Below, piece by piece: positions 1 to 64,000 of a stretch of 64,000 nucleotides of DNA. The notes below the pieces were generated by a model. The model was not told the DNA's origin. It did not search any database and worked only from the letters and a program-made list of their open reading frames with translations. The stretch comes from an uncultured bacterium (lineage in GTDB: Bacteria; Acidobacteriota; HRBIN11; JAKEFK01), in assembly GCA_963777505.1 (NCBI GenBank), contig CAVZQN010000004.1, forward strand, positions 960,001 through 1,024,000, read 5' to 3'. Position 1 is the stretch's first letter; every line of letters begins with the position of its first letter. Both the position numbers and the translations under genes were made by a program.

Positions 1-196
<196 letters not shown>

Positions 197-211
197 AAAA
201 TGTAATGATCG

Positions 212-1597
212 CTACGGACGCCACGTTTCACCCATACGCCAATCGATAATTTCCGTTCGTGCTTCAGAAATCGCAGGTTCAATACCGAGCGCTTGCAGCA
301 TGCTTGATTCGTTCGAAGGAGCATTTCCAATCTCGCACCACAAATGTGAATAGGGAAGGAATGTTTTTGCTCCGGTAATTCTGCAAATCTCAGCGACACC
401 GTCTGGCCCTAATGTAATCAGGTCAGATATTTGCGGGAATTTTGCAATTTGATCCGCGGTTAAGGAGAGCCAATAGAGTCCGTTGCCTGTAACGTAAAAT
501 GGGTTTCCACAGCCAACGCCTACCTGGAATTCCTGTAAATTGCTTAACACCACATCCACTCTTCCATAGTGATGTTTTACGTATTCAGCAACCTGATTCA
601 TCGAACCATTCGCATCTGATCCCGAATCAATCAAACAAAAAGCAGAAAAAAACGGCGTTCGGAAAAAATAAGAATTGCCCCAGTTTCTCAGGCGCTTATC
701 GCGTGGATACTCATATCTCAATGGTTGTTCACCGTAAAATGGAAGCGCCGAAATTTCAATGTCATCAACGTATACAGGATCTGAATACCAATCAAGATCA
801 ATAACATTTTTGAACCCCATGGCGCGAAGTTCTTTGGCGAAATCAGGACTCAGAATAGTTGCTTCATTTACACGAGGTACGATGATGAGGATGTCACGCG
901 GGAGTGTTAGCAATGAAGGAATATGATAATGATCTCTATGGGAGTGAGTTATTAAAACGGCGTCAACTATTCCAATGAAATTTTGGGGCAACATCCGTGA
1001 AGTAGTTTGAAGATTAGAGCTATAGCCGGAAACAAAATGAGGATCAACGATAATCCGTGCCTTAAGAGTGTTAAGCAAGAATGAGGCGTGCTGTAATCGG
1101 ACGATTCCGACTTCTTGAGGCTGAAGTCTCCAATTCGTTTCAACAAGATCTTCGACAAATATTTCCGCATCGAAAAGCGCTTGAATCAGTTTTTGATAAG
1201 GACTCTTGCTGAACAGGTCAGTTCTTTGATTTGCTTTTTCCAGAAGAAGAATTGTTTCGCCAACTTCGAAAACCTCCTTGTCGGTAAGATGATTCAGAGA
1301 AACACATTTTCCTGAAAAATTATTGCGAAATACAAACGTGTCAATTCTGTTGTTCTTATCAAAAAGTAAGCAGGACTTAAGCCCGAAATCGGATGAAACG
1401 TTTTCAAAAGATTCGGCTGCTTCAGGGAAAGGTTTTGATGCAGCATCAACAGCAGCCTGGATTGATATTCCTGAACGGATGTCGCGGGCTACTTTCGAAA
1501 TAAATGGTCTTAACGATGCAATGAGCCGGTCTGAAATCTTTCTCTCAGCATGAATCGTTGCGTTTGTTGAAATCATACAGCACCTGAATGTAAGCAT
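212..1597 (-). CDS. MBL-fold metalloenzyme (possible diiron hydroxylase) with N-terminal extension
   Basis: HASFLL...IIVDP, ITHSHRDH metal motif, PFYGEQP, DSG; about 150-aa N-terminal extension. Confidence 0.8.
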   Translation of the reverse strand: MLTFRCCMISTNATIHAERKISDRLIASLRPFISKVARDIRSGISIQAAVDAASKPFPEAAESFENVSSDFGLKSCLLFDKNNRIDTFVFRNNFSGKCVSLNHLTDKEVFEVGETILLLEKANQRTDLFSKSPYQKLIQALFDAEIFVEDLVETNWRLQPQEVGIVRLQHASFLLNTLKARIIVDPHFVSGYSSNLQTTSRMLPQNFIGIVDAVLITHSHRDHYHIPSLLTLPRDILIIVPRVNEATILSPDFAKELRAMGFKNVIDLDWYSDPVYVDDIEISALPFYGEQPLRYEYPRDKRLRNWGNSYFFRTPFFSAFCLIDSGSDANGSMNQVAEYVKHHYGRVDVVLSNLQEFQVGVGCGNPFYVTGNGLYWLSLTADQIAKFPQISDLITLGPDGVAEICRITGAKTFLPYSHLWCEIGNAPSNESSMLQALGIEPAISEARTEIIDWRMGETWRP

Positions 1598-1678
1598 AAC
1601 CTGAAAGGCTCTTCAGGTTTGATTCAATTGGCATCTGCGATATGATGAACTTACCAAAACACCAGGAGGGGTTGAAGT

Positions 1679-2584
1679 ATGTCGGACCCTATTTCAAAAG
1701 GTGGATCCAAGCCACCATCTCAAGTCAACAAGCAAACCGAAATATCATCCACTCCGGAATCAACAGCGAAAGATTCCGCACAGATTCAAAAGAGTTCCAC
1801 TCCTCAAGAAACGCAAGATCCCAAGAAGTTAGCAAAGGCTAAAGGAGAACTCGCTTCGACCAAGAAATTTGATATGCAGCTGCAATCAATGAGTCAAAAA
1901 CTTGCGGCTGAACTTCCCAAAAAGGAAGCAACCGATCTAAGCTCATTGCCTGGACAAGTTCCAGGAAAGGTGTTGGACCAAAAGCTTGATGTCGCAGCGC
2001 CTGCATGTACAGGAACTTTGTTGTCCACATGCGGAGTGACTGATACGAAACCAACTGTATGCGATACGCTGTCAGGCTGTACAAAACCAACAACGGATCT
2101 GGGTTCAATCCCTGGCCGCACGCCTGGCACTATATTGGACCAAAAGCTTGATGTAGCAGCGCCAGCATGTACAGGAACTTTGTTGTCCACATGCGGAGTG
2201 ACTGATACGAAGCCAACTGTATGCGATACGCTGTCAGGCTGTACAAAACCAACAACGGATCTGGGTTCAATCCCTGGCCGCACGCCTGGCACTATATTGG
2301 ATCAAAAGCTTGATGTCGCAGCGCCAGCATGTACAGGAACTTTGTTGTCCACTTGCGGAGTGACTGATACGAAACCAACTGTATGCGATACGCTTTCAGG
2401 CTGCACAAAACCAACAACGGATCTGGGTTCAATCCCTGGCCGTACGCCTGGAACTATATTGGATCAAAAGCTTGATGTAGCAGCGCCAGCATGTACAGGA
2501 ACTTTGTTATCCACTTGTGGAGTGACTGATACAAAGCCGACAGTATGCGATACATTGTCAGGCTGCACCGGTTCTTTGAGGTAA
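1679..2584 (+). CDS. Putative multi-core RiPP (lanthipeptide) precursor
   Basis: RBS GGAGG; ~84-aa low-complexity N-terminus, then 4 copies of LDQKLDVAAPACTGTLLSTCGVTDTKPTVCDTLSGCT; adjacent to the LanM-like gene. Confidence 0.8.
   Translation: MSDPISKGGSKPPSQVNKQTEISSTPESTAKDSAQIQKSSTPQETQDPKKLAKAKGELASTKKFDMQLQSMSQKLAAELPKKEATDLSSLPGQVPGKVLDQKLDVAAPACTGTLLSTCGVTDTKPTVCDTLSGCTKPTTDLGSIPGRTPGTILDQKLDVAAPACTGTLLSTCGVTDTKPTVCDTLSGCTKPTTDLGSIPGRTPGTILDQKLDVAAPACTGTLLSTCGVTDTKPTVCDTLSGCTKPTTDLGSIPGRTPGTILDQKLDVAAPACTGTLLSTCGVTDTKPTVCDTLSGCTGSLR
1931..2569 (+). repeat. Four tandem 162-bp coding repeats (54 aa)
   Basis: AAAGCTTGATGT recurs at 1981, 2143, 2305 and 2467; differences within the core region are synonymous. 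Confidence 0.97.
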
Positions 2585-2605
2585 TTTTGTCCGTGAATGG
2601 TGGCT

Positions 2606-5600
2606 TTATTCAAGCCACCATTCGATTTTTCCTTCCGATGCAACTTTGCAGACAAGACGTTTTTGATCCAGCACAACAATAATCACAACACGGTTATCGC
2701 TCTCTGTTCTGACAACTCGAATGCCAAGATCTGGTTCGTGAAAATCGAATGGTCCTTTCGGAACGATTTGCCAAACTATATCTACGACAGCACGTACAAG
2801 ACGATTTGGCTCCGCTTGATTTTCAACAACTGACCAAAATGGCGTGACGGTTTTTATTTCAGGAAAACTCCGCTCTAGAACTGGCCCACGATTTTGTTGA
2901 TCGATCCAGTAAATATTCCCATCTTCTCCGAGAATCCTAAAATAATACGGAATATCAAAACGATCGAGTTGTTTGATTTCGGAAGAGACAAGTGGCCGCG
3001 CTAGAAGAAAAGATTGGGTCATAGCGATTCCAGCAATAGGAAAGCCTCCGAGTTTTCGATCCAGCAGCGCAGCGAAATAACTTCGCGTAGGGTTGAGAAC
3101 AATCCGCATCGAAGCCCCTGTCAATTTTTCTTTCAGGTGATCCGCAATTTCTTTTGCATGAGCCTGGACCATCAACCATTGATCAGCGAAGCCACGCAAA
3201 ATTGTACAGACATGCTTTGTATATCCAAATGATCCATCCGAATTTTGCGCAAGATGCGGCCAGATCCAGTTGACTGCTTTCCAGGGTTTTGTAACAGGCT
3301 TAGGCCCATCCGATGTAATTTCAATTACCCAATCCTCAGAATTCAATCCACAATAAAGCGATGGTAAGGATAAAGGTGAGTGAGAATGAGGCACGACTTC
3401 GACACCCCAACGAGGTCCTTCAAGTAATTGCGTATCTTCCAGATCAATCACATTTCCAAACGCCATTTCTAAATCCACTGCATGAATTGAAATAAGAGGA
3501 GTGGATTGAGTGGTGCCGCTAACTACATTTTCTGAATGTAGATCAAATACTCCAAGACTAAAGGCATATCCCGCTAAGAGTCCTGCCGAATACCAGAATC
3601 GTTTTTCATCATGCTCTTTGAGCCGTGAAACTTGAGGCAGTGGAAAGTTGCCAGACTGTGAAAGCGGATTTAACTCGTCATCAAGTGGAAAAGTAACAAT
3701 GTCTGTGCTGTTTATTTGCTCCACATAACCATGTTTTGGACCAGCAACGATGATCCGATGTGTCGGTAACTGGGCGTTTGCAAAAGCAGGGCGAAGCCAC
3801 GCACGGCATTTTTCGGCAAGCGTCTCACCGTCATTACCAGCGGATGCGCCAGCTAACTCTCGATCGATCGCAACTGAGCGTCCTTTGTATAAAAATTGTG
3901 CTCCGTTTTCAAACAAAAGTGAGACGACACGATGCCCTCCAAAGTGTGGATCGCTTCCAAGCACTTGTATTCTGGTTAAGCGGCCTCCAATCTGTTGAGC
4001 AAGGACGCCTTGACGATCTGTCTCAAGCCGTTGAAACATGACTTCAAGTGCACTGATCGCCCCCGCAGTTAATTGCTTTGCAGCGCGTTTAACATTTGAA
4101 GCATTCCCTTCTGGATGCAAAACAATACCGGCAATCTCCCTAAGTACTCGTCCCATGATTGCAGGAGTCAATGCCTCTTTATTAACGAAACTTCCGTAAC
4201 GCTTGCTCCATTGGTGACATGATTTCTTTACTTCGTCCAGAGCTTGAAAATATGAATCCCCAGCAGGACAATTGGAAATTTGTTTCAGAATCGAATGCGC
4301 GTCATTCGGTTGCAGTTGGCCTACAACTAAAAAGTTTGCGTCGTTCTTAAATCGAATTCCGCCGGGTGGCAAAAGTTCAGCAGGAATTTGATATGACGAA
4401 AACTTTTTACCGGCTTTTTTGTTTAATCGTTTGGTCGATCTCAATAAAATTGGATCGCGATTCATTGTTAAGATTGGAAAAACAGGATAGCCGGATAATC
4501 TCAGCATTTGCCTGACGATTCCGCCTGTGCCCAGACCAAGTGAGGGGCCTCCACCTTCAGGCTTCAACGCATCTCGCCTGACTGCGGCGCGATTCTTCAT
4601 TCTGTTCGCGATGGACTGCGCACGTTTCGTCCAAATCTCGGAACCAGTTTCATCTGCCATATCTAAAAAGAGTTCAATCGCGCCTGTCAGGCCATGACAA
4701 TGACAAAATGGTTCATCATGATTGTCGGCCAGCGAATTCCATGTTGCATGAGCTGCAGATTCTGCAATTTCAAGCGCTGATGGATCCTTCAAAAGCCGAT
4801 GACGCGCTAGATATGCGTGACTGATTCCTGTGGAACCATGACACCAATGATCTTGAATCACACGATGTTCATCGCTGCGAGGCCATGCTGTTCCATTTCG
4901 GATACGAAATGATCTTGAATTCAACCAATCAAATGCTCCATCTAAAAGTGTTTTTGTAGCGGGATCTTTGGTTACGTGGAACAACTCAAGAAGAAACAAA
5001 CAGATTCCTGCAGCCCCATGGGCAAGGCCAGTGTGGGTCTGTGTCGCTAATTCACCATACGTTTGATCATTTGGAGGAAGCGGTTGTCTTCGATCTCGCA
5101 CAGGCCAGGCGAACATTCCACCAAAGTCGATTCGAGTCTCTTCAAGGAAAGAAGCTGCCTTCTTCGCATGTTCAAGAAACGATGCATCATGAGTTGCATA
5201 ATATAGTGCCAGAAATAGCCATCCTGTTCCCGCAGCACCTCTAAAGAGATCAGTATCTACGTGAGAAGTTTGTGAGAGAAGATTTCCGGCATGAATGGCA
5301 TAATCTAAATATCGTTGATCTTTAAGAACCCTCGCACAGGCAAGATGGAAAAGACCAACTCCTGCAAAACCGCTGTACAGGCCGTTAGCAATCGAGTCGG
5401 ATTCAGGAGTGCTTATCACCAACCCATAGGAAATTTCCTCAACTGTCTTTGCATAGCGAGAATCTCCGGTTGCACTGTAAAGATCCAATAACACGATTCC
5501 AATTCCAGCAGAGCCATCATATAACTTGAATTCATACCTTCCTTCAGTTCCAGTCTTTAGATCAGCAGGAAATCGAAGTCCCAGCGTAGTCGCGGTTCTT

Positions 5601-5680
5601 CGTTTCAGAATTTCGTCGCCTCCTTGAAGCGCCATCTTAAAATATGAATTTGTATTCTTCTGTTTTTTCTTGATACGCAT
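2606..5680 (-). CDS. Lanthipeptide synthetase, LanM-like with reversed domains (N-terminal LanC cyclase, C-terminal DUF4135 dehydratase)
   Basis: N half: LYDGSAG, GLYSGFAG, GLAHGAAG, WCHG, CHCHG. C half: SDPHFGG, LYKGRS, DLHSEN, VDLE, RIVLNPTRSY, QLDRFDIPYYF. Confidence 0.88.
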   Translation of the reverse strand: MRIKKKQKNTNSYFKMALQGGDEILKRRTATTLGLRFPADLKTGTEGRYEFKLYDGSAGIGIVLLDLYSATGDSRYAKTVEEISYGLVISTPESDSIANGLYSGFAGVGLFHLACARVLKDQRYLDYAIHAGNLLSQTSHVDTDLFRGAAGTGWLFLALYYATHDASFLEHAKKAASFLEETRIDFGGMFAWPVRDRRQPLPPNDQTYGELATQTHTGLAHGAAGICLFLLELFHVTKDPATKTLLDGAFDWLNSRSFRIRNGTAWPRSDEHRVIQDHWCHGSTGISHAYLARHRLLKDPSALEIAESAAHATWNSLADNHDEPFCHCHGLTGAIELFLDMADETGSEIWTKRAQSIANRMKNRAAVRRDALKPEGGGPSLGLGTGGIVRQMLRLSGYPVFPILTMNRDPILLRSTKRLNKKAGKKFSSYQIPAELLPPGGIRFKNDANFLVVGQLQPNDAHSILKQISNCPAGDSYFQALDEVKKSCHQWSKRYGSFVNKEALTPAIMGRVLREIAGIVLHPEGNASNVKRAAKQLTAGAISALEVMFQRLETDRQGVLAQQIGGRLTRIQVLGSDPHFGGHRVVSLLFENGAQFLYKGRSVAIDRELAGASAGNDGETLAEKCRAWLRPAFANAQLPTHRIIVAGPKHGYVEQINSTDIVTFPLDDELNPLSQSGNFPLPQVSRLKEHDEKRFWYSAGLLAGYAFSLGVFDLHSENVVSGTTQSTPLISIHAVDLEMAFGNVIDLEDTQLLEGPRWGVEVVPHSHSPLSLPSLYCGLNSEDWVIEITSDGPKPVTKPWKAVNWIWPHLAQNSDGSFGYTKHVCTILRGFADQWLMVQAHAKEIADHLKEKLTGASMRIVLNPTRSYFAALLDRKLGGFPIAGIAMTQSFLLARPLVSSEIKQLDRFDIPYYFRILGEDGNIYWIDQQNRGPVLERSFPEIKTVTPFWSVVENQAEPNRLVRAVVDIVWQIVPKGPFDFHEPDLGIRVVRTESDNRVVIIVVLDQKRLVCKVASEGKIEWWLE

Positions 5681-5778
5681 AAGACAATCCGAAATGAGGA
5701 TTATAATTGGTTTTGTTCCTGAACTGCGGATTCTAACCGGTGAAGGCTATTTACCGGTTATATTGTGTCATTGATTCT

Positions 5779-6363
5779 ATGAAAATATTTAACCACCAGC
5801 TCCCACTTGATTTGTGCAAGAACATTTGTGATTTTGCATTGAACCAGATCCTGAATGTTGATTTCAAAAAGGCTCCGGTAACAATGTGGACTAATTTTGG
5901 ATGGCCTCAGCACATTGTCAAAGACAGTACGGCCGTATTGATCTTTCTTACTCCGCGGCAATTTCTAGAAGAGATTCAAAGCTGTCTCGAAGAATTAGCA
6001 ATTTTTAATGCAGAGGTCGATTTACCTTTTATCAATGAAAGTAATCCTGATTTGTGTTCTCTTTGTTTGACTTACGTGTGGACTCGAAATTCGTACATCC
6101 CGGTTCATCGTGATGGAAAGCATAGAAAAACCGTGACTATTTATTGCAATGAGAAGTGGACTCCTGAGATGGGTGGAGTCTTACAATGGTTCGATTCTGA
6201 AAAGAATGCATGGGATGAGGTTGTCCCATCCTGCGGAACTATTGTGTTCAATGATAAAGATGAAGCACATGCTACAACTCCTGTGCTCGCTCACAATGAT
6301 TTCAGGATCAGTCTTCAAATTTTTATATTGTCTTCAGGGCAGGCGGGGTCTATTCAATATTGA
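5779..6363 (+). CDS. 2OG-Fe(II) oxygenase (prolyl-hydroxylase-like)
   Basis: HRD...W..EMGG.L...HATTPV...RISLQ: HxD..H..R motif. The start could be 5740. Confidence 0.8.
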   Translation: MKIFNHQLPLDLCKNICDFALNQILNVDFKKAPVTMWTNFGWPQHIVKDSTAVLIFLTPRQFLEEIQSCLEELAIFNAEVDLPFINESNPDLCSLCLTYVWTRNSYIPVHRDGKHRKTVTIYCNEKWTPEMGGVLQWFDSEKNAWDEVVPSCGTIVFNDKDEAHATTPVLAHNDFRISLQIFILSSGQAGSIQY

Positions 6364-6369
6364 GCAGCA

Positions 6370-7026
6370 TCATTTCCAGTTTGGCCCTTCCATCCATGCA
6401 ACAAGAGAGTGCCTCGTCCCTTTTGTTACAGGCGTGACTTCATGTTCAAGAAATGAAGGAAAGATAATTGCAGCGAGGAATTCCCTTCTTTGTTGAATGT
6501 TCTTCGAATAATTTGCCTGGTTGAGAATCAAGTCATTTTTATCGCCAAACAGGAGCAAATCTCCGCCTTCATAATTTTCGGGAGGAGTGAGTTGTATTGT
6601 AAGAGACAGTTTGCGCTGAGTATCAATCCATCCTGTCAAGCATGTATCAATATGAGATTTGTAAAATTGGCCGCTCTCATCGTTCACTCCAGCAGTGTAC
6701 TCCGCTAACTGGATCGTTTGGATTGTATCAATCGCAAAATGATATTTTTGTGAATTGATAGCGTTGAGTAATGCCGAAATTTTATCGTATATCCAGGATG
6801 TATCTTCGGAACGATTCACCCAGCAAACTGTATTATTTCTAATATACTCAGGGCGCGGTTGATCGTTTTGTTGATCGCTAACTTTAGTGCCCGCTCTGCG
6901 TAATTTTCCGGACTCCTTTTCGCCTGTCTGAAAATACTGCAATAAACGATCCCGTTCTTCAATTGTGAGAAATTGGAGTACGACTACAGGATTGATGTCG
7001 AAAAGTTCATGTTTTTCAGAAGTCAC
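6370..7026 (-). CDS. 2OG-Fe(II) oxygenase (PKHD-type)
   Basis: HID...RKLSLTIQL...YEGGDL...FPSFLEHEVTPVTKGTRHSLVAW. Confidence 0.88.
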   Translation of the reverse strand: MTSEKHELFDINPVVVLQFLTIEERDRLLQYFQTGEKESGKLRRAGTKVSDQQNDQPRPEYIRNNTVCWVNRSEDTSWIYDKISALLNAINSQKYHFAIDTIQTIQLAEYTAGVNDESGQFYKSHIDTCLTGWIDTQRKLSLTIQLTPPENYEGGDLLLFGDKNDLILNQANYSKNIQQRREFLAAIIFPSFLEHEVTPVTKGTRHSLVAWMEGPNWK

Positions 7027-7038
7027 GCTATTGAAATT

Positions 7039-7422
7039 TCAGTTCTTTTTAGGAGTCTTGAAAAATTTGTTCAATTCCCATTTTCGGTAGAGACCGCGGA
7101 AGGCAAAACCGGCGCTTTTTGATGTTGACTTTGGGTGGTCCAATGGTCGTTGAAATAAACCTTTGACTACCATCGTAACGCTATTATCTGCTACCACGCT
7201 GGCCGGGTTACTTCGAACAACCAGATTCTGAGATTCAAAATCGCCCAACTCTACTGTTACACCATTTACCGTAATAGAAAGGCTGCCATTTGCTTCACTG
7301 AGGAATAGAATATCGTCTTCATGAGCATCGAGTAAAATTGCGCCATTTTCAATCCGCAATTCTGAACCCGATCCGATAACGCCTCCGGGAAATTCGTTAT
7401 CCGGATCTGATTTCAATTTCAT
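7039..7422 (-). CDS. Hypothetical protein
   Basis: GGGAGG RBS before the ATG at 7422; beta-rich segment LSITVNGVTV. Confidence 0.6.
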   Translation of the reverse strand: MKLKSDPDNEFPGGVIGSGSELRIENGAILLDAHEDDILFLSEANGSLSITVNGVTVELGDFESQNLVVRSNPASVVADNSVTMVVKGLFQRPLDHPKSTSKSAGFAFRGLYRKWELNKFFKTPKKN

Positions 7423-7547
7423 TCGATGATCGCCCTCCCGCTCTCGTCGGTCTAAGGATATCATAAGCCTACTGAACGCTGAGTTTCAGTCGATGATTAG
7501 GGCAATGATGTTTGTTTGAGGGGGACGGATCACGTAAGAAAAATAAA

Positions 7548-7574
7548 GGGAGATTCACAATTAGTGAATCTCCC
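7548..7574 (-). terminator. Rho-independent terminator
   Basis: GGGAGATTCAC-aatta-GTGAATCTCCC hairpin with a U-tract on the minus strand, downstream of 7603..8013. Confidence 0.75.
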
Positions 7575-7602
7575 ATGACTTCTTGACTAAGCCACCAAGT
7601 GT

Positions 7603-8013
7603 TTATTGCTTGTTTTCAGGCGGAGTCGCATCATCAGGAGGTGTTATTTCCATTTTCGTTACAAGGTTCTGAGAATCTACTTCCAATGAAACCTTGTCGC
7701 CTTTTTGTAGTTGGTCTACAGTAATCGACTGTCCTGCCTTGTTGAAAGTTGTTGTCTCGTTGAACTCGAGATCCTGGGTTGTTCTTGAACGCTCATCTTT
7801 CAGCGTAATTGTCTTCTTTACAAGATCAATCTTTTGAATGACGCCGGTGAGCTGCTGGTTTTGGCTTGTTGGAGCCTGTAGCTGATCCTGAGGCATCATC
7901 TGCTGCTGCTCTTCAGGTTTTTGCTGATCTTCAGGTCTCTGTTGATCTGTCTGTGCGAACGCAAATGCGGAGCATACAAACAGAAATAAAAAAGCAAATA
8001 AAGTTTTGTTCAT
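7603..8013 (-). CDS. Secreted protein with Q-rich linker and OB-fold-like (DUF5666-like) domain
   Basis: Signal peptide ending AFA-Q; GVIQKID...TITL...LQKGDKVSL. Confidence 0.7.
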   Translation of the reverse strand: MNKTLFAFLFLFVCSAFAFAQTDQQRPEDQQKPEEQQQMMPQDQLQAPTSQNQQLTGVIQKIDLVKKTITLKDERSRTTQDLEFNETTTFNKAGQSITVDQLQKGDKVSLEVDSQNLVTKMEITPPDDATPPENKQ

Positions 8014-8184
8014 AGTTACCTCCAGTGGAAATTAACTCAGGAGGTTCACCATGGACGCCACTATTAAAGTTAGGTTTGAACTCCGTATATTCAACCTGTC
8101 ATCAATACTTTGTTGCTCGTTCCCACTTGAAGCAGAGAGCGTTAAAATGTGCAATGAAAGGTTAGGTTGCATCAAGGAGGAGGA

Positions 8185-8706
8185 ATGAAATCTGCTATTG
8201 GGTTCATTGCGGTTCTGCTGCTGATTGGATGTTCATCCAAACATCCGAACATTTCCGAATTTCCCGCACCAGTCACTCTTACCAAAGATGTATGCAGCCG
8301 CGAACCGGAGCTTTGCGAAAAATCTTGCGCAGATTGTAAAGATCGCAAAGATTGCATGTTGAATAACGGAGTGTGCAAAACAGGCGGACTACACTTTAAT
8401 GACTCCGGAGATACGGGTAACGATATCTGGACACCCGGATGTCATTACGAATATAAAGATGCTGCTTGCGCGCAAAACCAGAATTTTTTTCTGGGTGATA
8501 TCTGCGGGACGAAAAATCCTAAGGAAATCATCGAGTGGACTGTTTCGGCTTGCCATGGTGCGATCGGAGATCGGGAAATATTTGACTGTGATAAAGAATG
8601 CAAGCGTGCGGATCTAGGAAGGGGTACATGCGTCGTTGTACCAAATGTCTGCGCAGGAAAGGACAGTGCTGCGTGCAAATGTGATAAGCCGTTACCGACT
8701 CCGTAA
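8185..8706 (+). CDS. Cysteine-rich lipoprotein
   Basis: RBS GGAGGAGG; lipobox LLIG-C; 16 further Cys. Confidence 0.75.
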   Translation: MKSAIGFIAVLLLIGCSSKHPNISEFPAPVTLTKDVCSREPELCEKSCADCKDRKDCMLNNGVCKTGGLHFNDSGDTGNDIWTPGCHYEYKDAACAQNQNFFLGDICGTKNPKEIIEWTVSACHGAIGDREIFDCDKECKRADLGRGTCVVVPNVCAGKDSAACKCDKPLPTP

Positions 8707-8728
8707 TTAATTAATGCAGCTTTCTGGG

Positions 8729-8772
8729 AGACGTTTCATAACGTGAAACATGTTTCACAACATGAAACGTCT
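8729..8772. promoter_or_regulatory. 44-bp near-perfect palindrome with two GTTTCA-N5-TGAAAC sites
   Basis: agacGTTTCAtaacgTGAAACatGTTTCAcaacaTGAAACgtct, about 100 bp upstream of the ATG at 8873. Confidence 0.55.
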
Positions 8773-8872
8773 TGCACCAACTAAAGTTAGGTCTAAAACC
8801 CTGTCCATGGGACCAGCCTGCTTCTTGTTCGTGCCTCGATAATGAGAAGTGTTGAATTTCTTTGGAGGTAAC

Positions 8873-9778
8873 ATGAACAAGGTTGGATCAACGTCATCAA
8901 GTCCTTATACAGGTCAGATTCCAGGTGCCGAAACAAACGAGAAAATCAAAAGCCCGGCGCAATCACCCGCTGAATCTCCAATAACGCTAGATAAGAGCGT
9001 CAAACAAGAAGCTAAAACACGCGAAAGTGATTCTGATTTGCAGGCATCAGTTCGGAAAGAAACTTTGTTTGCTCAAGTAGATAAGCCCAAAACCGGAGGC
9101 GCAAGCGAAGCAAAATTCGTTGAAAGAAACTTAAAGAGCGATGCAGAGGTTAGAAAATTTGCCACTGAAAAAGCTTTTCCCGCAATTATGAAAGGGCTGG
9201 AGAAATCAGGTTTAGGAACCACCGAAGAAACCTGTAATCTTGCAGCAGGAATGCTCATGACGGCATTGAAAAAACAAGGAATCGAAGGAGCAAAGATCCG
9301 TTTCACAGCCAATCATGCATTCGTTGAAGTTCCTACAAAAAAGGGAACATTGATTCTCGATCCGACTGCAGGTCAGTTTTTTAAAGAAGGAAGTGAAATC
9401 AAATCAAAATTGAAAGCAGAAGGTTTTGTTGGAACGAAAGAAGAATTAAAAAAGACGATCCGTGAAAATATTATGGATTGGAAACATGAGTCGAATTTAG
9501 AGTTCCATCCAAACGTAGTAAAAGTAATTCAGGGAGAACGAATGGATAAGGAAAGTACCAGGGTTGCGGAAGCGCAAATCGACGACTTAGCTCATGTTGC
9601 TGAATTACGATATTTTTCAGGAGTAGATTATAGCGGCCCCGGTGATGACGCGATCAAGCAACACGAATGGTATGAAAAGGGCGACTTGGATCAGCCTTTC
9701 ATTAATAAGCTCAAGTCCGACATGGGCCCAACATTAAAGACCGCATATGAAACGATGGAGAAGGAACTGCTGAAATAA
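8873..9778 (+). CDS. Transglutaminase/papain-fold protein with low-complexity N-terminus
   Basis: RBS GGAGG; putative Cys-His-Asp triad TCNLAAG...NHAFVEV...ILDPTAGQF. Confidence 0.65.
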   Translation: MNKVGSTSSSPYTGQIPGAETNEKIKSPAQSPAESPITLDKSVKQEAKTRESDSDLQASVRKETLFAQVDKPKTGGASEAKFVERNLKSDAEVRKFATEKAFPAIMKGLEKSGLGTTEETCNLAAGMLMTALKKQGIEGAKIRFTANHAFVEVPTKKGTLILDPTAGQFFKEGSEIKSKLKAEGFVGTKEELKKTIRENIMDWKHESNLEFHPNVVKVIQGERMDKESTRVAEAQIDDLAHVAELRYFSGVDYSGPGDDAIKQHEWYEKGDLDQPFINKLKSDMGPTLKTAYETMEKELLK

Positions 9779-9845
9779 CTGTTTTCTTTCGACGAAGAAG
9801 TTGTTGCTTTGCCTGGCGGGCATATAGTAGTTACAATATTGCTCC

Positions 9846-11675
9846 ATGTGTGGAATCGTCGGGTATATCGGGAAGAAGGAAGTTGTTCCAGTTTTAATCG
9901 ATAGCTTAAAGCGATTGGAATATCGCGGCTACGATTCAGCAGGTATTGCTGTAGTAAATGATGGCGAATTGGTTATTCGCCGTGCCGCTGGCAAACTTAC
10001 CAATCTTGAAGATGTCTTAAAGACGAATCCCGTGCGTGGTCTATACGGAATTGGACATACGCGCTGGGCTACACATGGGCGTCCAACCGAAGAGAATGCC
10101 CATCCTCATCGTGATTGTAAGAATCGCATCGTCGTTGTTCATAACGGCATCATTGAAAATTATCTTGAGTTGAAGCATGCGCTGATAAAAGATGGCCATC
10201 GTTTTGTAACTGAAACCGATACGGAAATCGTCGCGCATTTAATCGAAAAATATTACGAAGGCAATTTACAAAAAGCAGTTTTGAAAGCGTTTGCGGAAAT
10301 TCGTGGCGTTTATGCGATCGTGGCTTTAAGTGTCGATGAGCCCAACATGATTATTGGAGTGCGGAATGGCCCTCCACTCGTAATTGGAATTGGAAAGGAT
10401 GAATATTTTATTGCGAGTGATGTTTCTGCGCTATTGCAGCATACGCGGGAATTTATTTTCCTGGACAATCAGGAAATGGCAATCATTAGTCCGGAAGGTT
10501 CACGCATCGTATCGCTCAATGGTGAGGCCGTGAACCGTGAACCGCACCAGGTTAATTGGGATCCTGTTCAAGCTGAAAAAGGTGGATATAAACATTACAT
10601 GCTCAAAGAAATTTTTGAGCAGCCCCGCGCGATTCGTGAAACAATTGTCGATCGATTTTCACTCGAATCAGGCAAAATTCATCTGAATGGATTTCAATTC
10701 AGTGAAGCAGATCTTGCTGCAGTCCAAAAAATTAATCTAATCGCTGCCGGAACTTCATGGCATGCGGCACTTGTTGGTAAATTCTTACTGGAAGAACTGA
10801 CGCGTATTCCTACTGAAGTCGATATCTCTTCCGAATTTCGATATCGCAAGCCAATCATTCAACCCGGAACGCTTACAGTTGCAATTACTCAATCTGGTGA
10901 AACGGCAGATACGATTGCTGCGATTCGTGAAGCAAAAAAACTTGGCTCATTAACTTTGTCGATTACGAATGTTGCAGAAAGTATGATTGTTCGCGAAACG
11001 CAAGGTGCTTTGCTGACTCATGCCGGACCCGAAATCGGAGTTGCATCTACAAAAGCATTCACAACTCAACTCACTGCATTTTATCTTTTGGCACTCTATT
11101 TGGCTGAGCTGCGGAATACTTTGAGTGTGCAAGAACGGGTTGAAAGAATCCAGGGTCTGACAACGATTGCGAATCTTGTTGAAGCAATTTTGGAAAGACA
11201 CGAATCGCTTGAAGAAATTGCAAAGAAATATCACAACTGCACCGATTTCCTTTATCTTGGACGCGGCCTGAATTATCCAATCGCATTGGAAGGCGCTCTC
11301 AAACTGAAAGAAATTTCATATATCCATGCGGAAGGATATCCAGCCGGTGAAATGAAACATGGTCCTATTGCATTGATCGATGAGAAAATGCCTGTTGTGG
11401 CATTAATGCCGAAAGACAGACATTTTGAAAAAATCTGCAGCAATGTAAATGAAGCGCGTTCGCGTGAAGGGAAAATAATAGCCATTGCAACTGAAGGTGA
11501 AGAAAGTGTCCGTGATATCGCTCATGATGTTTTCTTTATTCCTGATACGGATCCGCTTCTGACTCCAATTTTGACTGTCATTCCTCTCCAACTCCTTGCG
11601 TATTACATTGCAATCCGCCGCGGTTGCGATGTGGATCAACCACGCAATTTGGCGAAGTCCGTAACTGTCGAGTAA
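9846..11675 (+). CDS. glmS: Glutamine-fructose-6-phosphate transaminase
   Basis: MCGIVG N-terminus, GHTRWATHG, QSGETAD, C-terminal PRNLAKSVTVE. Confidence 0.99.
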   Translation: MCGIVGYIGKKEVVPVLIDSLKRLEYRGYDSAGIAVVNDGELVIRRAAGKLTNLEDVLKTNPVRGLYGIGHTRWATHGRPTEENAHPHRDCKNRIVVVHNGIIENYLELKHALIKDGHRFVTETDTEIVAHLIEKYYEGNLQKAVLKAFAEIRGVYAIVALSVDEPNMIIGVRNGPPLVIGIGKDEYFIASDVSALLQHTREFIFLDNQEMAIISPEGSRIVSLNGEAVNREPHQVNWDPVQAEKGGYKHYMLKEIFEQPRAIRETIVDRFSLESGKIHLNGFQFSEADLAAVQKINLIAAGTSWHAALVGKFLLEELTRIPTEVDISSEFRYRKPIIQPGTLTVAITQSGETADTIAAIREAKKLGSLTLSITNVAESMIVRETQGALLTHAGPEIGVASTKAFTTQLTAFYLLALYLAELRNTLSVQERVERIQGLTTIANLVEAILERHESLEEIAKKYHNCTDFLYLGRGLNYPIALEGALKLKEISYIHAEGYPAGEMKHGPIALIDEKMPVVALMPKDRHFEKICSNVNEARSREGKIIAIATEGEESVRDIAHDVFFIPDTDPLLTPILTVIPLQLLAYYIAIRRGCDVDQPRNLAKSVTVE

Positions 11676-11700
11676 TTTTTTACCGCAGAGACCAAAGGAA

Positions 11701-11726
11701 TGAGGCGGGCACTAAGGCCCGCCTCA
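11701..11726. terminator. Hairpin terminator between convergent glmS and S8 genes
   Basis: TGAGGCGGGC-actaag-GCCCGCCTCA. Confidence 0.7.
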
Positions 11727-11740
11727 CAAAATTAAGAACG

Positions 11741-12626
11741 CTACTCAGTTACTCGGATTTCTTCGATGGTTGCGGTTGTTTGCACAACTTTGAAACTAAC
11801 ATTGGATGAGGCCGGCACGGGTCCGGCGGGGACAGTCATTATTACCTGTCCGTTTACTGAAATCACAAACGCGGTGCCATCGTATTGGAGGCCGACTGTA
11901 TAAGTGACTCCGGGATCAAGCTGGAATGGTGCGGATTTCTTGGCCACGAGTACTCCGCCGGATCTTTGCCTGAACATCACCTTGTTAAGTCGTTCCCTAA
12001 GAATCAGCGAAACGCCATTCTGTTTGTCCTGTCTCCAATCCAAAATGATTTTGTCGAATATGCCGCCGGATGACTGGAGATCTACTTCAACGGTGCACGT
12101 GCTGCAGCCGAACACTCCTGATGGACTCCATGGTAGGGGCGCGAAGACCTGCGCCCTGCTGGAGCCGGTGCAAACAAGCGCGCCGGAATTTTCCTGGCAC
12201 GAACCTTTAACGACGTCCCAATCCATTACACCATCTTCGAAGTCATCGAAAAGCAGGTATGGAATAGTTTCAAACTCGGCCGTGACTGTTGTATCGGAGC
12301 TTAAGGTCACATTGCAGATTTCGTTGTTGGCTCCCGATGTGGAATCGCATCCGGTCCAACCATCAAAAAAGGAGTTGCTATCCGGTGATGCGGTAATCGC
12401 GAAGACTGTGCCGCTGTCTGCCTGTTGACTGCAATCTCCTGATTCTGTACCAGCGGTACTGCTACAGTTGATCGTTCCGCCTGGTGTTGTGTCCACCATC
12501 GTTCCGTTTCCGGTGCCTGTGCCGGCCGTTGTGAGAATCGGGTGTAGGGTGAAGGTAGCCGTTATGGTAAGGCTGCTCTGATTCACGGCAATGTTGCATG
12601 TGTCATTTGTTATATTTGTAGTACTA
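11741..12626 (-). CDS. Frameshifted C-terminal part of the S8 protease (InlB-B-type repeat plus shared ~170-aa C-terminal domain)
   Basis: Removing one T at ~12626 joins GWTGCDSA to STTNITNDTC; contains a second TTPGGTINC...GWTGCD repeat. Confidence 0.75.
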
Positions 12627-15600
12627 AGCAGAATCGCAGCCGGTCCATCCGCCGAATTCGAAGCCGAGATCAGGTGTGGCAACGACGGCGTAGTTGGCGC
12701 TGATAGCAGTGGTTTCGGTACAGTCGTTGGATGTGATTCCTCCGGTGCTGGTGCAGTTGATCGTGCCGCCGGGTGTGGTGTCCGTCATGGTTCCGTTGCC
12801 TGCGCCGGCTCCGGCGACTGTGAGAACGGATGGAGGAGTTGTGTCGATCGTGAAAGACCACACGGTAGACCACGCGCTGAAGGCGCCCGCTGCGAACGCG
12901 CGCACGCGCCAGAAGTATGTGTTATCAGCAAGCGCGCTTCCAGGCGTGAATGTGGAGACAGCAACGTTGGTATCGATTTCCGGACTGGAGAAATCGTTGT
13001 TGTTATCTACCTGGATCTGGTATTGCGTTGCACCACCGCCGCCGGTGGAATCAGTCCAATCAAATGTCGGAGTTGAATCGTTTATTGTTGCGCCATTTGC
13101 GGGAGAAAGCAGGACCGGCACGGAAGGCGGCGCTTGAATCGTGACGAGGTCCGCGCGATCACCGGACTGGTTATAGTGATGGAGCATCAGGATATCAGCA
13201 TTCCCATCCGGCTCGCCGGAAAGATTGAAAATCCAATCGAAAGCGGTTGCGTTAAGGTCATCCACGATCGGGATCATCCGTCCGGCAACGCCGAAGAACC
13301 CCTCATTCGGGGAAAATTTTGAATTGGTCGGATCAAAGGTCAACAACGGTGTCGTATCCGTGAATACAGTCGGAGGATTCGCCAGGGGATCGTTAAAATC
13401 AAATGTCATTAGCTTGAAATCGAAAGCCTGACCAGGATCTGTTGTATTTCCGCCTGTGTATTTTACGGTCCCAGCTCCTATTAGAGTATTCCAATAGGCC
13501 GGCGTGGTTCCTGAAGCCAGGAACATCACGTTGTTGTTGAAGATGTTGGTATCCATAACAGATGGATTGATCTGCTGATACTCGGTTATGCTGAATTCTG
13601 CACCTGCCCCGGAGCCAAGAAAATTGTTGATGTCCCGGAGAAAAACCATGAAAGTATCGCGGGAGCTGGATCCGCTAACGTTCGGTCTTGCTACCATGCA
13701 CCAATCAGTGCCGTCTCCAAACGCGCCGCCGGTTCCGTCCTGATTCAGATCGAGGCATAGCCACACATGTCGCATCGCGGGTGTATCCCAGTTTCCATAC
13801 ATGGAGAGACCGAAATACGTGCGGGTGCCCCCGACCGGGACATCGCTGCTGACTCCGACATACTGTATATCACCGCCATCCCATGCGTCAGGTCCGGGAT
13901 TCACTTCTGGACTTGTGTGCAAAAGCTCATACGCGCTGACGCGGCTGCGATACGTAGTTGTGCCCGCGCCCTGGTTCACCTGAACGCCAGTGAGTGGAAT
14001 GCTGACAACTCCCGTGGACGCGCCAGTATTCACTTGTGTTGGGGAATCCATATCAGACGCCGGGCGCGGCGCAGAATAAAGTGGAACTCGTAAATCTACA
14101 GTTGCTCCGGACACAGCATCGAGTACCGCATATCCCGTTTCTTCGGTGATCCAATGACGGAAAAAGGTATCTTGCTGGGTGGCGCTATTCACATCCATGA
14201 CATGGGTCATTGCGGATGGTGTGAAAGTAGTCGTCACGGTAAAAGTATTCGTGCTCATTGCGCCCACAGTAACGGAGCTGGGACTTACACTGAAAGCAAC
14301 ACCAGTGGCATCGTTGACCGTGTCGATAGAGAGGTTATACGTCACCGAAGTCCCTGTATTGTTTTCGACCGTGATGGTTTTATTTTCTGTTTGGGGACCT
14401 GCGTTGTTCAGAAAGAGATCTCCGGCGAATGTAACTCCCACAGCTGCCGGATTATCAGTGCCGTACGCGATGACTTCTTCAGTTGTTGCGTTTTCGACAT
14501 CGACTCTGCCTGCTCCGATACGGCTCGTTCCAAACCGTGCTATCAATCCGCCCGTGACAGTGCTCAACGAAAACACGTCATGTGTTGCGGTGCTCATCAC
14601 CAGGGCTTTCAGGTCCTCAACAGACCATGTGGGATATTGTTCGCGTAGTAATGCCATAACTCCTGCTACATGCGGTGAAGCCATGGACGTTCCGCTATTG
14701 AAAGCGCCTTCATTTCCAGCACAGGTACCTGTGTAACAGGTGCGCGTTGAAAGGATATTGGATCCGGGAGCAGTAATATCGGGCTTTAGCAGCAATTCTC
14801 CGGTAAGATTTCTGCGGCGAGGTCCGCGGGACGAGAAGGCTGCAAGAATGTCCGCGGAGTTTCCTCCGTTTTCAATAAGTTGGCCTTTTGCAGTGCCGAT
14901 GAAAGGATTGATTGCAGTGCCTGAGTCCAATGCAATCATTACAACCGGAATCGTGACCGGGTCTACAGCACCGTCGTCCGCCAACGATACGGGATTATTA
15001 TCGGTGTTCACGATCACCACGGCAGTTGCGCCGGCTGTCTGGGCGTTGAAAGCTTTTAGTTTTCCGCTGCAGGTGCCCCTGTTTATGAAAGCGACATTCC
15101 CTGCAGTAAACGTTGCAAAGTCTATAGCGTTGCAACCAAGTACGTTGGTTGGCTTCTGAAGCAGTGTAAGCGCTGGCGGAGCCGTTCCTGGAATCGCAGG
15201 AGAATAATTTGACTGATGCAAAGCATAGTACCTGTTATCCACAACGTTATCTGCATTCGTGTCAACATCCAGCGCGTTGTTCAACAATCCGCTGTCCAAT
15301 GATGCGGCAACGCTGATCGATTCTGTGACGGAGCCCGGCGTGCCGGTAATGTAGTGAGTGTCGCCGGAGTTGCCGGCCGAAGTTACTACGATTACACCCA
15401 CAGCCACAGCATTGGGGATCGCTGTTTCATATCCCGCAAAGCCATAGCTTGAACCAAGTGACATATTGATCACATCGTAGTGATCGCTGAAATCATCATC
15501 GCCATTCGGGTCCACGGCACGGTCGATTGCCTGGAGAACGAGATTGGTCGATCCTGAACAACCGAAGACTTTCAGAGCTACGATCGAAGCCTCCGGCGCA

Positions 15601-16475
15601 ACACCCGGACCGATCTCGAAGCCGGCAAGAGTGGCTGGAGTGAGATTATCGTAGCCGCCAGTGTAGGTGACGCCCCCATCCACGCCGGTGCCGGCAGCGG
15701 ATCCTGCGACGTGTGATCCGTGACCGTTGCAATCGGTGGGATCCGAATCCGGAACCGGAATATTAGAGCCATTATAGCTGTCACCTGCGAAATCAAATCC
15801 ATCAATTACTTTTGCTGTGGGAAATGTAATGCCATCAGAGTTGATCACATTAGGATCTTGTCCGGTGTAATTCACAGTACCTGCGAAATTTGCATGTACA
15901 TAATCGACGCCGGTATCGATCACTGCGATTGTAATTCCATTGCCTGTGAGCCCAAGTGTCGAAAGAGTCCCGGTTGAGTCCCACACCGTGTTCGCGCCGA
16001 TAAAAGGGACGCTCGTGGAATTCTCGATATAGTGTACGGGGGCAAGGCTGACCTTTTTGACGCCTGGCAGTTTCTGAAGCTCGCGAACTTTGCTCGCGTC
16101 CACTCTGATTACGATCGCATTCAGCACGCGCTGCACTGCATATAACTCGACTGCTCCAAGTTTCGTAAAGTTCTTCCGCAGCGCATCCTGCTGAGTGCGA
16201 ATCTCTTGCATCGATTTTGCAACAGCGGTGGCAGCGGCCGCCCTCCGCGCTCCATTGCGCATCTTCTCGGCGTAAACTTGTGCCGCCGGCTTCCCCTGAA
16301 GCTCGACTAGCAGTGTCAAGTTGCCGTCCGGCGCGTTTGGCGGAACTTCCGGTTTCCCTAGCTTTACGTCTTCCGACGCGTCGTTGCGCAACTTGATGTC
16401 CTCTTGTGCAAAGCAGAGAAACGGCGCAATGATAACCAAAACAAAACAAATCAGGCGTACTTGAATTTGAAACAT
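12624..16475 (-). CDS. Secreted S8 subtilase with propeptide, PA and Fn3-like domains (continues to 11741 through a frameshift)
   Basis: Signal peptide; IDTG, HGSHVAG, SAGNSG, GTSMASP; RGTC PA-domain motif; TYFWRVRA. Confidence 0.92.
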   Translation of the reverse strand: MFQIQVRLICFVLVIIAPFLCFAQEDIKLRNDASEDVKLGKPEVPPNAPDGNLTLLVELQGKPAAQVYAEKMRNGARRAAAATAVAKSMQEIRTQQDALRKNFTKLGAVELYAVQRVLNAIVIRVDASKVRELQKLPGVKKVSLAPVHYIENSTSVPFIGANTVWDSTGTLSTLGLTGNGITIAVIDTGVDYVHANFAGTVNYTGQDPNVINSDGITFPTAKVIDGFDFAGDSYNGSNIPVPDSDPTDCNGHGSHVAGSAAGTGVDGGVTYTGGYDNLTPATLAGFEIGPGVAPEASIVALKVFGCSGSTNLVLQAIDRAVDPNGDDDFSDHYDVINMSLGSSYGFAGYETAIPNAVAVGVIVVTSAGNSGDTHYITGTPGSVTESISVAASLDSGLLNNALDVDTNADNVVDNRYYALHQSNYSPAIPGTAPPALTLLQKPTNVLGCNAIDFATFTAGNVAFINRGTCSGKLKAFNAQTAGATAVVIVNTDNNPVSLADDGAVDPVTIPVVMIALDSGTAINPFIGTAKGQLIENGGNSADILAAFSSRGPRRRNLTGELLLKPDITAPGSNILSTRTCYTGTCAGNEGAFNSGTSMASPHVAGVMALLREQYPTWSVEDLKALVMSTATHDVFSLSTVTGGLIARFGTSRIGAGRVDVENATTEEVIAYGTDNPAAVGVTFAGDLFLNNAGPQTENKTITVENNTGTSVTYNLSIDTVNDATGVAFSVSPSSVTVGAMSTNTFTVTTTFTPSAMTHVMDVNSATQQDTFFRHWITEETGYAVLDAVSGATVDLRVPLYSAPRPASDMDSPTQVNTGASTGVVSIPLTGVQVNQGAGTTTYRSRVSAYELLHTSPEVNPGPDAWDGGDIQYVGVSSDVPVGGTRTYFGLSMYGNWDTPAMRHVWLCLDLNQDGTGGAFGDGTDWCMVARPNVSGSSSRDTFMVFLRDINNFLGSGAGAEFSITEYQQINPSVMDTNIFNNNVMFLASGTTPAYWNTLIGAGTVKYTGGNTTDPGQAFDFKLMTFDFNDPLANPPTVFTDTTPLLTFDPTNSKFSPNEGFFGVAGRMIPIVDDLNATAFDWIFNLSGEPDGNADILMLHHYNQSGDRADLVTIQAPPSVPVLLSPANGATINDSTPTFDWTDSTGGGGATQYQIQVDNNNDFSSPEIDTNVAVSTFTPGSALADNTYFWRVRAFAAGAFSAWSTVWSFTIDTTPPSVLTVAGAGAGNGTMTDTTPGGTINCTSTGGITSNDCTETTAISANYAVVATPDLGFEFGGWTGCDSA

Positions 16476-16697
16476 GAATCCCCCACAGTTTGAATTTTGA
16501 TTGACGAATAAGGATGGATATGACGATGCCCGGTTTCCCGGTGACAGAAACTTCCCCCCCTTCCCAATGTGGGAAAGAGTTTACAATCTTCCCGGACGCT
16601 ATGTCAACACTTTGAAGAGGAAAATAAATTACGCCAAAGAGGATTCTTCGTTTATCATATTAGTATGTAGGTATTAGTTTATTGTACGAATAAATCT

Positions 16698-17120
16698 TTA
16701 CCGCAGAGACTCAGAGGGTTTTGCCGCTATTAGGTACAACTGGTAAGCGGTTGCAAGATAGAGCGTATCGCCGATGAGCGCCGGACGCGAATAAAGCGGG
16801 GCATCCATTTCCATTTGCGCTAACAATTCTTTTCGCCGTCCGGCACGAAGAACGGTCATGCTGCCTTCAACGTTTCCAACATAAAGCCGGTCGCCGGCAA
16901 GGAGGAGACATCCCCAGATGGCCTCGTTCGTCTCATGCTTCCAGACAAGTGCACCAGTAGCTGCGTCCAGACAATGAACTGTTCCACCCAGATCTCCAAC
17001 GTACAGCAGACCGTCCTTCACGATTGGCGTTCCCACGACCCGGCCGACCTCGCGAGAAGTCCAGAGGAGCCTGCTCTCGGTGACATCGCCTTGGCCGTTG
17101 GGATTGATCGCATGAATCAA
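16698..17120 (-). CDS. Frameshifted C-terminal PQQ-like propeller blades of the upstream gene
   Basis: An extra T in TCG-T-TTG joins HGNGPS to LIHAINPNGQGD; VHCLDAATG..VW repeats. Confidence 0.75.
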   Translation of the reverse strand: MIHAINPNGQGDVTESRLLWTSREVGRVVGTPIVKDGLLYVGDLGGTVHCLDAATGALVWKHETNEAIWGCLLLAGDRLYVGNVEGSMTVLRAGRRKELLAQMEMDAPLYSRPALIGDTLYLATAYQLYLIAAKPSESLR

Positions 17121-19053
17121 ACGAAGGACCGTTGCCGTGTCGAGGATCCTGCCCCATCGCAATGAAGATGCGGCCGTCGGCGAATACCGGTGAAGCAATA
17201 ATAGAGCTGCGCGAAAGAACGCCGGGGCGAGGAAGCCAGCGGGAGTCTTTCGGATTGCCGTCAAATCGCCAGACTTCGTGACCTGACGCCGCGTCGTAAC
17301 CGCGCAGCCAGCCATCTCCTCCACCGAAAAGTACCTGCATTCGTCCGTTGACGTTGGCTGCAACAGGGCTGGACCACTGGCCGTGCAGCACGTTTTTGCC
17401 CGGGCCGATGGCGCGCCAGACCACTTCGCCTGAGTGCTTGTTCACCGCGATCAGACTTGGGGCGCGCGGCGATGGAACAAGCGTATGACCTTCATTCTGG
17501 CCGTTAGAAGTACACACCATTAAAAGATCACCCACCGATAGCACTTCGCTGTTGGAAGCTTCGTGCGGAAAAACACCCAGGCGGCCGCACATGTCCAGTT
17601 CCCAAACGATGTCGGCAGCAGCGTCGTCTTGGAACGCCTCTTCTCGATACGGACCATTGTTCTCGCCATCGCGAAAGCCTTGCGTATCGAGGGAACGGAG
17701 TTGGCACTCGGCAGTGACATAGTACAACCGGTTCTCTTCCACATACGGCGCACTTGTAGTCGAAGGCAGCAGGAACTCCCGCAGGCCGCGCTCCACTCGC
17801 GGGGCCACATCCTGCCAAAGGAACGTGCCATCCGACATCTGAAATGCCATGAGCACGCCGGATTCTTCCTGAAAGTTTGGGTTCATTTGCCTTGCGTTGT
17901 CGGTACCGACATAGACAACATTGCCAGCAACCACGGGACGGCCAAACGTGTCATTTCCCAACTCGACGCTCCAAGCTATATTCCGTCCTGTGGCCGTATC
18001 CCAGTCAACTGGAGGATTGCCCGTTTGAGCTACCATGGTGGGGGGTTGGGGCGCGCTAGCGGGAGGCGCGGGAACAGCGGGTGAGATGACAGGCCTTCCA
18101 GACTCTATGCCTGCAATTCGATTCAAAGCCCACTCAGCTTCGTTACGAAGTGTGGGATCTTTTGCTGCTGTTTTCAACGCGTCCCGGGCCGAATGTGCTT
18201 TCGGTCCAATGCTTCCCAATGCACCGGCCGCGAAGATGCGTACGTAGAGGAATTCATCCTTCAATGCTTCGATCAACTGCGGCACAGCGGATTGCGCGGC
18301 CGGTCCGATGTTTGCGAGTGCTTCACACGCCGCCCATCGAACTCCGGGAATCGGATCGCCCACAGCTTTTGCGAGGTCCTTGGTCGCTGAGTCCGCCTTC
18401 GGACCGATGGACGCCAATGCCTCAGCTGCATAGATGCGAACGTATGGATCCCTGTGCGAAAGAGTTTTTATTAAAGCATCTACCGAAGGACTGGCCTTGT
18501 TTCCCAACGCGCCCAGGGCGCGTGCAGCATCGCCTGCGACGTAGGAATCCTCGTCGGTCAGTGCCAGTCTTAACGCCGGTTGAATCCGTTCTGTATCGGG
18601 TGCCAGATCGATCAAGGCATCAACGGCGCTGCGCCGGAAGGACGCCCACTCGTGCCGAAGCAAATCCTCCAGGAGCGGAATTGCCGGCGGACCGATCCGC
18701 CTGATGATTTCAAAAGTCGCCAGATGCAGGTCGTTATCATGCCGGTTGAGGAATTGTCTCAGCATGGGCAGCGATCGCTCCGACCCTTGGACCAGCGCCG
18801 CTTCTGCAATTGCGCGAACCTTTGGGTCGTTGGCCATCACGCGATTTGCCCACTCATCCACTTCCGCTTCGCTTGTCTGAGGCTCGGAACCGCCACCCTG
18901 CTGCTCTTCTATTTCTGCAGCACCAGATTGCACAAATACTATCGGTGAAGTCATCAGTATCATGATCAGCAACAATCTGTAAAGGAAATCGCGCGCCAAC
19001 CCGCACATATGTGCCTCCAAAGGACCTGCCACTGTTGAAGATTTACTTTGCAC
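16933..19053 (-). CDS. HEAT-repeat plus PQQ/BamB-like beta-propeller protein (frameshifted near 17120)
   Basis: VR..AA.AL..IG HEAT repeats, then NIAWSVELG, GEVVW, WSSPV and DAASG.EVW repeats. Confidence 0.82.
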   Translation of the reverse strand: MQSKSSTVAGPLEAHMCGLARDFLYRLLLIMILMTSPIVFVQSGAAEIEEQQGGGSEPQTSEAEVDEWANRVMANDPKVRAIAEAALVQGSERSLPMLRQFLNRHDNDLHLATFEIIRRIGPPAIPLLEDLLRHEWASFRRSAVDALIDLAPDTERIQPALRLALTDEDSYVAGDAARALGALGNKASPSVDALIKTLSHRDPYVRIYAAEALASIGPKADSATKDLAKAVGDPIPGVRWAACEALANIGPAAQSAVPQLIEALKDEFLYVRIFAAGALGSIGPKAHSARDALKTAAKDPTLRNEAEWALNRIAGIESGRPVISPAVPAPPASAPQPPTMVAQTGNPPVDWDTATGRNIAWSVELGNDTFGRPVVAGNVVYVGTDNARQMNPNFQEESGVLMAFQMSDGTFLWQDVAPRVERGLREFLLPSTTSAPYVEENRLYYVTAECQLRSLDTQGFRDGENNGPYREEAFQDDAAADIVWELDMCGRLGVFPHEASNSEVLSVGDLLMVCTSNGQNEGHTLVPSPRAPSLIAVNKHSGEVVWRAIGPGKNVLHGQWSSPVAANVNGRMQVLFGGGDGWLRGYDAASGHEVWRFDGNPKDSRWLPRPGVLSRSSIIASPVFADGRIFIAMGQDPRHGNGPSFDSCDQSQRPRRCHREQAPLDFSRGRPGRGNANREGRSAVRWRSGWNSSLSGRSYWCTCLEA

Positions 19054-19112
19054 TCATAGCGGAAGGCCGATCTTTTTTATCATAGCCACATAGCGTGGAG
19101 GGAGCCAGAAGA

Positions 19113-19562
19113 TTAAGAAGAGGTTGTTATCCTTCTGTAATAATTGACCTGTCCAAGATGATAATTTAAATGACCGTAGGTAATAAAGAGAATTTCAATC
19201 GTGGGACGGATTTTGTCCAAGAAAGGAATTGGAAAATCTTTTTGTAAATCCTCATCAGATAATTTCGGCAGCGTGGTTTTTACGATTTCAAGAGCTTCAA
19301 GCAGTCCCTTCAATAAATTCTCTCTGGATACGTTTCTGTCCGAAAACTCTTTATCACGTTGCCGCACATACCCCGTTTTCCCGAGTTGCGCGCCGATAAA
19401 ATGCTTCAGGTTGCCAGTGATATGCAACGTCAGCGTTCCCGGAGAATTGGCAATTCCTTCTTTCAATTGCCACAAATCCTCTTCGTTCCTAAACAGTGAG
19501 ATTTCTTGAACCAGATTGTTGATACCGTTTTCATAATAATTGAGTAAAAGCTTTGATGTCAT
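19113..19562 (-). CDS. DinB/DUF1572 family protein
   Basis: NSPGTLTLHITGNL, RQRDKEF, HLNYHLGQ. Confidence 0.85.
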   Translation of the reverse strand: MTSKLLLNYYENGINNLVQEISLFRNEEDLWQLKEGIANSPGTLTLHITGNLKHFIGAQLGKTGYVRQRDKEFSDRNVSRENLLKGLLEALEIVKTTLPKLSDEDLQKDFPIPFLDKIRPTIEILFITYGHLNYHLGQVNYYRRITTSS

Positions 19563-19715
19563 TTTGTAGTGAACTCCATTGTTCTTATTGAGTGCATCTT
19601 TAGAGTATTTTAATTCGTCTCCGGCTACTCGTCGAACTCGGCGTTAAACAGATTCATAGTAGGCCCTCTCACTGGATGTGGTTACAATAAATCTTTAAAA
19701 ACCTGGAGGCGATCC

Positions 19716-21275
19716 ATGTTGAAAAAAGTATCAGCGTACTTTTGCATCATATTTCTATTTGCCGGAATTTCCGCAGCCGCAGCCGATCAATTTGAAAAAA
19801 AGCTTCAGCAGATTATGGAGCGGACTGCATTTCGGCATGCATTTTTTGGAATTCAGTTCATCTCAGTTGAAAACAAAAAATCGCTTTATTCGATGAATGC
19901 GGACAAATTTTTTATCCCTGCTTCAACAACGAAACTGATTACAGCTGGCAGCGCTCTTGAATTGTTCGGTCCTGATCATCGTTTTACTACACGCGTCTAC
20001 CGTACCGGCCCAATCACCGCTGATGGAATCCTGGAAGGCGATCTGATTCTTGTTGCAAGCGGCGATCCCAATCTGTCAGGAAGGATCATGGAAGATGGTT
20101 CGCTAGCATTTGAAAATCAGGATCATTCATACGGCGGCGAACACAGCCGGGGTATAGGTGATCCATTGCAAGTGATTCGTAAACTAGCAAAGCAAGTTGC
20201 AGACAAAAAAATCAAAAGAATTTCAGGGCGAGTCATCGTGGATGCAACACTATTTCCGCAAGGGGAACGTGAATTAGGTACGGGCGTAGTTCTTTCACCG
20301 ATTGTTGTAAACGATAATGTTGTCGATCTACTTATTTCCCCCGGCGCGACCGAGAATGCTCCCGCCGTAGTTACAGTTTCACCAATTACTTCTTATCTGA
20401 GGGTTATCAACAAAGTTGTGACAGCGAAGAATGATTCTAATGCAGACTTTAGTCGCGATTCCGACGTTGAAAATAGTGACGGATCCAGGACTGTAACAAT
20501 TACAGGAAGCACACCGGCCGGTGGGCCTACAATTTTGGATAGTCACGCGGTTGAGGATCCAACCAGATTTGCGGAAATCGTTTTGAGTGAAGCATTGCGT
20601 GAAGCAGGAGTCATCGCGAATCCAAGATTGAAAGAAGATCAACCTGATTTCAAAGCAACATCTGCATTCTACTCTTCCGAAAATCAAGTTGCTGAACACG
20701 TGTCAGCTCCAATGTCAGAGGAAGCAAAAGTAATTTTGAAAGTAAGCCAAAATCTTCACGCCAGTATGATGCCGTATCTTTTTGCATCATTGATCGCAAA
20801 AAAAGAAGCGCCTCAAGCTGGGTTTGATTTGATGCGTGAGTTCCTTTCTAAGGCGAAACTGAACGTAGATGGCGCGTCACAAGGCGATGGTGCTGGAGGT
20901 TCAGCGAACTTTACTCCGGAATTTATGACGAATTACCTCGCATACATGAGTGAAGGAAAAAATTCCCAGATCTTTCATCAAGCTCTTCCTATCCTTGGGA
21001 AAGATGGAACATTGTTTCAAATTCAAATTGATTCACCGGCAGCAGGTCATGTTTTCGCAAAAACCGGAACATATACACGGTCAGATCTATTGCATGACGG
21101 AGTGCTGGTGGATAGCAAAGCTCTCGCAGGTTATATGATTACAAAAAGTGGAAAACGTCTGGCGTTTGCTCTGTTTGTGAATTTTGTGCCAGTCGGTTCA
21201 GAACCAAATGCGGTTCGTGATATTTGCGGGCAAGCATTGGGTGAGATTGCTGCGGCAGCGTATGAATTGTTTTGA
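19716..21275 (+). CDS. dacB: D-Ala-D-Ala carboxypeptidase/endopeptidase (PBP4, S13)
   Basis: PASTTK (SxxK), SGDP, SQN, DGT and AKTGT motifs; signal peptide. Confidence 0.88.
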   Translation: MLKKVSAYFCIIFLFAGISAAAADQFEKKLQQIMERTAFRHAFFGIQFISVENKKSLYSMNADKFFIPASTTKLITAGSALELFGPDHRFTTRVYRTGPITADGILEGDLILVASGDPNLSGRIMEDGSLAFENQDHSYGGEHSRGIGDPLQVIRKLAKQVADKKIKRISGRVIVDATLFPQGERELGTGVVLSPIVVNDNVVDLLISPGATENAPAVVTVSPITSYLRVINKVVTAKNDSNADFSRDSDVENSDGSRTVTITGSTPAGGPTILDSHAVEDPTRFAEIVLSEALREAGVIANPRLKEDQPDFKATSAFYSSENQVAEHVSAPMSEEAKVILKVSQNLHASMMPYLFASLIAKKEAPQAGFDLMREFLSKAKLNVDGASQGDGAGGSANFTPEFMTNYLAYMSEGKNSQIFHQALPILGKDGTLFQIQIDSPAAGHVFAKTGTYTRSDLLHDGVLVDSKALAGYMITKSGKRLAFALFVNFVPVGSEPNAVRDICGQALGEIAAAAYELF

Positions 21276-21316
21276 TCTAGAACATCGACGTCATTGCGAC
21301 GTAATATAATGAACAT

Positions 21317-22573
21317 ATGAGCCGAAAAAAGAAGCTAGACGAACATCAATATACAGTGATCGAAAAACATGGTGGGACTGCTGTTGTGGGATTCATTGCT
21401 TTCATGGGCGCTATCATGTATGGCAAGCATGGCGAAAGTAGCATCCTCTTCTACACCTTCTTTATGGCTTTGATCGTGCTTCTAATTCCCAGGATAACCG
21501 AACTCTTCCGCAGCCAACCAAAAACACAAGACAGTCAAGAATTGAAAGCTATGACTGAACGGCTTGAAAATCTGGAATCACTTGTCTGCCGTCTTGATAC
21601 TGAAATTAATGTTCAGCTTGAAAAATCACTCTCCTCAGGTAAATTGGTCACGTTTGATGCTGGTGAAAATAGTCAGCTTCCAACTTCATTCCTGAACATT
21701 ACATCGGTGCTTGAGAGCCGCTACCAAATTTTAAAAGAACTCGGAAGAGGTGGGATGGGAATTGTATTTCAAGCGCATGATAAACAACTTCGCGAGCAAG
21801 TTGCGATTAAGATACTTTCGCCGATTCTCAGTACAAATTCAGAAGCGCTTGAAAGGATGAAGCGGGAAGTTTCTGCAGCACGCCGTGTTACTCATCCTAA
21901 TGTCATTCGAATTCACGATATCTTTGAAACAGGCGGGTTGAATTATGTTTCAATGGAATATTTTCATGGTTCAAACTTAAAGGAAGTAATCCGGAAAAAT
22001 GGCGCAATGTCGATGATCGAAGGCTTTCAAATTGCTGCACAAATTTGTGATGGAGTTGAAGCCGCTCACAAACAGGGTGTCATCCACCGTGATCTGAAAT
22101 CTCAAAATATTATTGTAGATGCTGCAGGACAGCTAAAAATCATCGACTTTGGTCTGGCTTCAACAACTCACGCGGAAGGAATGACTGCAACTGGATTGAT
22201 TATGGGGACTCCTGAATACATGGCTCCAGAACAAGTCGCAGGCAAAAAGGTGGATGAAAGGGCAGATCTTTATTCAATAGGAATTATCCTTTATGAACTG
22301 TTCACTGGATCTGTGCCATTTACCGGAGAATCTGCAATTGCAATCGGGTTCAAGCAGATTAAAGAGAATCCCGTGACGCCTTCTGAAAGAAACAAAAGTA
22401 TTTCACCGGAGCTGGACCAAATCATCCACAAATTGTTAGAAAAAAATCCAGCGGATCGATACCGGTCTGTTTCTGAATTGAAGAAAGATCTCGAACGTAT
22501 CTTTAGCAGCGAAATTCCTGCCGCTCAAAAAGATTCAACCGCATTGCGACAAGTTCAATCAACTCGCCAATAG
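21317..22573 (+). CDS. Membrane-anchored Ser/Thr protein kinase
   Basis: Two N-terminal TM segments; GRGGMG, VAIK, HRDLK, DFG, GTPEYMAPE. Confidence 0.93.
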   Translation: MSRKKKLDEHQYTVIEKHGGTAVVGFIAFMGAIMYGKHGESSILFYTFFMALIVLLIPRITELFRSQPKTQDSQELKAMTERLENLESLVCRLDTEINVQLEKSLSSGKLVTFDAGENSQLPTSFLNITSVLESRYQILKELGRGGMGIVFQAHDKQLREQVAIKILSPILSTNSEALERMKREVSAARRVTHPNVIRIHDIFETGGLNYVSMEYFHGSNLKEVIRKNGAMSMIEGFQIAAQICDGVEAAHKQGVIHRDLKSQNIIVDAAGQLKIIDFGLASTTHAEGMTATGLIMGTPEYMAPEQVAGKKVDERADLYSIGIILYELFTGSVPFTGESAIAIGFKQIKENPVTPSERNKSISPELDQIIHKLLEKNPADRYRSVSELKKDLERIFSSEIPAAQKDSTALRQVQSTRQ

Positions 22574-22574
22574 A

Positions 22575-24086
22575 CTAACGGCAAACCACATTGGGATTGC
22601 AATCGAATTGCGGCCAGACGTAAGTATTTCTTTCGCCAACTTCAACCCAGTCTTTTCCATCACGAAGATGGATGCGGAATGTGTTATTTCCCAGGTCATA
22701 CATTTCGCAAATTACACCGATCCAATATCCTTTATCGACATCATTAATTCCGCCCCGGCGTACGTCACCACAAAGGTAAAACACATCGCTGCAGGTTACC
22801 GGTTCAAGAAAACGGCCCGTGACAATCTTCGCATCTTCATCTTCGCTGATGACTTCAAATAAATGATAGTCTCGTCCCTCTGCTGGGGTGGTACATTTGC
22901 CTTCGACGGGACCAGGTTCATCATCGTCATCATCTTTTGCTCTCACATCTAAAGTTCTTGTGAAAGTATCCGTTTCGCCATCCTCATCAGTGACAGTTAG
23001 CGCGATTTCAAAAGTTCCTTCTCTAGTGAAACTATACTGGGGAGTTCGATTCGTAAACGTATTGTTTTCGATTAACCAACGGAATTCGACGATTGTTCCA
23101 TCCGTATCGCTGCTCGGTGTTGAATCAAACGTAAATACGGTTTCAGTTGTCCCCGTTGTAGGGATGATATTAAAGTTTGCATTCGGCGGATCTCCAATTA
23201 TCTGCAAACTTTTTTCTTTTGATGATTCGAGCCCGTCATTATCTGTTACTGTTAGAACTACCGAAAAGTCGCCTTTTTCTGAAAAGCGATGCGTGACTCT
23301 CGATCCACTTGCAATACCGCCGTCACCAAATTCCCATTCATAACTTTGAACACGGCCATCGCTATCCGTACTTGTCGATCCATCAAATTCAAATAAGGTG
23401 TTTGTATTTCCTTCTTGCGGCTGAACATTTAAATGTGCAACCGGAGGAAATGCATTTTCAATTCTTATCTGGCGGGTTGAATTCGTTTTACTTTGTCGAT
23501 TATCGGTTACAGTCAACGTTGTAGTGAACATCCCGGCTGACTCATAACGATGCGTTACAACTTTGCCCTCAGACCTGGCTCCGTCGCCAAAATCCCATTG
23601 ATAAAGTTGAATCGTTCCATCATTGTCACGCGATCCGGAAGCATCAAAAGTAATCTCTGTTCCTTTGTTCCCGTTTGGCGGGTTAGCCGAAAAAATTGCT
23701 TGTGGTGGAACATTTTCAGCAACAGAAAAAGTATCTTCCAACTCGCCCACTCCAGCCATAGTTGAAACTGAAATTGTTCGAGACCCAGAAGATGCGCCAG
23801 GGCTAACAGTAAAACGAATTGCAATTTCTGTGCTGCTAACCAGTTTCGTTTTCAGAATTTCTATACCTGGCCCCAAATTGACAGATTCAAAGCCAGTGAA
23901 GTTGGAGCCCACAATAATTGCGCGAATGTTTGTCTGACCGGGAAATACTTGAGATGGAGTAATCGAATTGATTCTCGGTCGTGAGCCAGAACCTGAAGTG
24001 CTGTCATCTTCCATGCAAGCCATCAAAGCTATCAATGAAGAGGCAGCCAATAACAATATACAAAGCCTCAAAAGTACGATCATCAT
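22575..24086 (-). CDS. PKD-domain lipoprotein (Ig-like domain plus 3 PKD plus Cys-rich C-terminus)
   Basis: Lipobox LMAC; FDAS.S.D.DG...WDFGDG repeats. Confidence 0.85.
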   Translation of the reverse strand: MMIVLLRLCILLLAASSLIALMACMEDDSTSGSGSRPRINSITPSQVFPGQTNIRAIIVGSNFTGFESVNLGPGIEILKTKLVSSTEIAIRFTVSPGASSGSRTISVSTMAGVGELEDTFSVAENVPPQAIFSANPPNGNKGTEITFDASGSRDNDGTIQLYQWDFGDGARSEGKVVTHRYESAGMFTTTLTVTDNRQSKTNSTRQIRIENAFPPVAHLNVQPQEGNTNTLFEFDGSTSTDSDGRVQSYEWEFGDGGIASGSRVTHRFSEKGDFSVVLTVTDNDGLESSKEKSLQIIGDPPNANFNIIPTTGTTETVFTFDSTPSSDTDGTIVEFRWLIENNTFTNRTPQYSFTREGTFEIALTVTDEDGETDTFTRTLDVRAKDDDDDEPGPVEGKCTTPAEGRDYHLFEVISEDEDAKIVTGRFLEPVTCSDVFYLCGDVRRGGINDVDKGYWIGVICEMYDLGNNTFRIHLRDGKDWVEVGERNTYVWPQFDCNPNVVCR

Positions 24087-24244
24087 CTCCTTTACCTCTT
24101 TTCTATTACTATGTCTGTAATATTTTTTGTAGAGAACGATTCTTACGTACTATTTGTATCATATTATAAAAAGAAAAATCAACACGAGCTGGCTTCACAA
24201 GCGACAGGATTAGTTGCGGAGCACTTAGACTGCGAGTTCCAATT

Positions 24245-26662
24245 CTATTTGCTTGCAGAGACCGGCAGATGTTTTTGCAATATGGGACGAAACAACAAAA
24301 AGCCTGTTGCATAAATGAGGGCAGCAAGTAAGAAAACATTCCTGAAACCCAATTGCATACTTAACACAACTGAAAGAAGAGAGCCAAAGACTGTCATGAA
24401 GGAATTAGTTCCCCATGCGAGAGGAATCCAATTCGACTGCCTATGATCAAGAATATGAATTCCCGCAGGGAATGGCATTCCCAGGAGTAAAGCGATTGGA
24501 GCAATTATTATTACCGTCAGCACAATACGGGCAAACATGGAAAGACCGAGACCCCATCGAATCAACCAATTCAACGCAAATGACTCAAGTACAATCAATA
24601 GGATCAAAACAAGCATAAGAATCGGAAGACGATGTTCAACTTCTCCCATCCAGCGTTTCGCTACATAACTGCCAATACCGGAGAACAAAAGAAGTGAAAA
24701 AAGCGTGATACAAATCGAATACGTAGGCCCACCTAAAAACACAGTCAATTTTTGTATCAAAGCAATTTCAACAAAAATAAAGCCTAATCCCAGCGCACCA
24801 AAGTATGCGATTACATGGGAGATACCACGTTCACGCGGAACAGCTCCCGATTGAATGAGTGGATATAGGATTCCCACTAAAGCAAGAAGGAGAACCAGAA
24901 CCAAACTTTGACCAAGTGTAATCAAGCCTACAGGTGTATTGTACAAACCTTCACTTTCATTCTCTCTGTGAAAAAGACTGGACCACTTGTAATAGTTAAA
25001 GAAAAAAGGCTTATCATCGGTTGAGGGTCTGACATCGAAAACATACTGTTCGTAAAATACTTCTCGTTCTTGGGGCGATGCGCGAATTAGCCGATTAAAT
25101 TCATTGTCAGTTGGAGAAAATGGATCATAAAGAATCTCAAAATCATTCTGTACAGCCCAACTGCGAAGATTTTCCATCTCCTGAACGGTAAATGGAGATC
25201 GTTTCAGAATCGTCTCGGCCCAATGATCACTCTTAAGAACCACGATCTGGTTCTTTGCAGCAGCTGCGCCGCTTTGCTCAAGTGCCTGCACCATCATTGC
25301 TGCGAGTCTGAGATTCTCGCGCGGCGGCTTAATGTGCCAGCGCGAAAAAGACAAAACGCCATTTGCAGTCAGATGTTTCATATAATCTTGAATCGCTTCG
25401 AAGGTATATAGATAATTTTCAGAAAGAGAATATGCGCCAAGCGAAAGCGCTGTAAAAGTATCCACACCGCTTAACTGAATTACATCGTAAAGATTTCCAT
25501 CCCTTGATAAAAAGTGCCTGCCTTCCGCAGCATGAATATCTACATTTGGACGATCAAAATAACCTCCGGAATACTCTTTATATCGATTGCGAACCGCATC
25601 AACCATCAAAGAATTGATTTCTGCTCCTGTGACATGCGATGCACCATTGTAAAGAGCGATTAAAACATCGACTCCTCCACCTACACCGATGATCAGAACT
25701 TTCGGATTGTCTTTAATCATGTAAGGAGCAGCATGTATTAATTTGTCCAAATAGGTTAGTTTCTTGATCTCACCATCGGATCTCAAAATGGAAGTGGGTG
25801 CGGCTCCATCTTGATACACAATGCGGGTCTCCGCAGTAGGAAGAAATTTATTGCTCATACTGCCGCCAAATGTGAGCAAAGGTCCCACGTATGAACGTGA
25901 AATATCCAGACGTGCAACAATACTCCACTTGCTCCACTCAATTCCTACCGGCCCTTCATTCGCATTTGCAAGTGCGGAGAGTTCCTTTGATCGCGGAGGA
26001 TAAACTAAATATGGGTCACGATAGAGTCCAATCGCAAGAATACTTCCAAGAATCAGGACGCTTATGATCTGCCGAAAAGTAAATTTTTTCTCCACTTCAA
26101 TTTGAAACAAAAGAGCGGAAATTCCCGCCATTAGACCTACCAAAAATACGGTGTTTGTTGCGCCAAGATAATGGATTGCTGGAACACTCATCAAACTTCC
26201 GATTGCAGCTCCAGCAAGATCTGCAAAATAGACGCGCGTGATATGTGCGCTATAGGTGGAGACAATGCTTACAAGACAAAGTCCGGCAAAATAAAATGGC
26301 ACGGAGAGAGCAACAAAATAAATCACCAGACTAATGATTTGAATGTTGTCTTTACCAATATTGAGCGGTTCAAAAACGACACGAATTACGATAAAAAAAC
26401 AAAAAATAACTGCATATGCGTACAGCGATGCATTTCGTGAAAGTTTATTAATGCCGAGAGTTTCACCCTTTCTTGCCCGCGACATCAAATAGGAGCCTGC
26501 GGCTCCGTAACCCAGCAAAGCGATACTGATAATCATGGTAGTGAAATGATGCCAGGTCAGGACGGCAAAAATTCGGGTGATAGCAATTTGAAGCTGCAAA
26601 ACGGACGCTGCAATTAAAAAAGTGCTTACAAGCAGCAATCTGGAGGGCGATTGGGCGCTCAT
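24245..26662 (-). CDS. Membrane protein with central spermidine-synthase-like SAM-binding domain
   Basis: Multiple TM segments flanking VLIIGVGGGVD...AEIN...AEGR...YDVI; GMPFP motif. Confidence 0.82.
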   Translation of the reverse strand: MSAQSPSRLLLVSTFLIAASVLQLQIAITRIFAVLTWHHFTTMIISIALLGYGAAGSYLMSRARKGETLGINKLSRNASLYAYAVIFCFFIVIRVVFEPLNIGKDNIQIISLVIYFVALSVPFYFAGLCLVSIVSTYSAHITRVYFADLAGAAIGSLMSVPAIHYLGATNTVFLVGLMAGISALLFQIEVEKKFTFRQIISVLILGSILAIGLYRDPYLVYPPRSKELSALANANEGPVGIEWSKWSIVARLDISRSYVGPLLTFGGSMSNKFLPTAETRIVYQDGAAPTSILRSDGEIKKLTYLDKLIHAAPYMIKDNPKVLIIGVGGGVDVLIALYNGASHVTGAEINSLMVDAVRNRYKEYSGGYFDRPNVDIHAAEGRHFLSRDGNLYDVIQLSGVDTFTALSLGAYSLSENYLYTFEAIQDYMKHLTANGVLSFSRWHIKPPRENLRLAAMMVQALEQSGAAAAKNQIVVLKSDHWAETILKRSPFTVQEMENLRSWAVQNDFEILYDPFSPTDNEFNRLIRASPQEREVFYEQYVFDVRPSTDDKPFFFNYYKWSSLFHRENESEGLYNTPVGLITLGQSLVLVLLLALVGILYPLIQSGAVPRERGISHVIAYFGALGLGFIFVEIALIQKLTVFLGGPTYSICITLFSLLLFSGIGSYVAKRWMGEVEHRLPILMLVLILLIVLESFALNWLIRWGLGLSMFARIVLTVIIIAPIALLLGMPFPAGIHILDHRQSNWIPLAWGTNSFMTVFGSLLSVVLSMQLGFRNVFLLAALIYATGFLLFRPILQKHLPVSASK

Positions 26663-26744
26663 CCTTAGGTAGCATCATAATACGTAAAGAGTAGTACGTA
26701 AACACACAAAGATCCGAGCTCAGGATTATTGGCATTGCGAGAAG

Positions 26745-27398
26745 TCAGCTTTGGGCAATTTTTCCGCGGGCTTTTTGCAAGAAGTCGATTACGGCATCAT
26801 CGGATGTTTGAGTAAAATCCATGTACCAACTGCCAACACCATAAAATGGCTCAGGCGTTACTCCACAAACCACATGATCGACCTCTGATTCAAACTCTTT
26901 GCACGTGGAGGGAGCGGCAACCGGGACTGCAACTACAATTTGCTTAACACGCCGATGTCTAAGGGCTTCAGCAGCGGCTCGCATCGTTGCGCCTGTAGCG
27001 AGCCCATCATCAATTAAGATGACCGTTTTGTTTCTAACATCGATTGGCGATTCTTCCTGCCTGTAATATTTTTCCCTTCGTTCTAATTCAGCCTGCTCTA
27101 ATGCTGCTACCGAATCGATGACAGTTTGTGGAATTCCTAATGAGCGAACAATATCTTCATTCAGAACACGAATGCTACCACTTGCAATTGCACCCATCGC
27201 AAGTTCTTCATGACCCGGAACTCCTAATTTCCGGACAAGGTAGATATCAAGAGGCAAATCAAGCTCTGTGGCAACTTGATATGCGACCGGTACTCCGCCT
27301 CTTGGAAGCGCTAAAACAACAACATCGGGGCGGCTGCGGTATTTGCCTAATTTCGCAGCAAGAAATTTCCCTGCTTCGACCCGGTCATGGAATAACAT
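26745..27398 (-). CDS. Phosphoribosyltransferase family protein
   Basis: LALPRGGVP, EELAMGA, ILIDDGLATGAT. Confidence 0.92.
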   Translation of the reverse strand: MLFHDRVEAGKFLAAKLGKYRSRPDVVVLALPRGGVPVAYQVATELDLPLDIYLVRKLGVPGHEELAMGAIASGSIRVLNEDIVRSLGIPQTVIDSVAALEQAELERREKYYRQEESPIDVRNKTVILIDDGLATGATMRAAAEALRHRRVKQIVVAVPVAAPSTCKEFESEVDHVVCGVTPEPFYGVGSWYMDFTQTSDDAVIDFLQKARGKIAQS

Positions 27399-27516
27399 AC
27401 CAATTTGTAATCCTTACTTTGGAAGCTATTCCTCCTGTCAGGATTATCAATGTAATTCTTGCAATTAGAGTGTTATGGAATAACCTTAAAGCGCTCGACT
27501 TCACGTTCGGAGTGTT

Positions 27517-28446
27517 ATGGGTATGCACACAATCCTTGGAACTACTGGCACCATCGGAAAAGAGCTTACAAAGGAACTTGTAAAGAAAGGAAAACCTGTC
27601 CGTGTTGTAAGCCGCAATCCGAAAGTTATTCCTGGAGCTACTGAACTTGCAACAGCCAACATAATTGACCCAAATCAAACGATGGAAGCAGTTGCAGGTT
27701 CAGCGATTGTATATTTGGTTATCGGACTGAAGTACGATACGAAAATCTGGCGGCAGCAATGGCCTCTTATTATGAGGAACACAATTGAAGCATGTAAAAA
27801 GGCAAGAGCGAAGCTCATTTTTTTTGACAATGTTTATATGTACGGAAAAGTGCATGGTGCGATGACTGAAGAAACTCCGTTTCGACCCGTTAGCAAGAAA
27901 GGAGAAGTTCGCGCCCAGATTGCTCAAATGCTTTTAGATGAAATCAAAGCCGGTAATATTACTGGAATGATCGCGCGCTCTGCTGATTTTTATGGACCGA
28001 AAGTCAAAAACAGCGTGTTCAATATTCTGGTGTTTGAGAAATTTGCGAAAGGTCAAAAAGCAAACTGGCTTGTGAATGATACAGTTCGACATTCGTTTAC
28101 ATTTACTTCGGATGCATCGAAAAGCCTGATTGTTCTTGCAGAAAGCGAGGAAGCATGGAACCAGACCTGGCATCTTCCAACAGCGCCAAACCCTTTAACA
28201 GGAAAGGAATATATTCAACTCGCAGCTAATCAATTTGGTGTTCCGCCAAGATATCAAGTGTTAAACAAGATGATGCTGCGGCTTGGTGGATTGTTTGACT
28301 CAAATATTCGTGAAAGTTATGAAATGAATTATCAATATGAGTTTGATTACATCTTTGACTCATCGAAATACAACAAGAAGTTCAATTTCAATCCGGTTCC
28401 CTATACTGAAGGCGTGAAAATAACGGCGGCATCATACAAGAACTGA
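27517..28446 (+). CDS. NAD-dependent epimerase/dehydratase
   Basis: ILGTTGTIG, DNVYMYG, ADFYGP. Confidence 0.9.
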   Translation: MGMHTILGTTGTIGKELTKELVKKGKPVRVVSRNPKVIPGATELATANIIDPNQTMEAVAGSAIVYLVIGLKYDTKIWRQQWPLIMRNTIEACKKARAKLIFFDNVYMYGKVHGAMTEETPFRPVSKKGEVRAQIAQMLLDEIKAGNITGMIARSADFYGPKVKNSVFNILVFEKFAKGQKANWLVNDTVRHSFTFTSDASKSLIVLAESEEAWNQTWHLPTAPNPLTGKEYIQLAANQFGVPPRYQVLNKMMLRLGGLFDSNIRESYEMNYQYEFDYIFDSSKYNKKFNFNPVPYTEGVKITAASYKN

Positions 28447-28455
28447 TTGATAACA

Positions 28456-28530
28456 GAAGGGGCGGCCCTTGTGGCCGCCCTGCGAATCCAGTTCACGAAT
28501 ATACGGGCGACCACAAGGGTCGCCCCTACT
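28456..28530. repeat. Inverted REP pair (GTAG-type)
   Basis: GGGGCGGCCCTTGTGGCCGCCC ... GGGCGACCACAAGGGTCGCCCCTAC; also present at 36453. Confidence 0.8.
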
Positions 28531-28537
28531 TAAAATA

Positions 28538-30295
28538 TTAACTCTGCTTTGCGATCCAGGAATCGATGCGTTGTTCTAGAACTGTAAGCGGTACAGGGCC
28601 TGCACCTAACACTTGATCGTGAAACCCACGAATATTAAATCGATCTCCTAATTCTTTTTTTGCATGTTCGCGCAGTTCGAGTATTTTCAGCTGTCCAACC
28701 TTATAAGAGACAGCTTGTCCTGGCGTTGAGATATAGCGATTGGTTTCACTTTGAACATCGATTTCATCTAATGCTGAATGCTGACGGATATAGTCAACAA
28801 CCTGTTCACGATTCCATTTCTTGAAATGCAAACCGGAATCAACCACTAGGCGGATTGCGCGAAGTATTTCATCTTGTAAACGTCCATAGTCATTGTATGG
28901 ATCTTTATAGAGTCCGACTTCTTTTCCAAGTGCTTCCGAATACAATCCCCATCCTTCAATGAATGAACCGAAATAAAGATTCTGTCTGTAAGGCGGAAGT
29001 TCGGGCAATTCTTGTTGAATTGCGATCTGTAAATGATGACCTGGATGACCTTCATGAAACGCAGTGGATTCAACGCTGATTGTGCTGCGTTCTTCAGGTT
29101 TGTATGTATTGATCTGAACACGTCCTGGCCGGCTTCCATCCGGAGCTGGAGGTTGATATTGCGCTGCTGCTGCGTCTTTTTCGCGGAACTGTTCTACTTC
29201 TACGATCTCAAGTTTTGCTTTCGGAAGAGTTCCAAACAATTGAGGCAGCAATTTTTCCATATTGGAAATGTGCATGCGATACAACTCTAACAAATGTTCA
29301 CGTGTATTCGCTTTTAAGTTTTGATTTTCTTTAATCGAAGCATTCAAAGATTTCAAATCGTTGAAACCTAATTTCTTTGCAATTCCCAGCATTTCAGTTT
29401 CAATCCGAGCCACTTCTTTCAAGCCGAGCTGATGAATTTCTTCCGGTGTCATACTTGTTGTTGTGCTTAACCGGACTGCTCTTGCGTACCGGGCATCACC
29501 ATCAGGAAGCGACCAGATGCCAACTTCTGTCCGGCCGGCGGGAGCATAATCTTTTTCAACAAAGTCTGCGAATTTCATATAAGCGGGAGATACCGCAGTA
29601 CGAATCGTTTCAAGCATGGATTCACGAATCCGTTTTTGATCCGATTCCGATATTTCTTTTGGAAAGTTTTTTAAAGGTTCAGCAAATGGTGATTCCTCCA
29701 CATTTTTTTGAGCGATCCCACGTGACTGTTCAACTACCTTTTCCAAAAGGAATCGAGGCGGTATTAATTTCTTTTGCATTCCTAAACGCATCCGCTCAAT
29801 GGTTTGATCAAACAAAAGCGGCAATCCTTTTAGCCGTGTTATGTAATCTTCATAATCTTTTACTGTAGTGAATGGAAGTTGTGAAACAACTTGTGGTGTT
29901 GCAAGATGAATTCCAGATCTCTGATTCACGGGCATTAAGTAATTTTCGAACTTCTCACCCTCAACTAAATTTTTCAAATCAATAACCATCAACTCTTTAT
30001 TCAGCACTTCTTGTTCACTAAAGCCAGAAGTATCAATCGCTTCGAATCGTTTCAGGAATTCACGAGTTTTTTCGTAGTCTTTTTTAATGCCTGAAATCGA
30101 TTCGTCCGACAGTTTATCGTTCCATCGTTTGTCACCGATCACGGAAGCGTAGACAGGATCAGCTTCAAGTGAGTAATCCCATTGCTCTTTTAAAAGATCA
30201 TTGAGCAGTTTACGGCGGGTTTCCAGATCCTTCGATTGTCCAAACAAGGACGTAAAAGACAGAACGAAAATCAGACAAATAACGATTTTTTTCAT
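28538..30295 (-). CDS. DUF885 family protein (putative metallopeptidase)
   Basis: Signal peptide; HEGHPGHH, EGWGLYSE, PGQA.SYK.G, FHD.VL. Confidence 0.92.
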   Translation of the reverse strand: MKKIVICLIFVLSFTSLFGQSKDLETRRKLLNDLLKEQWDYSLEADPVYASVIGDKRWNDKLSDESISGIKKDYEKTREFLKRFEAIDTSGFSEQEVLNKELMVIDLKNLVEGEKFENYLMPVNQRSGIHLATPQVVSQLPFTTVKDYEDYITRLKGLPLLFDQTIERMRLGMQKKLIPPRFLLEKVVEQSRGIAQKNVEESPFAEPLKNFPKEISESDQKRIRESMLETIRTAVSPAYMKFADFVEKDYAPAGRTEVGIWSLPDGDARYARAVRLSTTTSMTPEEIHQLGLKEVARIETEMLGIAKKLGFNDLKSLNASIKENQNLKANTREHLLELYRMHISNMEKLLPQLFGTLPKAKLEIVEVEQFREKDAAAAQYQPPAPDGSRPGRVQINTYKPEERSTISVESTAFHEGHPGHHLQIAIQQELPELPPYRQNLYFGSFIEGWGLYSEALGKEVGLYKDPYNDYGRLQDEILRAIRLVVDSGLHFKKWNREQVVDYIRQHSALDEIDVQSETNRYISTPGQAVSYKVGQLKILELREHAKKELGDRFNIRGFHDQVLGAGPVPLTVLEQRIDSWIAKQS

Positions 30296-30358
30296 GAAAT
30301 CTCCCAAAAACGAAAGTTGGCAAATAACTAGACGTAATTCAGCATCAAAAAGTTGGCT

Positions 30359-31222
30359 TTAGCCAAAAACTGTAATTAAAACGATACCCATAACGACAAA
30401 GGCTGACGCCATCACACGCAGCCAGCCCCCTTGTTCTGACAAAAATTGAATTCCGATCCAGGCTCCAATCACAACAGAAACCTCGCGAACCGGCCCGACA
30501 TAACTTAAGGGACTGATCTTGAGAGCAGCTAAGACAAGCGTGTAGCCTGCCGTACCGAAAATAGCGCCTGCAAAAATTGCAAATATCCTGCGCTTTTTTG
30601 GTTCCTCTATCAAAGCTGCACGACCTTCTGGAATGAACCAGAGTATCGACAAACAGATCAAAGCAACGAACAAAACGAAATAGATATATATAAATGGAGG
30701 GAAATAACGGATCCCAACCTTATCGACGGCCGTATAAGTTGATATCAAAATTCCCGTAAGCAAAGCCCAACGAGAGGCGCGACTTCGAAAAGCTTGTAGT
30801 GGACGCCGCCAATCATGAATCGAACGAAGGTTGATTAAATACAAGCCGAGAATTACGCAAACAATTCCACAAAGTGCGACCCATGTTGGACGCTCTTTAA
30901 GAAAGAGGACTGCCCAGAGCAGAAGGAAAAGTTGAGCAGATCCGCGGGCAATTGGGTAAACAAGTGATAAATCGCCAGACGTATAAGCTCTGGTCAAGGT
31001 AAAGAAATAGAGCGCTTCTAAAACACCGCTTATTGCCAGAATTGCCCATGGAAGAGGTTGCGTGTGCGGAATGAAAAAAAATGCTGGAGAGCCTATCACA
31101 ACAGTAACTGCAAGCATCCACCATGCGAACGCAATCTTGTCACGCGACTTCTTCATCAATACGTTGGCAAGCGCATGAAGAGCCGCCGCAAGCAATAACA
31201 GCAATAGACTGCTTAGCAGCAT
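30359..31222 (-). CDS. EamA/DMT family transporter
   Basis: About 10 TM segments; GDLSLVYPIARG, VDKVG, REVSV. Confidence 0.9.
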   Translation of the reverse strand: MLLSSLLLLLLAAALHALANVLMKKSRDKIAFAWWMLAVTVVIGSPAFFFIPHTQPLPWAILAISGVLEALYFFTLTRAYTSGDLSLVYPIARGSAQLFLLLWAVLFLKERPTWVALCGIVCVILGLYLINLRSIHDWRRPLQAFRSRASRWALLTGILISTYTAVDKVGIRYFPPFIYIYFVLFVALICLSILWFIPEGRAALIEEPKKRRIFAIFAGAIFGTAGYTLVLAALKISPLSYVGPVREVSVVIGAWIGIQFLSEQGGWLRVMASAFVVMGIVLITVFG

Positions 31223-31882
31223 TTACTTTTCTTCGTCCATTTGTGGTTTGGGTATATAGACTCGCCGTTCGAGTTTGGGTGGACGTTTACCATGACGGAC
31301 AGCGCCAGCAAGCGGGACATAATCAAGTTCTTCTCCGGAATCGCTGCAGCGCAACATCAAACCGCCACGGCTCATGTCACCGCGTCCAACAAAGGAAGGA
31401 GGAAAAAGTAATCGTTCTCCAAATACTTTTACTAACAATTCCACGTATTTTTTTGAACTGATACTTCCTAGCAAAACAATTTCGCAATTCTTTGGAAGTG
31501 TTTTTGCCAGAGCAATTGCGGAGGCCTGTAAAGCGTCAAAATAACGCTTATCCGATGGGTCAATTGGAACTTTACCAAAAGCTGCCAATTCTTCAGCGGT
31601 GACCACAGTATCAACTGGTATCAATCCGCGATTAGTCGTGATCACTAAAACGCCGGACATTTTTTTTGGGGGACGAGCAAATTGTGTTGAATATACTAGC
31701 TTGCCGCGGAAATAGAGACCGCTTAAGAATGCGAATACTTCACCAAGTGTTGCGCCAACATCTCTTAATCGATTTGCAAGATCAAATTTTGCGCGCTCGC
31801 TTAAAAGCATCCCTGCGCGCTTACCATCTAATCTCGCCGGCGATAATATGAAAATTCTATGAGGCGATCCAGCTTTAACCAT
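31223..31882 (-). CDS. Conserved hypothetical protein
   Basis: FILSPA, FLSGLYFRGK, LLGSI, FVGRGDMSRGGL; start uncertain (up to 31927). Confidence 0.7.
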   Translation of the reverse strand: MVKAGSPHRIFILSPARLDGKRAGMLLSERAKFDLANRLRDVGATLGEVFAFLSGLYFRGKLVYSTQFARPPKKMSGVLVITTNRGLIPVDTVVTAEELAAFGKVPIDPSDKRYFDALQASAIALAKTLPKNCEIVLLGSISSKKYVELLVKVFGERLLFPPSFVGRGDMSRGGLMLRCSDSGEELDYVPLAGAVRHGKRPPKLERRVYIPKPQMDEEK

Positions 31883-31981
31883 GATTGAGCAAACGTTCAA
31901 GGTATACAAATTTTTACTGTAAAACAATCAAAAAAATGCCAAACTACTTAATAGCCAAGTAAAGATCGTTTTGGAGGAAAA

Positions 31982-32377
31982 ATGAATCAAGAGAACATAA
32001 AAATCATTCAATCTGCTTACACTAGCTTTAAATCAGGAAATATTGATGGTGTTCTGGCTATTTTGGATGAAAAGGTAGAATGGGAACTGCCCGAAATGAA
32101 AAACATTCCGTTCTCAGGCAAACGTACAGGGCGCCAGAATGTAGGTCAATTTTTCTCAACTCTTGCTGAGTTGCAAGAACCGCAGACATTTGAACCGAAA
32201 GAATTTGTTTCTGATGGTGACAAAGTTGTTTCCCTTGGAAATTATCGATGGCGCGTCAAGTCAACAAACAAAACTTACGAATGTCCTTTTGTACATGTAT
32301 TTACCCTCAGCAACGGTAAAGTAATCCGCTTTCAGGAATTCACCGATACAGCCTTAGCTGTAAACGCGTACGAGTAA
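31982..32377 (+). CDS. SnoaL/NTF2-like protein
   Basis: RBS GGAGG; GDKVV...VHVFTL.NGKV.RF.EFTDT. Confidence 0.88.
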   Translation: MNQENIKIIQSAYTSFKSGNIDGVLAILDEKVEWELPEMKNIPFSGKRTGRQNVGQFFSTLAELQEPQTFEPKEFVSDGDKVVSLGNYRWRVKSTNKTYECPFVHVFTLSNGKVIRFQEFTDTALAVNAYE

Positions 32378-32571
32378 ATTATTTAGGGCGGGCCCGAACC
32401 CGCCCGCTTTCTATCTCTCTAACTTAAGTTAGAGGAAAACCATATCCCACTACACTATGGAAATAGCCTCCTCAGGATAGATGTGTTGGAACTTGATTTC
32501 GCAGATTATCATCCATGGAAAGCGTGCAATCTGCAGCAATCCAGAAATCTGAAAAACGAGGAGAAAATCAT

Positions 32572-33564
32572 ATGAGTAAGATAGGATCAGTTGGTAGCAA
32601 CGCAGCGACGGCTGTGCTTCCCGAAACAACAGCACCTGCGGCTAAAGTCGAAACAAAAGCTTCAAACGAGATTGCTGCAAATACCACCATCCAGCAGGAT
32701 CCCACAGACAAAATGAGTGATCTTAAGATGGAAGGTCAGGCGCGTGAAGCACAAGTACGCGCACAGTATGGAGCGAATCCACAATTCAAAATGCCTGGCG
32801 TGGATGTAAAGGGTCCGAATCTTGACGAGCCTAAAGTTCAAGATGGCTTCAAAAACTTCGATAAAAAAATGCCGTCTGTCGATATGAAGTGGCCGGAGAA
32901 AGCAGAATGGAAGGAGACCAAAAGCGATGATGGAGTCATTCAACGTGAAATGACTGATGCTAACGGAACTCAATTTAAAGAAAAAATCGACAAGAACGGA
33001 GCTCGTGAGCGTGAATCGATGGATAAAGAAGGGAATCGCCGTTTCGAGATGACCGATTCCAGCGGTTTTGCGATGAAAGGCGGGGCAGACAAGAACAGTA
33101 CATGGACTATCGATAATAAAGGAGTTGCGACAAGAACCTATTCAGATAGCGAAGGCCGCCAGTTTCTGGAAACAAATGGCAACGGACGCAAGCTTCGTGA
33201 AATGATGGATAAAGACCGAAACTATTATAAGGAAACAAAGGAACCGAATGGCAAGACGGAACGTGAATGTGGTGACTCATTCGGCAACCGACAGTTCGAG
33301 ATTAGAGACGAAAAGTCCTGGATGAAGGGTTTTGGAGATAACAAAGGAAATACTTATTCAGTTAATAGTGATGGAACTTCTGTTCGGATGCACCAGGATT
33401 CCACATCTGGAAAAACTTACCTTGATCATAGCCACAAAGATGGAAGCAGAACCCGTCAAATCGCCGAGAGAAACGGTGATACATGGATGGAAACAGTTGA
33501 AGCGAACGGAAAAAGAACCGTCGACAACTTTAAAGTAATAGGGAACGCTTCAGTCAGACAGTAA
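32572..33564 (+). CDS. Hypothetical protein: low-complexity N-terminus plus beta-hairpin repeat domain
   Basis: RBS GAGGAG; repeated E.xD.xG.x hairpins with an internal ~84-aa duplication. Confidence 0.75.
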   Translation: MSKIGSVGSNAATAVLPETTAPAAKVETKASNEIAANTTIQQDPTDKMSDLKMEGQAREAQVRAQYGANPQFKMPGVDVKGPNLDEPKVQDGFKNFDKKMPSVDMKWPEKAEWKETKSDDGVIQREMTDANGTQFKEKIDKNGARERESMDKEGNRRFEMTDSSGFAMKGGADKNSTWTIDNKGVATRTYSDSEGRQFLETNGNGRKLREMMDKDRNYYKETKEPNGKTERECGDSFGNRQFEIRDEKSWMKGFGDNKGNTYSVNSDGTSVRMHQDSTSGKTYLDHSHKDGSRTRQIAERNGDTWMETVEANGKRTVDNFKVIGNASVRQ

Positions 33565-33576
33565 ATAGAATATTGT

Positions 33577-33603
33577 GGACCGCACTTGTTTTAAGTGCGG
33601 TCC
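33577..33603 (+). terminator. Hairpin terminator
   Basis: GGACCGCACTT-gtttt-AAGTGCGGTCC. Confidence 0.6.
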
Positions 33604-33630
33604 TACTCCCTCCACTAATTCATTTATTTA

Positions 33631-33657
33631 GCAGGCAAGGATGTCCGCGCTCCGTAA
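33631..33657. repeat. REP-like element (second family)
   Basis: CAAGGATGTCCGCGCTCCGTAA is shared with ~46830-46851. Confidence 0.7.
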
Positions 33658-33680
33658 GGCAAAGATGTCTGTGCTTGAGG

Positions 33681-33730
33681 CATATTGCAATATGTGATGC
33701 AAGTATCATAATATTGCAACGAATGATGCA
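33681..33730 (+). promoter_or_regulatory. Tandem operator-like sites upstream of the TonB receptor
   Basis: Palindrome CATATTGCAATATG; ATATTGCAA-N4-TGATGCA occurs twice, 29 bp apart. Confidence 0.45.
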
Positions 33731-33750
33731 TACTCTCTGAGGAGGAGAAT

Positions 33751-36438
33751 ATGAAGCCTGCTTCTTCACAACAAAAGCCTTTTATCACCACTTTTTATTT
33801 CCTGTCCTTGTTTTTATTGATTGCACTTTTGCCGCAGCATGCGTTTGCGCAGGCAACAGGCGGAAGCATTCAAGGCCATGTCACAGATGATTCCGGTGCA
33901 GGTCTGGCAGACGTTTCTGTTACAGCAGTTCATACAAATACATCCGTCTCGCGTATTGTAAAGACTGATGCGAATGGTTATTACCGGATACCAGAATTGC
34001 GCGTGGGTCCTTATGAAATTACGGTTGACAATTCTGGATTTTCACAACAAGTGAGAAGAGGCGTGACAATCACCATAGGACAGCAAGCAACAATTGACTT
34101 TTCTCTTCAAGTCAGCGGAGCCACTGAAAGTATCGTTGTTGAAGGCGAAGCACCTATCATTGAAATGACGAAAAACTCAATAGGAACCACAATCACAAAC
34201 AAACAAATTGATGATCTTCCTTTGCTTGATCGCGATTTTGTCAGTTTAGCGCTGCTCGCTCCTGGAGTTACTTTTGCGCGAACGGAAGCGACATCTGTTT
34301 CAGGTTCGGGGAGCTCTGGAAGTAGTAATACATTTCTTATCGATGGTTTGAGCAATGATCAGGATTCATTAGGCGATAGTCGCGGTGATTTTTCTCCTGA
34401 TGCTATTGGTGAATTTGAAGTGATGTCAAGCCAGTTCAACGCAGAATATGGACAAGCCTCCGGCGCAATCATTAATGTACTGACACGATCGGGCACCAAT
34501 GATTTTCATGGAAGATTGTCGTTGTTCTATCGCGCAGATGGTCTTGCGGCCAGCAATCCGTTCGCAGAAGAAACGCCTTTTGATGAAACCATTGTTGGTG
34601 GATCGATCGGTGGTCCGTTAATTAAAGACAAAACTTTCTTCTTCGCATCCTATGAACACGACTTTCGTGATGATACAGCGTTTGTAAATATCGATCCTGC
34701 TGTTCTTGCATCATTAGGTTTACCAACTGAAACGAGTTTTGATCAACCACTTCGACAACCACGCTTTCTGGTTAAAGTGGAACATCATCCAAACGCGGAT
34801 CATTCTCTGACTGCTCGCTTCAGACTTGATAACCAAAAAACTGAAAACGCGTTTATCGGCGATGACGCCGGTGGTGCCGTTCTTACCTCAGAGGCCGGAG
34901 TTACCCAAAAGGAGGACAATCTAGATTTTGCGCTTAGCCATACATGGATTGCCTCCGAAAATGCAATCAATGAAGCGCGATTTCAGTATGCGATTCAGGA
35001 CAACGATCTAACTGAAGTGGCTTGTCCGGAATGCCCGACACTTATCAGGCCTAGCTTGATAAGCGGAAAACTCCCAAATTTTCCACAATCCTTTACAGAA
35101 GATCGATGGCAATTTCTCGATTCGTTTAGTTTTAACGTTAACGATAAGGGAGGCGACCACTTCTTGAAAACCGGCATTGATTTCAGTCACATTACATTAG
35201 ATGCATTCGTTCCTCAAAACTTTGCTGGCGTTTTTATTTTTACAACCGACGACCCGTTTGATGCGGCAAATCCTGCTACATACCCGTTCGTCTACCAGGT
35301 TTCCAGTGGTAACCCTGATATCAATATTTCAAACAATGTTTTAGGGCTGTACTTTCAGGATCAATGGATGGTGAATGAATACTTAACTTTGAACCTTGGA
35401 CTTCGTTATGAATACGAAGATCACATATTGATCGAAAACGATAAAAATAATTTTGGTCCGCGCCTTCATTTTTCATGGGATCCTACGCATGAAGGGAAGA
35501 CAGCAATTCGCGGTGGATATGGAAGATACTTTGATCAAATCATGTTGAATGCTCCGCTGCTCGCGTCCATTTTTGAACCAGACCGTTTTCGGACGATAAC
35601 ACTCTTTGCGCCTGGTTATCCTGATCCATTCTCAGGCGGTGTTCCAATTGGTCTTCCTACGGATACGTCCACATTGGTGCCTGGATCGACTCCGGTCAAA
35701 GATACGGCAAGCTTTGGAATTCAGCAGGAACTTAAGCAAGATCTTGCGATCACAGCTGATTTTGTGTATGCCAAAGGAAATAACTTGATTGTGCTGGCGA
35801 ATACTAATCAACCCATAAATGGTGTGCCACCCGATCCAACCATAGGGCTCGCGTTCACGATTCTGACAGAAGGACGTAGTGAATATAAAGCATTGCAAGT
35901 TGGTGTGGAAAAACGGTTCAGCGACCGATACTCCGTCAATCTAGCTTACACGTTGGCAGACACTAAAACCAACGCACACGGTCACCAAAGCTTTGTCTCA
36001 AATGCGTATAATCTGGACGACGATTATGGATCAGCTAGCGATGATGTTACACACACATTGAATGCAGCGGGTCTTGTCGAAATACCATGGGGAATTAAAC
36101 TTGGTGCTTCAACAAATTTCACCTCCGCACCACCATTCAATATTGTTACTGGAATCGACACAAATATGGATGGAACGTTGAACGATCGTCCACCTGGTAC
36201 TGAATACAATACAGGACGCGGAGAATCTCTCTGGACAGTGAACTTAAGGTTGTCCAAAACTTTCGACTTTGGCAGTGCGCGAACCGAATTCTTGGTCGAA
36301 GCTTTCAACCTTTTCAACCGTTCGAACGTTGATGGTTTTGTAGAAAATATGTTGTCTCCAAATTTTGGAGAACCAACCACTGTGGTGGATGAATTTCGTC
36401 CGCGTCAGGTTCAACTAGGATTTCGAGTAGATTTCTAA
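33751..36438 (+). CDS. TonB-dependent receptor (Oar-like, N-terminal carboxypeptidase-regulatory-like domain)
   Basis: Signal peptide; LAPGV, AEYG.ASG, TRSGTN.FHG, QDQW, PRQVQLGFRVDF. Confidence 0.93.
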   Translation: MKPASSQQKPFITTFYFLSLFLLIALLPQHAFAQATGGSIQGHVTDDSGAGLADVSVTAVHTNTSVSRIVKTDANGYYRIPELRVGPYEITVDNSGFSQQVRRGVTITIGQQATIDFSLQVSGATESIVVEGEAPIIEMTKNSIGTTITNKQIDDLPLLDRDFVSLALLAPGVTFARTEATSVSGSGSSGSSNTFLIDGLSNDQDSLGDSRGDFSPDAIGEFEVMSSQFNAEYGQASGAIINVLTRSGTNDFHGRLSLFYRADGLAASNPFAEETPFDETIVGGSIGGPLIKDKTFFFASYEHDFRDDTAFVNIDPAVLASLGLPTETSFDQPLRQPRFLVKVEHHPNADHSLTARFRLDNQKTENAFIGDDAGGAVLTSEAGVTQKEDNLDFALSHTWIASENAINEARFQYAIQDNDLTEVACPECPTLIRPSLISGKLPNFPQSFTEDRWQFLDSFSFNVNDKGGDHFLKTGIDFSHITLDAFVPQNFAGVFIFTTDDPFDAANPATYPFVYQVSSGNPDINISNNVLGLYFQDQWMVNEYLTLNLGLRYEYEDHILIENDKNNFGPRLHFSWDPTHEGKTAIRGGYGRYFDQIMLNAPLLASIFEPDRFRTITLFAPGYPDPFSGGVPIGLPTDTSTLVPGSTPVKDTASFGIQQELKQDLAITADFVYAKGNNLIVLANTNQPINGVPPDPTIGLAFTILTEGRSEYKALQVGVEKRFSDRYSVNLAYTLADTKTNAHGHQSFVSNAYNLDDDYGSASDDVTHTLNAAGLVEIPWGIKLGASTNFTSAPPFNIVTGIDTNMDGTLNDRPPGTEYNTGRGESLWTVNLRLSKTFDFGSARTEFLVEAFNLFNRSNVDGFVENMLSPNFGEPTTVVDEFRPRQVQLGFRVDF

Positions 36439-36452
36439 TCGCTATTAATTTG

Positions 36453-36502
36453 GTAGGGGCCGCCCTTGTGGCGGCCCGGGCGACCACAAGGGTCGCCCCT
36501 AC
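36453..36502. repeat. Inverted REP pair (GTAG-type)
   Basis: GTAGGGGCCGCCCTTGTGGCGGCCC + GGGCGACCACAAGGGTCGCCCCTAC. Confidence 0.8.
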
Positions 36503-36545
36503 TACTTGTGATTCACGATAATCAGATAAAGCAAAGGACAGTAGA

Positions 36546-38468
36546 ATGAAAAACAAAGCAACGACACGCACTCAGTCTCTTTTTTTGAATCTGCTCATAT
36601 TCATCTTTCTTGCGAGCATTGTCAGCGCTCAAACTCCAGCGCCGGAATTAACAGCCGCTGATGTTGGCGCGTATCTGGATGGTTTTATTCCGGCTCAAAT
36701 TAAAAGAGATGATATTGCAGGCGTCGTTGTTGTTGTTGTTAAAGATGGCAGTATTTTGTTTTCCAAAGGCTATGGTTACGCGGATGTGAAGAAAAAGGTT
36801 CCGGTGTCTGTTGATTCAACATTGTTTCGCCCAGGATCCATTTCCAAACTCTTTACATGGACCGCTGTGATGCAGCAAGTTGAACAAGGGAAATTGGATC
36901 TGGATCGCGACATAAATACGTACCTTGATTTCAAAATTCCTGATGCATTTGGCAAACCGATCACTCTTCGTAATCTCATGACACACTCTCCGGGGTTTGA
37001 GGAAGTTATCAAAGATTTGTTTGTAGCTGATCCGAAGCAGATGCCTACGCTTGGACAATACCTGTCAGGTCATATACCCAAACGGATTTTTCCGCCTGGC
37101 GAAACTCCTGCTTATTCGAATTATGGAACAGCACTCGCTGGTTATCTTGTTGAACGCGCTGCGGGAAAGCCTTTGACTCAATACATTGAAGACTCCATCT
37201 TCAAACCGTTAGGAATGTCGAATTCAACATTCGTCCAACCACTTCCGCAGAATTTGGCACCAATGATGTCGAAAGGTTACACAGTTGCTTCAGAAGATCC
37301 TGTCGATTTTGAAGTTGTTTCCGCATATCCGGCTGGATCCTTATCAAGTACAGGAGCGGATATGGCTCGATTCTTAATGGCGCATCTAAATTATGGGCGC
37401 CTGGGAGATTCGCAAATCTTACGTGAAGATACCGCTCGTAAAATGTATACCCGCACCTTAATTCTCGATGAAGCGGCAAATGCGATGTGTCTGGGATTCT
37501 ATGAAGAAAATCGCAACGGGCTTCGAATTATCGGTCATGGTGGGGACACAGTCGCATTTCATAGCGATTCGCATCTGATTCACGAAAAAAATGTAGCTTT
37601 TTTCATTTCCCAAAACAGTGGAGGAAAAGGTGAGTTCAGTTTGCGTTCTGCTGTTTGGGAACATTTCTTAGATCGATATTTTCCATCTCCTCTTAATAGC
37701 AATGTAAAACCGGAAGGTGGAAAAAATGCGAAAGCGGTGAGTGGTAATTATCAGCTCAGCCGCAGAAGTGATTCATTTTTCCGTTTAGCGTATTCACTCC
37801 TCCAATCTAAAGTGACTCCCGATGGTGAAGATAAGATCATCATTCCTGATTTGAAAGATTTAAATGGCAAACCGAAAAAGTGGCGTGAAATCAGGCCTTT
37901 CGTTTTTCAAGAAGTTGACGGACAGGACATTCTAGTATTCAAAGACAAAAATGAAACCAAGCGTCTGATCATCTCATATCCATTTATGGTTTTTGATCGT
38001 GTTTCTTCCCTTAAGAGCAGTATGGTTGTCCTTGTTTTGATCGGCTTCATGCTAACAATCTTTTTGCTTACCCTGATCTTGTGGCCCGTTGCAGCCATTA
38101 TCAGAAGACGCTACGCTGTTCGTCTGGATCGAACACCACAGGAAAACAGAAGGCGTCGGCTTATACGCCTGGTTTGCGCAATCGATCTTCTGTTACTAAT
38201 TGTGTATGGCTTGTTTGTGGCTGAAGGGTTTGAAAGTATTTCCGCATTGACCTCGAAAAACGATGTAATTATCAATGTGTTTCAAGCAATTGCAGTGCTC
38301 GCAGCAATCGCATCACTCTACGTGATTTATCTTGCTTTGAAAGCGTGGTCAAATCCAGCACGAAGATTTTGGGGACGGTTGCATGATACTGCAATCGCAA
38401 TCTCTTGCATCATTTTCGTCTGGGTACTTTTCTTCGGACATCTGCTGGATTTCAGTCTGAATTATTAG
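36546..38468 (+). CDS. Beta-lactamase-family serine hydrolase with C-terminal TM segments
   Basis: GSISK, YSNYG, HGG; four C-terminal TM helices. Confidence 0.9.
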   Translation: MKNKATTRTQSLFLNLLIFIFLASIVSAQTPAPELTAADVGAYLDGFIPAQIKRDDIAGVVVVVVKDGSILFSKGYGYADVKKKVPVSVDSTLFRPGSISKLFTWTAVMQQVEQGKLDLDRDINTYLDFKIPDAFGKPITLRNLMTHSPGFEEVIKDLFVADPKQMPTLGQYLSGHIPKRIFPPGETPAYSNYGTALAGYLVERAAGKPLTQYIEDSIFKPLGMSNSTFVQPLPQNLAPMMSKGYTVASEDPVDFEVVSAYPAGSLSSTGADMARFLMAHLNYGRLGDSQILREDTARKMYTRTLILDEAANAMCLGFYEENRNGLRIIGHGGDTVAFHSDSHLIHEKNVAFFISQNSGGKGEFSLRSAVWEHFLDRYFPSPLNSNVKPEGGKNAKAVSGNYQLSRRSDSFFRLAYSLLQSKVTPDGEDKIIIPDLKDLNGKPKKWREIRPFVFQEVDGQDILVFKDKNETKRLIISYPFMVFDRVSSLKSSMVVLVLIGFMLTIFLLTLILWPVAAIIRRRYAVRLDRTPQENRRRRLIRLVCAIDLLLLIVYGLFVAEGFESISALTSKNDVIINVFQAIAVLAAIASLYVIYLALKAWSNPARRFWGRLHDTAIAISCIIFVWVLFFGHLLDFSLNY

Positions 38469-38473
38469 GAATT

Positions 38474-38502
38474 TTTACCACGGAGTCACGGAGATCACGG
38501 AG
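38474..38502. repeat. ACCRC(A/G)GAG-type short repeat element
   Basis: TTTACCACGGAGTCACGGAGATCACGGAG; related copies near 11680, 16698, 44526, 46778 and 61098. Confidence 0.6.
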
Positions 38503-39517
38503 TTCTTTTCCACTTTCGATAGCTGAGAAAGAGTGTCGCCGCAGAAAATGTTACCGGACTAATAATTGTGAACAGTTTCCCTTTTTGATTGATCCGCTTC
38601 GATTCGGAAATGGCTTTCAGCAGAACCTGAGTTCGTTCGATGCTGCCGCCGTCATTCCAACGAAGATCTAGAATAAGCCGCTCCGCAGAAACTTCTTCAA
38701 TTGCTTTGAAGAGTCTAATTGTAAATGCAAGAAGGGGTTCTTCTTCTTTTTCCCGGGATGCATCGTTGTAATTCACATACATAGTTTTTGATTCGGGAAG
38801 AAATTCAAACCAGTATGGATCTGTGAGGTTTTTCAGCCACAACGGAATACCAGGCTGATTCTTCATTATCTCCGGTGCGTTGAAGTTTTCCGCAGGCACC
38901 GGTTTCAAAGTAATTAAATGTTTATTGTGATCGCTGTCTTCTACTGTAAAGGTTGCTGTTGAAGTATCGCTAATGATTCCAACGCCGGACAATATTTCCG
39001 GTAGCAATAAATATTGAGGAAAGATTCCATGGAATCCGAAAGGGCTGTCCAAAGGTAAGAGGGGTTCAATCTCTTCTTTCACTTTTTCAATTGGTGTTGA
39101 ATTGATTTGTACGATTTTCATCCCTGTGTATTTTGAAAAAGGTGAAGAAGCTGCAACGATGAAAAGGCCATCCGGAGCCGACCACAATTCAAGTGGAAAC
39201 TTCAATGGATAACTTTGGCCATCAAAAGGAAAGAAAATTCCAGTATGACCATCTCCGACCTGCGCAATGAGCTTCGCAAACTCCAGTGGAATCTGTTGTG
39301 GCTTTAATTCAGGCAGTTTTCGGTCCAACGCGTTCGCATTGAGTAGAAATTGTTCTTTGCTGATGGTGTTGTAAAGATTTGCATGCCTTAAATCCAATTG
39401 CTGAATCATAAAATGTAAATCTTCGCGCCATTGCGTTGTTGCCAGTGGCTGTGCAGCATTGATTGGGAAAACATAACAGATGAAAAATATCAGCAGTACA
39501 GGCTTAAGATAATTCAT
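38495..39517 (-). pseudogene. S41-peptidase-like secreted protein, C-terminally truncated
   Basis: WREDL, GDGHT, PDZ-like segment, LDLRWNDGG, TFSAA, then runs into the repeat element and stops; no GEPTG region. Confidence 0.65.
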
Positions 39518-39622
39518 CTCCTATTAGACTGGCGACGAGATAAATGGTTGATTCAAACGGTTTTGTCTTATAGATCCGGGTATGTGTTAGGAAGGGTATG
39601 AATAGATGTTTCGCATCCAATC

Positions 39623-39955
39623 TTATTTTTTATCCACAGGAAGCCCATTCTTCTTCCATTCGTCAAATCCGCCATAAAGTGGATGTACATTCTTCCAGCC
39701 TTTTTCCAGTAGTTCCTGCGCTACACGAGCGCTTGAGGCTTCATGACTTCACGTACAGTAGCTGACTACTACTTTATCTTTCGGGATTTCTGCAAGATGT
39801 TTTTCTACTTCATCGGCTGGAACACGAATCGCACCAGGCAGTTTCTCATCTGATTCGCCCCAAGCTTTCGGATTCCGTGTGTCGATAAAGGTAAACGGCT
39901 CACCTCGATCCATTCGCTCCTTAATTTCATCAACAGTAATTCGTGTCGGTATCAT
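39623..39955 (-). CDS. Rhodanese-domain selenoprotein (CxU, in-frame TGA at 39749-39751)
   Basis: IDTR...LPGAI...YCT(TGA)SHEASSARVAQELLEKGWKNVHPLYGGFDEWKKNGLP reads through in frame to give a complete 110-aa rhodanese. Confidence 0.8.
39715..39738 (-). promoter_or_regulatory. Bacterial SECIS-like hairpin
   Basis: CCU-caa-GCGCU-cgugu-AGCGC-AGG; apical loop starts 21 nt after the UGA and has GU at loop positions 2-3. Confidence 0.6.
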
Positions 39956-40099
39956 ATCTTTCAAATATATGCCTGAAAAATAAAAGCGATTGGCTTCTTC
40001 TTGATCAATCCAAACGTGGGATTTCAAACGTATAACGCAATGAGTGAGGACCCCAGCACTCATGACTCAGTACTCAGCACAAAAAACTAAGGAGAGAAC

Positions 40100-41467
40100 A
40101 TGACAATTAAGTTGTTCATTTACCGTTTTTTCTTTGGGATGATGGCTTTGCTAACCAGCGCATTTGTAATGGCATCGAGCCACAGTGAAGCTCCAGGAGT
40201 CGGGCGGATACCCAGGTCCGACTGTACCGATGTTTATGCTTTTCGAAGCCCTGATGATCCAAATACAGTTACCATCATTGCCAATTACATTCCTTTAGAG
40301 GAACCAAATTCGGGACCTAACTTTTATCAGCTTGACGAACTTGGCCGCTACGAAATCAACATTGACAATAATCAAGATGCAAAAGAAGACATTAGTTTCG
40401 AATTTACATTTCAAACGAACATCAAGAATCCAAATACGTTCTTGAGTTTCCTGCCCGGAATCGATTCGCTTACAAGTGCTTCTTACAACATGGAACAAAG
40501 CTATTCTGTCGTGATGGTTCGTGGAAAGAAAAACCGTACGACTTTGACAACCGGAGCGATCGCACCTCCACCACGCGTAGGACCGGTAACAACTCCGAAT
40601 TATTCACCCCTGGCATTGAATGCAGTTTACACAGTTGGGACGAACATAAAAGTATTCGTTGGGCAACGTGATGATCCATTCTTTGCTGATCTTGCAGCGA
40701 TATTCGACGGTCTTACAATTCGCGAATTACCAGGAAATGCCGGTGGCGGTGTTGATGGTTTGGGCGGTTTTAATGTTCACTCGATTGCGATTCAAGTACC
40801 GATCGATCAACTAACCAGAAATAACACAATTCCAAGCGATCCAGCGGATCCGGCTGCGATTATGGGCTTTTGGTCCGATTCTTATTTGCCAAAAAGGATC
40901 GACGGCAATGGCGGCGGAAAATTGCGTCAGGTTTCTCGTCTTGGCTCACCGCTTGTAAATGAAGTTGTCATACCCTTAGGCGACAAGGAAAATTGGAATG
41001 CATCGGATCCGAAAAACGACGCACAATTTTTATCTTACGTTACCAATCCCGAACTAGCGACTCTACTTAATGCTATCTATGGCATCAGCGTTCCACCAGC
41101 ACCTCGAAATGATTTAGTAGAAGTCTTTTTAACAGGGGTAACAGGATTAACGAAAGATCCAAACGTAGTGCCATCCGAACAGTTGAGACTCAATGTTGCA
41201 GTTCCTGTTACAGCAACTCCGAACAGACTCGGTGTGCTGGGTGGTGATCTTCAAGGCTTTCCAAATGGAAGAAGACTCGCTGATGACATCATCGATATTT
41301 CTTTGAGAGCCGTCGCAGGTGTTCTTGTTCCGGGTTTTGATATTGCACCGAACAACCAGTTAGGGGATGGAATCGATGCAAATGATCTTCCGTTTTCCAG
41401 TACGTTTCCGTATCTGGCTGATCCGCATGATCCGTTAACACATACGCATCATCCGACACAGCCGTAG
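40100..41467 (+). CDS. DUF4331 domain protein
   Basis: ASSH.EAP, DVYAF, GQRDDPFF, VSRLG.PLVNE, GFPNGRR..DD.ID. Confidence 0.9.
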   Translation: MTIKLFIYRFFFGMMALLTSAFVMASSHSEAPGVGRIPRSDCTDVYAFRSPDDPNTVTIIANYIPLEEPNSGPNFYQLDELGRYEINIDNNQDAKEDISFEFTFQTNIKNPNTFLSFLPGIDSLTSASYNMEQSYSVVMVRGKKNRTTLTTGAIAPPPRVGPVTTPNYSPLALNAVYTVGTNIKVFVGQRDDPFFADLAAIFDGLTIRELPGNAGGGVDGLGGFNVHSIAIQVPIDQLTRNNTIPSDPADPAAIMGFWSDSYLPKRIDGNGGGKLRQVSRLGSPLVNEVVIPLGDKENWNASDPKNDAQFLSYVTNPELATLLNAIYGISVPPAPRNDLVEVFLTGVTGLTKDPNVVPSEQLRLNVAVPVTATPNRLGVLGGDLQGFPNGRRLADDIIDISLRAVAGVLVPGFDIAPNNQLGDGIDANDLPFSSTFPYLADPHDPLTHTHHPTQP

Positions 41468-41479
41468 TTGGATGTTTTT

Positions 41480-41521
41480 GAGGCCCGGCCCCGCGGATGC
41501 GGGGATCGGGGGCCGGGCCTC
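41480..41521. terminator. GC-rich hairpin between convergent genes
   Basis: GAGGCCCGGCCCC ... GGGGCCGGGCCTC. Confidence 0.55.
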
Positions 41522-41562
41522 AGTTATTCTTGCAATTCGAGGCCCGGCCTTACGCACCCCAA

Positions 41563-44454
41563 TCACCGCAAGGCCGCGCCTCGAATCGCTATTTGCAGCA
41601 ATTCTGCCAAATGCATTGCACGCCTGGATGTCGATTGCGCAATTTGTTCCCTGCAACTAAAGCCATCTGCAACGATCAACGTTTCTTCCGGCGCACTTCG
41701 AACCGCCGGCAACAAAAGTCTTTCACCAATTGAACGTGATATATCGGAGTGGTTTTTTTCGAAACCGAATGAACCTGCCATTCCGCAACAGCCAGGATCA
41801 GGCACTTCAAACTCGATACCAAGTTGAGTTAGAAGATTGGTTTCTGATTGCATTCCAAAAATGGCGCGATGATGGCAATGTCCATGAAGAATCACTTTTC
41901 GATTCACCAACGCGGATAAAGGCTGCGCATACTTTTCAAGAAAGTCTGAGAAAAGAAATGTTTGGCGTGCCAATGTTTTTGCGCGGTCATTATCTGGAAA
42001 CAGGTTCAACATTTCGTCTTTGAAAATAGCCGTACAGCTTGGCTCAATCCCGATAACAGGAATTCCTTTTTCGATCGATTCATCAAGTGACGTCAAAATT
42101 TGTTGAAGCTGTTGCTTTGCGAGCTGCAGCATCCCGTAATCGTAGAGAGGACGTCCACAGCAAAGTGGATCGGAAGGAATTTGCACATGAAAGCCGGCTT
42201 TCTCAAGTACGAAGACCGCGGCTTTGAGTGTTTCGGGATAAAAATAATTGTTGAAAGTATCAGGCCATAAAATCACTGGCCGTAATTTTTCTTGAGCCAG
42301 CGGCTGTCTCTTAAACCATTTCGTAAAGCTTTCTTTTGCGAACAATGGGATCTTCCGATCTTTCGAAATTCCGCCCAGCAATTTTACTCCTGCAGATAAA
42401 ACACTGTTTTGAGAAATATGATTGACCAGGCCGGGAGCGAATGAAGCCATCCGAGCCCACCAATGGATCAGGCCCATTGAATAGGCAGACAACGGACGGA
42501 ATCTCCCACGATAATAATGCGAAAGGAATTCTGCCTTATATGTCGCCATATCAACTTCGGCTGGACATTCTTTCTTACATCCTTTACATGCCAGACATAG
42601 ATCCAATGCTTCCTTTACATCAGGATCGCGCCAACCATTTCGCAAGACTTCACCTTGCATCATTTCAAAGAGCAAGCGCGCACGGCCGCGCGTTGAATGC
42701 TTTTCTTCCGAGGTCACCATGTAACTCGGACACATCGTTCCGCCTTCAGTTCTTCTGCACTTACCTACGCCTACACATCTCAACATTGCATGGGAAAATT
42801 TTCTGTCATCCTGCGGAAAGGCGAATTCAGTTTTAACAACAGCGGGATTATATTCAGCTCCAAGGCGGAGATTTTCATCCAACCGGTAAGGATCAACAAC
42901 TTTTCCAGGATTCATTTTTCCATCAGGATCCCAGATCGCTTTAAATTCTCGAAAAGCATCAATCAATTCAGGTCCGAACATTTTCGACAACAATTCTCCC
43001 CGCGATTGTCCATCTCCATGTTCACCGGAAAGTGAGCCGCCATACTGAATCACAAGATCTGCTGCATCGAAAACGAAAGATCGATACTTCTTGATTCCTT
43101 CTTTCGTAAGAAGATCAAAATTAAGACGCGTATGCACGCATCCCTGGCCAAAGTGACCGTAAAGTGAACCATCATATTCATAACGATTCAACAACTGTTT
43201 GAAGTCTCTAAGATACTTGCCGAGGTTTTCGGGAGGAACTGCGGCGTCTTCCCAGCCTTCCCATGTGTGAGGCTCACCAGGCGCAAAAGCCGTGGCACCT
43301 AAGGCTGATTCGCGAACAAGCCACACCTGGCTTTGCTCCTCTTTCTTTGCAAAGATTTTTGATTTCACCATGCCATGTTTTTTGAATTCCGATTCCAATT
43401 CTCCTGCTTTATCTAAAGCTTCTTTTTCGGTATCGCCGCCAAATTCTATGAGCAACCATCCGTCTCCTTCCGGAAGCAGTTCTATATTTGCAGGATGCAT
43501 GTTTTTCTTTTTCATCATTGAAATCAGATAACTATCGATTGCTTCCAATCCTAATGGCTTGAAACGAAGAATGTCAGGGACATGATCTGCAGCAGTAGCA
43601 ATATCGGAATATGCTGCTGCGACCAAAACTCTGAAAGGCGGGCTATGTACTAAATTGACTGTTGCATTTAGGACAACAACGCACGTGCCTTCCGAACCAA
43701 CAAGGGCACGCGCAACATGAAAATCATTTTCCGGTAAAAGCTGCGGTAAGTTATAACCTGAAACCCTTCGCGGGATATCCGGATAGCGTTTCCGTATCAA
43801 CTCGCTGTAGCGATCGCGCAGCAATTTTAATTTCTGAAAGATCTCGCCCTGCTGCTGTCCGTTCTGAATCCGTTTTTCGAGTCCTTCTTCGGTTGTTCTA
43901 CCCACCTTCATGCGCAAGCCGTTATAAGTGAGTATTTCTAGCTCATGAACATTTTCCTCAGTCTTCCCAGAATATACAGAATGAACACCGCAGGAATTAT
44001 TGCCGATCATTCCTCCAAGTGTGCAATGCGAATGCGTTGCCGGATCGGGTCCAAAAGTCAGACCATATTTTTCGGCAGCATTGCGCAAATGGTCCAGTAC
44101 GACACCAGGCTGTACATGAGCGATCCTTTTTTCGGGATCGATAGAGATGATTCGATTGAAATATTTTGATGTATCCAGAATGATGGCAACGTTACAGCAT
44201 TGTCCGGCTAAACTTGTTCCGCCGCCACGCGCAAGGATTGGAGCTTGATAGTGCCTGGCAACTTCGAGTGTTTTTTGAATGTCTTCTTCCGACTTTGGCA
44301 GAACGACACCGACCGGGACTTGTCTGTAGTTTGAAGAATCTGTTGCATAAAGCGCGCGGCTTCCATCATCAAAACGGACTTCACCCTGAATCGTATTTTG
44401 CAAATCGGCAGCAATCCGATTTCTAAGATCAGCTGAGTGGATAAACTCTTTCAT
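41563..44454 (-). CDS. FAD-linked oxidase with 4Fe-4S and CCG domains (YdiJ/D-2-hydroxyacid dehydrogenase-like)
   Basis: RGGGTSLAGQ, GEHGDG, CVGVGKC, CLACKGCKKEC, CCG motifs. Confidence 0.93.
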   Translation of the reverse strand: MKEFIHSADLRNRIAADLQNTIQGEVRFDDGSRALYATDSSNYRQVPVGVVLPKSEEDIQKTLEVARHYQAPILARGGGTSLAGQCCNVAIILDTSKYFNRIISIDPEKRIAHVQPGVVLDHLRNAAEKYGLTFGPDPATHSHCTLGGMIGNNSCGVHSVYSGKTEENVHELEILTYNGLRMKVGRTTEEGLEKRIQNGQQQGEIFQKLKLLRDRYSELIRKRYPDIPRRVSGYNLPQLLPENDFHVARALVGSEGTCVVVLNATVNLVHSPPFRVLVAAAYSDIATAADHVPDILRFKPLGLEAIDSYLISMMKKKNMHPANIELLPEGDGWLLIEFGGDTEKEALDKAGELESEFKKHGMVKSKIFAKKEEQSQVWLVRESALGATAFAPGEPHTWEGWEDAAVPPENLGKYLRDFKQLLNRYEYDGSLYGHFGQGCVHTRLNFDLLTKEGIKKYRSFVFDAADLVIQYGGSLSGEHGDGQSRGELLSKMFGPELIDAFREFKAIWDPDGKMNPGKVVDPYRLDENLRLGAEYNPAVVKTEFAFPQDDRKFSHAMLRCVGVGKCRRTEGGTMCPSYMVTSEEKHSTRGRARLLFEMMQGEVLRNGWRDPDVKEALDLCLACKGCKKECPAEVDMATYKAEFLSHYYRGRFRPLSAYSMGLIHWWARMASFAPGLVNHISQNSVLSAGVKLLGGISKDRKIPLFAKESFTKWFKRQPLAQEKLRPVILWPDTFNNYFYPETLKAAVFVLEKAGFHVQIPSDPLCCGRPLYDYGMLQLAKQQLQQILTSLDESIEKGIPVIGIEPSCTAIFKDEMLNLFPDNDRAKTLARQTFLFSDFLEKYAQPLSALVNRKVILHGHCHHRAIFGMQSETNLLTQLGIEFEVPDPGCCGMAGSFGFEKNHSDISRSIGERLLLPAVRSAPEETLIVADGFSCREQIAQSTSRRAMHLAELLQIAIRGAALR

Positions 44455-44557
44455 AGTTGTGACGCGATATGGTCACAAAATATGATCGCATTTTGTAACG
44501 CTTGCTTCCAGCCGGCTCTTAGGATTTACCGCAGGGACGCCGAGCAAATAGAATTAA

Positions 44558-45469
44558 CTAATCCGAATTGGCGCTTGTTTTTGGCTCACGGTACCAACGT
44601 AGTCCTGATGAATATTCCTTGTTGGTTAATTTGAGTTGAGTGAGGGAGCGTTTTGGATTGAGATGAGCGCAGGCGATCAGAATTGCATTCAGCAATGTCA
44701 TTGGCGCAGCATATGAACCAATCCACGATGGACTCACTGTGGATACAACTAAAAATGAGTCACTGTATCGCGCGATTGGTGTTGTGCTCGCATCCGTAAT
44801 TCCAAACGTTTCGACATCATTTTTCTTTGCACGGTGGACAGCTTCCACGACAACACGAAGACATTGACCGAAGCTGATAGCAATAAGCAAATCATTCTTT
44901 TTTAATACTTTTACTTTATGCTGCAAATTTCCTTCACTCCCTGATGGAGCTTCCGCATCAAGTCCAAGCGCGGTTAAACCGTACGACAGATGGTAGGCAA
45001 GGGAAGCGGCAAGATCGACGCCGACTACGAGAATTTTTCGTGAACGATGAATCGTTTTCGCTATTTCTACAACGCGATCACGATCAAGTTCGGATCGGAG
45101 TGTATTCAGATTTTCAAATGATTTATCAATACTATGATCGATCAAATCGGTAATGCTTTGTTTTCCTTCAGCCGCTGCTTTTAATGCTGTGTATGCGGTT
45201 ACACGTGTAAGGAAGTGTTGTCGGAGTTCGACAGTAAAATCAGCAAAGCCATTGTAGCCGAGAGCTTGTACAGTTCGAACAATTGTTGCTGCATCCACAT
45301 CAAAACGTTTGGCAAGTTCACGGGAGGAAAGGAAACAGGTTTCAGCGCTATTATCAAGAATCGATCGAATTAATTTCTGGCGCTGCGGGCCGAGTCGCGA
45401 ACGAGCCGAAATAAAACGCTTTTCCAGGGTGGAATAATTATTTGTTTTTGAGTCTGCCTTGCGTGCCAT
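44558..45469 (-). CDS. MurR/RpiR family transcriptional regulator
   Basis: N-terminal HTH (ELAK...ATIVR...LGYNGF) plus SIS domain. Confidence 0.92.
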   Translation of the reverse strand: MARKADSKTNNYSTLEKRFISARSRLGPQRQKLIRSILDNSAETCFLSSRELAKRFDVDAATIVRTVQALGYNGFADFTVELRQHFLTRVTAYTALKAAAEGKQSITDLIDHSIDKSFENLNTLRSELDRDRVVEIAKTIHRSRKILVVGVDLAASLAYHLSYGLTALGLDAEAPSGSEGNLQHKVKVLKKNDLLIAISFGQCLRVVVEAVHRAKKNDVETFGITDASTTPIARYSDSFLVVSTVSPSWIGSYAAPMTLLNAILIACAHLNPKRSLTQLKLTNKEYSSGLRWYREPKTSANSD

Positions 45470-45610
45470 TATACGGATACATCAAGAATAACATACACCA
45501 AGAGGGGCATGCAATAAGTATTGCATGTTTGTGGATAGCGCAATATTTGTTGTTTTTTAACACCGAAGACTCAAAGCGGCAAAGATGTAAACTATGACCA
45601 GGAGAAATAA

Positions 45611-46621
45611 ATGGAGCGAAATGCTTTAGCTTATGATGATGTTCTTTTGATCCCTTCATACAACCACTACGAATCTCGAAAAACTGTGTCGCTCGCAATG
45701 ACTGACCGGACCGGAAAACTGAGTCTGGAGCTTCCGGTGTTCACATCCAATATGGATACGATTACAGAACATAAGATGGCGAATTTTATCGCCAATTATG
45801 GCGGAATCGGTGTTCTTCACCGCTACATGTCGATTGAAAGAAATGTTCAAGAATTTAATAAGGTAGATGCGAATGTTTTTGTATCTGTTGGCACAGGTCA
45901 GAAAGAGGTTGAACGGGCCGAAGCATTACGGGATGCTGGCGCTTCTTATTTTTGTATTGATGTTGCGCATGCACATGCAAAATATGTCGGACGCGTTTTG
46001 AAAGAGCTACGAGATATGCTTCCAGATGCCTGCATCATGGCTGGAAATGTAGCAACGTATGCTGGTGCTGATTATCTTGCTTCGCTAGGAGCCGACATTA
46101 TCAAAGTTGGAATCGGAGCCGGTTCTGTATGTACGACACGGCTTAAAACTGGATTTGGTGTGCCAATGCTCACAGCAATTCAAGAGTGTGCTCGCGTTGA
46201 TCGCTCCATTGTTGCGGATGGCGGAATTCGCATGCCGGGAGATATGGTAAAAGCTATAGCATTTGGAGCAGACTTTGTAATGATTGGCGGAATGCTTGCG
46301 GGAACAAAATCAACGCCGGGTGAGGTCATCAGCAAAGAAAATGGAACGAAGGCGAAGATTTATCGCGGCATGGCAAGCCGTGAAGCACAGGAAACATTTC
46401 TTGGACCGATGCCTGATTGGAAAACCGAGGAAGGTGTTACAACCGAAGTTGAGTTTCGTGAAGATGAAGAAGCGATCATTGCCGATATTATCGGTGGTCT
46501 GCGGTCGGGTCTAACTTACGGCGGGTCAAAAAATATTCCAGAGCTCAAACGGAAATTGAACTACGTTCTGGTCTCTCAAGCTGGGGTTATCGAAAGCTTT
46601 CCACACAAACTGCTAAAATAG
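45611..46621 (+). CDS. GMP reductase / IMPDH-family enzyme without CBS domains
   Basis: [33 protein letters not shown]. Confidence 0.88.
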
Positions 46622-46629
46622 TTCGGTAT

Positions 46630-46730
46630 ATTGCAAATTGTACGATTGCAAATTGCAAATTTTATGATTGTTATGGACATTTGGAGCCAAGTTTAAAATC
46701 GTACAATTTACAATTGTACAATCTGCAATA
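46630..46730. repeat. Inverted heptamer arrays (ATTGCAA)n / (TTGCAAT)n-like
   Basis: attgcaa attgtacg attgcaa attgcaa ... aatcgtac aatttac aattgtac aatctgc aat. Confidence 0.65.
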
Positions 46731-46794
46731 ACAAGTTTCCTCGATCATCATTTCAAACAATTCGGCGTATAAAGATAACCGCAAAGACGCAAAA

Positions 46795-46851
46795 GGAGCA
46801 GGCAAGATGCCTGCGGCTCTTAATGCGGACAAGGATGTCCGCGCTCCGTAA
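46795..46851. repeat. REP-like elements (second family)
   Basis: GCAGGCAAGATGCCTGC and GCGGACAAGGATGTCCGCGCTCC. Confidence 0.7.
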
Positions 46852-46882
46852 ACCTTTTTGCAATTTCAAACGTCTATCAGTA

Positions 46883-46930
46883 TTGACACCATATATGATT
46901 AAGGAATATATTGCTATGACATATATGTCA
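46883..46930 (+). promoter_or_regulatory. Sigma70-like promoter and putative PadR operator
   Basis: TTGACA-N18-TATATT; palindrome TGACATATATGTCA at 46917-46930. Confidence 0.55.
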
Positions 46931-47269
46931 ATAACAGTATTTAGTCGTGAATTAAAGAAAGGAAACGCCGAACTATTGATCCTTTCATTGATAGAACAAC
47001 GTCCGCGTCATGGGTATGAAATCAGCAAGCTGATTGAATCCCGTTCCAGGGGTGCGCTGAAATTTAATGTCGCATCTTTTTATCCCTTACTCTACAGGCT
47101 GGAACAACGCGGCTTAATTCAGGGGCGCTGGGTTGAAAAAGCGAATGAAAGGCGCAGGCGGTATTACAAGTTAACAACGCAAGGCAAAAAGATGCTGAAG
47201 GAACAGCGCAGCATCTGGCGCGATTTTGTTGAAGCGATGAATCAAATTACTGGAGCGGAACATGCATAA
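46916..47269 (+). CDS. PadR family regulator (acidobacterial type)
   Basis: LKKG..ELLIL, HGYEI, YPLLYRLE..GLI, RRYYKLT; start at 46916 or 46925. Confidence 0.92.
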   Translation: MTYMSITVFSRELKKGNAELLILSLIEQRPRHGYEISKLIESRSRGALKFNVASFYPLLYRLEQRGLIQGRWVEKANERRRRYYKLTTQGKKMLKEQRSIWRDFVEAMNQITGAEHA

Positions 47270-50018
47270 TTGGCGAAAAGAAATTCAACCGTTTCTTGAA
47301 AAACTAAAACTGGATCCAGCTCGCGAACTCGAAATTGTTGAAGAACTAAGCCAGCATCTGAACGATAAATATGATGAACTTCAGAAAAGTGGATCTACCG
47401 CCGAAGCAGCCTACAAGACGGTCGTTGAAGATTTAAGCGCTGGAAAGCTCGCGGAAGAATTGCATCGAATATTACGAGCAAAACCCGATCAAATCGTGCT
47501 TGGTGAACAATCGAATGAGAGCTGGTTTTCCGGTATTGGTAAAGATCTGAGATATGGTTTACGTCTCTTACGATTGAATCCAGGTTTTGCGATCGTTGCA
47601 ATCCTTTCGCTGGCGCTTGGAATCGGTGCTAATACTGCTATTTTTCAATTATTGGATGCAGTGCGTTTGCGCAACTTACCGGTGAAAGATCCGCAGGAGC
47701 TTGCCGTTGTTCGAATTAACAACGCAACTGCCGGACGCACCGGCTCTTTTAATGGCTATCATTCGGATCTTACCAATGCACTCTGGGAAAATTTGCGCGA
47801 TCAACAGCAAGCTTTTTCAAGCATGGGTGCATGGTTTACAACACGACTGAATCTCAGCGAACGTGGAGAAGCTCGATACGCACAGGTCATGTATGTTAGC
47901 GGTCAATATTTCAACACACTTGGTGTTCAACCACTTCTCGGCCGTCTGATTTCCGAAGCCGATGATAAGCCCGGCTGTTCCGGCTCACAAGCTGTGATTA
48001 GCCATTCATTTTGGCAGCGTGAATTCGGTGGATCTCAATCCGTTCTTGGAAAAGGTATACGGCTGGAAGGTCATCCGTTGGAAGTGATCGGAGTTACACC
48101 ATCGAAGTTTTTTGGGACGCAAGTTGGACACAATTTTGATATTGCAATTCCAATCTGTGCGGACAGTATTATCACGCAAGAAGATCCACGGATCGGAAAC
48201 AATCAAGCCTGGTGGCTTGCAGCAATCGGACGTCTGAAGCCAGGCTGGACAATCGATCGGGCTTCTGCGCAGCTTGCTACAATTTCTCCTCAAATCTTTG
48301 CAGCAACAGCTCCCGCGAAGTACGATCCAGTCGATCGGAAAAACTATCTTGGTTTCAAATTCGGCGCATTGCCAGCGAGTACAGGACTTTCTAATCTTCG
48401 CAAAGATTACGAAAAACCACTTTGGTTGCTAATGGGAATTGCAGGATTAGTGTTGTTGATTGCCTGCGCAAATCTTGCGAACTTGATGGTCGCTCGCGCA
48501 AGTGCACGTCAGCGCGAAATGGCCGTTCGACTTGCGTTGGGTGCATCGCGCAAAAGATTAGTTCGCCAATTGCTGGCAGAAAGTTTGATGCTTGCAGCAA
48601 TCGGAGCGTTGTTTGGTGCTGCGATAGCTCAGGGTGTTAGCCGGGTTCTTGTGTCATTCTTGAGCACTGAACGGACTCCTCTCTTTTTGAATCTTCAACC
48701 TGATTGGCACATGTTCCTTTTCACAGCAGGACTTACAGTCTTTACCTGTATCTTGTTCGGATTGACGCCGGCAATTCAAGCGGCGCGGACTCCACCCGGC
48801 GAAGTGATGAAAGCTCACAGTCGTGGTTTAACTGCTGCTCGATCCCGATTCGGTTTGCGCAGAACTCTGGTTGTGTCACAGGTTGCACTTTCTCTCGTGC
48901 TGTTGATCAGCGCACTTTTATTTGTTGGTACATTCCGAAATCTGTTAACTGTTGATGCAGGCTTTCAACAAGATCAAATACTGGTCAGCATGATCGATTT
49001 TTCGCGTCTAAAATTACCAGTTGAAAATCGTGCTGCATATAAAAAGGAAATGCTTGAGCGCGTTCGTTCGCTTCAAAATGTGGATGCAGCTGCCGACGTA
49101 TCGATTGTTCCATTGTCTGGAAATGGTTGGAATGAAAACATTAACGTTCCTGGATCCAATGTTCAGCGGCAAATTGCGAATTTTAATCAGGTTACTTCGG
49201 GATATTTCCAAACAGTTGGAACTGCACTTCTAGCAGGCCGTGATTTTAATAACAACGACACGCCAACTTCTCCAAAGGTCGCCATTGTGACAGAAACTTT
49301 TGTGCGTAAGTTTTTCAATGGCGCGAATCCTGTTGGAGCAACATTTTCAAAAATTCAAGGTGGAGATACTCCGGTTACATATCAAATCGTCGGCCTTGTG
49401 AAGGAATCGAAATACAGTACTCTACGCGAAGATTTTAATCCGCTTGTTTATCTTGCCGAATCACAAGAGGAGCGTCCCTATCCGGAGCTGCAAATTATGG
49501 TGCGATCCAATGAACCGTTGCCTTCCGTGATCTCATCCATTAAACAAGCGTCGTTGGAAATGAATCCCAACAATGTAGTTCGATTTCGAATTTTCCGAAC
49601 CTTGATCCGGGAAGGTTTATTGCGCGAACGATTAATGGCTTCGCTATCAGGATTTTTTGGATTGCTTGCTGCCATTCTTGCGATGACCGGTTTATATGGC
49701 GTGATTTCATATATGGTTGCTCGGCGGAAGAATGAAATCGGAATCCGTATCGCACTGGGTGCAAATGAACGGAGCATCCTTTCAATGATCTTGCGTGAAG
49801 CGGCTACGCTGCTTGGAATCGGTCTTGCAATTGGAACTGTGTTAGCCGTTGTTGCGGGTGCTGCTGCAAAAGCATTGTTGTTTGGATTGCAACCAGGTGA
49901 TCCAACAACGTTGCTGATCGCTGCAGCAGGTCTTGCTGTGGTTGCAGTTACAGCGAGCTTCATTCCTGCATGGCGTGCAGCAAATTTGAATCCGATGTTG
50001 GCGTTGCGGGAAGAATAA
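47262..50018 (+). CDS. ADOP duplicated ABC-type permease (MacB/FtsX domains)
   Basis: DLRYGLR...GIGANTAIF, CANLANL, RLALGA, QVALSLVLL, EIGIRIALGA, P..ALREE. Confidence 0.95.
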   Translation: MHNWRKEIQPFLEKLKLDPARELEIVEELSQHLNDKYDELQKSGSTAEAAYKTVVEDLSAGKLAEELHRILRAKPDQIVLGEQSNESWFSGIGKDLRYGLRLLRLNPGFAIVAILSLALGIGANTAIFQLLDAVRLRNLPVKDPQELAVVRINNATAGRTGSFNGYHSDLTNALWENLRDQQQAFSSMGAWFTTRLNLSERGEARYAQVMYVSGQYFNTLGVQPLLGRLISEADDKPGCSGSQAVISHSFWQREFGGSQSVLGKGIRLEGHPLEVIGVTPSKFFGTQVGHNFDIAIPICADSIITQEDPRIGNNQAWWLAAIGRLKPGWTIDRASAQLATISPQIFAATAPAKYDPVDRKNYLGFKFGALPASTGLSNLRKDYEKPLWLLMGIAGLVLLIACANLANLMVARASARQREMAVRLALGASRKRLVRQLLAESLMLAAIGALFGAAIAQGVSRVLVSFLSTERTPLFLNLQPDWHMFLFTAGLTVFTCILFGLTPAIQAARTPPGEVMKAHSRGLTAARSRFGLRRTLVVSQVALSLVLLISALLFVGTFRNLLTVDAGFQQDQILVSMIDFSRLKLPVENRAAYKKEMLERVRSLQNVDAAADVSIVPLSGNGWNENINVPGSNVQRQIANFNQVTSGYFQTVGTALLAGRDFNNNDTPTSPKVAIVTETFVRKFFNGANPVGATFSKIQGGDTPVTYQIVGLVKESKYSTLREDFNPLVYLAESQEERPYPELQIMVRSNEPLPSVISSIKQASLEMNPNNVVRFRIFRTLIREGLLRERLMASLSGFFGLLAAILAMTGLYGVISYMVARRKNEIGIRIALGANERSILSMILREAATLLGIGLAIGTVLAVVAGAAAKALLFGLQPGDPTTLLIAAAGLAVVAVTASFIPAWRAANLNPMLALREE

Positions 50019-50034
50019 CTTTGTGCCATTGCGG

Positions 50035-51072
50035 TTAGTCGACCTCGATGTACGCAAAGTTGGCTGTTGTATTTGAAACCTGAAATCCAATTGTACCGGA
50101 TGATACGGGTCCGCCTGCAGCCACTGTGAAAATCGAAACTCCATCAACAAGCACCGTAAAGTTGGATCCATCAAACGTGATGCGAATCACATAAGGTGTA
50201 TTTGGCAAGAGTTGAATCGGCCCGTTCTTTTTGGCAACAATTTGTCCAGCAATGCGTTGCTTGAACACGACGCTGTTTTTGCCTTCTCGAATCAGCAATT
50301 CAATCCGGTTCTTTTTATCTTCATGCCACCCGAAAATCCAGACTTTGCTGGTAAGCCCACCGGCTGTTGATACACTTGTTTCCACGAAGCAATTGAGACA
50401 GCCAGTAAATGGTGTTGCGAGTGCGATGGCTTTTTTGCCTTGCGGCACTCCATTTAAGTTGCCTCCGGATTCCGTCCATGTTGGCTTTTCGAAAGTCCAC
50501 AACGGCAAAACATTGTCTGCGAAGTCATCACAAAATAAACATCCAGGCGGTGGAGGTGTCGAAGATGTAAATTCATCTGCGCCAATGTCGTAATCGGATC
50601 CTTGCGGACGCGTCTCCCCATCAAAATCATTTGTAACGGCAGCCAGCAAAGGCGCTTGATCGATTGCATCAGTGGCCGTTGATTGCAAGTGCAGATTTGC
50701 GGAGGCAGCATTCACAAACATTCCAGAAGTTGCAGAAAGATAATTGCCACTCATCGTTGCGGTGCCGCCATTGCGGAAATTGATTCCCAAATCAGCAAGA
50801 TTGTTGCGCGCTTCTCCTCCTGTTGTCACAAAACGAAATTCAATCGAATGAAAAATATTTGAATTGAGCAGAAATGTATTGTGAAAGACTTTTGTATTTG
50901 GTGAATCCCAAATGATGAACGCGCCATCCGAACTTGCTTTTCTTGCAGCAGTCATTAATCCCGGTTCAAGATAAACAAAATTATTGCGTATCGTTCCGCC
51001 GCTATGATCCGATCCGGAAATATCCTGCAAACCATATGAAATCGCACGATCAACATTAATAAATGTATTGCG
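50035..51072 (-). CDS. Frameshifted C-terminal part of the beta-helix protein (DIGADE motif plus shared C-terminal domain)
   Basis: Removing one base at ~51074 gives TLTE-RNTFINVDRAISYGLQDISG. Confidence 0.75.
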   Translation of the reverse strand, partial: RNTFINVDRAISYGLQDISGSDHSGGTIRNNFVYLEPGLMTAARKASSDGAFIIWDSPNTKVFHNTFLLNSNIFHSIEFRFVTTGGEARNNLADLGINFRNGGTATMSGNYLSATSGMFVNAASANLHLQSTATDAIDQAPLLAAVTNDFDGETRPQGSDYDIGADEFTSSTPPPPGCLFCDDFADNVLPLWTFEKPTWTESGGNLNGVPQGKKAIALATPFTGCLNCFVETSVSTAGGLTSKVWIFGWHEDKKNRIELLIREGKNSVVFKQRIAGQIVAKKNGPIQLLPNTPYVIRITFDGSNFTVLVDGVSIFTVAAGGPVSSGTIGFQVSNTTANFAYIEVD

Positions 51073-51811
51073 TGTCAGTCAGCGTATTCGTTGAGTGGTT
51101 CCACATCAAGACTGCTGGATTCCATGGATAATCCGATGAATCAGGAGTGTGAAAATCTTTAAACATGTTTCCTCGAATAATCCAGTTGTCGGCAGCGTGC
51201 GCGCTCACTCCATTTGTATAACCCACGCCTGCGCCATGATCCGTTGCAGGTGGTCCATTCGTATATTCGAGCCAGGAATATTCGATGATTCCATTATTCA
51301 CTCCAACACCGTTCGCTGCATCAGTAGGATTTGCCTTAATGAATTGCGATCCAGCATTCAACAGTTTGACGCTATACACGCGTGGTGATTGAGCGCCGCT
51401 ATTAAAAATGAGTGCGTTATCCCAGGTATCGCGGATTGTTAAATGAGCGATGGTTGTATTCGTTGAATTTGACCAGACACCATGAGGGACGTTGCCGAAG
51501 TTGGAATTATCCATTCCGTTGCCAACGAGAACCACATTATCGCATCCGGAATTTCCACGAATCGTCACATTGTTTTTGCCGTTCACATAAAGAGTGCTCG
51601 TAATGTCATATGTGCCGTTATCAAGAACGATCGTGTCGCCCGCCTGCAAATTTCCCATCGCGGTTTGAAGTTCCGCATTATTGGATACATTCACGATGCG
51701 CGTGCCTGTTAACGCAAGATCGGGCGCATTACACGCAGTTTGAGCGAAGGCAGAAATTGAGCTTCCGAAAATAAAGATAGGAATAGATAGAAGTCGTAAA
51801 ACGAGTCCCAT
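51056..51811 (-). CDS. Secreted right-handed beta-helix (pectin-lyase-like) protein, N-terminal part
   Basis: Signal peptide; AGDTIVL.NGTY, NVTIRG, LTIRD, IIRGN.F. Confidence 0.75.
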   Translation of the reverse strand: MGLVLRLLSIPIFIFGSSISAFAQTACNAPDLALTGTRIVNVSNNAELQTAMGNLQAGDTIVLDNGTYDITSTLYVNGKNNVTIRGNSGCDNVVLVGNGMDNSNFGNVPHGVWSNSTNTTIAHLTIRDTWDNALIFNSGAQSPRVYSVKLLNAGSQFIKANPTDAANGVGVNNGIIEYSWLEYTNGPPATDHGAGVGYTNGVSAHAADNWIIRGNMFKDFHTPDSSDYPWNPAVLMWNHSTNTLTDTQYIY

Positions 51812-52005
51812 GAGCCTAACCTCTTCTCTATGTTTTCCCTTATCATACACCAACTGAGCTAGGTGCTTATTTTAAGCGTTCTTAGTTTTTCTTGATGAAC
51901 GAGGCTTCCTTGTTCATGATAACTGCACCTATCAAAAAGGGATCCTGTTGCGTCGCCTGGAGGACTTGTGGCTGCATCCGCTGCGCTGACGTTCACCCTC
52001 AGGAT

Positions 52006-52464
52006 TTATTTAATGGGGGATTTCTGCTTTCCCATGGCTATCTGAGGCGGCTGGAATTGAGATTTGAATCGAATATCTTCCGCCAGTTTCGCTGCAGTTA
52101 GAGATGGATTCGCACCTTCTGATTGCACCCAAATTCCAACCGTATCTCCTTCTGGTGGAGGTTGAATGATCGCAATCACTCCCTTCGCCGAAAGATCGGG
52201 ACCTGTTGCTTTGACACCTTCGAAGGAATCTGGCATTGACATTATTCCTTGATGAATTTGGGAATCTTGGACCGTTTGAGGCACATTCAGTTGTTGGCCG
52301 AGTTTTAATTCTGCTCCTTCAAATAGATTATTCGTACATGCGAGATCGGACTCCGAAAGTCCTAGTTTTACCGCGATCGAGTTTAATGTCTCACCCTGCT
52401 GCACAGTGTAGACATCTAGTTGTTGGGATATTTGGGGTTGCCCCGAAGGGCCCATTATACGCAT
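52006..52464 (-). CDS. LysM domain protein
   Basis: RBS GGAGG; YTVQQGETLNSIA...L...N...LKLGQQLNVP; DSFE motif. Confidence 0.82.
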   Translation of the reverse strand: MRIMGPSGQPQISQQLDVYTVQQGETLNSIAVKLGLSESDLACTNNLFEGAELKLGQQLNVPQTVQDSQIHQGIMSMPDSFEGVKATGPDLSAKGVIAIIQPPPEGDTVGIWVQSEGANPSLTAAKLAEDIRFKSQFQPPQIAMGKQKSPIK

Positions 52465-52595
52465 TTGTTTGCCTCCTAAGTTTTTCGTTGAACCTTTTTG
52501 CGGTTCACTACTTAAAGAGGTAGAAGGAGAGGTGATATTGGTACACCTAAAAGTTGTCGTGCTTGATTTTTTGTTTTATAAGAGAAGTGGCGAAT

Positions 52596-53096
52596 TTAGT
52601 CGTCATCCCGTCTCACTGGTTCATCTGATGCAGAGGGCTCTTTCTCTTTCGCCGCTGCCTGATCTTCCAGTCCATTTGAGATTAGGTTCCCGACTATCTG
52701 TACAGCCGCTGCGACTACAGCAGTAATCGGTTGTTCGGGGGTTATTTCTTCCTTTTGCTTTTCCAAAAGTTCCCTTTGTTTCTCGGCTCCTTCCAGCGCC
52801 TCATCATTTGCATTGTTCGTTTTCATCTGTGAAGATGACCCAGGAAAATCGTAGTTTTCCAGATTATTTCCTTTGGTGTTCAATGAATGGTCTATTGCAC
52901 CTACAACCACGGAGCCGATCAGCGAGCCTCTATTAACATTGCTAAAAAGGCCGTTGTCTTTTTGTGGAGCCGTCTCAAAAGAATCTCGACTGCTTGCAAT
53001 CCCTGGGGTTGTGGGGCGAGGCTGTTCTGCCTGATCCTGTGTATTCACTTCAACGGATTCAATCGGGGTGTTGTTGTTACTTCGATTGATTTTCAT
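52596..53096 (-). CDS. Hypothetical low-complexity protein with DSFE motif
   Basis: MKINRS start, SSRDSFE, two hydrophobic helices. Confidence 0.65.
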   Translation of the reverse strand: MKINRSNNNTPIESVEVNTQDQAEQPRPTTPGIASSRDSFETAPQKDNGLFSNVNRGSLIGSVVVGAIDHSLNTKGNNLENYDFPGSSSQMKTNNANDEALEGAEKQRELLEKQKEEITPEQPITAVVAAAVQIVGNLISNGLEDQAAAKEKEPSASDEPVRRDDD

Positions 53097-53475
53097 ATTT
53101 ATTAGCTCCAGCCTGGTTTGAAGTCATCGATGCTATAGGAAGTCCGCTCAGGTTCTTTATTTGCGTTGTAAGAGCTCTCCTTCAAATTGATGAAGATGCT
53201 GAAACATAAACCATATTGGTAAGTGGCGAGCGTTCTGTTGCGGGAGGATTCGTTAGTATCGTTCGAGTAATATTCGACGGATCCTGGCTATTGGGCAGGT
53301 TTTTCTGTTTCAGGCGTTGCAGGGGAGAAAGTGAACATGTCCAAATTTGTAGTCAATTCTTTCGTATATTATTCAGGAATTGCTGTATTCTTAATTGCTG
53401 CCTTGTTGGTTATACGTAATTTTCGATCTAAAACCGCCAGGGTTCGGTGTTGAATTGGAGTCTATTGGAGGATTT

Positions 53476-54108
53476 ATGTTTCGCAAAGTCATCGTAGTGA
53501 CAACAGTCTTTTTGTTATTTCTTTCTGGTTATGCTTTTTCGACAAAGATTAAAGATACCTGGAAAGATCCGAATGCAACTGCGGAGAGCTTTCAGTTTAA
53601 GAAAGCACTTGTAGTCGTAATCATAAAGGATAAATTCATCCGCAAAGTTGCGGAAGACAAAGCAGTCAAAATCATAAAAGCGAACGGTAGGTCCGATGCA
53701 GCAGCTTCTTATGTTGTTTTTGGAGAGACAGAGGTAAAAGATAAAGAGCAGGCGAAGTCTCTCATTGAAGGGCAGGGATTTGATGCAGCGATTGTCATGA
53801 AGTCTACCGGTGCTGATGATGATGTAAGATATTACGAACAGACAGAGGGTCAGACATACCCCTACAATCAATTTTGGGGCTATTACAGCTATGGTTGGGG
53901 AGCGATTTACAATGCCACGGAAGATACTGACCTCCATGTATTTATTGAAACGCGGTTTTACTCACTGAAGGATGACAAATTAATTTGGGCCGGTGTGAGT
54001 GAAACCAAGAATCCGAAAAATCCTGCGAAGGTTGTTGCGGAGATTGCGGAAGAAACATCGAAATATCTTCAAAAGCAAGGATTAATTCCAAAGAAGTCAA
54101 TTGCGTGA
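53476..54108 (+). CDS. Secreted hypothetical protein (DUF4136-like)
   Basis: RBS GGAGG; signal peptide; Y/G-rich loop; ETRFYSL..DKLIWAG.SET. Confidence 0.7.
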   Translation: MFRKVIVVTTVFLLFLSGYAFSTKIKDTWKDPNATAESFQFKKALVVVIIKDKFIRKVAEDKAVKIIKANGRSDAAASYVVFGETEVKDKEQAKSLIEGQGFDAAIVMKSTGADDDVRYYEQTEGQTYPYNQFWGYYSYGWGAIYNATEDTDLHVFIETRFYSLKDDKLIWAGVSETKNPKNPAKVVAEIAEETSKYLQKQGLIPKKSIA

Positions 54109-54171
54109 ACGATTATTGTTCCTCCCCCTTGGATAAGGGGGAGGTTGCTTATCGAAGGGGGGAGAATCACT

Positions 54172-55068
54172 ATGAAGAGATTCCTGGTTGCTGTCTTGGG
54201 TTTGTTATCTTTCACAACTGCCTCCGCGCTGAATTTACCCGGCGCTCCTAATTGTCCGATGTTTCCCGACACGAATGTGTGGAATAAAGAAGTAGCGCAA
54301 CTTCCACTTAATCGAAATTCAGCCGCATTAATCCGGTCCATTGGTCTTTCTGAAGAACTGCATCCTGATTTCGGATCGAATTTGAGTTATGGAATTCCTT
54401 ATAACGTTGTTGGAAGCAACACTCAAAAAGTTAGAGTCAATTTTTATTACGATGATGAATCGGATGCAGGACCTTATCCAATTCCGCCAAATCCAAAAAA
54501 AGAAGCAGGCGGCGACCAGCACATTTTGATCGTGGATCGCGACGCGTGCAAGCTCTATGAAATTTACGATGCTAGTTTGGTGAATGGTAGATGGGAAGCG
54601 GGTGCTGGAGCTATTTGGAATTTGCGATCAAATTTGTTACGGCCAAATAATTGGACAAGCGCCGATGCTGCAGGATTACCGATTCTGCCGGGTCTGGTGC
54701 GATTTGATGAGGCTTCGCGCGGCTTGATCAATCATGCAATCCGTTTTACAGCACCACGAACTCGAAACGCACATATCTTCCCGGCCCGTCATCATGCAGG
54801 TTCTTCAAACGACTCTTCACTCCCACCGATGGGACTTCGAGTTCGGTTGAAGGCTTCATACAATATCAATTCCTTTTCACCGAGAAACCGCGTCATTCTG
54901 ACTGCGCTTAAACGCTACGGTATGATTCTCGCAGACAACGGAAGTCCATGGTTTATCAGCGGAGTATCTGACAGACGTTGGAATGCTGAGGATTTGAACC
55001 AGCTAAAAAGGATCAAAGGCAGCGCATTTGAAGCCGTTGATACATCCAGCCTACGCAACGGCCAGTAA
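54172..55068 (+). CDS. Conserved secreted hypothetical protein
   Basis: Signal peptide; YGIP, ESD.GPYP, GDQH, WTSADAAGLP, HAIRFT, YG.ILADNG. Confidence 0.8.
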   Translation: MKRFLVAVLGLLSFTTASALNLPGAPNCPMFPDTNVWNKEVAQLPLNRNSAALIRSIGLSEELHPDFGSNLSYGIPYNVVGSNTQKVRVNFYYDDESDAGPYPIPPNPKKEAGGDQHILIVDRDACKLYEIYDASLVNGRWEAGAGAIWNLRSNLLRPNNWTSADAAGLPILPGLVRFDEASRGLINHAIRFTAPRTRNAHIFPARHHAGSSNDSSLPPMGLRVRLKASYNINSFSPRNRVILTALKRYGMILADNGSPWFISGVSDRRWNAEDLNQLKRIKGSAFEAVDTSSLRNGQ

Positions 55069-55079
55069 CGCCAGTCCTG

Positions 55080-56003
55080 CTAATCTTTCGTAATAATCGA
55101 AAAGCCATCAAAAAGATACGTGCGATTTTCTTCATCATGTTTATATATGGCACTTCTATCTTGAATCGCAACAAAAGCTTTATCCAATTTTTCCAGGTAT
55201 GTTGATGGTAGAAGGGTTTCGTTATGACCTACCAGCAAATATTCTATGGAGCCCATCATACTGTGAAGCTTCGCCGCAGTTTTCGAATAGAGCTCGAAAT
55301 CTGATCCTGGAACATGTGTATAGAGCGGCGCAGGATAAAATGTATCGCCTGTAAACAAAAGCCGGTTTTTTCGATCTAAAAGGCAAAGCGAATCCGGCGA
55401 ATGTCCGGGAGTCAAAATCACTTCAAGCACTCTGTCTCCCAGATCAATTTTTGATCCGTTCTGAATGAACTTGGTGATTTTGAAAGGCTTGCTTGTAAAT
55501 TCATTAGCAGAAAATTCTTTTGGTGTCTCTTTCCAAATTGAACCTTCACTTACAAATTCTTTCATCTCGTCATTAGTTTTTCCTCTAGAATTAGAACGCG
55601 AAAATTCTGAATCAACACCATAAACTTCCTTGAACTGATAATTTCCACCAACATGATCGTAGTGCGTATGTGAATTGATCACGACCGGTTCCGAATTCGC
55701 AATTTCCACGACTAGCTTCCTCATGTTTCCGATGCCAAGACCTGAATCAAATAAAAGACATTTTTTTGACCCAACGATCAGGTATGAAATCACTTCTTCC
55801 CACTGACCCGATTCGTAAATTGCAAATATGCCAGGCCGGATTTCATAAACCTCGAACCAATTTTGACTTTGCGGAATTTTCTTGAATCGACTCCATGAAG
55901 GTCTTGGAAGCTTTTCCCACCATGTTTCCTGAGCTTCAACCAAACACGTACACAGGAAAAATAAAAGCAATGTTTTGAGAATGTGATTCAGGAGGGAGTG
56001 CAT
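55080..56003 (-). CDS. MBL-fold metallo-hydrolase
   Basis: HTHYDH, TPGHS, GDT, GH; signal peptide. Confidence 0.9.
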   Translation of the reverse strand: MHSLLNHILKTLLLFFLCTCLVEAQETWWEKLPRPSWSRFKKIPQSQNWFEVYEIRPGIFAIYESGQWEEVISYLIVGSKKCLLFDSGLGIGNMRKLVVEIANSEPVVINSHTHYDHVGGNYQFKEVYGVDSEFSRSNSRGKTNDEMKEFVSEGSIWKETPKEFSANEFTSKPFKITKFIQNGSKIDLGDRVLEVILTPGHSPDSLCLLDRKNRLLFTGDTFYPAPLYTHVPGSDFELYSKTAAKLHSMMGSIEYLLVGHNETLLPSTYLEKLDKAFVAIQDRSAIYKHDEENRTYLFDGFSIITKD

Positions 56004-56036
56004 AGGAGAATAATAACGGATTAATGGATAAATGGA

Positions 56037-57101
56037 TTACGTGGGCAATTTTTCTGGCGGTGGAAAACCATGTTGTTCGCGGCCAGGTGGTCCATCAAAT
56101 CTTTTGGAGGTTTTATAAAGTTCATATCTGCCGTCAAACGCATACTGTGCACATTTCTGGCGAATTGCAGCCATTTCTTGAGCTTGCAGCGGTTTGAATG
56201 CCCGGGCGATGGCAAGATTTTGGTTAAAGACCCCGACCGAATCAATGCCGCTCACAAGAGTTGCAATTGGAAGGCTCATTACATAACCCAAAGCTTCTTC
56301 CACTGTCACAATACCCTGTTTTACAGCTTCTCCAGTTCCACCAAGACTCTTCATTCCTATCGCAGCAATTCCACGGCGATTCAATTCCGGCAATACTTTT
56401 TGCTCAAAGCTTCTGAATGATGCATCGAAAACTCCGAGCGGAAGTTGGCAAGCATCAAAAGGAAAATCATGCGACAACATTTTCAAATGGATTGCGGGAT
56501 CTTTATGACCAGTAAACCCGATAAACTTCACCTTACCCTGTTTCTTCGCTTCTTCAAGAGCTTCAATTGCACCACCTGAAGCAAAATGAAGATCAGGATC
56601 GTTGTCATATACAACTTCATGAATTTGCCACAAATCAAGATAATCAGTTTGGAGCCGCTTTAATGATTGCTCAAGCTGTTGCATTGCAACATCTTTCTTG
56701 CGCCCATGCGAGCAAACTTTAGTCATTAAGAATGCTTTATCGCGCCGTCCTTTCAGCGCCTTGCCCATCCATTCTTCGCTGCGACCATCATGATATTCCC
56801 ACGCGTTATCCATAAAGTTGATGCCCGCATCCAGGGCTTCATGCACGATCCGGATTGCCTCTGATTCAAGTTTTACTTCCCCCAGTGTGTAACCACCAAT
56901 CCCGATAATTGAAACCTGTATTCCAGTACGGCCAAAAGGTCTGCGAGGAACTTCGTTATCCATTTTCTGTCCTGTCGCCTCTTTAAATGTTGAATTTATT
57001 ATGCCTGCGCCGGCTCCAATGATCGCAGCATTTTTCAAAAATTTTCGCCGGCCTGCATCAAATTCGGAATTATCTGCGCTCAAATATTTTTTTAACCTCA
57101 A
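56037..57101 (-). CDS. Aldo/keto reductase with Tat signal
   Basis: GRRKFLK; DNAWEY, TK, LQTDYLDLWQIH. Confidence 0.92.
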   Translation of the reverse strand: MRLKKYLSADNSEFDAGRRKFLKNAAIIGAGAGIINSTFKEATGQKMDNEVPRRPFGRTGIQVSIIGIGGYTLGEVKLESEAIRIVHEALDAGINFMDNAWEYHDGRSEEWMGKALKGRRDKAFLMTKVCSHGRKKDVAMQQLEQSLKRLQTDYLDLWQIHEVVYDNDPDLHFASGGAIEALEEAKKQGKVKFIGFTGHKDPAIHLKMLSHDFPFDACQLPLGVFDASFRSFEQKVLPELNRRGIAAIGMKSLGGTGEAVKQGIVTVEEALGYVMSLPIATLVSGIDSVGVFNQNLAIARAFKPLQAQEMAAIRQKCAQYAFDGRYELYKTSKRFDGPPGREQHGFPPPEKLPT

Positions 57102-57191
57102 TACGACTCGAAATCTATTCCTGATTGTTGAATTAACAAGCTATAGTGCTTGTGATACATTACCGTAGTTCCGCGCAACCGGAGGCGCTTC

Positions 57192-58358
57192 ATGATAACG
57201 AAATTCGTCTATTTTCTTGTTTTGATTCTCTTCGCATCGATGAACATCTTTGCGAACGCTGATGAGGAGGAGATGAATCGCGATCTGAAAAAGCTCATTG
57301 ATAAATCTGTGAAGGATTTGAAGCATCGTGATCCTGAACGCCGTGGTGAAGCGGCTGAAACTTTAGGGAAATTGAAGTATGAACCTGCAGTTCCCGGGCT
57401 TGCGGAAGCGTTGAACGATAAGGATGAATGGGTACGTGTGCGGGCAGCTTCCGCTTTGTGGGAAATTGGCGAAGCTTCTTCTTCAGCAATACCTTCCTTA
57501 TATAAAGCACTTGAGGATCCAAGCGGGCGAGTCCGGCTTTTTGCAGCAGGCGCTCTCCGGATGCTCGATCAAGATGAACAAAAATTAATTCCGCCATTGC
57601 AAGAAGTATTGAGAAGTGCAAATGTCTGGAACCGTGCGTATGCCATCGTTCAACTTATGGAGATGAATGTTTCAGTGGAAGAACTTTTACCGCCGATCAA
57701 TTCAATCCTTCTCGATCCAGAGCATCGAACGCCTGAATCGTACGATTTCGACCTATTTTCTATGAAATTCGAAGCTGTCAATTCAGATCCGAATGTTGAT
57801 GCAAAACGGATGCTATTGGAAGGGCTGGAAGATCAAGAAGTTCTACCACAGGGAATTGTCCCGGCACTTGAGTTTGCCAAAAAGGATCTGGATAGTTCGG
57901 TTCGAAGTGGTGCGATCGATTGTTTAACAAAAGTCAGTGAATCAGATGATAACAAAATAGCAAGATTAATCAGCACTTTAAAAACTGCAAAGGGATACGA
58001 TCGTGTAACAGCAATGAGATTGATTGGGGATATGGAGCCTGTACCACGTGAAGCAGTTCCAGAATTGATTTCTGCCGCCCGCGACAAGGATACTGATATA
58101 CGCGTGGCTGCCGCTGATTGTCTTGGCAAAACGAAACCTGTAAGCCTTGAAACAATTCAGGTGCTGATCACACTTTTAAAAGATAAAAAAACTGAGGTAC
58201 GTCAAGCGTCCGCTGACGCTTTTGAAGAAATTGGAGCAGACGGAAAGGAAGCGATTCCATCCTTGTGGCAAGTCGCAAATGGGGATAAAGATACGTTTGT
58301 AAGAAACGCCGCTAAAAGAGCTCTTGGCAAAATGGGTGAAAAAATCACATGGGAATGA
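57192..58358 (+). CDS. Secreted HEAT-repeat protein
   Basis: Signal peptide; VR..AA.AL..IG repeats. Confidence 0.85.
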   Translation: MITKFVYFLVLILFASMNIFANADEEEMNRDLKKLIDKSVKDLKHRDPERRGEAAETLGKLKYEPAVPGLAEALNDKDEWVRVRAASALWEIGEASSSAIPSLYKALEDPSGRVRLFAAGALRMLDQDEQKLIPPLQEVLRSANVWNRAYAIVQLMEMNVSVEELLPPINSILLDPEHRTPESYDFDLFSMKFEAVNSDPNVDAKRMLLEGLEDQEVLPQGIVPALEFAKKDLDSSVRSGAIDCLTKVSESDDNKIARLISTLKTAKGYDRVTAMRLIGDMEPVPREAVPELISAARDKDTDIRVAAADCLGKTKPVSLETIQVLITLLKDKKTEVRQASADAFEEIGADGKEAIPSLWQVANGDKDTFVRNAAKRALGKMGEKITWE

Positions 58359-58371
58359 TTAGCAGCATTTA

Positions 58372-58563
58372 AGATTTCAGATGCTAGATTTTAGATTGAA
58401 ATTTTTGATTTTAGATTTATGGAAATGATAGGCAAGGTAAGAATTTTCTTAACCTTTGAGGCTCTGCCAAAACTTTACAGAAACTTTAAACTTAGCAGGA
58501 AGAAATTTCAATCAAAAATGATTCAATTTCGATCTGAAATCTAGGATCTGAAATCTGAAATCT
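58372..58563. repeat. Inverted heptamer arrays (AGATTTC/T)n ... (AATCTGA)n
   Basis: agatttc agatgct agatttt agattg ... gatctga aatctag gatctga aatctga aatct. Confidence 0.7.
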
Positions 58564-58569
58564 CTTAAT

Positions 58570-61095
58570 ATGATAGGTAAGACACTCGGCCGTTATCTAA
58601 TATCAGAAAAACTTGGCGCTGGTGGGATGGGTGAAGTGTATCGTGCATATGATGAGCGCCTGGAAAGGGATGTCGCAATCAAAGTGCTTCATGCTCATAC
58701 TCTGGAAGAAGAAACGAGCCGGAAGCGTTTTCGCAAAGAAGCTCTAACACTTTCGAAATTAAATCATCCAAATATCGCTACCATTCTGGATTTTGATACG
58801 GATGAAGAAGTGGATTTTCTGGTGATGGAATACATCGTTGGAACCACGATGTCTGCAAAACTTGAAAAAGGGCGTTTGCAAGAAAAAGAAATTGTACCCT
58901 ACGCTCTTCAAATTGCTACGGCAATGGAGGAAGCACATTCGGCTGGAATCGTGCACCGGGATTTGAAGCCAAGCAATATTGTAGTAACTCCTAAAGGAGC
59001 GATCAAAGTCTTGGATTTCGGTCTTGCTAAATTAGTACAGCCTGTCACACATGAAGCCGTTACGAAAGCAACTACCGAAACCAATCTCATTGTCGGCACA
59101 TTGCCTTACATGTCACCTGAGCAATTGTTGAGCGAACCTCTGGATTTGCGAACGGATATTTATTCTTTTGGTGTTTTGCTTTATGAAATGTCTACAGGAC
59201 AACTTCCGCACCAGGGAACTCAACCCATCTCTCTTGCTGATGCGATATTGCATAAAATTCCCGCGCCACCGGGTCAAATTCGCGCTGAATTATCTCCTCG
59301 TTTTCAGGAAATTATTCTGAAGTGCATCGAAAAAGAAGCTGCGAATCGTTATCAGTCTGCAAAGGAATTGTTGGTGGATCTTAGACGACTGATAACGCCA
59401 TCCATGACAACTGCCTATGAATCCGATTCTTTTAGACAAAAATCTCAGAAACCAAATTCTCGCAGGCTTGCAATCTATGGCGCCATTGTACTGGCGGTCG
59501 TGTTGGGACTTCTGGCTGCATGGAATTTCAGAAAGCAACAAAGCACGGTCATCACTCAGCAGCCCCCAAATCAAATTCATTCAATCGTTGCTTTGCCCTG
59601 CAAGGTTTATGGATCAAGCGAAAATTTATTTCTTGCAGACGCAATTCCAAATGCGCTTTCAACTCATTTAACTCAAGTTGAAGGCATGGAAACAAAGGTT
59701 CCGCCAACGAGTCTTGATGTTGAACGGGTTGGTGGTGATTTAAAGAAAATTGCAGAAGTTTACGGCGTGAATGCATTGGTTTCTTCATCAGTATCCGTTG
59801 AAAAAGATAAGTTCACGCTGAATGTGCAACTCGTTGATGCAAACAACAGGAATCTCATTTGGAGCCATGAGTATGAGGGGCAGCGTCAAAATTATCTTGA
59901 GTTAGTACGAAAAGCTTCTGATGGACTTCGAACGGCATTGCGTCCAGATGGACGTCCGATTCAACAAGAGCCTGCCGCTGTAGGTGGCACGGAGGCTGAA
60001 CTCGTATATCAAAGTGGCTTTTACCATTTACGTGCATTTGCAAATCGAAAAGACCCTCAAGAATTTGATCGCGCGTTAACGGATCTTCAACATGCTTTGA
60101 AGCTCGATCCAACAAATGCGCGTGCGGCGGCTGCCATCGCGAGAGTTCACAGTGCACGAATTGAATTAGGTGCACCCCTTCGCGAAGTTCTTCCGAAAAT
60201 TGATGAGTGGGCCTACAAAGCTCTGGAACTTGATTATGCATGCGGCGAAGCCTGGCAAATTTTAAGCGTGGCGGAGGAATGGCGTCCAGGCGGAGATAAA
60301 CGCAAACGGTTGGAATATGCATTAAAGGCTGCAACATACGCCAATCACTCCGGATACAGTCATCATGTTCTTGCGTCAGCACTCGCTCCAACATCATTTG
60401 AATTGTCGCTTCGTGCTTCACAAGAAGGTCTTCATCAAGAACCGTTGTATTTAAATGGACTGCTTTTTTCAGCAGGAATTCTATCGAGAGAGGGACAATC
60501 GAAAGAAGCGCTTGAACGGATCGATCGCGTTTTGAATGCCGAACCGGAAATGCCTGTCGCTCATTTAATGAAAACCTTATTGCTTCTGCGTGATCATCAA
60601 TTTCAAGAAGCTGAAAAGAGAATGCCAGTGTTGGATCGGTTGGTAGCAGAACACAAACTTCATCCCGGTTGGGTTACATTTGGACGCGATTGGCTTGATT
60701 TTGAATCTGGTATCGGTGAAGGCAAAAAGGATAAAGCTTCCGCAGCTCTTACACGGCTTGTAAGTCAGATGCGAGGTGAAGCGCCACCTTTCCCGCGTTG
60801 GGAACTGGTTACAGGAAATGTTTTGCCTTTGCAAGCGAAGAATGATTCTGTGGATTCAACACTTGAGACTCTTTCGATTCGCGCGGCAAAAGGAATTGTC
60901 GAACCTTACGATTGGCTTTTGCTAAATCCTGAAATGGAACTGGTGCGAAAAGATGCACGGTTCAAAGAATTAGTCTCACGCTCACAATCGGAATTTCAAG
61001 ACATGATACAAGTTCTTCAAGAAGCACGAACTCGAAAAGAATTGCCATCCTATTTAGAAAAGCCCCTTTCAGAAGTCCAAAACCTGAAAAATTAA
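58570..61095 (+). CDS. Ser/Thr kinase with TM, TolB-like and TPR domains
   Basis: GAGGMG, HRDLKPSN, DFG, GTLPYMSPE; TM; SIVALP...; TPR-like helices. Confidence 0.93.
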   Translation: MIGKTLGRYLISEKLGAGGMGEVYRAYDERLERDVAIKVLHAHTLEEETSRKRFRKEALTLSKLNHPNIATILDFDTDEEVDFLVMEYIVGTTMSAKLEKGRLQEKEIVPYALQIATAMEEAHSAGIVHRDLKPSNIVVTPKGAIKVLDFGLAKLVQPVTHEAVTKATTETNLIVGTLPYMSPEQLLSEPLDLRTDIYSFGVLLYEMSTGQLPHQGTQPISLADAILHKIPAPPGQIRAELSPRFQEIILKCIEKEAANRYQSAKELLVDLRRLITPSMTTAYESDSFRQKSQKPNSRRLAIYGAIVLAVVLGLLAAWNFRKQQSTVITQQPPNQIHSIVALPCKVYGSSENLFLADAIPNALSTHLTQVEGMETKVPPTSLDVERVGGDLKKIAEVYGVNALVSSSVSVEKDKFTLNVQLVDANNRNLIWSHEYEGQRQNYLELVRKASDGLRTALRPDGRPIQQEPAAVGGTEAELVYQSGFYHLRAFANRKDPQEFDRALTDLQHALKLDPTNARAAAAIARVHSARIELGAPLREVLPKIDEWAYKALELDYACGEAWQILSVAEEWRPGGDKRKRLEYALKAATYANHSGYSHHVLASALAPTSFELSLRASQEGLHQEPLYLNGLLFSAGILSREGQSKEALERIDRVLNAEPEMPVAHLMKTLLLLRDHQFQEAEKRMPVLDRLVAEHKLHPGWVTFGRDWLDFESGIGEGKKDKASAALTRLVSQMRGEAPPFPRWELVTGNVLPLQAKNDSVDSTLETLSIRAAKGIVEPYDWLLLNPEMELVRKDARFKELVSRSQSEFQDMIQVLQEARTRKELPSYLEKPLSEVQNLKN

Positions 61096-61121
61096 TTCTG
61101 CGTCTTTGCGGTGAATCCTTT

Positions 61122-62765
61122 TTATTTTCCTTTCAATGCGGCAAACAGTTTCTTGCCATTCGGAGTGCCCCATCCAGTACAAGGATCCCAGCCCGGCCCC
61201 GCTTTGAAGTGAGTTCCGTTTCTTCCTTTTGTTATGTCGGTAAATGATTCGCTGAAGTTTTTTTGATACAAAAGGGGAGTAAGATAACCGATTCGACAGC
61301 CGAGTTTTTGATTCATCCTTGCGATCAATCCTGCCCACATCGGTGCCGCTGCACTCGTGCCACCCATTGTAATGTCTTGACCGGCAATTCTCATGGAGTA
61401 ACCCGATTCAATATCCGCTTTTGCCGATACATCCGGCACTCCACGTCCGCGTTTCTCTGTTTTGAGTTTTACTTTTGCTGTCGCTTGCCAGTCCGGTTCT
61501 TTAAAAACGGTACTTACTCCACCGCCACTTTGAACAACATATTTTGGTAACGCTTCGTTCCACACGACTTCATTTATTTTTCGTGGACGAGTGATCCAAT
61601 GTGTTCCTCCGCATGAAAGTACATACGGGCTGGTAGCAGGGAAATGCGCGCGTGGTTTACCATTTCTTCCTGGATCATCTCCCTTATCACCTGTGGAAAA
61701 GCAGACAGTGATCCCACGTAAAGCAGCATCCTGAAGCACCTGGTTCAGAATATGAACAACATCCAAAGGCAAGTCTTCTTCAACGGCTCCCCAACTGCAG
61801 GAGATTATTGTGGGTTGATGTTTTGTATTGGTTAGCGCAGACGTAAGGGCATGATACTTTCCCTGTGCATTGTTAGGAGCAAAATAAACGTGGATTTCTG
61901 AAGCGTTTGCAAATGCTCCAGCCAATTGAATATCAAGCGTACTTTCAATTGTCCACATTGCGTGCGCAAGTTCAGATGGATCCATAGTGCTCATAGCTTT
62001 CTTGCGATCATCCGAAATTCCCATCAATTCCAACACTTTGTTAATGGAATTAGCAGACGCAGGATTGTTTCTTTGTCCGTCGATTTCAATCACATTGATT
62101 TTCGGAGTTGGAATTTGATTCGCTCGGAAATATTCGGTGATATCTGTTTGATGAAACCCACCTCCTAGTTCAATCAACGCAATGCGTTGTCCTTCGCCAT
62201 TTACATCGGTAGGAAAGTTGTAGGCCTTCATCACCTCAGCCGTTCTCACATGATGAACCGCATCCTGTTTGGCCACAAAAGTATGGTGCTCCATCAAGTT
62301 CCGATTTTCCAAACCAAGAACGCCTTGAACAATTCCTTTCAAATTCGCAGGGATTTGAATGTCTTCACTATGAGATCGGTATTCGCTGCCTGCGTGAGTG
62401 AACATTTTCAGATTGATGTTAAACGCACGATTGAATTCTGATAGGGAGCCTTTAAGCACGACACAGCGATTTTGCTTTTTGATCTGAACTACACGCAGTC
62501 CATTTTCGTCAGCAAAGCGCTTAACAAGCGCAAGATCTTCGTCCATTGCGCCATGTAATTTCGTAAATTCTGTTAAATCCAAATGGTGACGATTTTGTGG
62601 AAGGTTCGCCGCTAATTCGTTAATTGCTTTTTGCCGCATCTGTTCAGAAGACGCAGGACGGACGGCCACCGTCACATGAATTTGTTCATCTGCTATCGGT
62701 GCTTTGAGTGCACGTGAGCCGTGCGGCTGCCGGCGCTTACTTTTGTAAAGCTTTACGTAATTCAA
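61122..62765 (-). CDS. S53 sedolisin/kumamolisin-like protease with propeptide, no signal peptide
   Basis: IELGGG, ESTLD (Glu/Asp), SWG, GDKG, RGVPDV, GGTSAAAP (Ser), WDPCTGWG. Confidence 0.92.
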   Translation of the reverse strand: MNYVKLYKSKRRQPHGSRALKAPIADEQIHVTVAVRPASSEQMRQKAINELAANLPQNRHHLDLTEFTKLHGAMDEDLALVKRFADENGLRVVQIKKQNRCVVLKGSLSEFNRAFNINLKMFTHAGSEYRSHSEDIQIPANLKGIVQGVLGLENRNLMEHHTFVAKQDAVHHVRTAEVMKAYNFPTDVNGEGQRIALIELGGGFHQTDITEYFRANQIPTPKINVIEIDGQRNNPASANSINKVLELMGISDDRKKAMSTMDPSELAHAMWTIESTLDIQLAGAFANASEIHVYFAPNNAQGKYHALTSALTNTKHQPTIISCSWGAVEEDLPLDVVHILNQVLQDAALRGITVCFSTGDKGDDPGRNGKPRAHFPATSPYVLSCGGTHWITRPRKINEVVWNEALPKYVVQSGGGVSTVFKEPDWQATAKVKLKTEKRGRGVPDVSAKADIESGYSMRIAGQDITMGGTSAAAPMWAGLIARMNQKLGCRIGYLTPLLYQKNFSESFTDITKGRNGTHFKAGPGWDPCTGWGTPNGKKLFAALKGK

Positions 62766-62789
62766 TGACGGCCGCTAAGGATGTCTTGA

Positions 62790-63041
62790 TTAAATGCAGA
62801 TACAGGTATCAGGGTTGTCTGCGCTTGCGGAGAATTTGACTCCATATCTTTTCTTGAAATGATTGCGAAGCTCTTGCCGTGTAAACTTAAATCCTTTTTT
62901 CTTTCCTGCGGCAATCACTTCATTCCAACCTTTCCGTAATCGGCTTCGCAGTACTTTGTTCTTTTCAAGATGATCAACAAAAGCTACCACATCCTTTTTG
63001 GCTGCAGTTGGTTTTTTCTTTTTCACAGTTTTTTTCGCCAT
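62790..63041 (-). CDS. Nif11-like leader RiPP precursor
   Basis: RBS AAGGAG; F...L..N..LR..L...EVIAAGKKKGFKFT.QEL; C-terminus NPDTCICI; lies between YcaO and S53. Confidence 0.72.
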   Translation of the reverse strand: MAKKTVKKKKPTAAKKDVVAFVDHLEKNKVLRSRLRKGWNEVIAAGKKKGFKFTRQELRNHFKKRYGVKFSASADNPDTCICI

Positions 63042-63087
63042 AATCTCCTTCTTTTTATTCCTTGAGAGTTTTATTGGAACCTACATG

Positions 63088-64000
63088 TTAGTTCATAATA
63101 CGGTGTGGGTTCAATTCATGTTGCCTCAATGGAGTTTTCAGCCATCCTAATTGTGCTGGAATATCAAAGAGCCTTCCTTTTGCGAATCGTGCCCAAAACT
63201 GGCGCATGCCTGGCACGATAACTTTAACAACGGGCAAAGCAATATCAGGCCGTGTCTGATTTAGAATCAGTGTTTCCATGTTCCATTTTTCAGCAAGCTT
63301 TACAAATCTCATTATTTCTTTTGAGTAATCAATCCGTCTTCGGCCTGGAAAATCTTCAAAATGTTTTTCAGACACTTTGGGTTCCGGCAGGAGGAATTTC
63401 AACGTATTTAATGTTTCTTCAAAATTTCTACCGGGCGTATCTATAAATTGATTCATTTCCATAAGAGCGCGTGTAACAGCAGCTTGAGGGTCGTAGTCCG
63501 CCGCAAATCCAAAAATGAATTGCGAATGAACATTCATCGAAGATACAGCAGCAAATACCGGAATATCAAAATCGCTTGTAACATCAAAAACCCGGATACT
63601 TCTCCCAAGCTTTCGATATTCTTCTTGAAGCGCTGATACAAATGGTAGGCGAAACGATTCAAGGTCAATGCTTGATCTTTGGATCCGGTTATACCACCAC
63701 AATGCGACTGCGTCGCGTTCAACTAATTCTAAAATCGCATAAAGGATTGCTTCTTCCAGAGTATTTCCACTTGCGTTGCCATTTGAATCAGCGCGACAAA
63801 ACCGCTGTTTGGGAGGAAGAAAATATCCGTAGTAACAGTAAGCTGTTGGAACATACTTCATTGTGTTTTGGGTCAACGACCAGACGGGTGTCCACTCAAT
63901 TTTGCGCGTCTCATTGAATGGTGCCGGGATCCAATCGTTTTGTGAATTCGATTGATTTAACTCCTCACGATTTTTGTACTGCGAATCGCTGAAATTCAAA
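63088..64000 (-). CDS. YcaO cyclodehydratase (TOMM-type), C-terminal part, 5'-partial
   Basis: FS..QY..RE, IEWTPVWSLT, SNGNASGNTLEEAI...ELVERDA, PG.R.FW.RF..GRL.D.P..LGW. Confidence 0.92.
   Translation of the reverse strand, partial: LNFSDSQYKNREELNQSNSQNDWIPAPFNETRKIEWTPVWSLTQNTMKYVPTAYCYYGYFLPPKQRFCRADSNGNASGNTLEEAILYAILELVERDAVALWWYNRIQRSSIDLESFRLPFVSALQEEYRKLGRSIRVFDVTSDFDIPVFAAVSSMNVHSQFIFGFAADYDPQAAVTRALMEMNQFIDTPGRNFEETLNTLKFLLPEPKVSEKHFEDFPGRRRIDYSKEIMRFVKLAEKWNMETLILNQTRPDIALPVVKVIVPGMRQFWARFAKGRLFDIPAQLGWLKTPLRQHELNPHRIMN

What the first reader, a model, noticed from the sequence alone, without database searches (positions are those of the whole stretch)
1679..5680. Lanthipeptide system with a domain-reversed LanM (cyclase-dehydratase) next to a multi-core precursor
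Seen: the 1024-aa protein has a full LanC fold first (GLAHG, WCHG, CHCHG zinc ligands) and the DUF4135 kinase/lyase domain second (YK, DLHSEN, DLE, R-x5-T). Known: canonical class II LanM enzymes have dehydratase then cyclase. Inference: an intact, domain-permuted synthetase acts on the convergently transcribed Cys/Thr-rich repeat protein. This is the best candidate in the window for an undescribed system.
Basis: partly seen in the sequence, partly recalled or inferred. Interest (0 to 1): 0.92.

Follow-up and report, generated by a model that had tools for sequence, protein, structure and literature searches.

The report
Reversed lanthipeptide synthetase, multi-core precursor
A rare enzyme carrying the two catalytic halves of a lanthipeptide synthetase in the opposite order to the textbook one lies beside a gene that encodes four tandem copies of a cysteine/threonine-rich peptide, which would be a multi-copy precursor of a kind not yet reported for this class of ring-containing peptides.

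Summary
Window 2606-5680 (-) encodes a 1024-aa protein with LANC_like at residues 50-395 and a divergent DUF4135 (LanM dehydratase) domain after it. Zinc ligands and nine CylM-equivalent phosphorylation/elimination residues are kept in 37-39 of 39 full-length relatives. The C-terminal fold matches CylM and LicM2 first, then lipid kinases. The architecture is rare: 12 full-length representatives among the best 150 hits in 1.84 billion proteins, and 2 of 401 genomes of the phylum. Domain trees place both halves outside canonical LanM, so it looks like an independent fusion, not a rearranged LanM. Window 1679-2584 (+) encodes a leader plus four units (recognition stretch, 4-Cys core, spacer). Units differ only by synonymous changes. 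Fourteen related precursors carry 3-5 units. The same core motif occurs in single-core, GG-leader peptides beside reversed synthetases in distant lineages. Conserved neighbours are two 2OG oxygenases and a CmlA-like diiron protein; no protease or exporter was found. Most likely this is a functional lanthipeptide pathway with a new synthetase architecture and a multi-core precursor. Chemistry is inferred, not shown. My library searches found no description of it in print.

The parts
212..1597 (-). 461-aa MBL-fold protein, candidate CmlA-like non-heme diiron oxygenase (tailoring enzyme)
   Evidence: Pfam Lactamase_B_3 E 1.5e-6. Best PDB sequence hits are non-heme diiron monooxygenase 8a90 (E 4.5e-11) and CmlA 4jo0 (E 9.2e-9), ahead of hydrolases. 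Conserved beside the precursor in L001, which has two copies at 68% and 49% identity.
1619..1646 (+). promoter-like site upstream of the precursor gene (weak)
   Evidence: TTGATT-16-TATGAT, 9 of 12 matches. The scan found 13 sites against 15.6 expected from shuffles, so this is not evidence on its own.
1664..1671 (+). Shine-Dalgarno-like AGGAGGGG, 7 nt before the ATG
   Evidence: Read from the intergenic sequence printed.
1679..1972 (+). precursor leader (residues 1-98): Ser/Thr/Lys-rich N-terminus, then a conserved stretch at about residues 45-80
   Evidence: Translation. Leader conserved in L001 and L011 and in 13 further database proteins.
1973..2134 (+). repeat unit 1 (54 aa): LDQK..VAAPA recognition-like stretch, 4-Cys core, spacer
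2135..2296 (+). repeat unit 2, identical peptide to unit 1
   Evidence: 3 nucleotide differences from unit 1, all synonymous.
2297..2458 (+). repeat unit 3, identical peptide to unit 1
   Evidence: 7 and 8 nucleotide differences from units 1 and 2, all synonymous third positions.
2459..2584 (+). repeat unit 4 (41 aa, ends 5 residues after the last Cys) and stop codon
   Evidence: 11-14 synonymous differences from units 1-3. Non-synonymous changes occur only in the last compared codon.
2594..2624 (+). terminator-like hairpin (13-bp stem, then T-run) between the converging genes, overlapping the 3' end of the synthetase gene
   Evidence: This is a consensus match only.
4496..5533 (-). N-terminal LanC-like cyclase domain of the synthetase (residues 50-395)
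   Evidence: Pfam and genome scan. H221, C280, H281, C328 and H329 are kept in 39 of 39 full-length relatives. The HWCHG and CHG motifs align to LANCL2 and GCR2.
2609..4381 (-). C-terminal DUF4135-type kinase/phosphate-lyase (dehydratase) domain (residues about 434-1024)
   Evidence: Pfam. Profile alignment to CylM covers catalytic residues. Foldseek top hits are CylM and LicM2. Genome scan places profile positions 11-611 here.
2606..5680 (-). whole reversed-order synthetase gene (1024 aa)
5779..6363 (+). 2OG-Fe(II) oxygenase 1 (the ORF opens at GTG 5740; homologues align from the Met at 5779)
   Evidence: Pfam 2OG-FeII_Oxy_3 E 2.1e-7. Orthologues in L001 (68%) and L011 (61%).
6370..7026 (-). 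2OG-Fe(II) oxygenase 2 (PKHD/P4H-like)
   Evidence: Pfam E 1.9e-13. PDB 3dkq E 2.8e-5. Orthologues in L001 (72%) and L011 (58%).
7039..7464 (-). conserved 141-aa ORF of no known family
   Evidence: No Pfam or NCBIfam hit. 65% identical orthologue in the L001 cluster.

Best explanation
This is a biosynthetic gene cluster for ribosomal, post-translationally modified peptides. A single 1024-aa enzyme does both lanthipeptide steps with its domains in the reverse of the LanM order. The C-terminal DUF4135-type domain phosphorylates Ser/Thr with ATP and eliminates the phosphate, giving dehydro-amino acids. The N-terminal zinc-dependent LanC-like domain adds Cys thiols to them, giving thioether rings. 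Its substrate is the convergently transcribed 301-aa precursor: one N-terminal leader followed by four units. Each unit carries its own short conserved stretch (L-D/Q-Q-K-x-x-V-A-x-P-A), a 4-Cys core (C-T-G-T-L-L-S-T-C ... C-D-T-L-S-G-C) and a Pro/Gly-rich spacer. One translation product would therefore yield several modified cores. Two 2OG-Fe(II) oxygenases and a CmlA-like diiron protein probably hydroxylate the cores. Shown here: gene structure, domain order, conservation of catalytic residues, fold, synteny, the shared core motif and purifying selection on every unit. Inferred: the chemistry, which residues are modified, ring topology, whether and how cores are released, and export. The enzyme most likely arose by fusing a LanL-like cyclase to a non-LanM branch of DUF4135 dehydratases, not by rearranging a LanM.
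For: Domain order and scores.

A profile of the C-terminal domain aligns to CylM so that D252/H254, K274, D347/H349/N352 and R506/T512 fall on D577/H579, K599, D713/H715/N718 and R859/T865. Passages of PMC4550811 give these CylM residues as the phosphorylation and elimination residues, with mutants losing activity.

Conservation in 39 distinct full-length relatives is 39 of 39 for H579, K599, D713, N718, D736, E738, R859, H221, C280, H281, C328 and H329. It is 37 of 39 for D577 and H715, and 38 of 39 for T865.

The model of the C-terminal domain (pLDDT 63.4, pTM 0.67) has CylM 5dzt (E 2.1e-7) and LicM2 6st5 (E 4.3e-7) as the only 2 hits at E<=0.001. VPS34/PI3K lipid kinases follow.

Synteny: precursor, two or three 2OG oxygenases and, in L001, MBL proteins are kept around the synthetase in L001 (67% identity) and L011 (50%).

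The motif C-x-[TGS]-[GTS]-h-h-[ST]-T-C occurs only in ORFs next to reversed synthetases in 444,222 bases read in six frames. It is found 4 times in the window, 5 in L001, 3 in L011, and once each in L002 and L012/13/14. The last two groups are single-core peptides with a GG-ended leader.

Other reversed-synthetase loci carry Cys/Thr-rich peptides with a shared MARIKIKDL...GG leader. They also carry a C39-ABC exporter, radical SAM, YcaO or TfuA genes.

Fourteen database relatives of the precursor have 3-5 units with conserved Cys and variable positions between them.

Units 1-3 of the window differ by 3, 7 and 8 nucleotides, all synonymous.

Complex prediction of the C-terminal domain with precursor residues 45-152 gave weak support. 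The median score was 0.50 and the best of 3 controls 0.01. The mark was reached by 116 of 157 solved complexes and 2 of 215 mismatched pairs. At 0.60 or under it was reached by only 18 of the 157 and by both mismatches. Runs agree in at least 21% of contacts, and the partner pLDDT is at least 43.

Independent fusion: the dehydratase tree splits 44 rows (38 canonical LanM and 6 rows with no cyclase domain detected) from the other 60 (19 reversed; 41 dehydratase-only, two of them placed inside the reversed clades) at SH-aLRT 100. The cyclase tree puts 18 of 18 reversed proteins on one side of a branch (99). Kinase-fused cyclases are nearest (minimum path 2.72), ahead of LanM (3.38).
Against: There is no experimental or expression evidence.

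The first Cys of each core follows directly after the conserved P-A with no Ser/Thr just upstream, so at least one ring would need the less common Cys-before-Ser/Thr direction, or that Cys has another fate.

No leader peptidase or exporter lies in the conserved cluster. No Peptidase_C39 domain was found in the genome, which is 95.86% complete. Release of separate cores is therefore unsupported.

The NCBIfam LanM model scores 193.5 bits against a cut-off of 304.

The catalytic loops of the structure model have pLDDT under 50. Residue equivalence rests on the sequence profile, and D736 against CylM D364 was not in the printed alignment.

The L001 synthetase is interrupted by a one-base frameshift, which may be decay or an assembly error.

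The complex pass is of the weak kind, which the tool says is more often wrong than right unless the guess was likely beforehand.

Both trees used a quick search and are unrooted. Their rows were picked by similarity to the query, and long-branch warnings were given.
Confidence: 0.68

Rival explanations
1. The enzyme modifies the repeat protein, but the cores are never cut apart. The product is one long polypeptide carrying four thioether-crosslinked, hydroxylated modules, for example a secreted or surface-bound structural or metal-binding protein.
For: There is no protease or exporter in the conserved cluster, and no C39 peptidase domain in the genome. The multi-core precursors lack the GG motif that the single-core relatives have. 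The spacers are conserved Pro/Gly-rich linkers.
Against: Within one precursor the units vary at the positions between Cys2 and Cys3, while the flanking stretches stay constant. That is the pattern of multi-core precursors that release different products. The last unit ends right after the final Cys, as a released core would. L011 carries an M28 peptidase gene in the cluster. Single-core relatives with GG leaders are ordinary cleaved-type precursors.
Confidence: 0.15
2. The DUF4135 domain dehydrates, or only phosphorylates, Ser/Thr, but the product is not a lanthipeptide. As with CcaM (LanMbC) in dehydrazoles, the cyclase-like domain would serve substrate binding. Dehydration may depend on earlier tailoring, here hydroxylation.
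For: CcaM shows that a DUF4135-cyclase fusion can make dehydro residues without any lanthionine and act only after another modification (abstract and passages of PMC10676384). Reversed synthetases in L003 and L019 sit beside YcaO, with TfuA in L003 and radical SAM genes. The cluster holds three putative oxygenases.
Against: CcaM's cyclase lacks the zinc ligands. Here C280, C328, H329 and H221 are kept in 39 of 39, and every core has 3-5 conserved Cys. Such conservation is hard to explain without thiol chemistry.
Confidence: 0.1
3. The repeat protein is not the substrate. It is an unrelated low-complexity protein that happens to lie beside the synthetase, whose true substrate is encoded elsewhere.
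For: The gene is convergent with the synthetase, not co-transcribed. No Pfam or NCBIfam family matches it.
Against: The pairing is kept in the window, L001 and L011. For at least 7 database precursors the longest-contig length equals that of a reversed synthetase, which I take to mean the same contig. The core motif recurs in short GG-leader peptides beside distant reversed synthetases and nowhere else in 444 kb of fetched DNA. The genome has only one LanC-like gene.
Confidence: 0.04

Closest known systems
Class II lanthipeptide synthetases (LanM; solved: CylM 5dzt, LicM2 6st5)
   Same: Single polypeptide with a DUF4135 kinase/phosphate-lyase domain and a zinc LanC-like cyclase domain. All CylM catalytic residues that could be aligned are kept, and the dehydratase half has the same fold.
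   Different: The order is reversed, cyclase first. LanM is defined with an N-terminal dehydratase and a C-terminal cyclase (passage of PMC13509491). The protein scores below the NCBIfam LanM cut-off (193.5 vs 304). Both domains fall outside the sampled LanM clades. The precursor is multi-core.
LanMbC / CcaM of the dehydrazoles (PMC10676384)
   Same: A divergent DUF4135 domain fused to a cyclase that is not of LanM type. Some family members (L003, L019) sit with YcaO, and in L003 TfuA, as dehydrazole clusters do.
   Different: CcaM has the dehydratase at residues 1-645 and the cyclase at 645-1015, and its cyclase lacks zinc ligands. Here the order is the opposite and the zinc ligands are invariant. 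The window cluster has no YcaO.
Class IV lanthipeptide synthetases (LanL)
   Same: The N-terminal cyclase domain matches the LanL model over residues 21-395 (E 1.6e-53). The nearest non-family cyclase domains are kinase-fused proteins, several named LanL by their sources. The best PDB hit is 8car, a kinase-cyclase fusion.
   Different: No protein kinase or lyase domain is present. Dehydration would come from a DUF4135 domain. The LanL score of 182.3 is far below its cut-off of 650.
Multi-core RiPP precursors (microviridins, cyanobactins)
   Same: One leader is followed by tandem cores, each flanked by conserved recognition-like stretches. Core residues vary between units. A paper on microviridin multi-core processing appeared in the listing (PMC5934393, title and abstract only).
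   Different: The enzyme chemistry differs, with thioether rings in place of ATP-grasp or heterocyclase chemistry. [quoted passage not shown]
DUF4135-DUF6624 fusion proteins and stand-alone DUF4135 proteins (uncharacterised)
   Same: They are the closest relatives of the C-terminal domain outside the family (E 1e-62 to 1e-30). They share the non-LanM side of the dehydratase tree.
   Different: No LanC-like domain was detected in them. The DUF4135 domain is N-terminal, and 13 of the 18 full-length ones I scanned carry a C-terminal DUF6624.

Membership tests
Class II lanthipeptide synthetase LanM | DUF4135 (PF13575) dehydratase domain with the phosphorylation and elimination residues | tested here: met
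   Pfam 79.1 bits vs cut-off 29. Eight CylM residues align, with roles taken from PMC4550811. They are kept in 37-39 of 39 relatives. Fold hits are CylM and LicM2.
Class II lanthipeptide synthetase LanM | LanC-like cyclase domain with Cys-Cys-His zinc ligands | tested here: met
   Pfam 161.7 bits. C280, C328 and H329 plus H221 are 39 of 39. That these are the ligand positions is recalled from NisC/LANCL literature, with motif alignment to LANCL2/GCR2.
Class II lanthipeptide synthetase LanM | N-terminal dehydratase followed by C-terminal cyclase | tested here: not met
   LANC_like is at 50-395 and DUF4135 starts at about 531. The definition is quoted from PMC13509491.
Class II lanthipeptide synthetase LanM | Score at or above the curated cut-off of NCBIfam TIGR03897 | tested here: not met
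   193.5 bits vs cut-off 304.
Class II lanthipeptide synthetase LanM | Domains group with those of canonical LanM in a tree | tested here: not met
   Dehydratase: a split at SH-aLRT 100 separates 44 rows (38 canonical LanM and 6 rows with no cyclase domain detected) from the other 60. Cyclase: 18 of 18 reversed proteins lie on one side of a branch (99) and are nearer kinase-fused cyclases. Both are quick, unrooted trees of sampled rows.
Class II lanthipeptide synthetase LanM | ATP-dependent dehydration and thioether formation on a LanA peptide | not testable with these tools
   Needs co-expression or an in vitro assay with mass spectrometry.
LanMbC (CcaM-type dehydrazole dehydratase) | DUF4135 fused to a zinc-independent class III-type cyclase | tested here: not met
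   Zinc ligands are invariant here, whereas CcaM lacks them. The order is also opposite.
LanMbC (CcaM-type dehydrazole dehydratase) | Synteny with YcaO | tested here: not met
   There is no YcaO among the window's cluster genes. YcaO is present in relatives L003 and L019.
Class IV lanthipeptide synthetase LanL | Lyase and Ser/Thr kinase domains N-terminal to the cyclase | tested here: not met
   No kinase family appears in the Pfam scan. NF038150 matches only its cyclase part (profile 477-843) at 182.3 bits vs cut-off 650.
Multi-core RiPP precursor | Tandem core peptides, each with conserved flanking stretches, behind one leader | tested here: met
   The window has 4 units. Fourteen relatives have 3-5 units. 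Differences between units are all synonymous.
Multi-core RiPP precursor | Each core is modified and released | not testable with these tools
   No protease was identified. Needs mass spectrometry of products.
CmlA-like MBL-fold diiron oxygenase (for window 212-1597) | Sequence kinship with CmlA-type monooxygenases, including the HxHxDH motif and a following ligand Glu | tested here: inconclusive
   8a90 E 4.5e-11 and CmlA E 9.2e-9 over residues 165-292, with the H-x-H-x-D-H and G-E positions aligned. That these are metal ligands is recalled. The structure model was too poor to use (pLDDT 44.3). A protein-atlas lead shows CmlA_N in 92% of one look-alike cluster.

The most novel reading that the evidence does not exclude
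A previously undescribed type of lanthipeptide synthetase arose independently of LanM by fusing a LanL-like zinc cyclase in front of a non-LanM DUF4135 dehydratase. In one lineage it has taken on the first multi-core lanthipeptide precursor. Each of 3-5 cores carries its own recognition stretch, so a single enzyme makes a small library of hydroxylated, thioether-bridged peptides from one translation product.
Probability: 0.5. Interest if true: 0.85.

Novelty: new variant of a known kind. Interest (0 to 1): 0.78.

Why it matters
Lanthipeptide synthetases are sorted into classes by enzyme architecture. A bifunctional enzyme with cyclase first and a DUF4135 dehydratase second fits none of the classes I could read about. 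Both of its domains branch outside canonical LanM, which would add another independent invention of the dehydratase-cyclase pairing.

The reversed order gives a natural test of how leader binding and the hand-over between the two active sites depend on domain arrangement.

A July 2026 paper says multi-core precursors have not been reported for lanthipeptides. This family offers 15 natural examples with 3-5 cores and in-precursor sequence variation, which is useful for engineering peptide libraries.

The family also links lanthipeptide chemistry to unusual partners: CmlA-like diiron and 2OG oxygenases here, and YcaO/TfuA and B12-radical SAM enzymes in relatives. All of them are in uncultured soil and freshwater lineages.

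Tried and rejected
- A single-sequence phmmer of the C-terminal half against PDB found no LanM, only a chance beta-lactamase hit at E 1.6. The profile search was needed.
- Expression: no RNA holder was listed.
- The structure model of the MBL-fold protein from 3 sequences was too poor (pLDDT 44.3), so it was not searched.
- PDB search with oxygenase 1 gave nothing significant (E 0.29).
- Earlier findings of this scan: none for this protein.
- Literature: searches returned 0 papers. One search returned one unrelated paper. Searches returned lanthipeptide papers, and in the listings and the passages I read none describes a cyclase-first DUF4135 enzyme. One search was badly posed and returned only optical-fibre and computing papers, so it says nothing. 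Subscription journals and InterPro architecture tables were not searchable, so the architecture may be listed or described there.
- The short matches of window 164-205 elsewhere in the genome are an A-rich low-complexity run, not a mobile element.
- Assembly chimera or frame error as the source of the reversed order is rejected, because independent assemblies give the same full-length architecture.
- Circular permutation of an existing LanM as the origin is considered less likely than independent fusion, but it is not excluded because the trees are unrooted.

Full report
**1. The observation**

The window holds an ORF at 2606-5680 on the minus strand of 1024 aa. Pfam places LANC_like at residues 50-395 (E 2.4e-47). 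A DUF4135 match follows it (E 4.8e-22, 79.1 bits against a cut-off of 29; two stretches, the best at 531-615 on profile positions 5-93). NCBIfam sees the same cyclase part with the LanM, LanL and LanKC models, all below their cut-offs (LanM 193.5 vs 304).

The plus-strand ORF 1679-2584 gives 301 aa. It contains a 162-bp tandem repeat of 3.7 copies. At protein level that is a 98-aa leader, three identical 54-aa units and a fourth of 41 aa, each unit with 4 Cys. The genes converge with 21 bases between their stops. A terminator-like hairpin lies at 2594-2624, and an AGGAGG box sits before the precursor's ATG.

**2. The architecture is real and recurrent, but rare**

A word-seeded search of 5.8 billion proteins returned 17 hits. 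Sixteen are 1003-1054 aa, cover 97-100% of the query at 34-99% identity, and carry both Pfam families.

DNA scans gave full-length relatives in 5 of 10 genome loci. Their record titles name an uncultured bacterium, a Gemmatimonadales MAG, a Gemmatimonas MAG, a Gemmatimonadetes MAG and an uncultured Thermodesulfovibrio. Nine of 15 metagenome loci also held full-length relatives. Pfam shows cyclase first in all of them, and in 9 of 9 further representatives.

A profile of the C-terminal domain, scored against every one of 1.84 billion representatives, found 4361 proteins at E<=0.001. Among the best 150, only 12 full-length representatives plus fragments have the cyclase in front.

In the window's own phylum, 2 of 401 sampled genomes have it: the window's genome and one of the same genus. 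Sources name the proteins only 'LanC family protein' or 'DUF4135 domain-containing protein'. One close relative is labelled Acidobacteriota.

**3. Both halves look catalytically intact**

The profile of the C-terminal domain aligns to CylM in three blocks. These put CylM D252/H254, K274, D347/H349/N352 and R506/T512 on D577/H579, K599, D713/H715/N718 and R859/T865. Passages of the CylM structure paper give the first set plus D364 as phosphorylation residues. They give D252, H254, R506 and T512 as elimination residues, each tested by mutation (PMC4550811).

In 39 distinct full-length family members these positions are kept in 37-39 of 39. So are the cyclase His and the Cys-Cys-His positions.

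An AlphaFold model of the C-terminal domain from 9 sequences is moderate (pLDDT 63.4, pTM 0.67), and the catalytic loops are below 50. Foldseek against PDB still returns CylM and LicM2 as the only two hits at E<=0.001, followed by VPS34/PI3K lipid kinases. That matches the kinship reported for CylM.

**4. Origin**

In a tree of 104 dehydratase domains, a branch with SH-aLRT 100 separates 44 rows from the other 60. The 44 are 38 canonical LanM and 6 rows in which no cyclase domain was detected. The 60 are 19 reversed enzymes and 41 rows scored as dehydratase only, two of which sit inside the reversed clades and look like fragments of reversed enzymes.

The closest outsiders carry an N-terminal DUF4135. 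Thirteen of the 18 I scanned also carry a C-terminal DUF6624.

For the cyclase half, the nearest proteins outside the family are kinase-fused cyclases, several named LanL. Only one other DUF4135-containing protein appears in that list.

In a tree of 81 cyclase domains, the 18 reversed enzymes form one side of a branch (99). They lie nearer the kinase-fused group than LanM (minimum path 2.72 vs 3.38).

Both trees are quick searches, unrooted, built on rows chosen by similarity, and carry long-branch warnings. I therefore read them as favouring, not proving, an independent fusion over a rearranged LanM.

**5. The precursor**

Orthologues of the repeat protein lie convergent to the synthetase in L001 (5 units) and L011 (3 units; its N-terminus is cut by the contig end). 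A database search gave 14 relatives with 3-5 units.

Each unit has three parts:
- a conserved stretch L-(D/Q)-Q-K-x-x-V-A-x-P-A;
- a core starting C-(T/S)-G-(T/S)-L-(L/M/F)-(S/T)-T-C with two more conserved Cys (L011 has one);
- a Pro/Gly-rich spacer.

Residues between the second and third Cys vary among units of one precursor. The last unit stops 0-5 residues after the final Cys.

In the window, units 1-3 differ by 3, 7 and 8 nucleotides, all synonymous third positions. Each copy is therefore under selection as a peptide.

The same core motif appears in short peptides with GG-ended leaders next to reversed synthetases in a Gemmatimonadales MAG (L002) and in freshwater contigs (L012-14). It appears nowhere else in the 444 kb of fetched DNA read in six frames.

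A third group of loci (L003, L016-20, L019) has Cys/Thr-rich peptides with a shared MARIKIKDL...GG leader. These loci also carry a C39-ABC exporter, HlyD, B12-radical SAM, YcaO and TfuA genes.

So every subgroup of the family sits in a RiPP-like setting with a Cys/Thr-rich peptide beside it. The multi-core form looks derived from a single-core one.

A complex prediction of the C-terminal domain with precursor residues 45-152 gave weak support: median 0.50 and best control 0.01. The mark was reached by 116 of 157 solved and 2 of 215 mismatched pairs, but at 0.60 or under by only 18 of the 157 and by both mismatches. Contacts agree in at least 21%, and the partner pLDDT is at least 43.

**6. The rest of the cluster**

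The genes conserved with L001 are the MBL-fold gene (212-1597), the precursor, the synthetase, two 2OG oxygenases (5779-6363 and 6370-7026) and a 141-aa ORF (7039-7464). L011 shares the precursor, the synthetase and the two oxygenases. L001 and L011 each have a third 2OG oxygenase, and L011 adds a BBE-type FAD oxidase and an M28 peptidase.

The MBL-fold protein's best solved relatives are a non-heme diiron monooxygenase and CmlA (E 4.5e-11 and 9.2e-9), not hydrolases. A protein-atlas lead agrees with this. I read it as a candidate hydroxylase, not yet established.

The cluster lies between glmU and glmS. L001's lies between pseudouridine synthase and lgt genes on one side and a sigma factor on the other. 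Together with the patchy distribution, this suggests a movable island.

No protease or exporter is in the conserved set. No C39 domain was found in the 95.86%-complete genome, which has only this one LanC-like gene.

**7. Mechanism and rivals**

The most likely sequence of events (0.68) runs in four steps:
- the enzyme binds the precursor through the leader and/or the per-unit stretch;
- the C-terminal domain phosphorylates and eliminates Ser/Thr;
- the N-terminal domain closes thioether rings with the conserved Cys;
- oxygenases hydroxylate.

Whether cores are released is open. An uncleaved multi-module product is the main rival (0.15). A CcaM-like role, with dehydration and no rings, is possible (0.10), but it fits poorly with invariant zinc ligands and conserved Cys. 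An unrelated neighbour gene is unlikely (0.04).

**8. Comparison with what is known, and novelty**

LanM is defined with an N-terminal DUF4135 domain and a C-terminal cyclase (PMC13509491 passage). CcaM/LanMbC is a DUF4135 domain followed by a zinc-free class III cyclase (PMC10676384). LanL has lyase, kinase and cyclase domains. The window enzyme shares parts with each and fails a defining feature of each.

My literature searches found no description of the reversed architecture. One search was ill-posed. Subscription journals, InterPro architecture tables and supplements were not examined.

I rate it a new variant of a known kind. The chemistry is presumably familiar, while the enzyme architecture and precursor layout are new. 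Interest is 0.78.

Noticed in passing
not in the window: proteins P0052, P0054-P0057, P0059-P0061, P0063, P0065, P0067, P0075, P0078: A family of proteins of about 750-1200 aa with an N-terminal divergent DUF4135 dehydratase-like domain and a C-terminal DUF6624 domain. They are the closest relatives of the reversed enzyme's dehydratase half. No paper in the library holds the term DUF6624.
   Followed up: partly
not in the window: protein P0154: An 1105-aa fusion of a B12-binding radical SAM enzyme (N-terminal) with a DUF4135 domain (residues about 657-1061). It branches among canonical LanM dehydratase domains.
   Followed up: no
L001 12343-12345 (same place in G041): The synthetase of the closest genome relative is split into 800-aa and 199-aa ORFs by a one-base frameshift that is not in a homopolymer run. 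It may be gene decay or a sequencing error.
   Followed up: partly
window 1-196 and 9846-11675; L027 9082-9855: The cluster lies between glmU (runs into window 2-196) and glmS (9846-11675), genes that I recall are often adjacent. An IS200-like Y1 transposase gene lies about 6 kb to the left.
   Followed up: partly
protein P0032: Another assembly of nearly the same organism gives a 265-aa version of the precursor with 3 units and an out-of-frame tail. The repeat number may be collapsed in some assemblies, and the count of 4 here rests on this assembly.
   Followed up: partly
L017 13239-13430; L019 5723-5914: Second precursor-like peptides with the same MA(R/K)IK(I/L)KDL leader type lie downstream of the synthetase. 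The L017 one has no Cys, and the L019 one has a Trp-rich core. They may be substrates of the neighbouring radical SAM enzymes.
   Followed up: no
window 8167-8706 (+): A 179-aa ORF with a lipoprotein-like signal (…LLLIGCSS…) and many Cys. It has no family hit and is not conserved in L001.
   Followed up: no
window 8849-9778 (+): A 309-aa ORF with a sub-threshold match to the papain-like Tox-PLDMTX domain (E 0.0073, 16.9 bits vs cut-off 26.1). This is probably chance.
   Followed up: no
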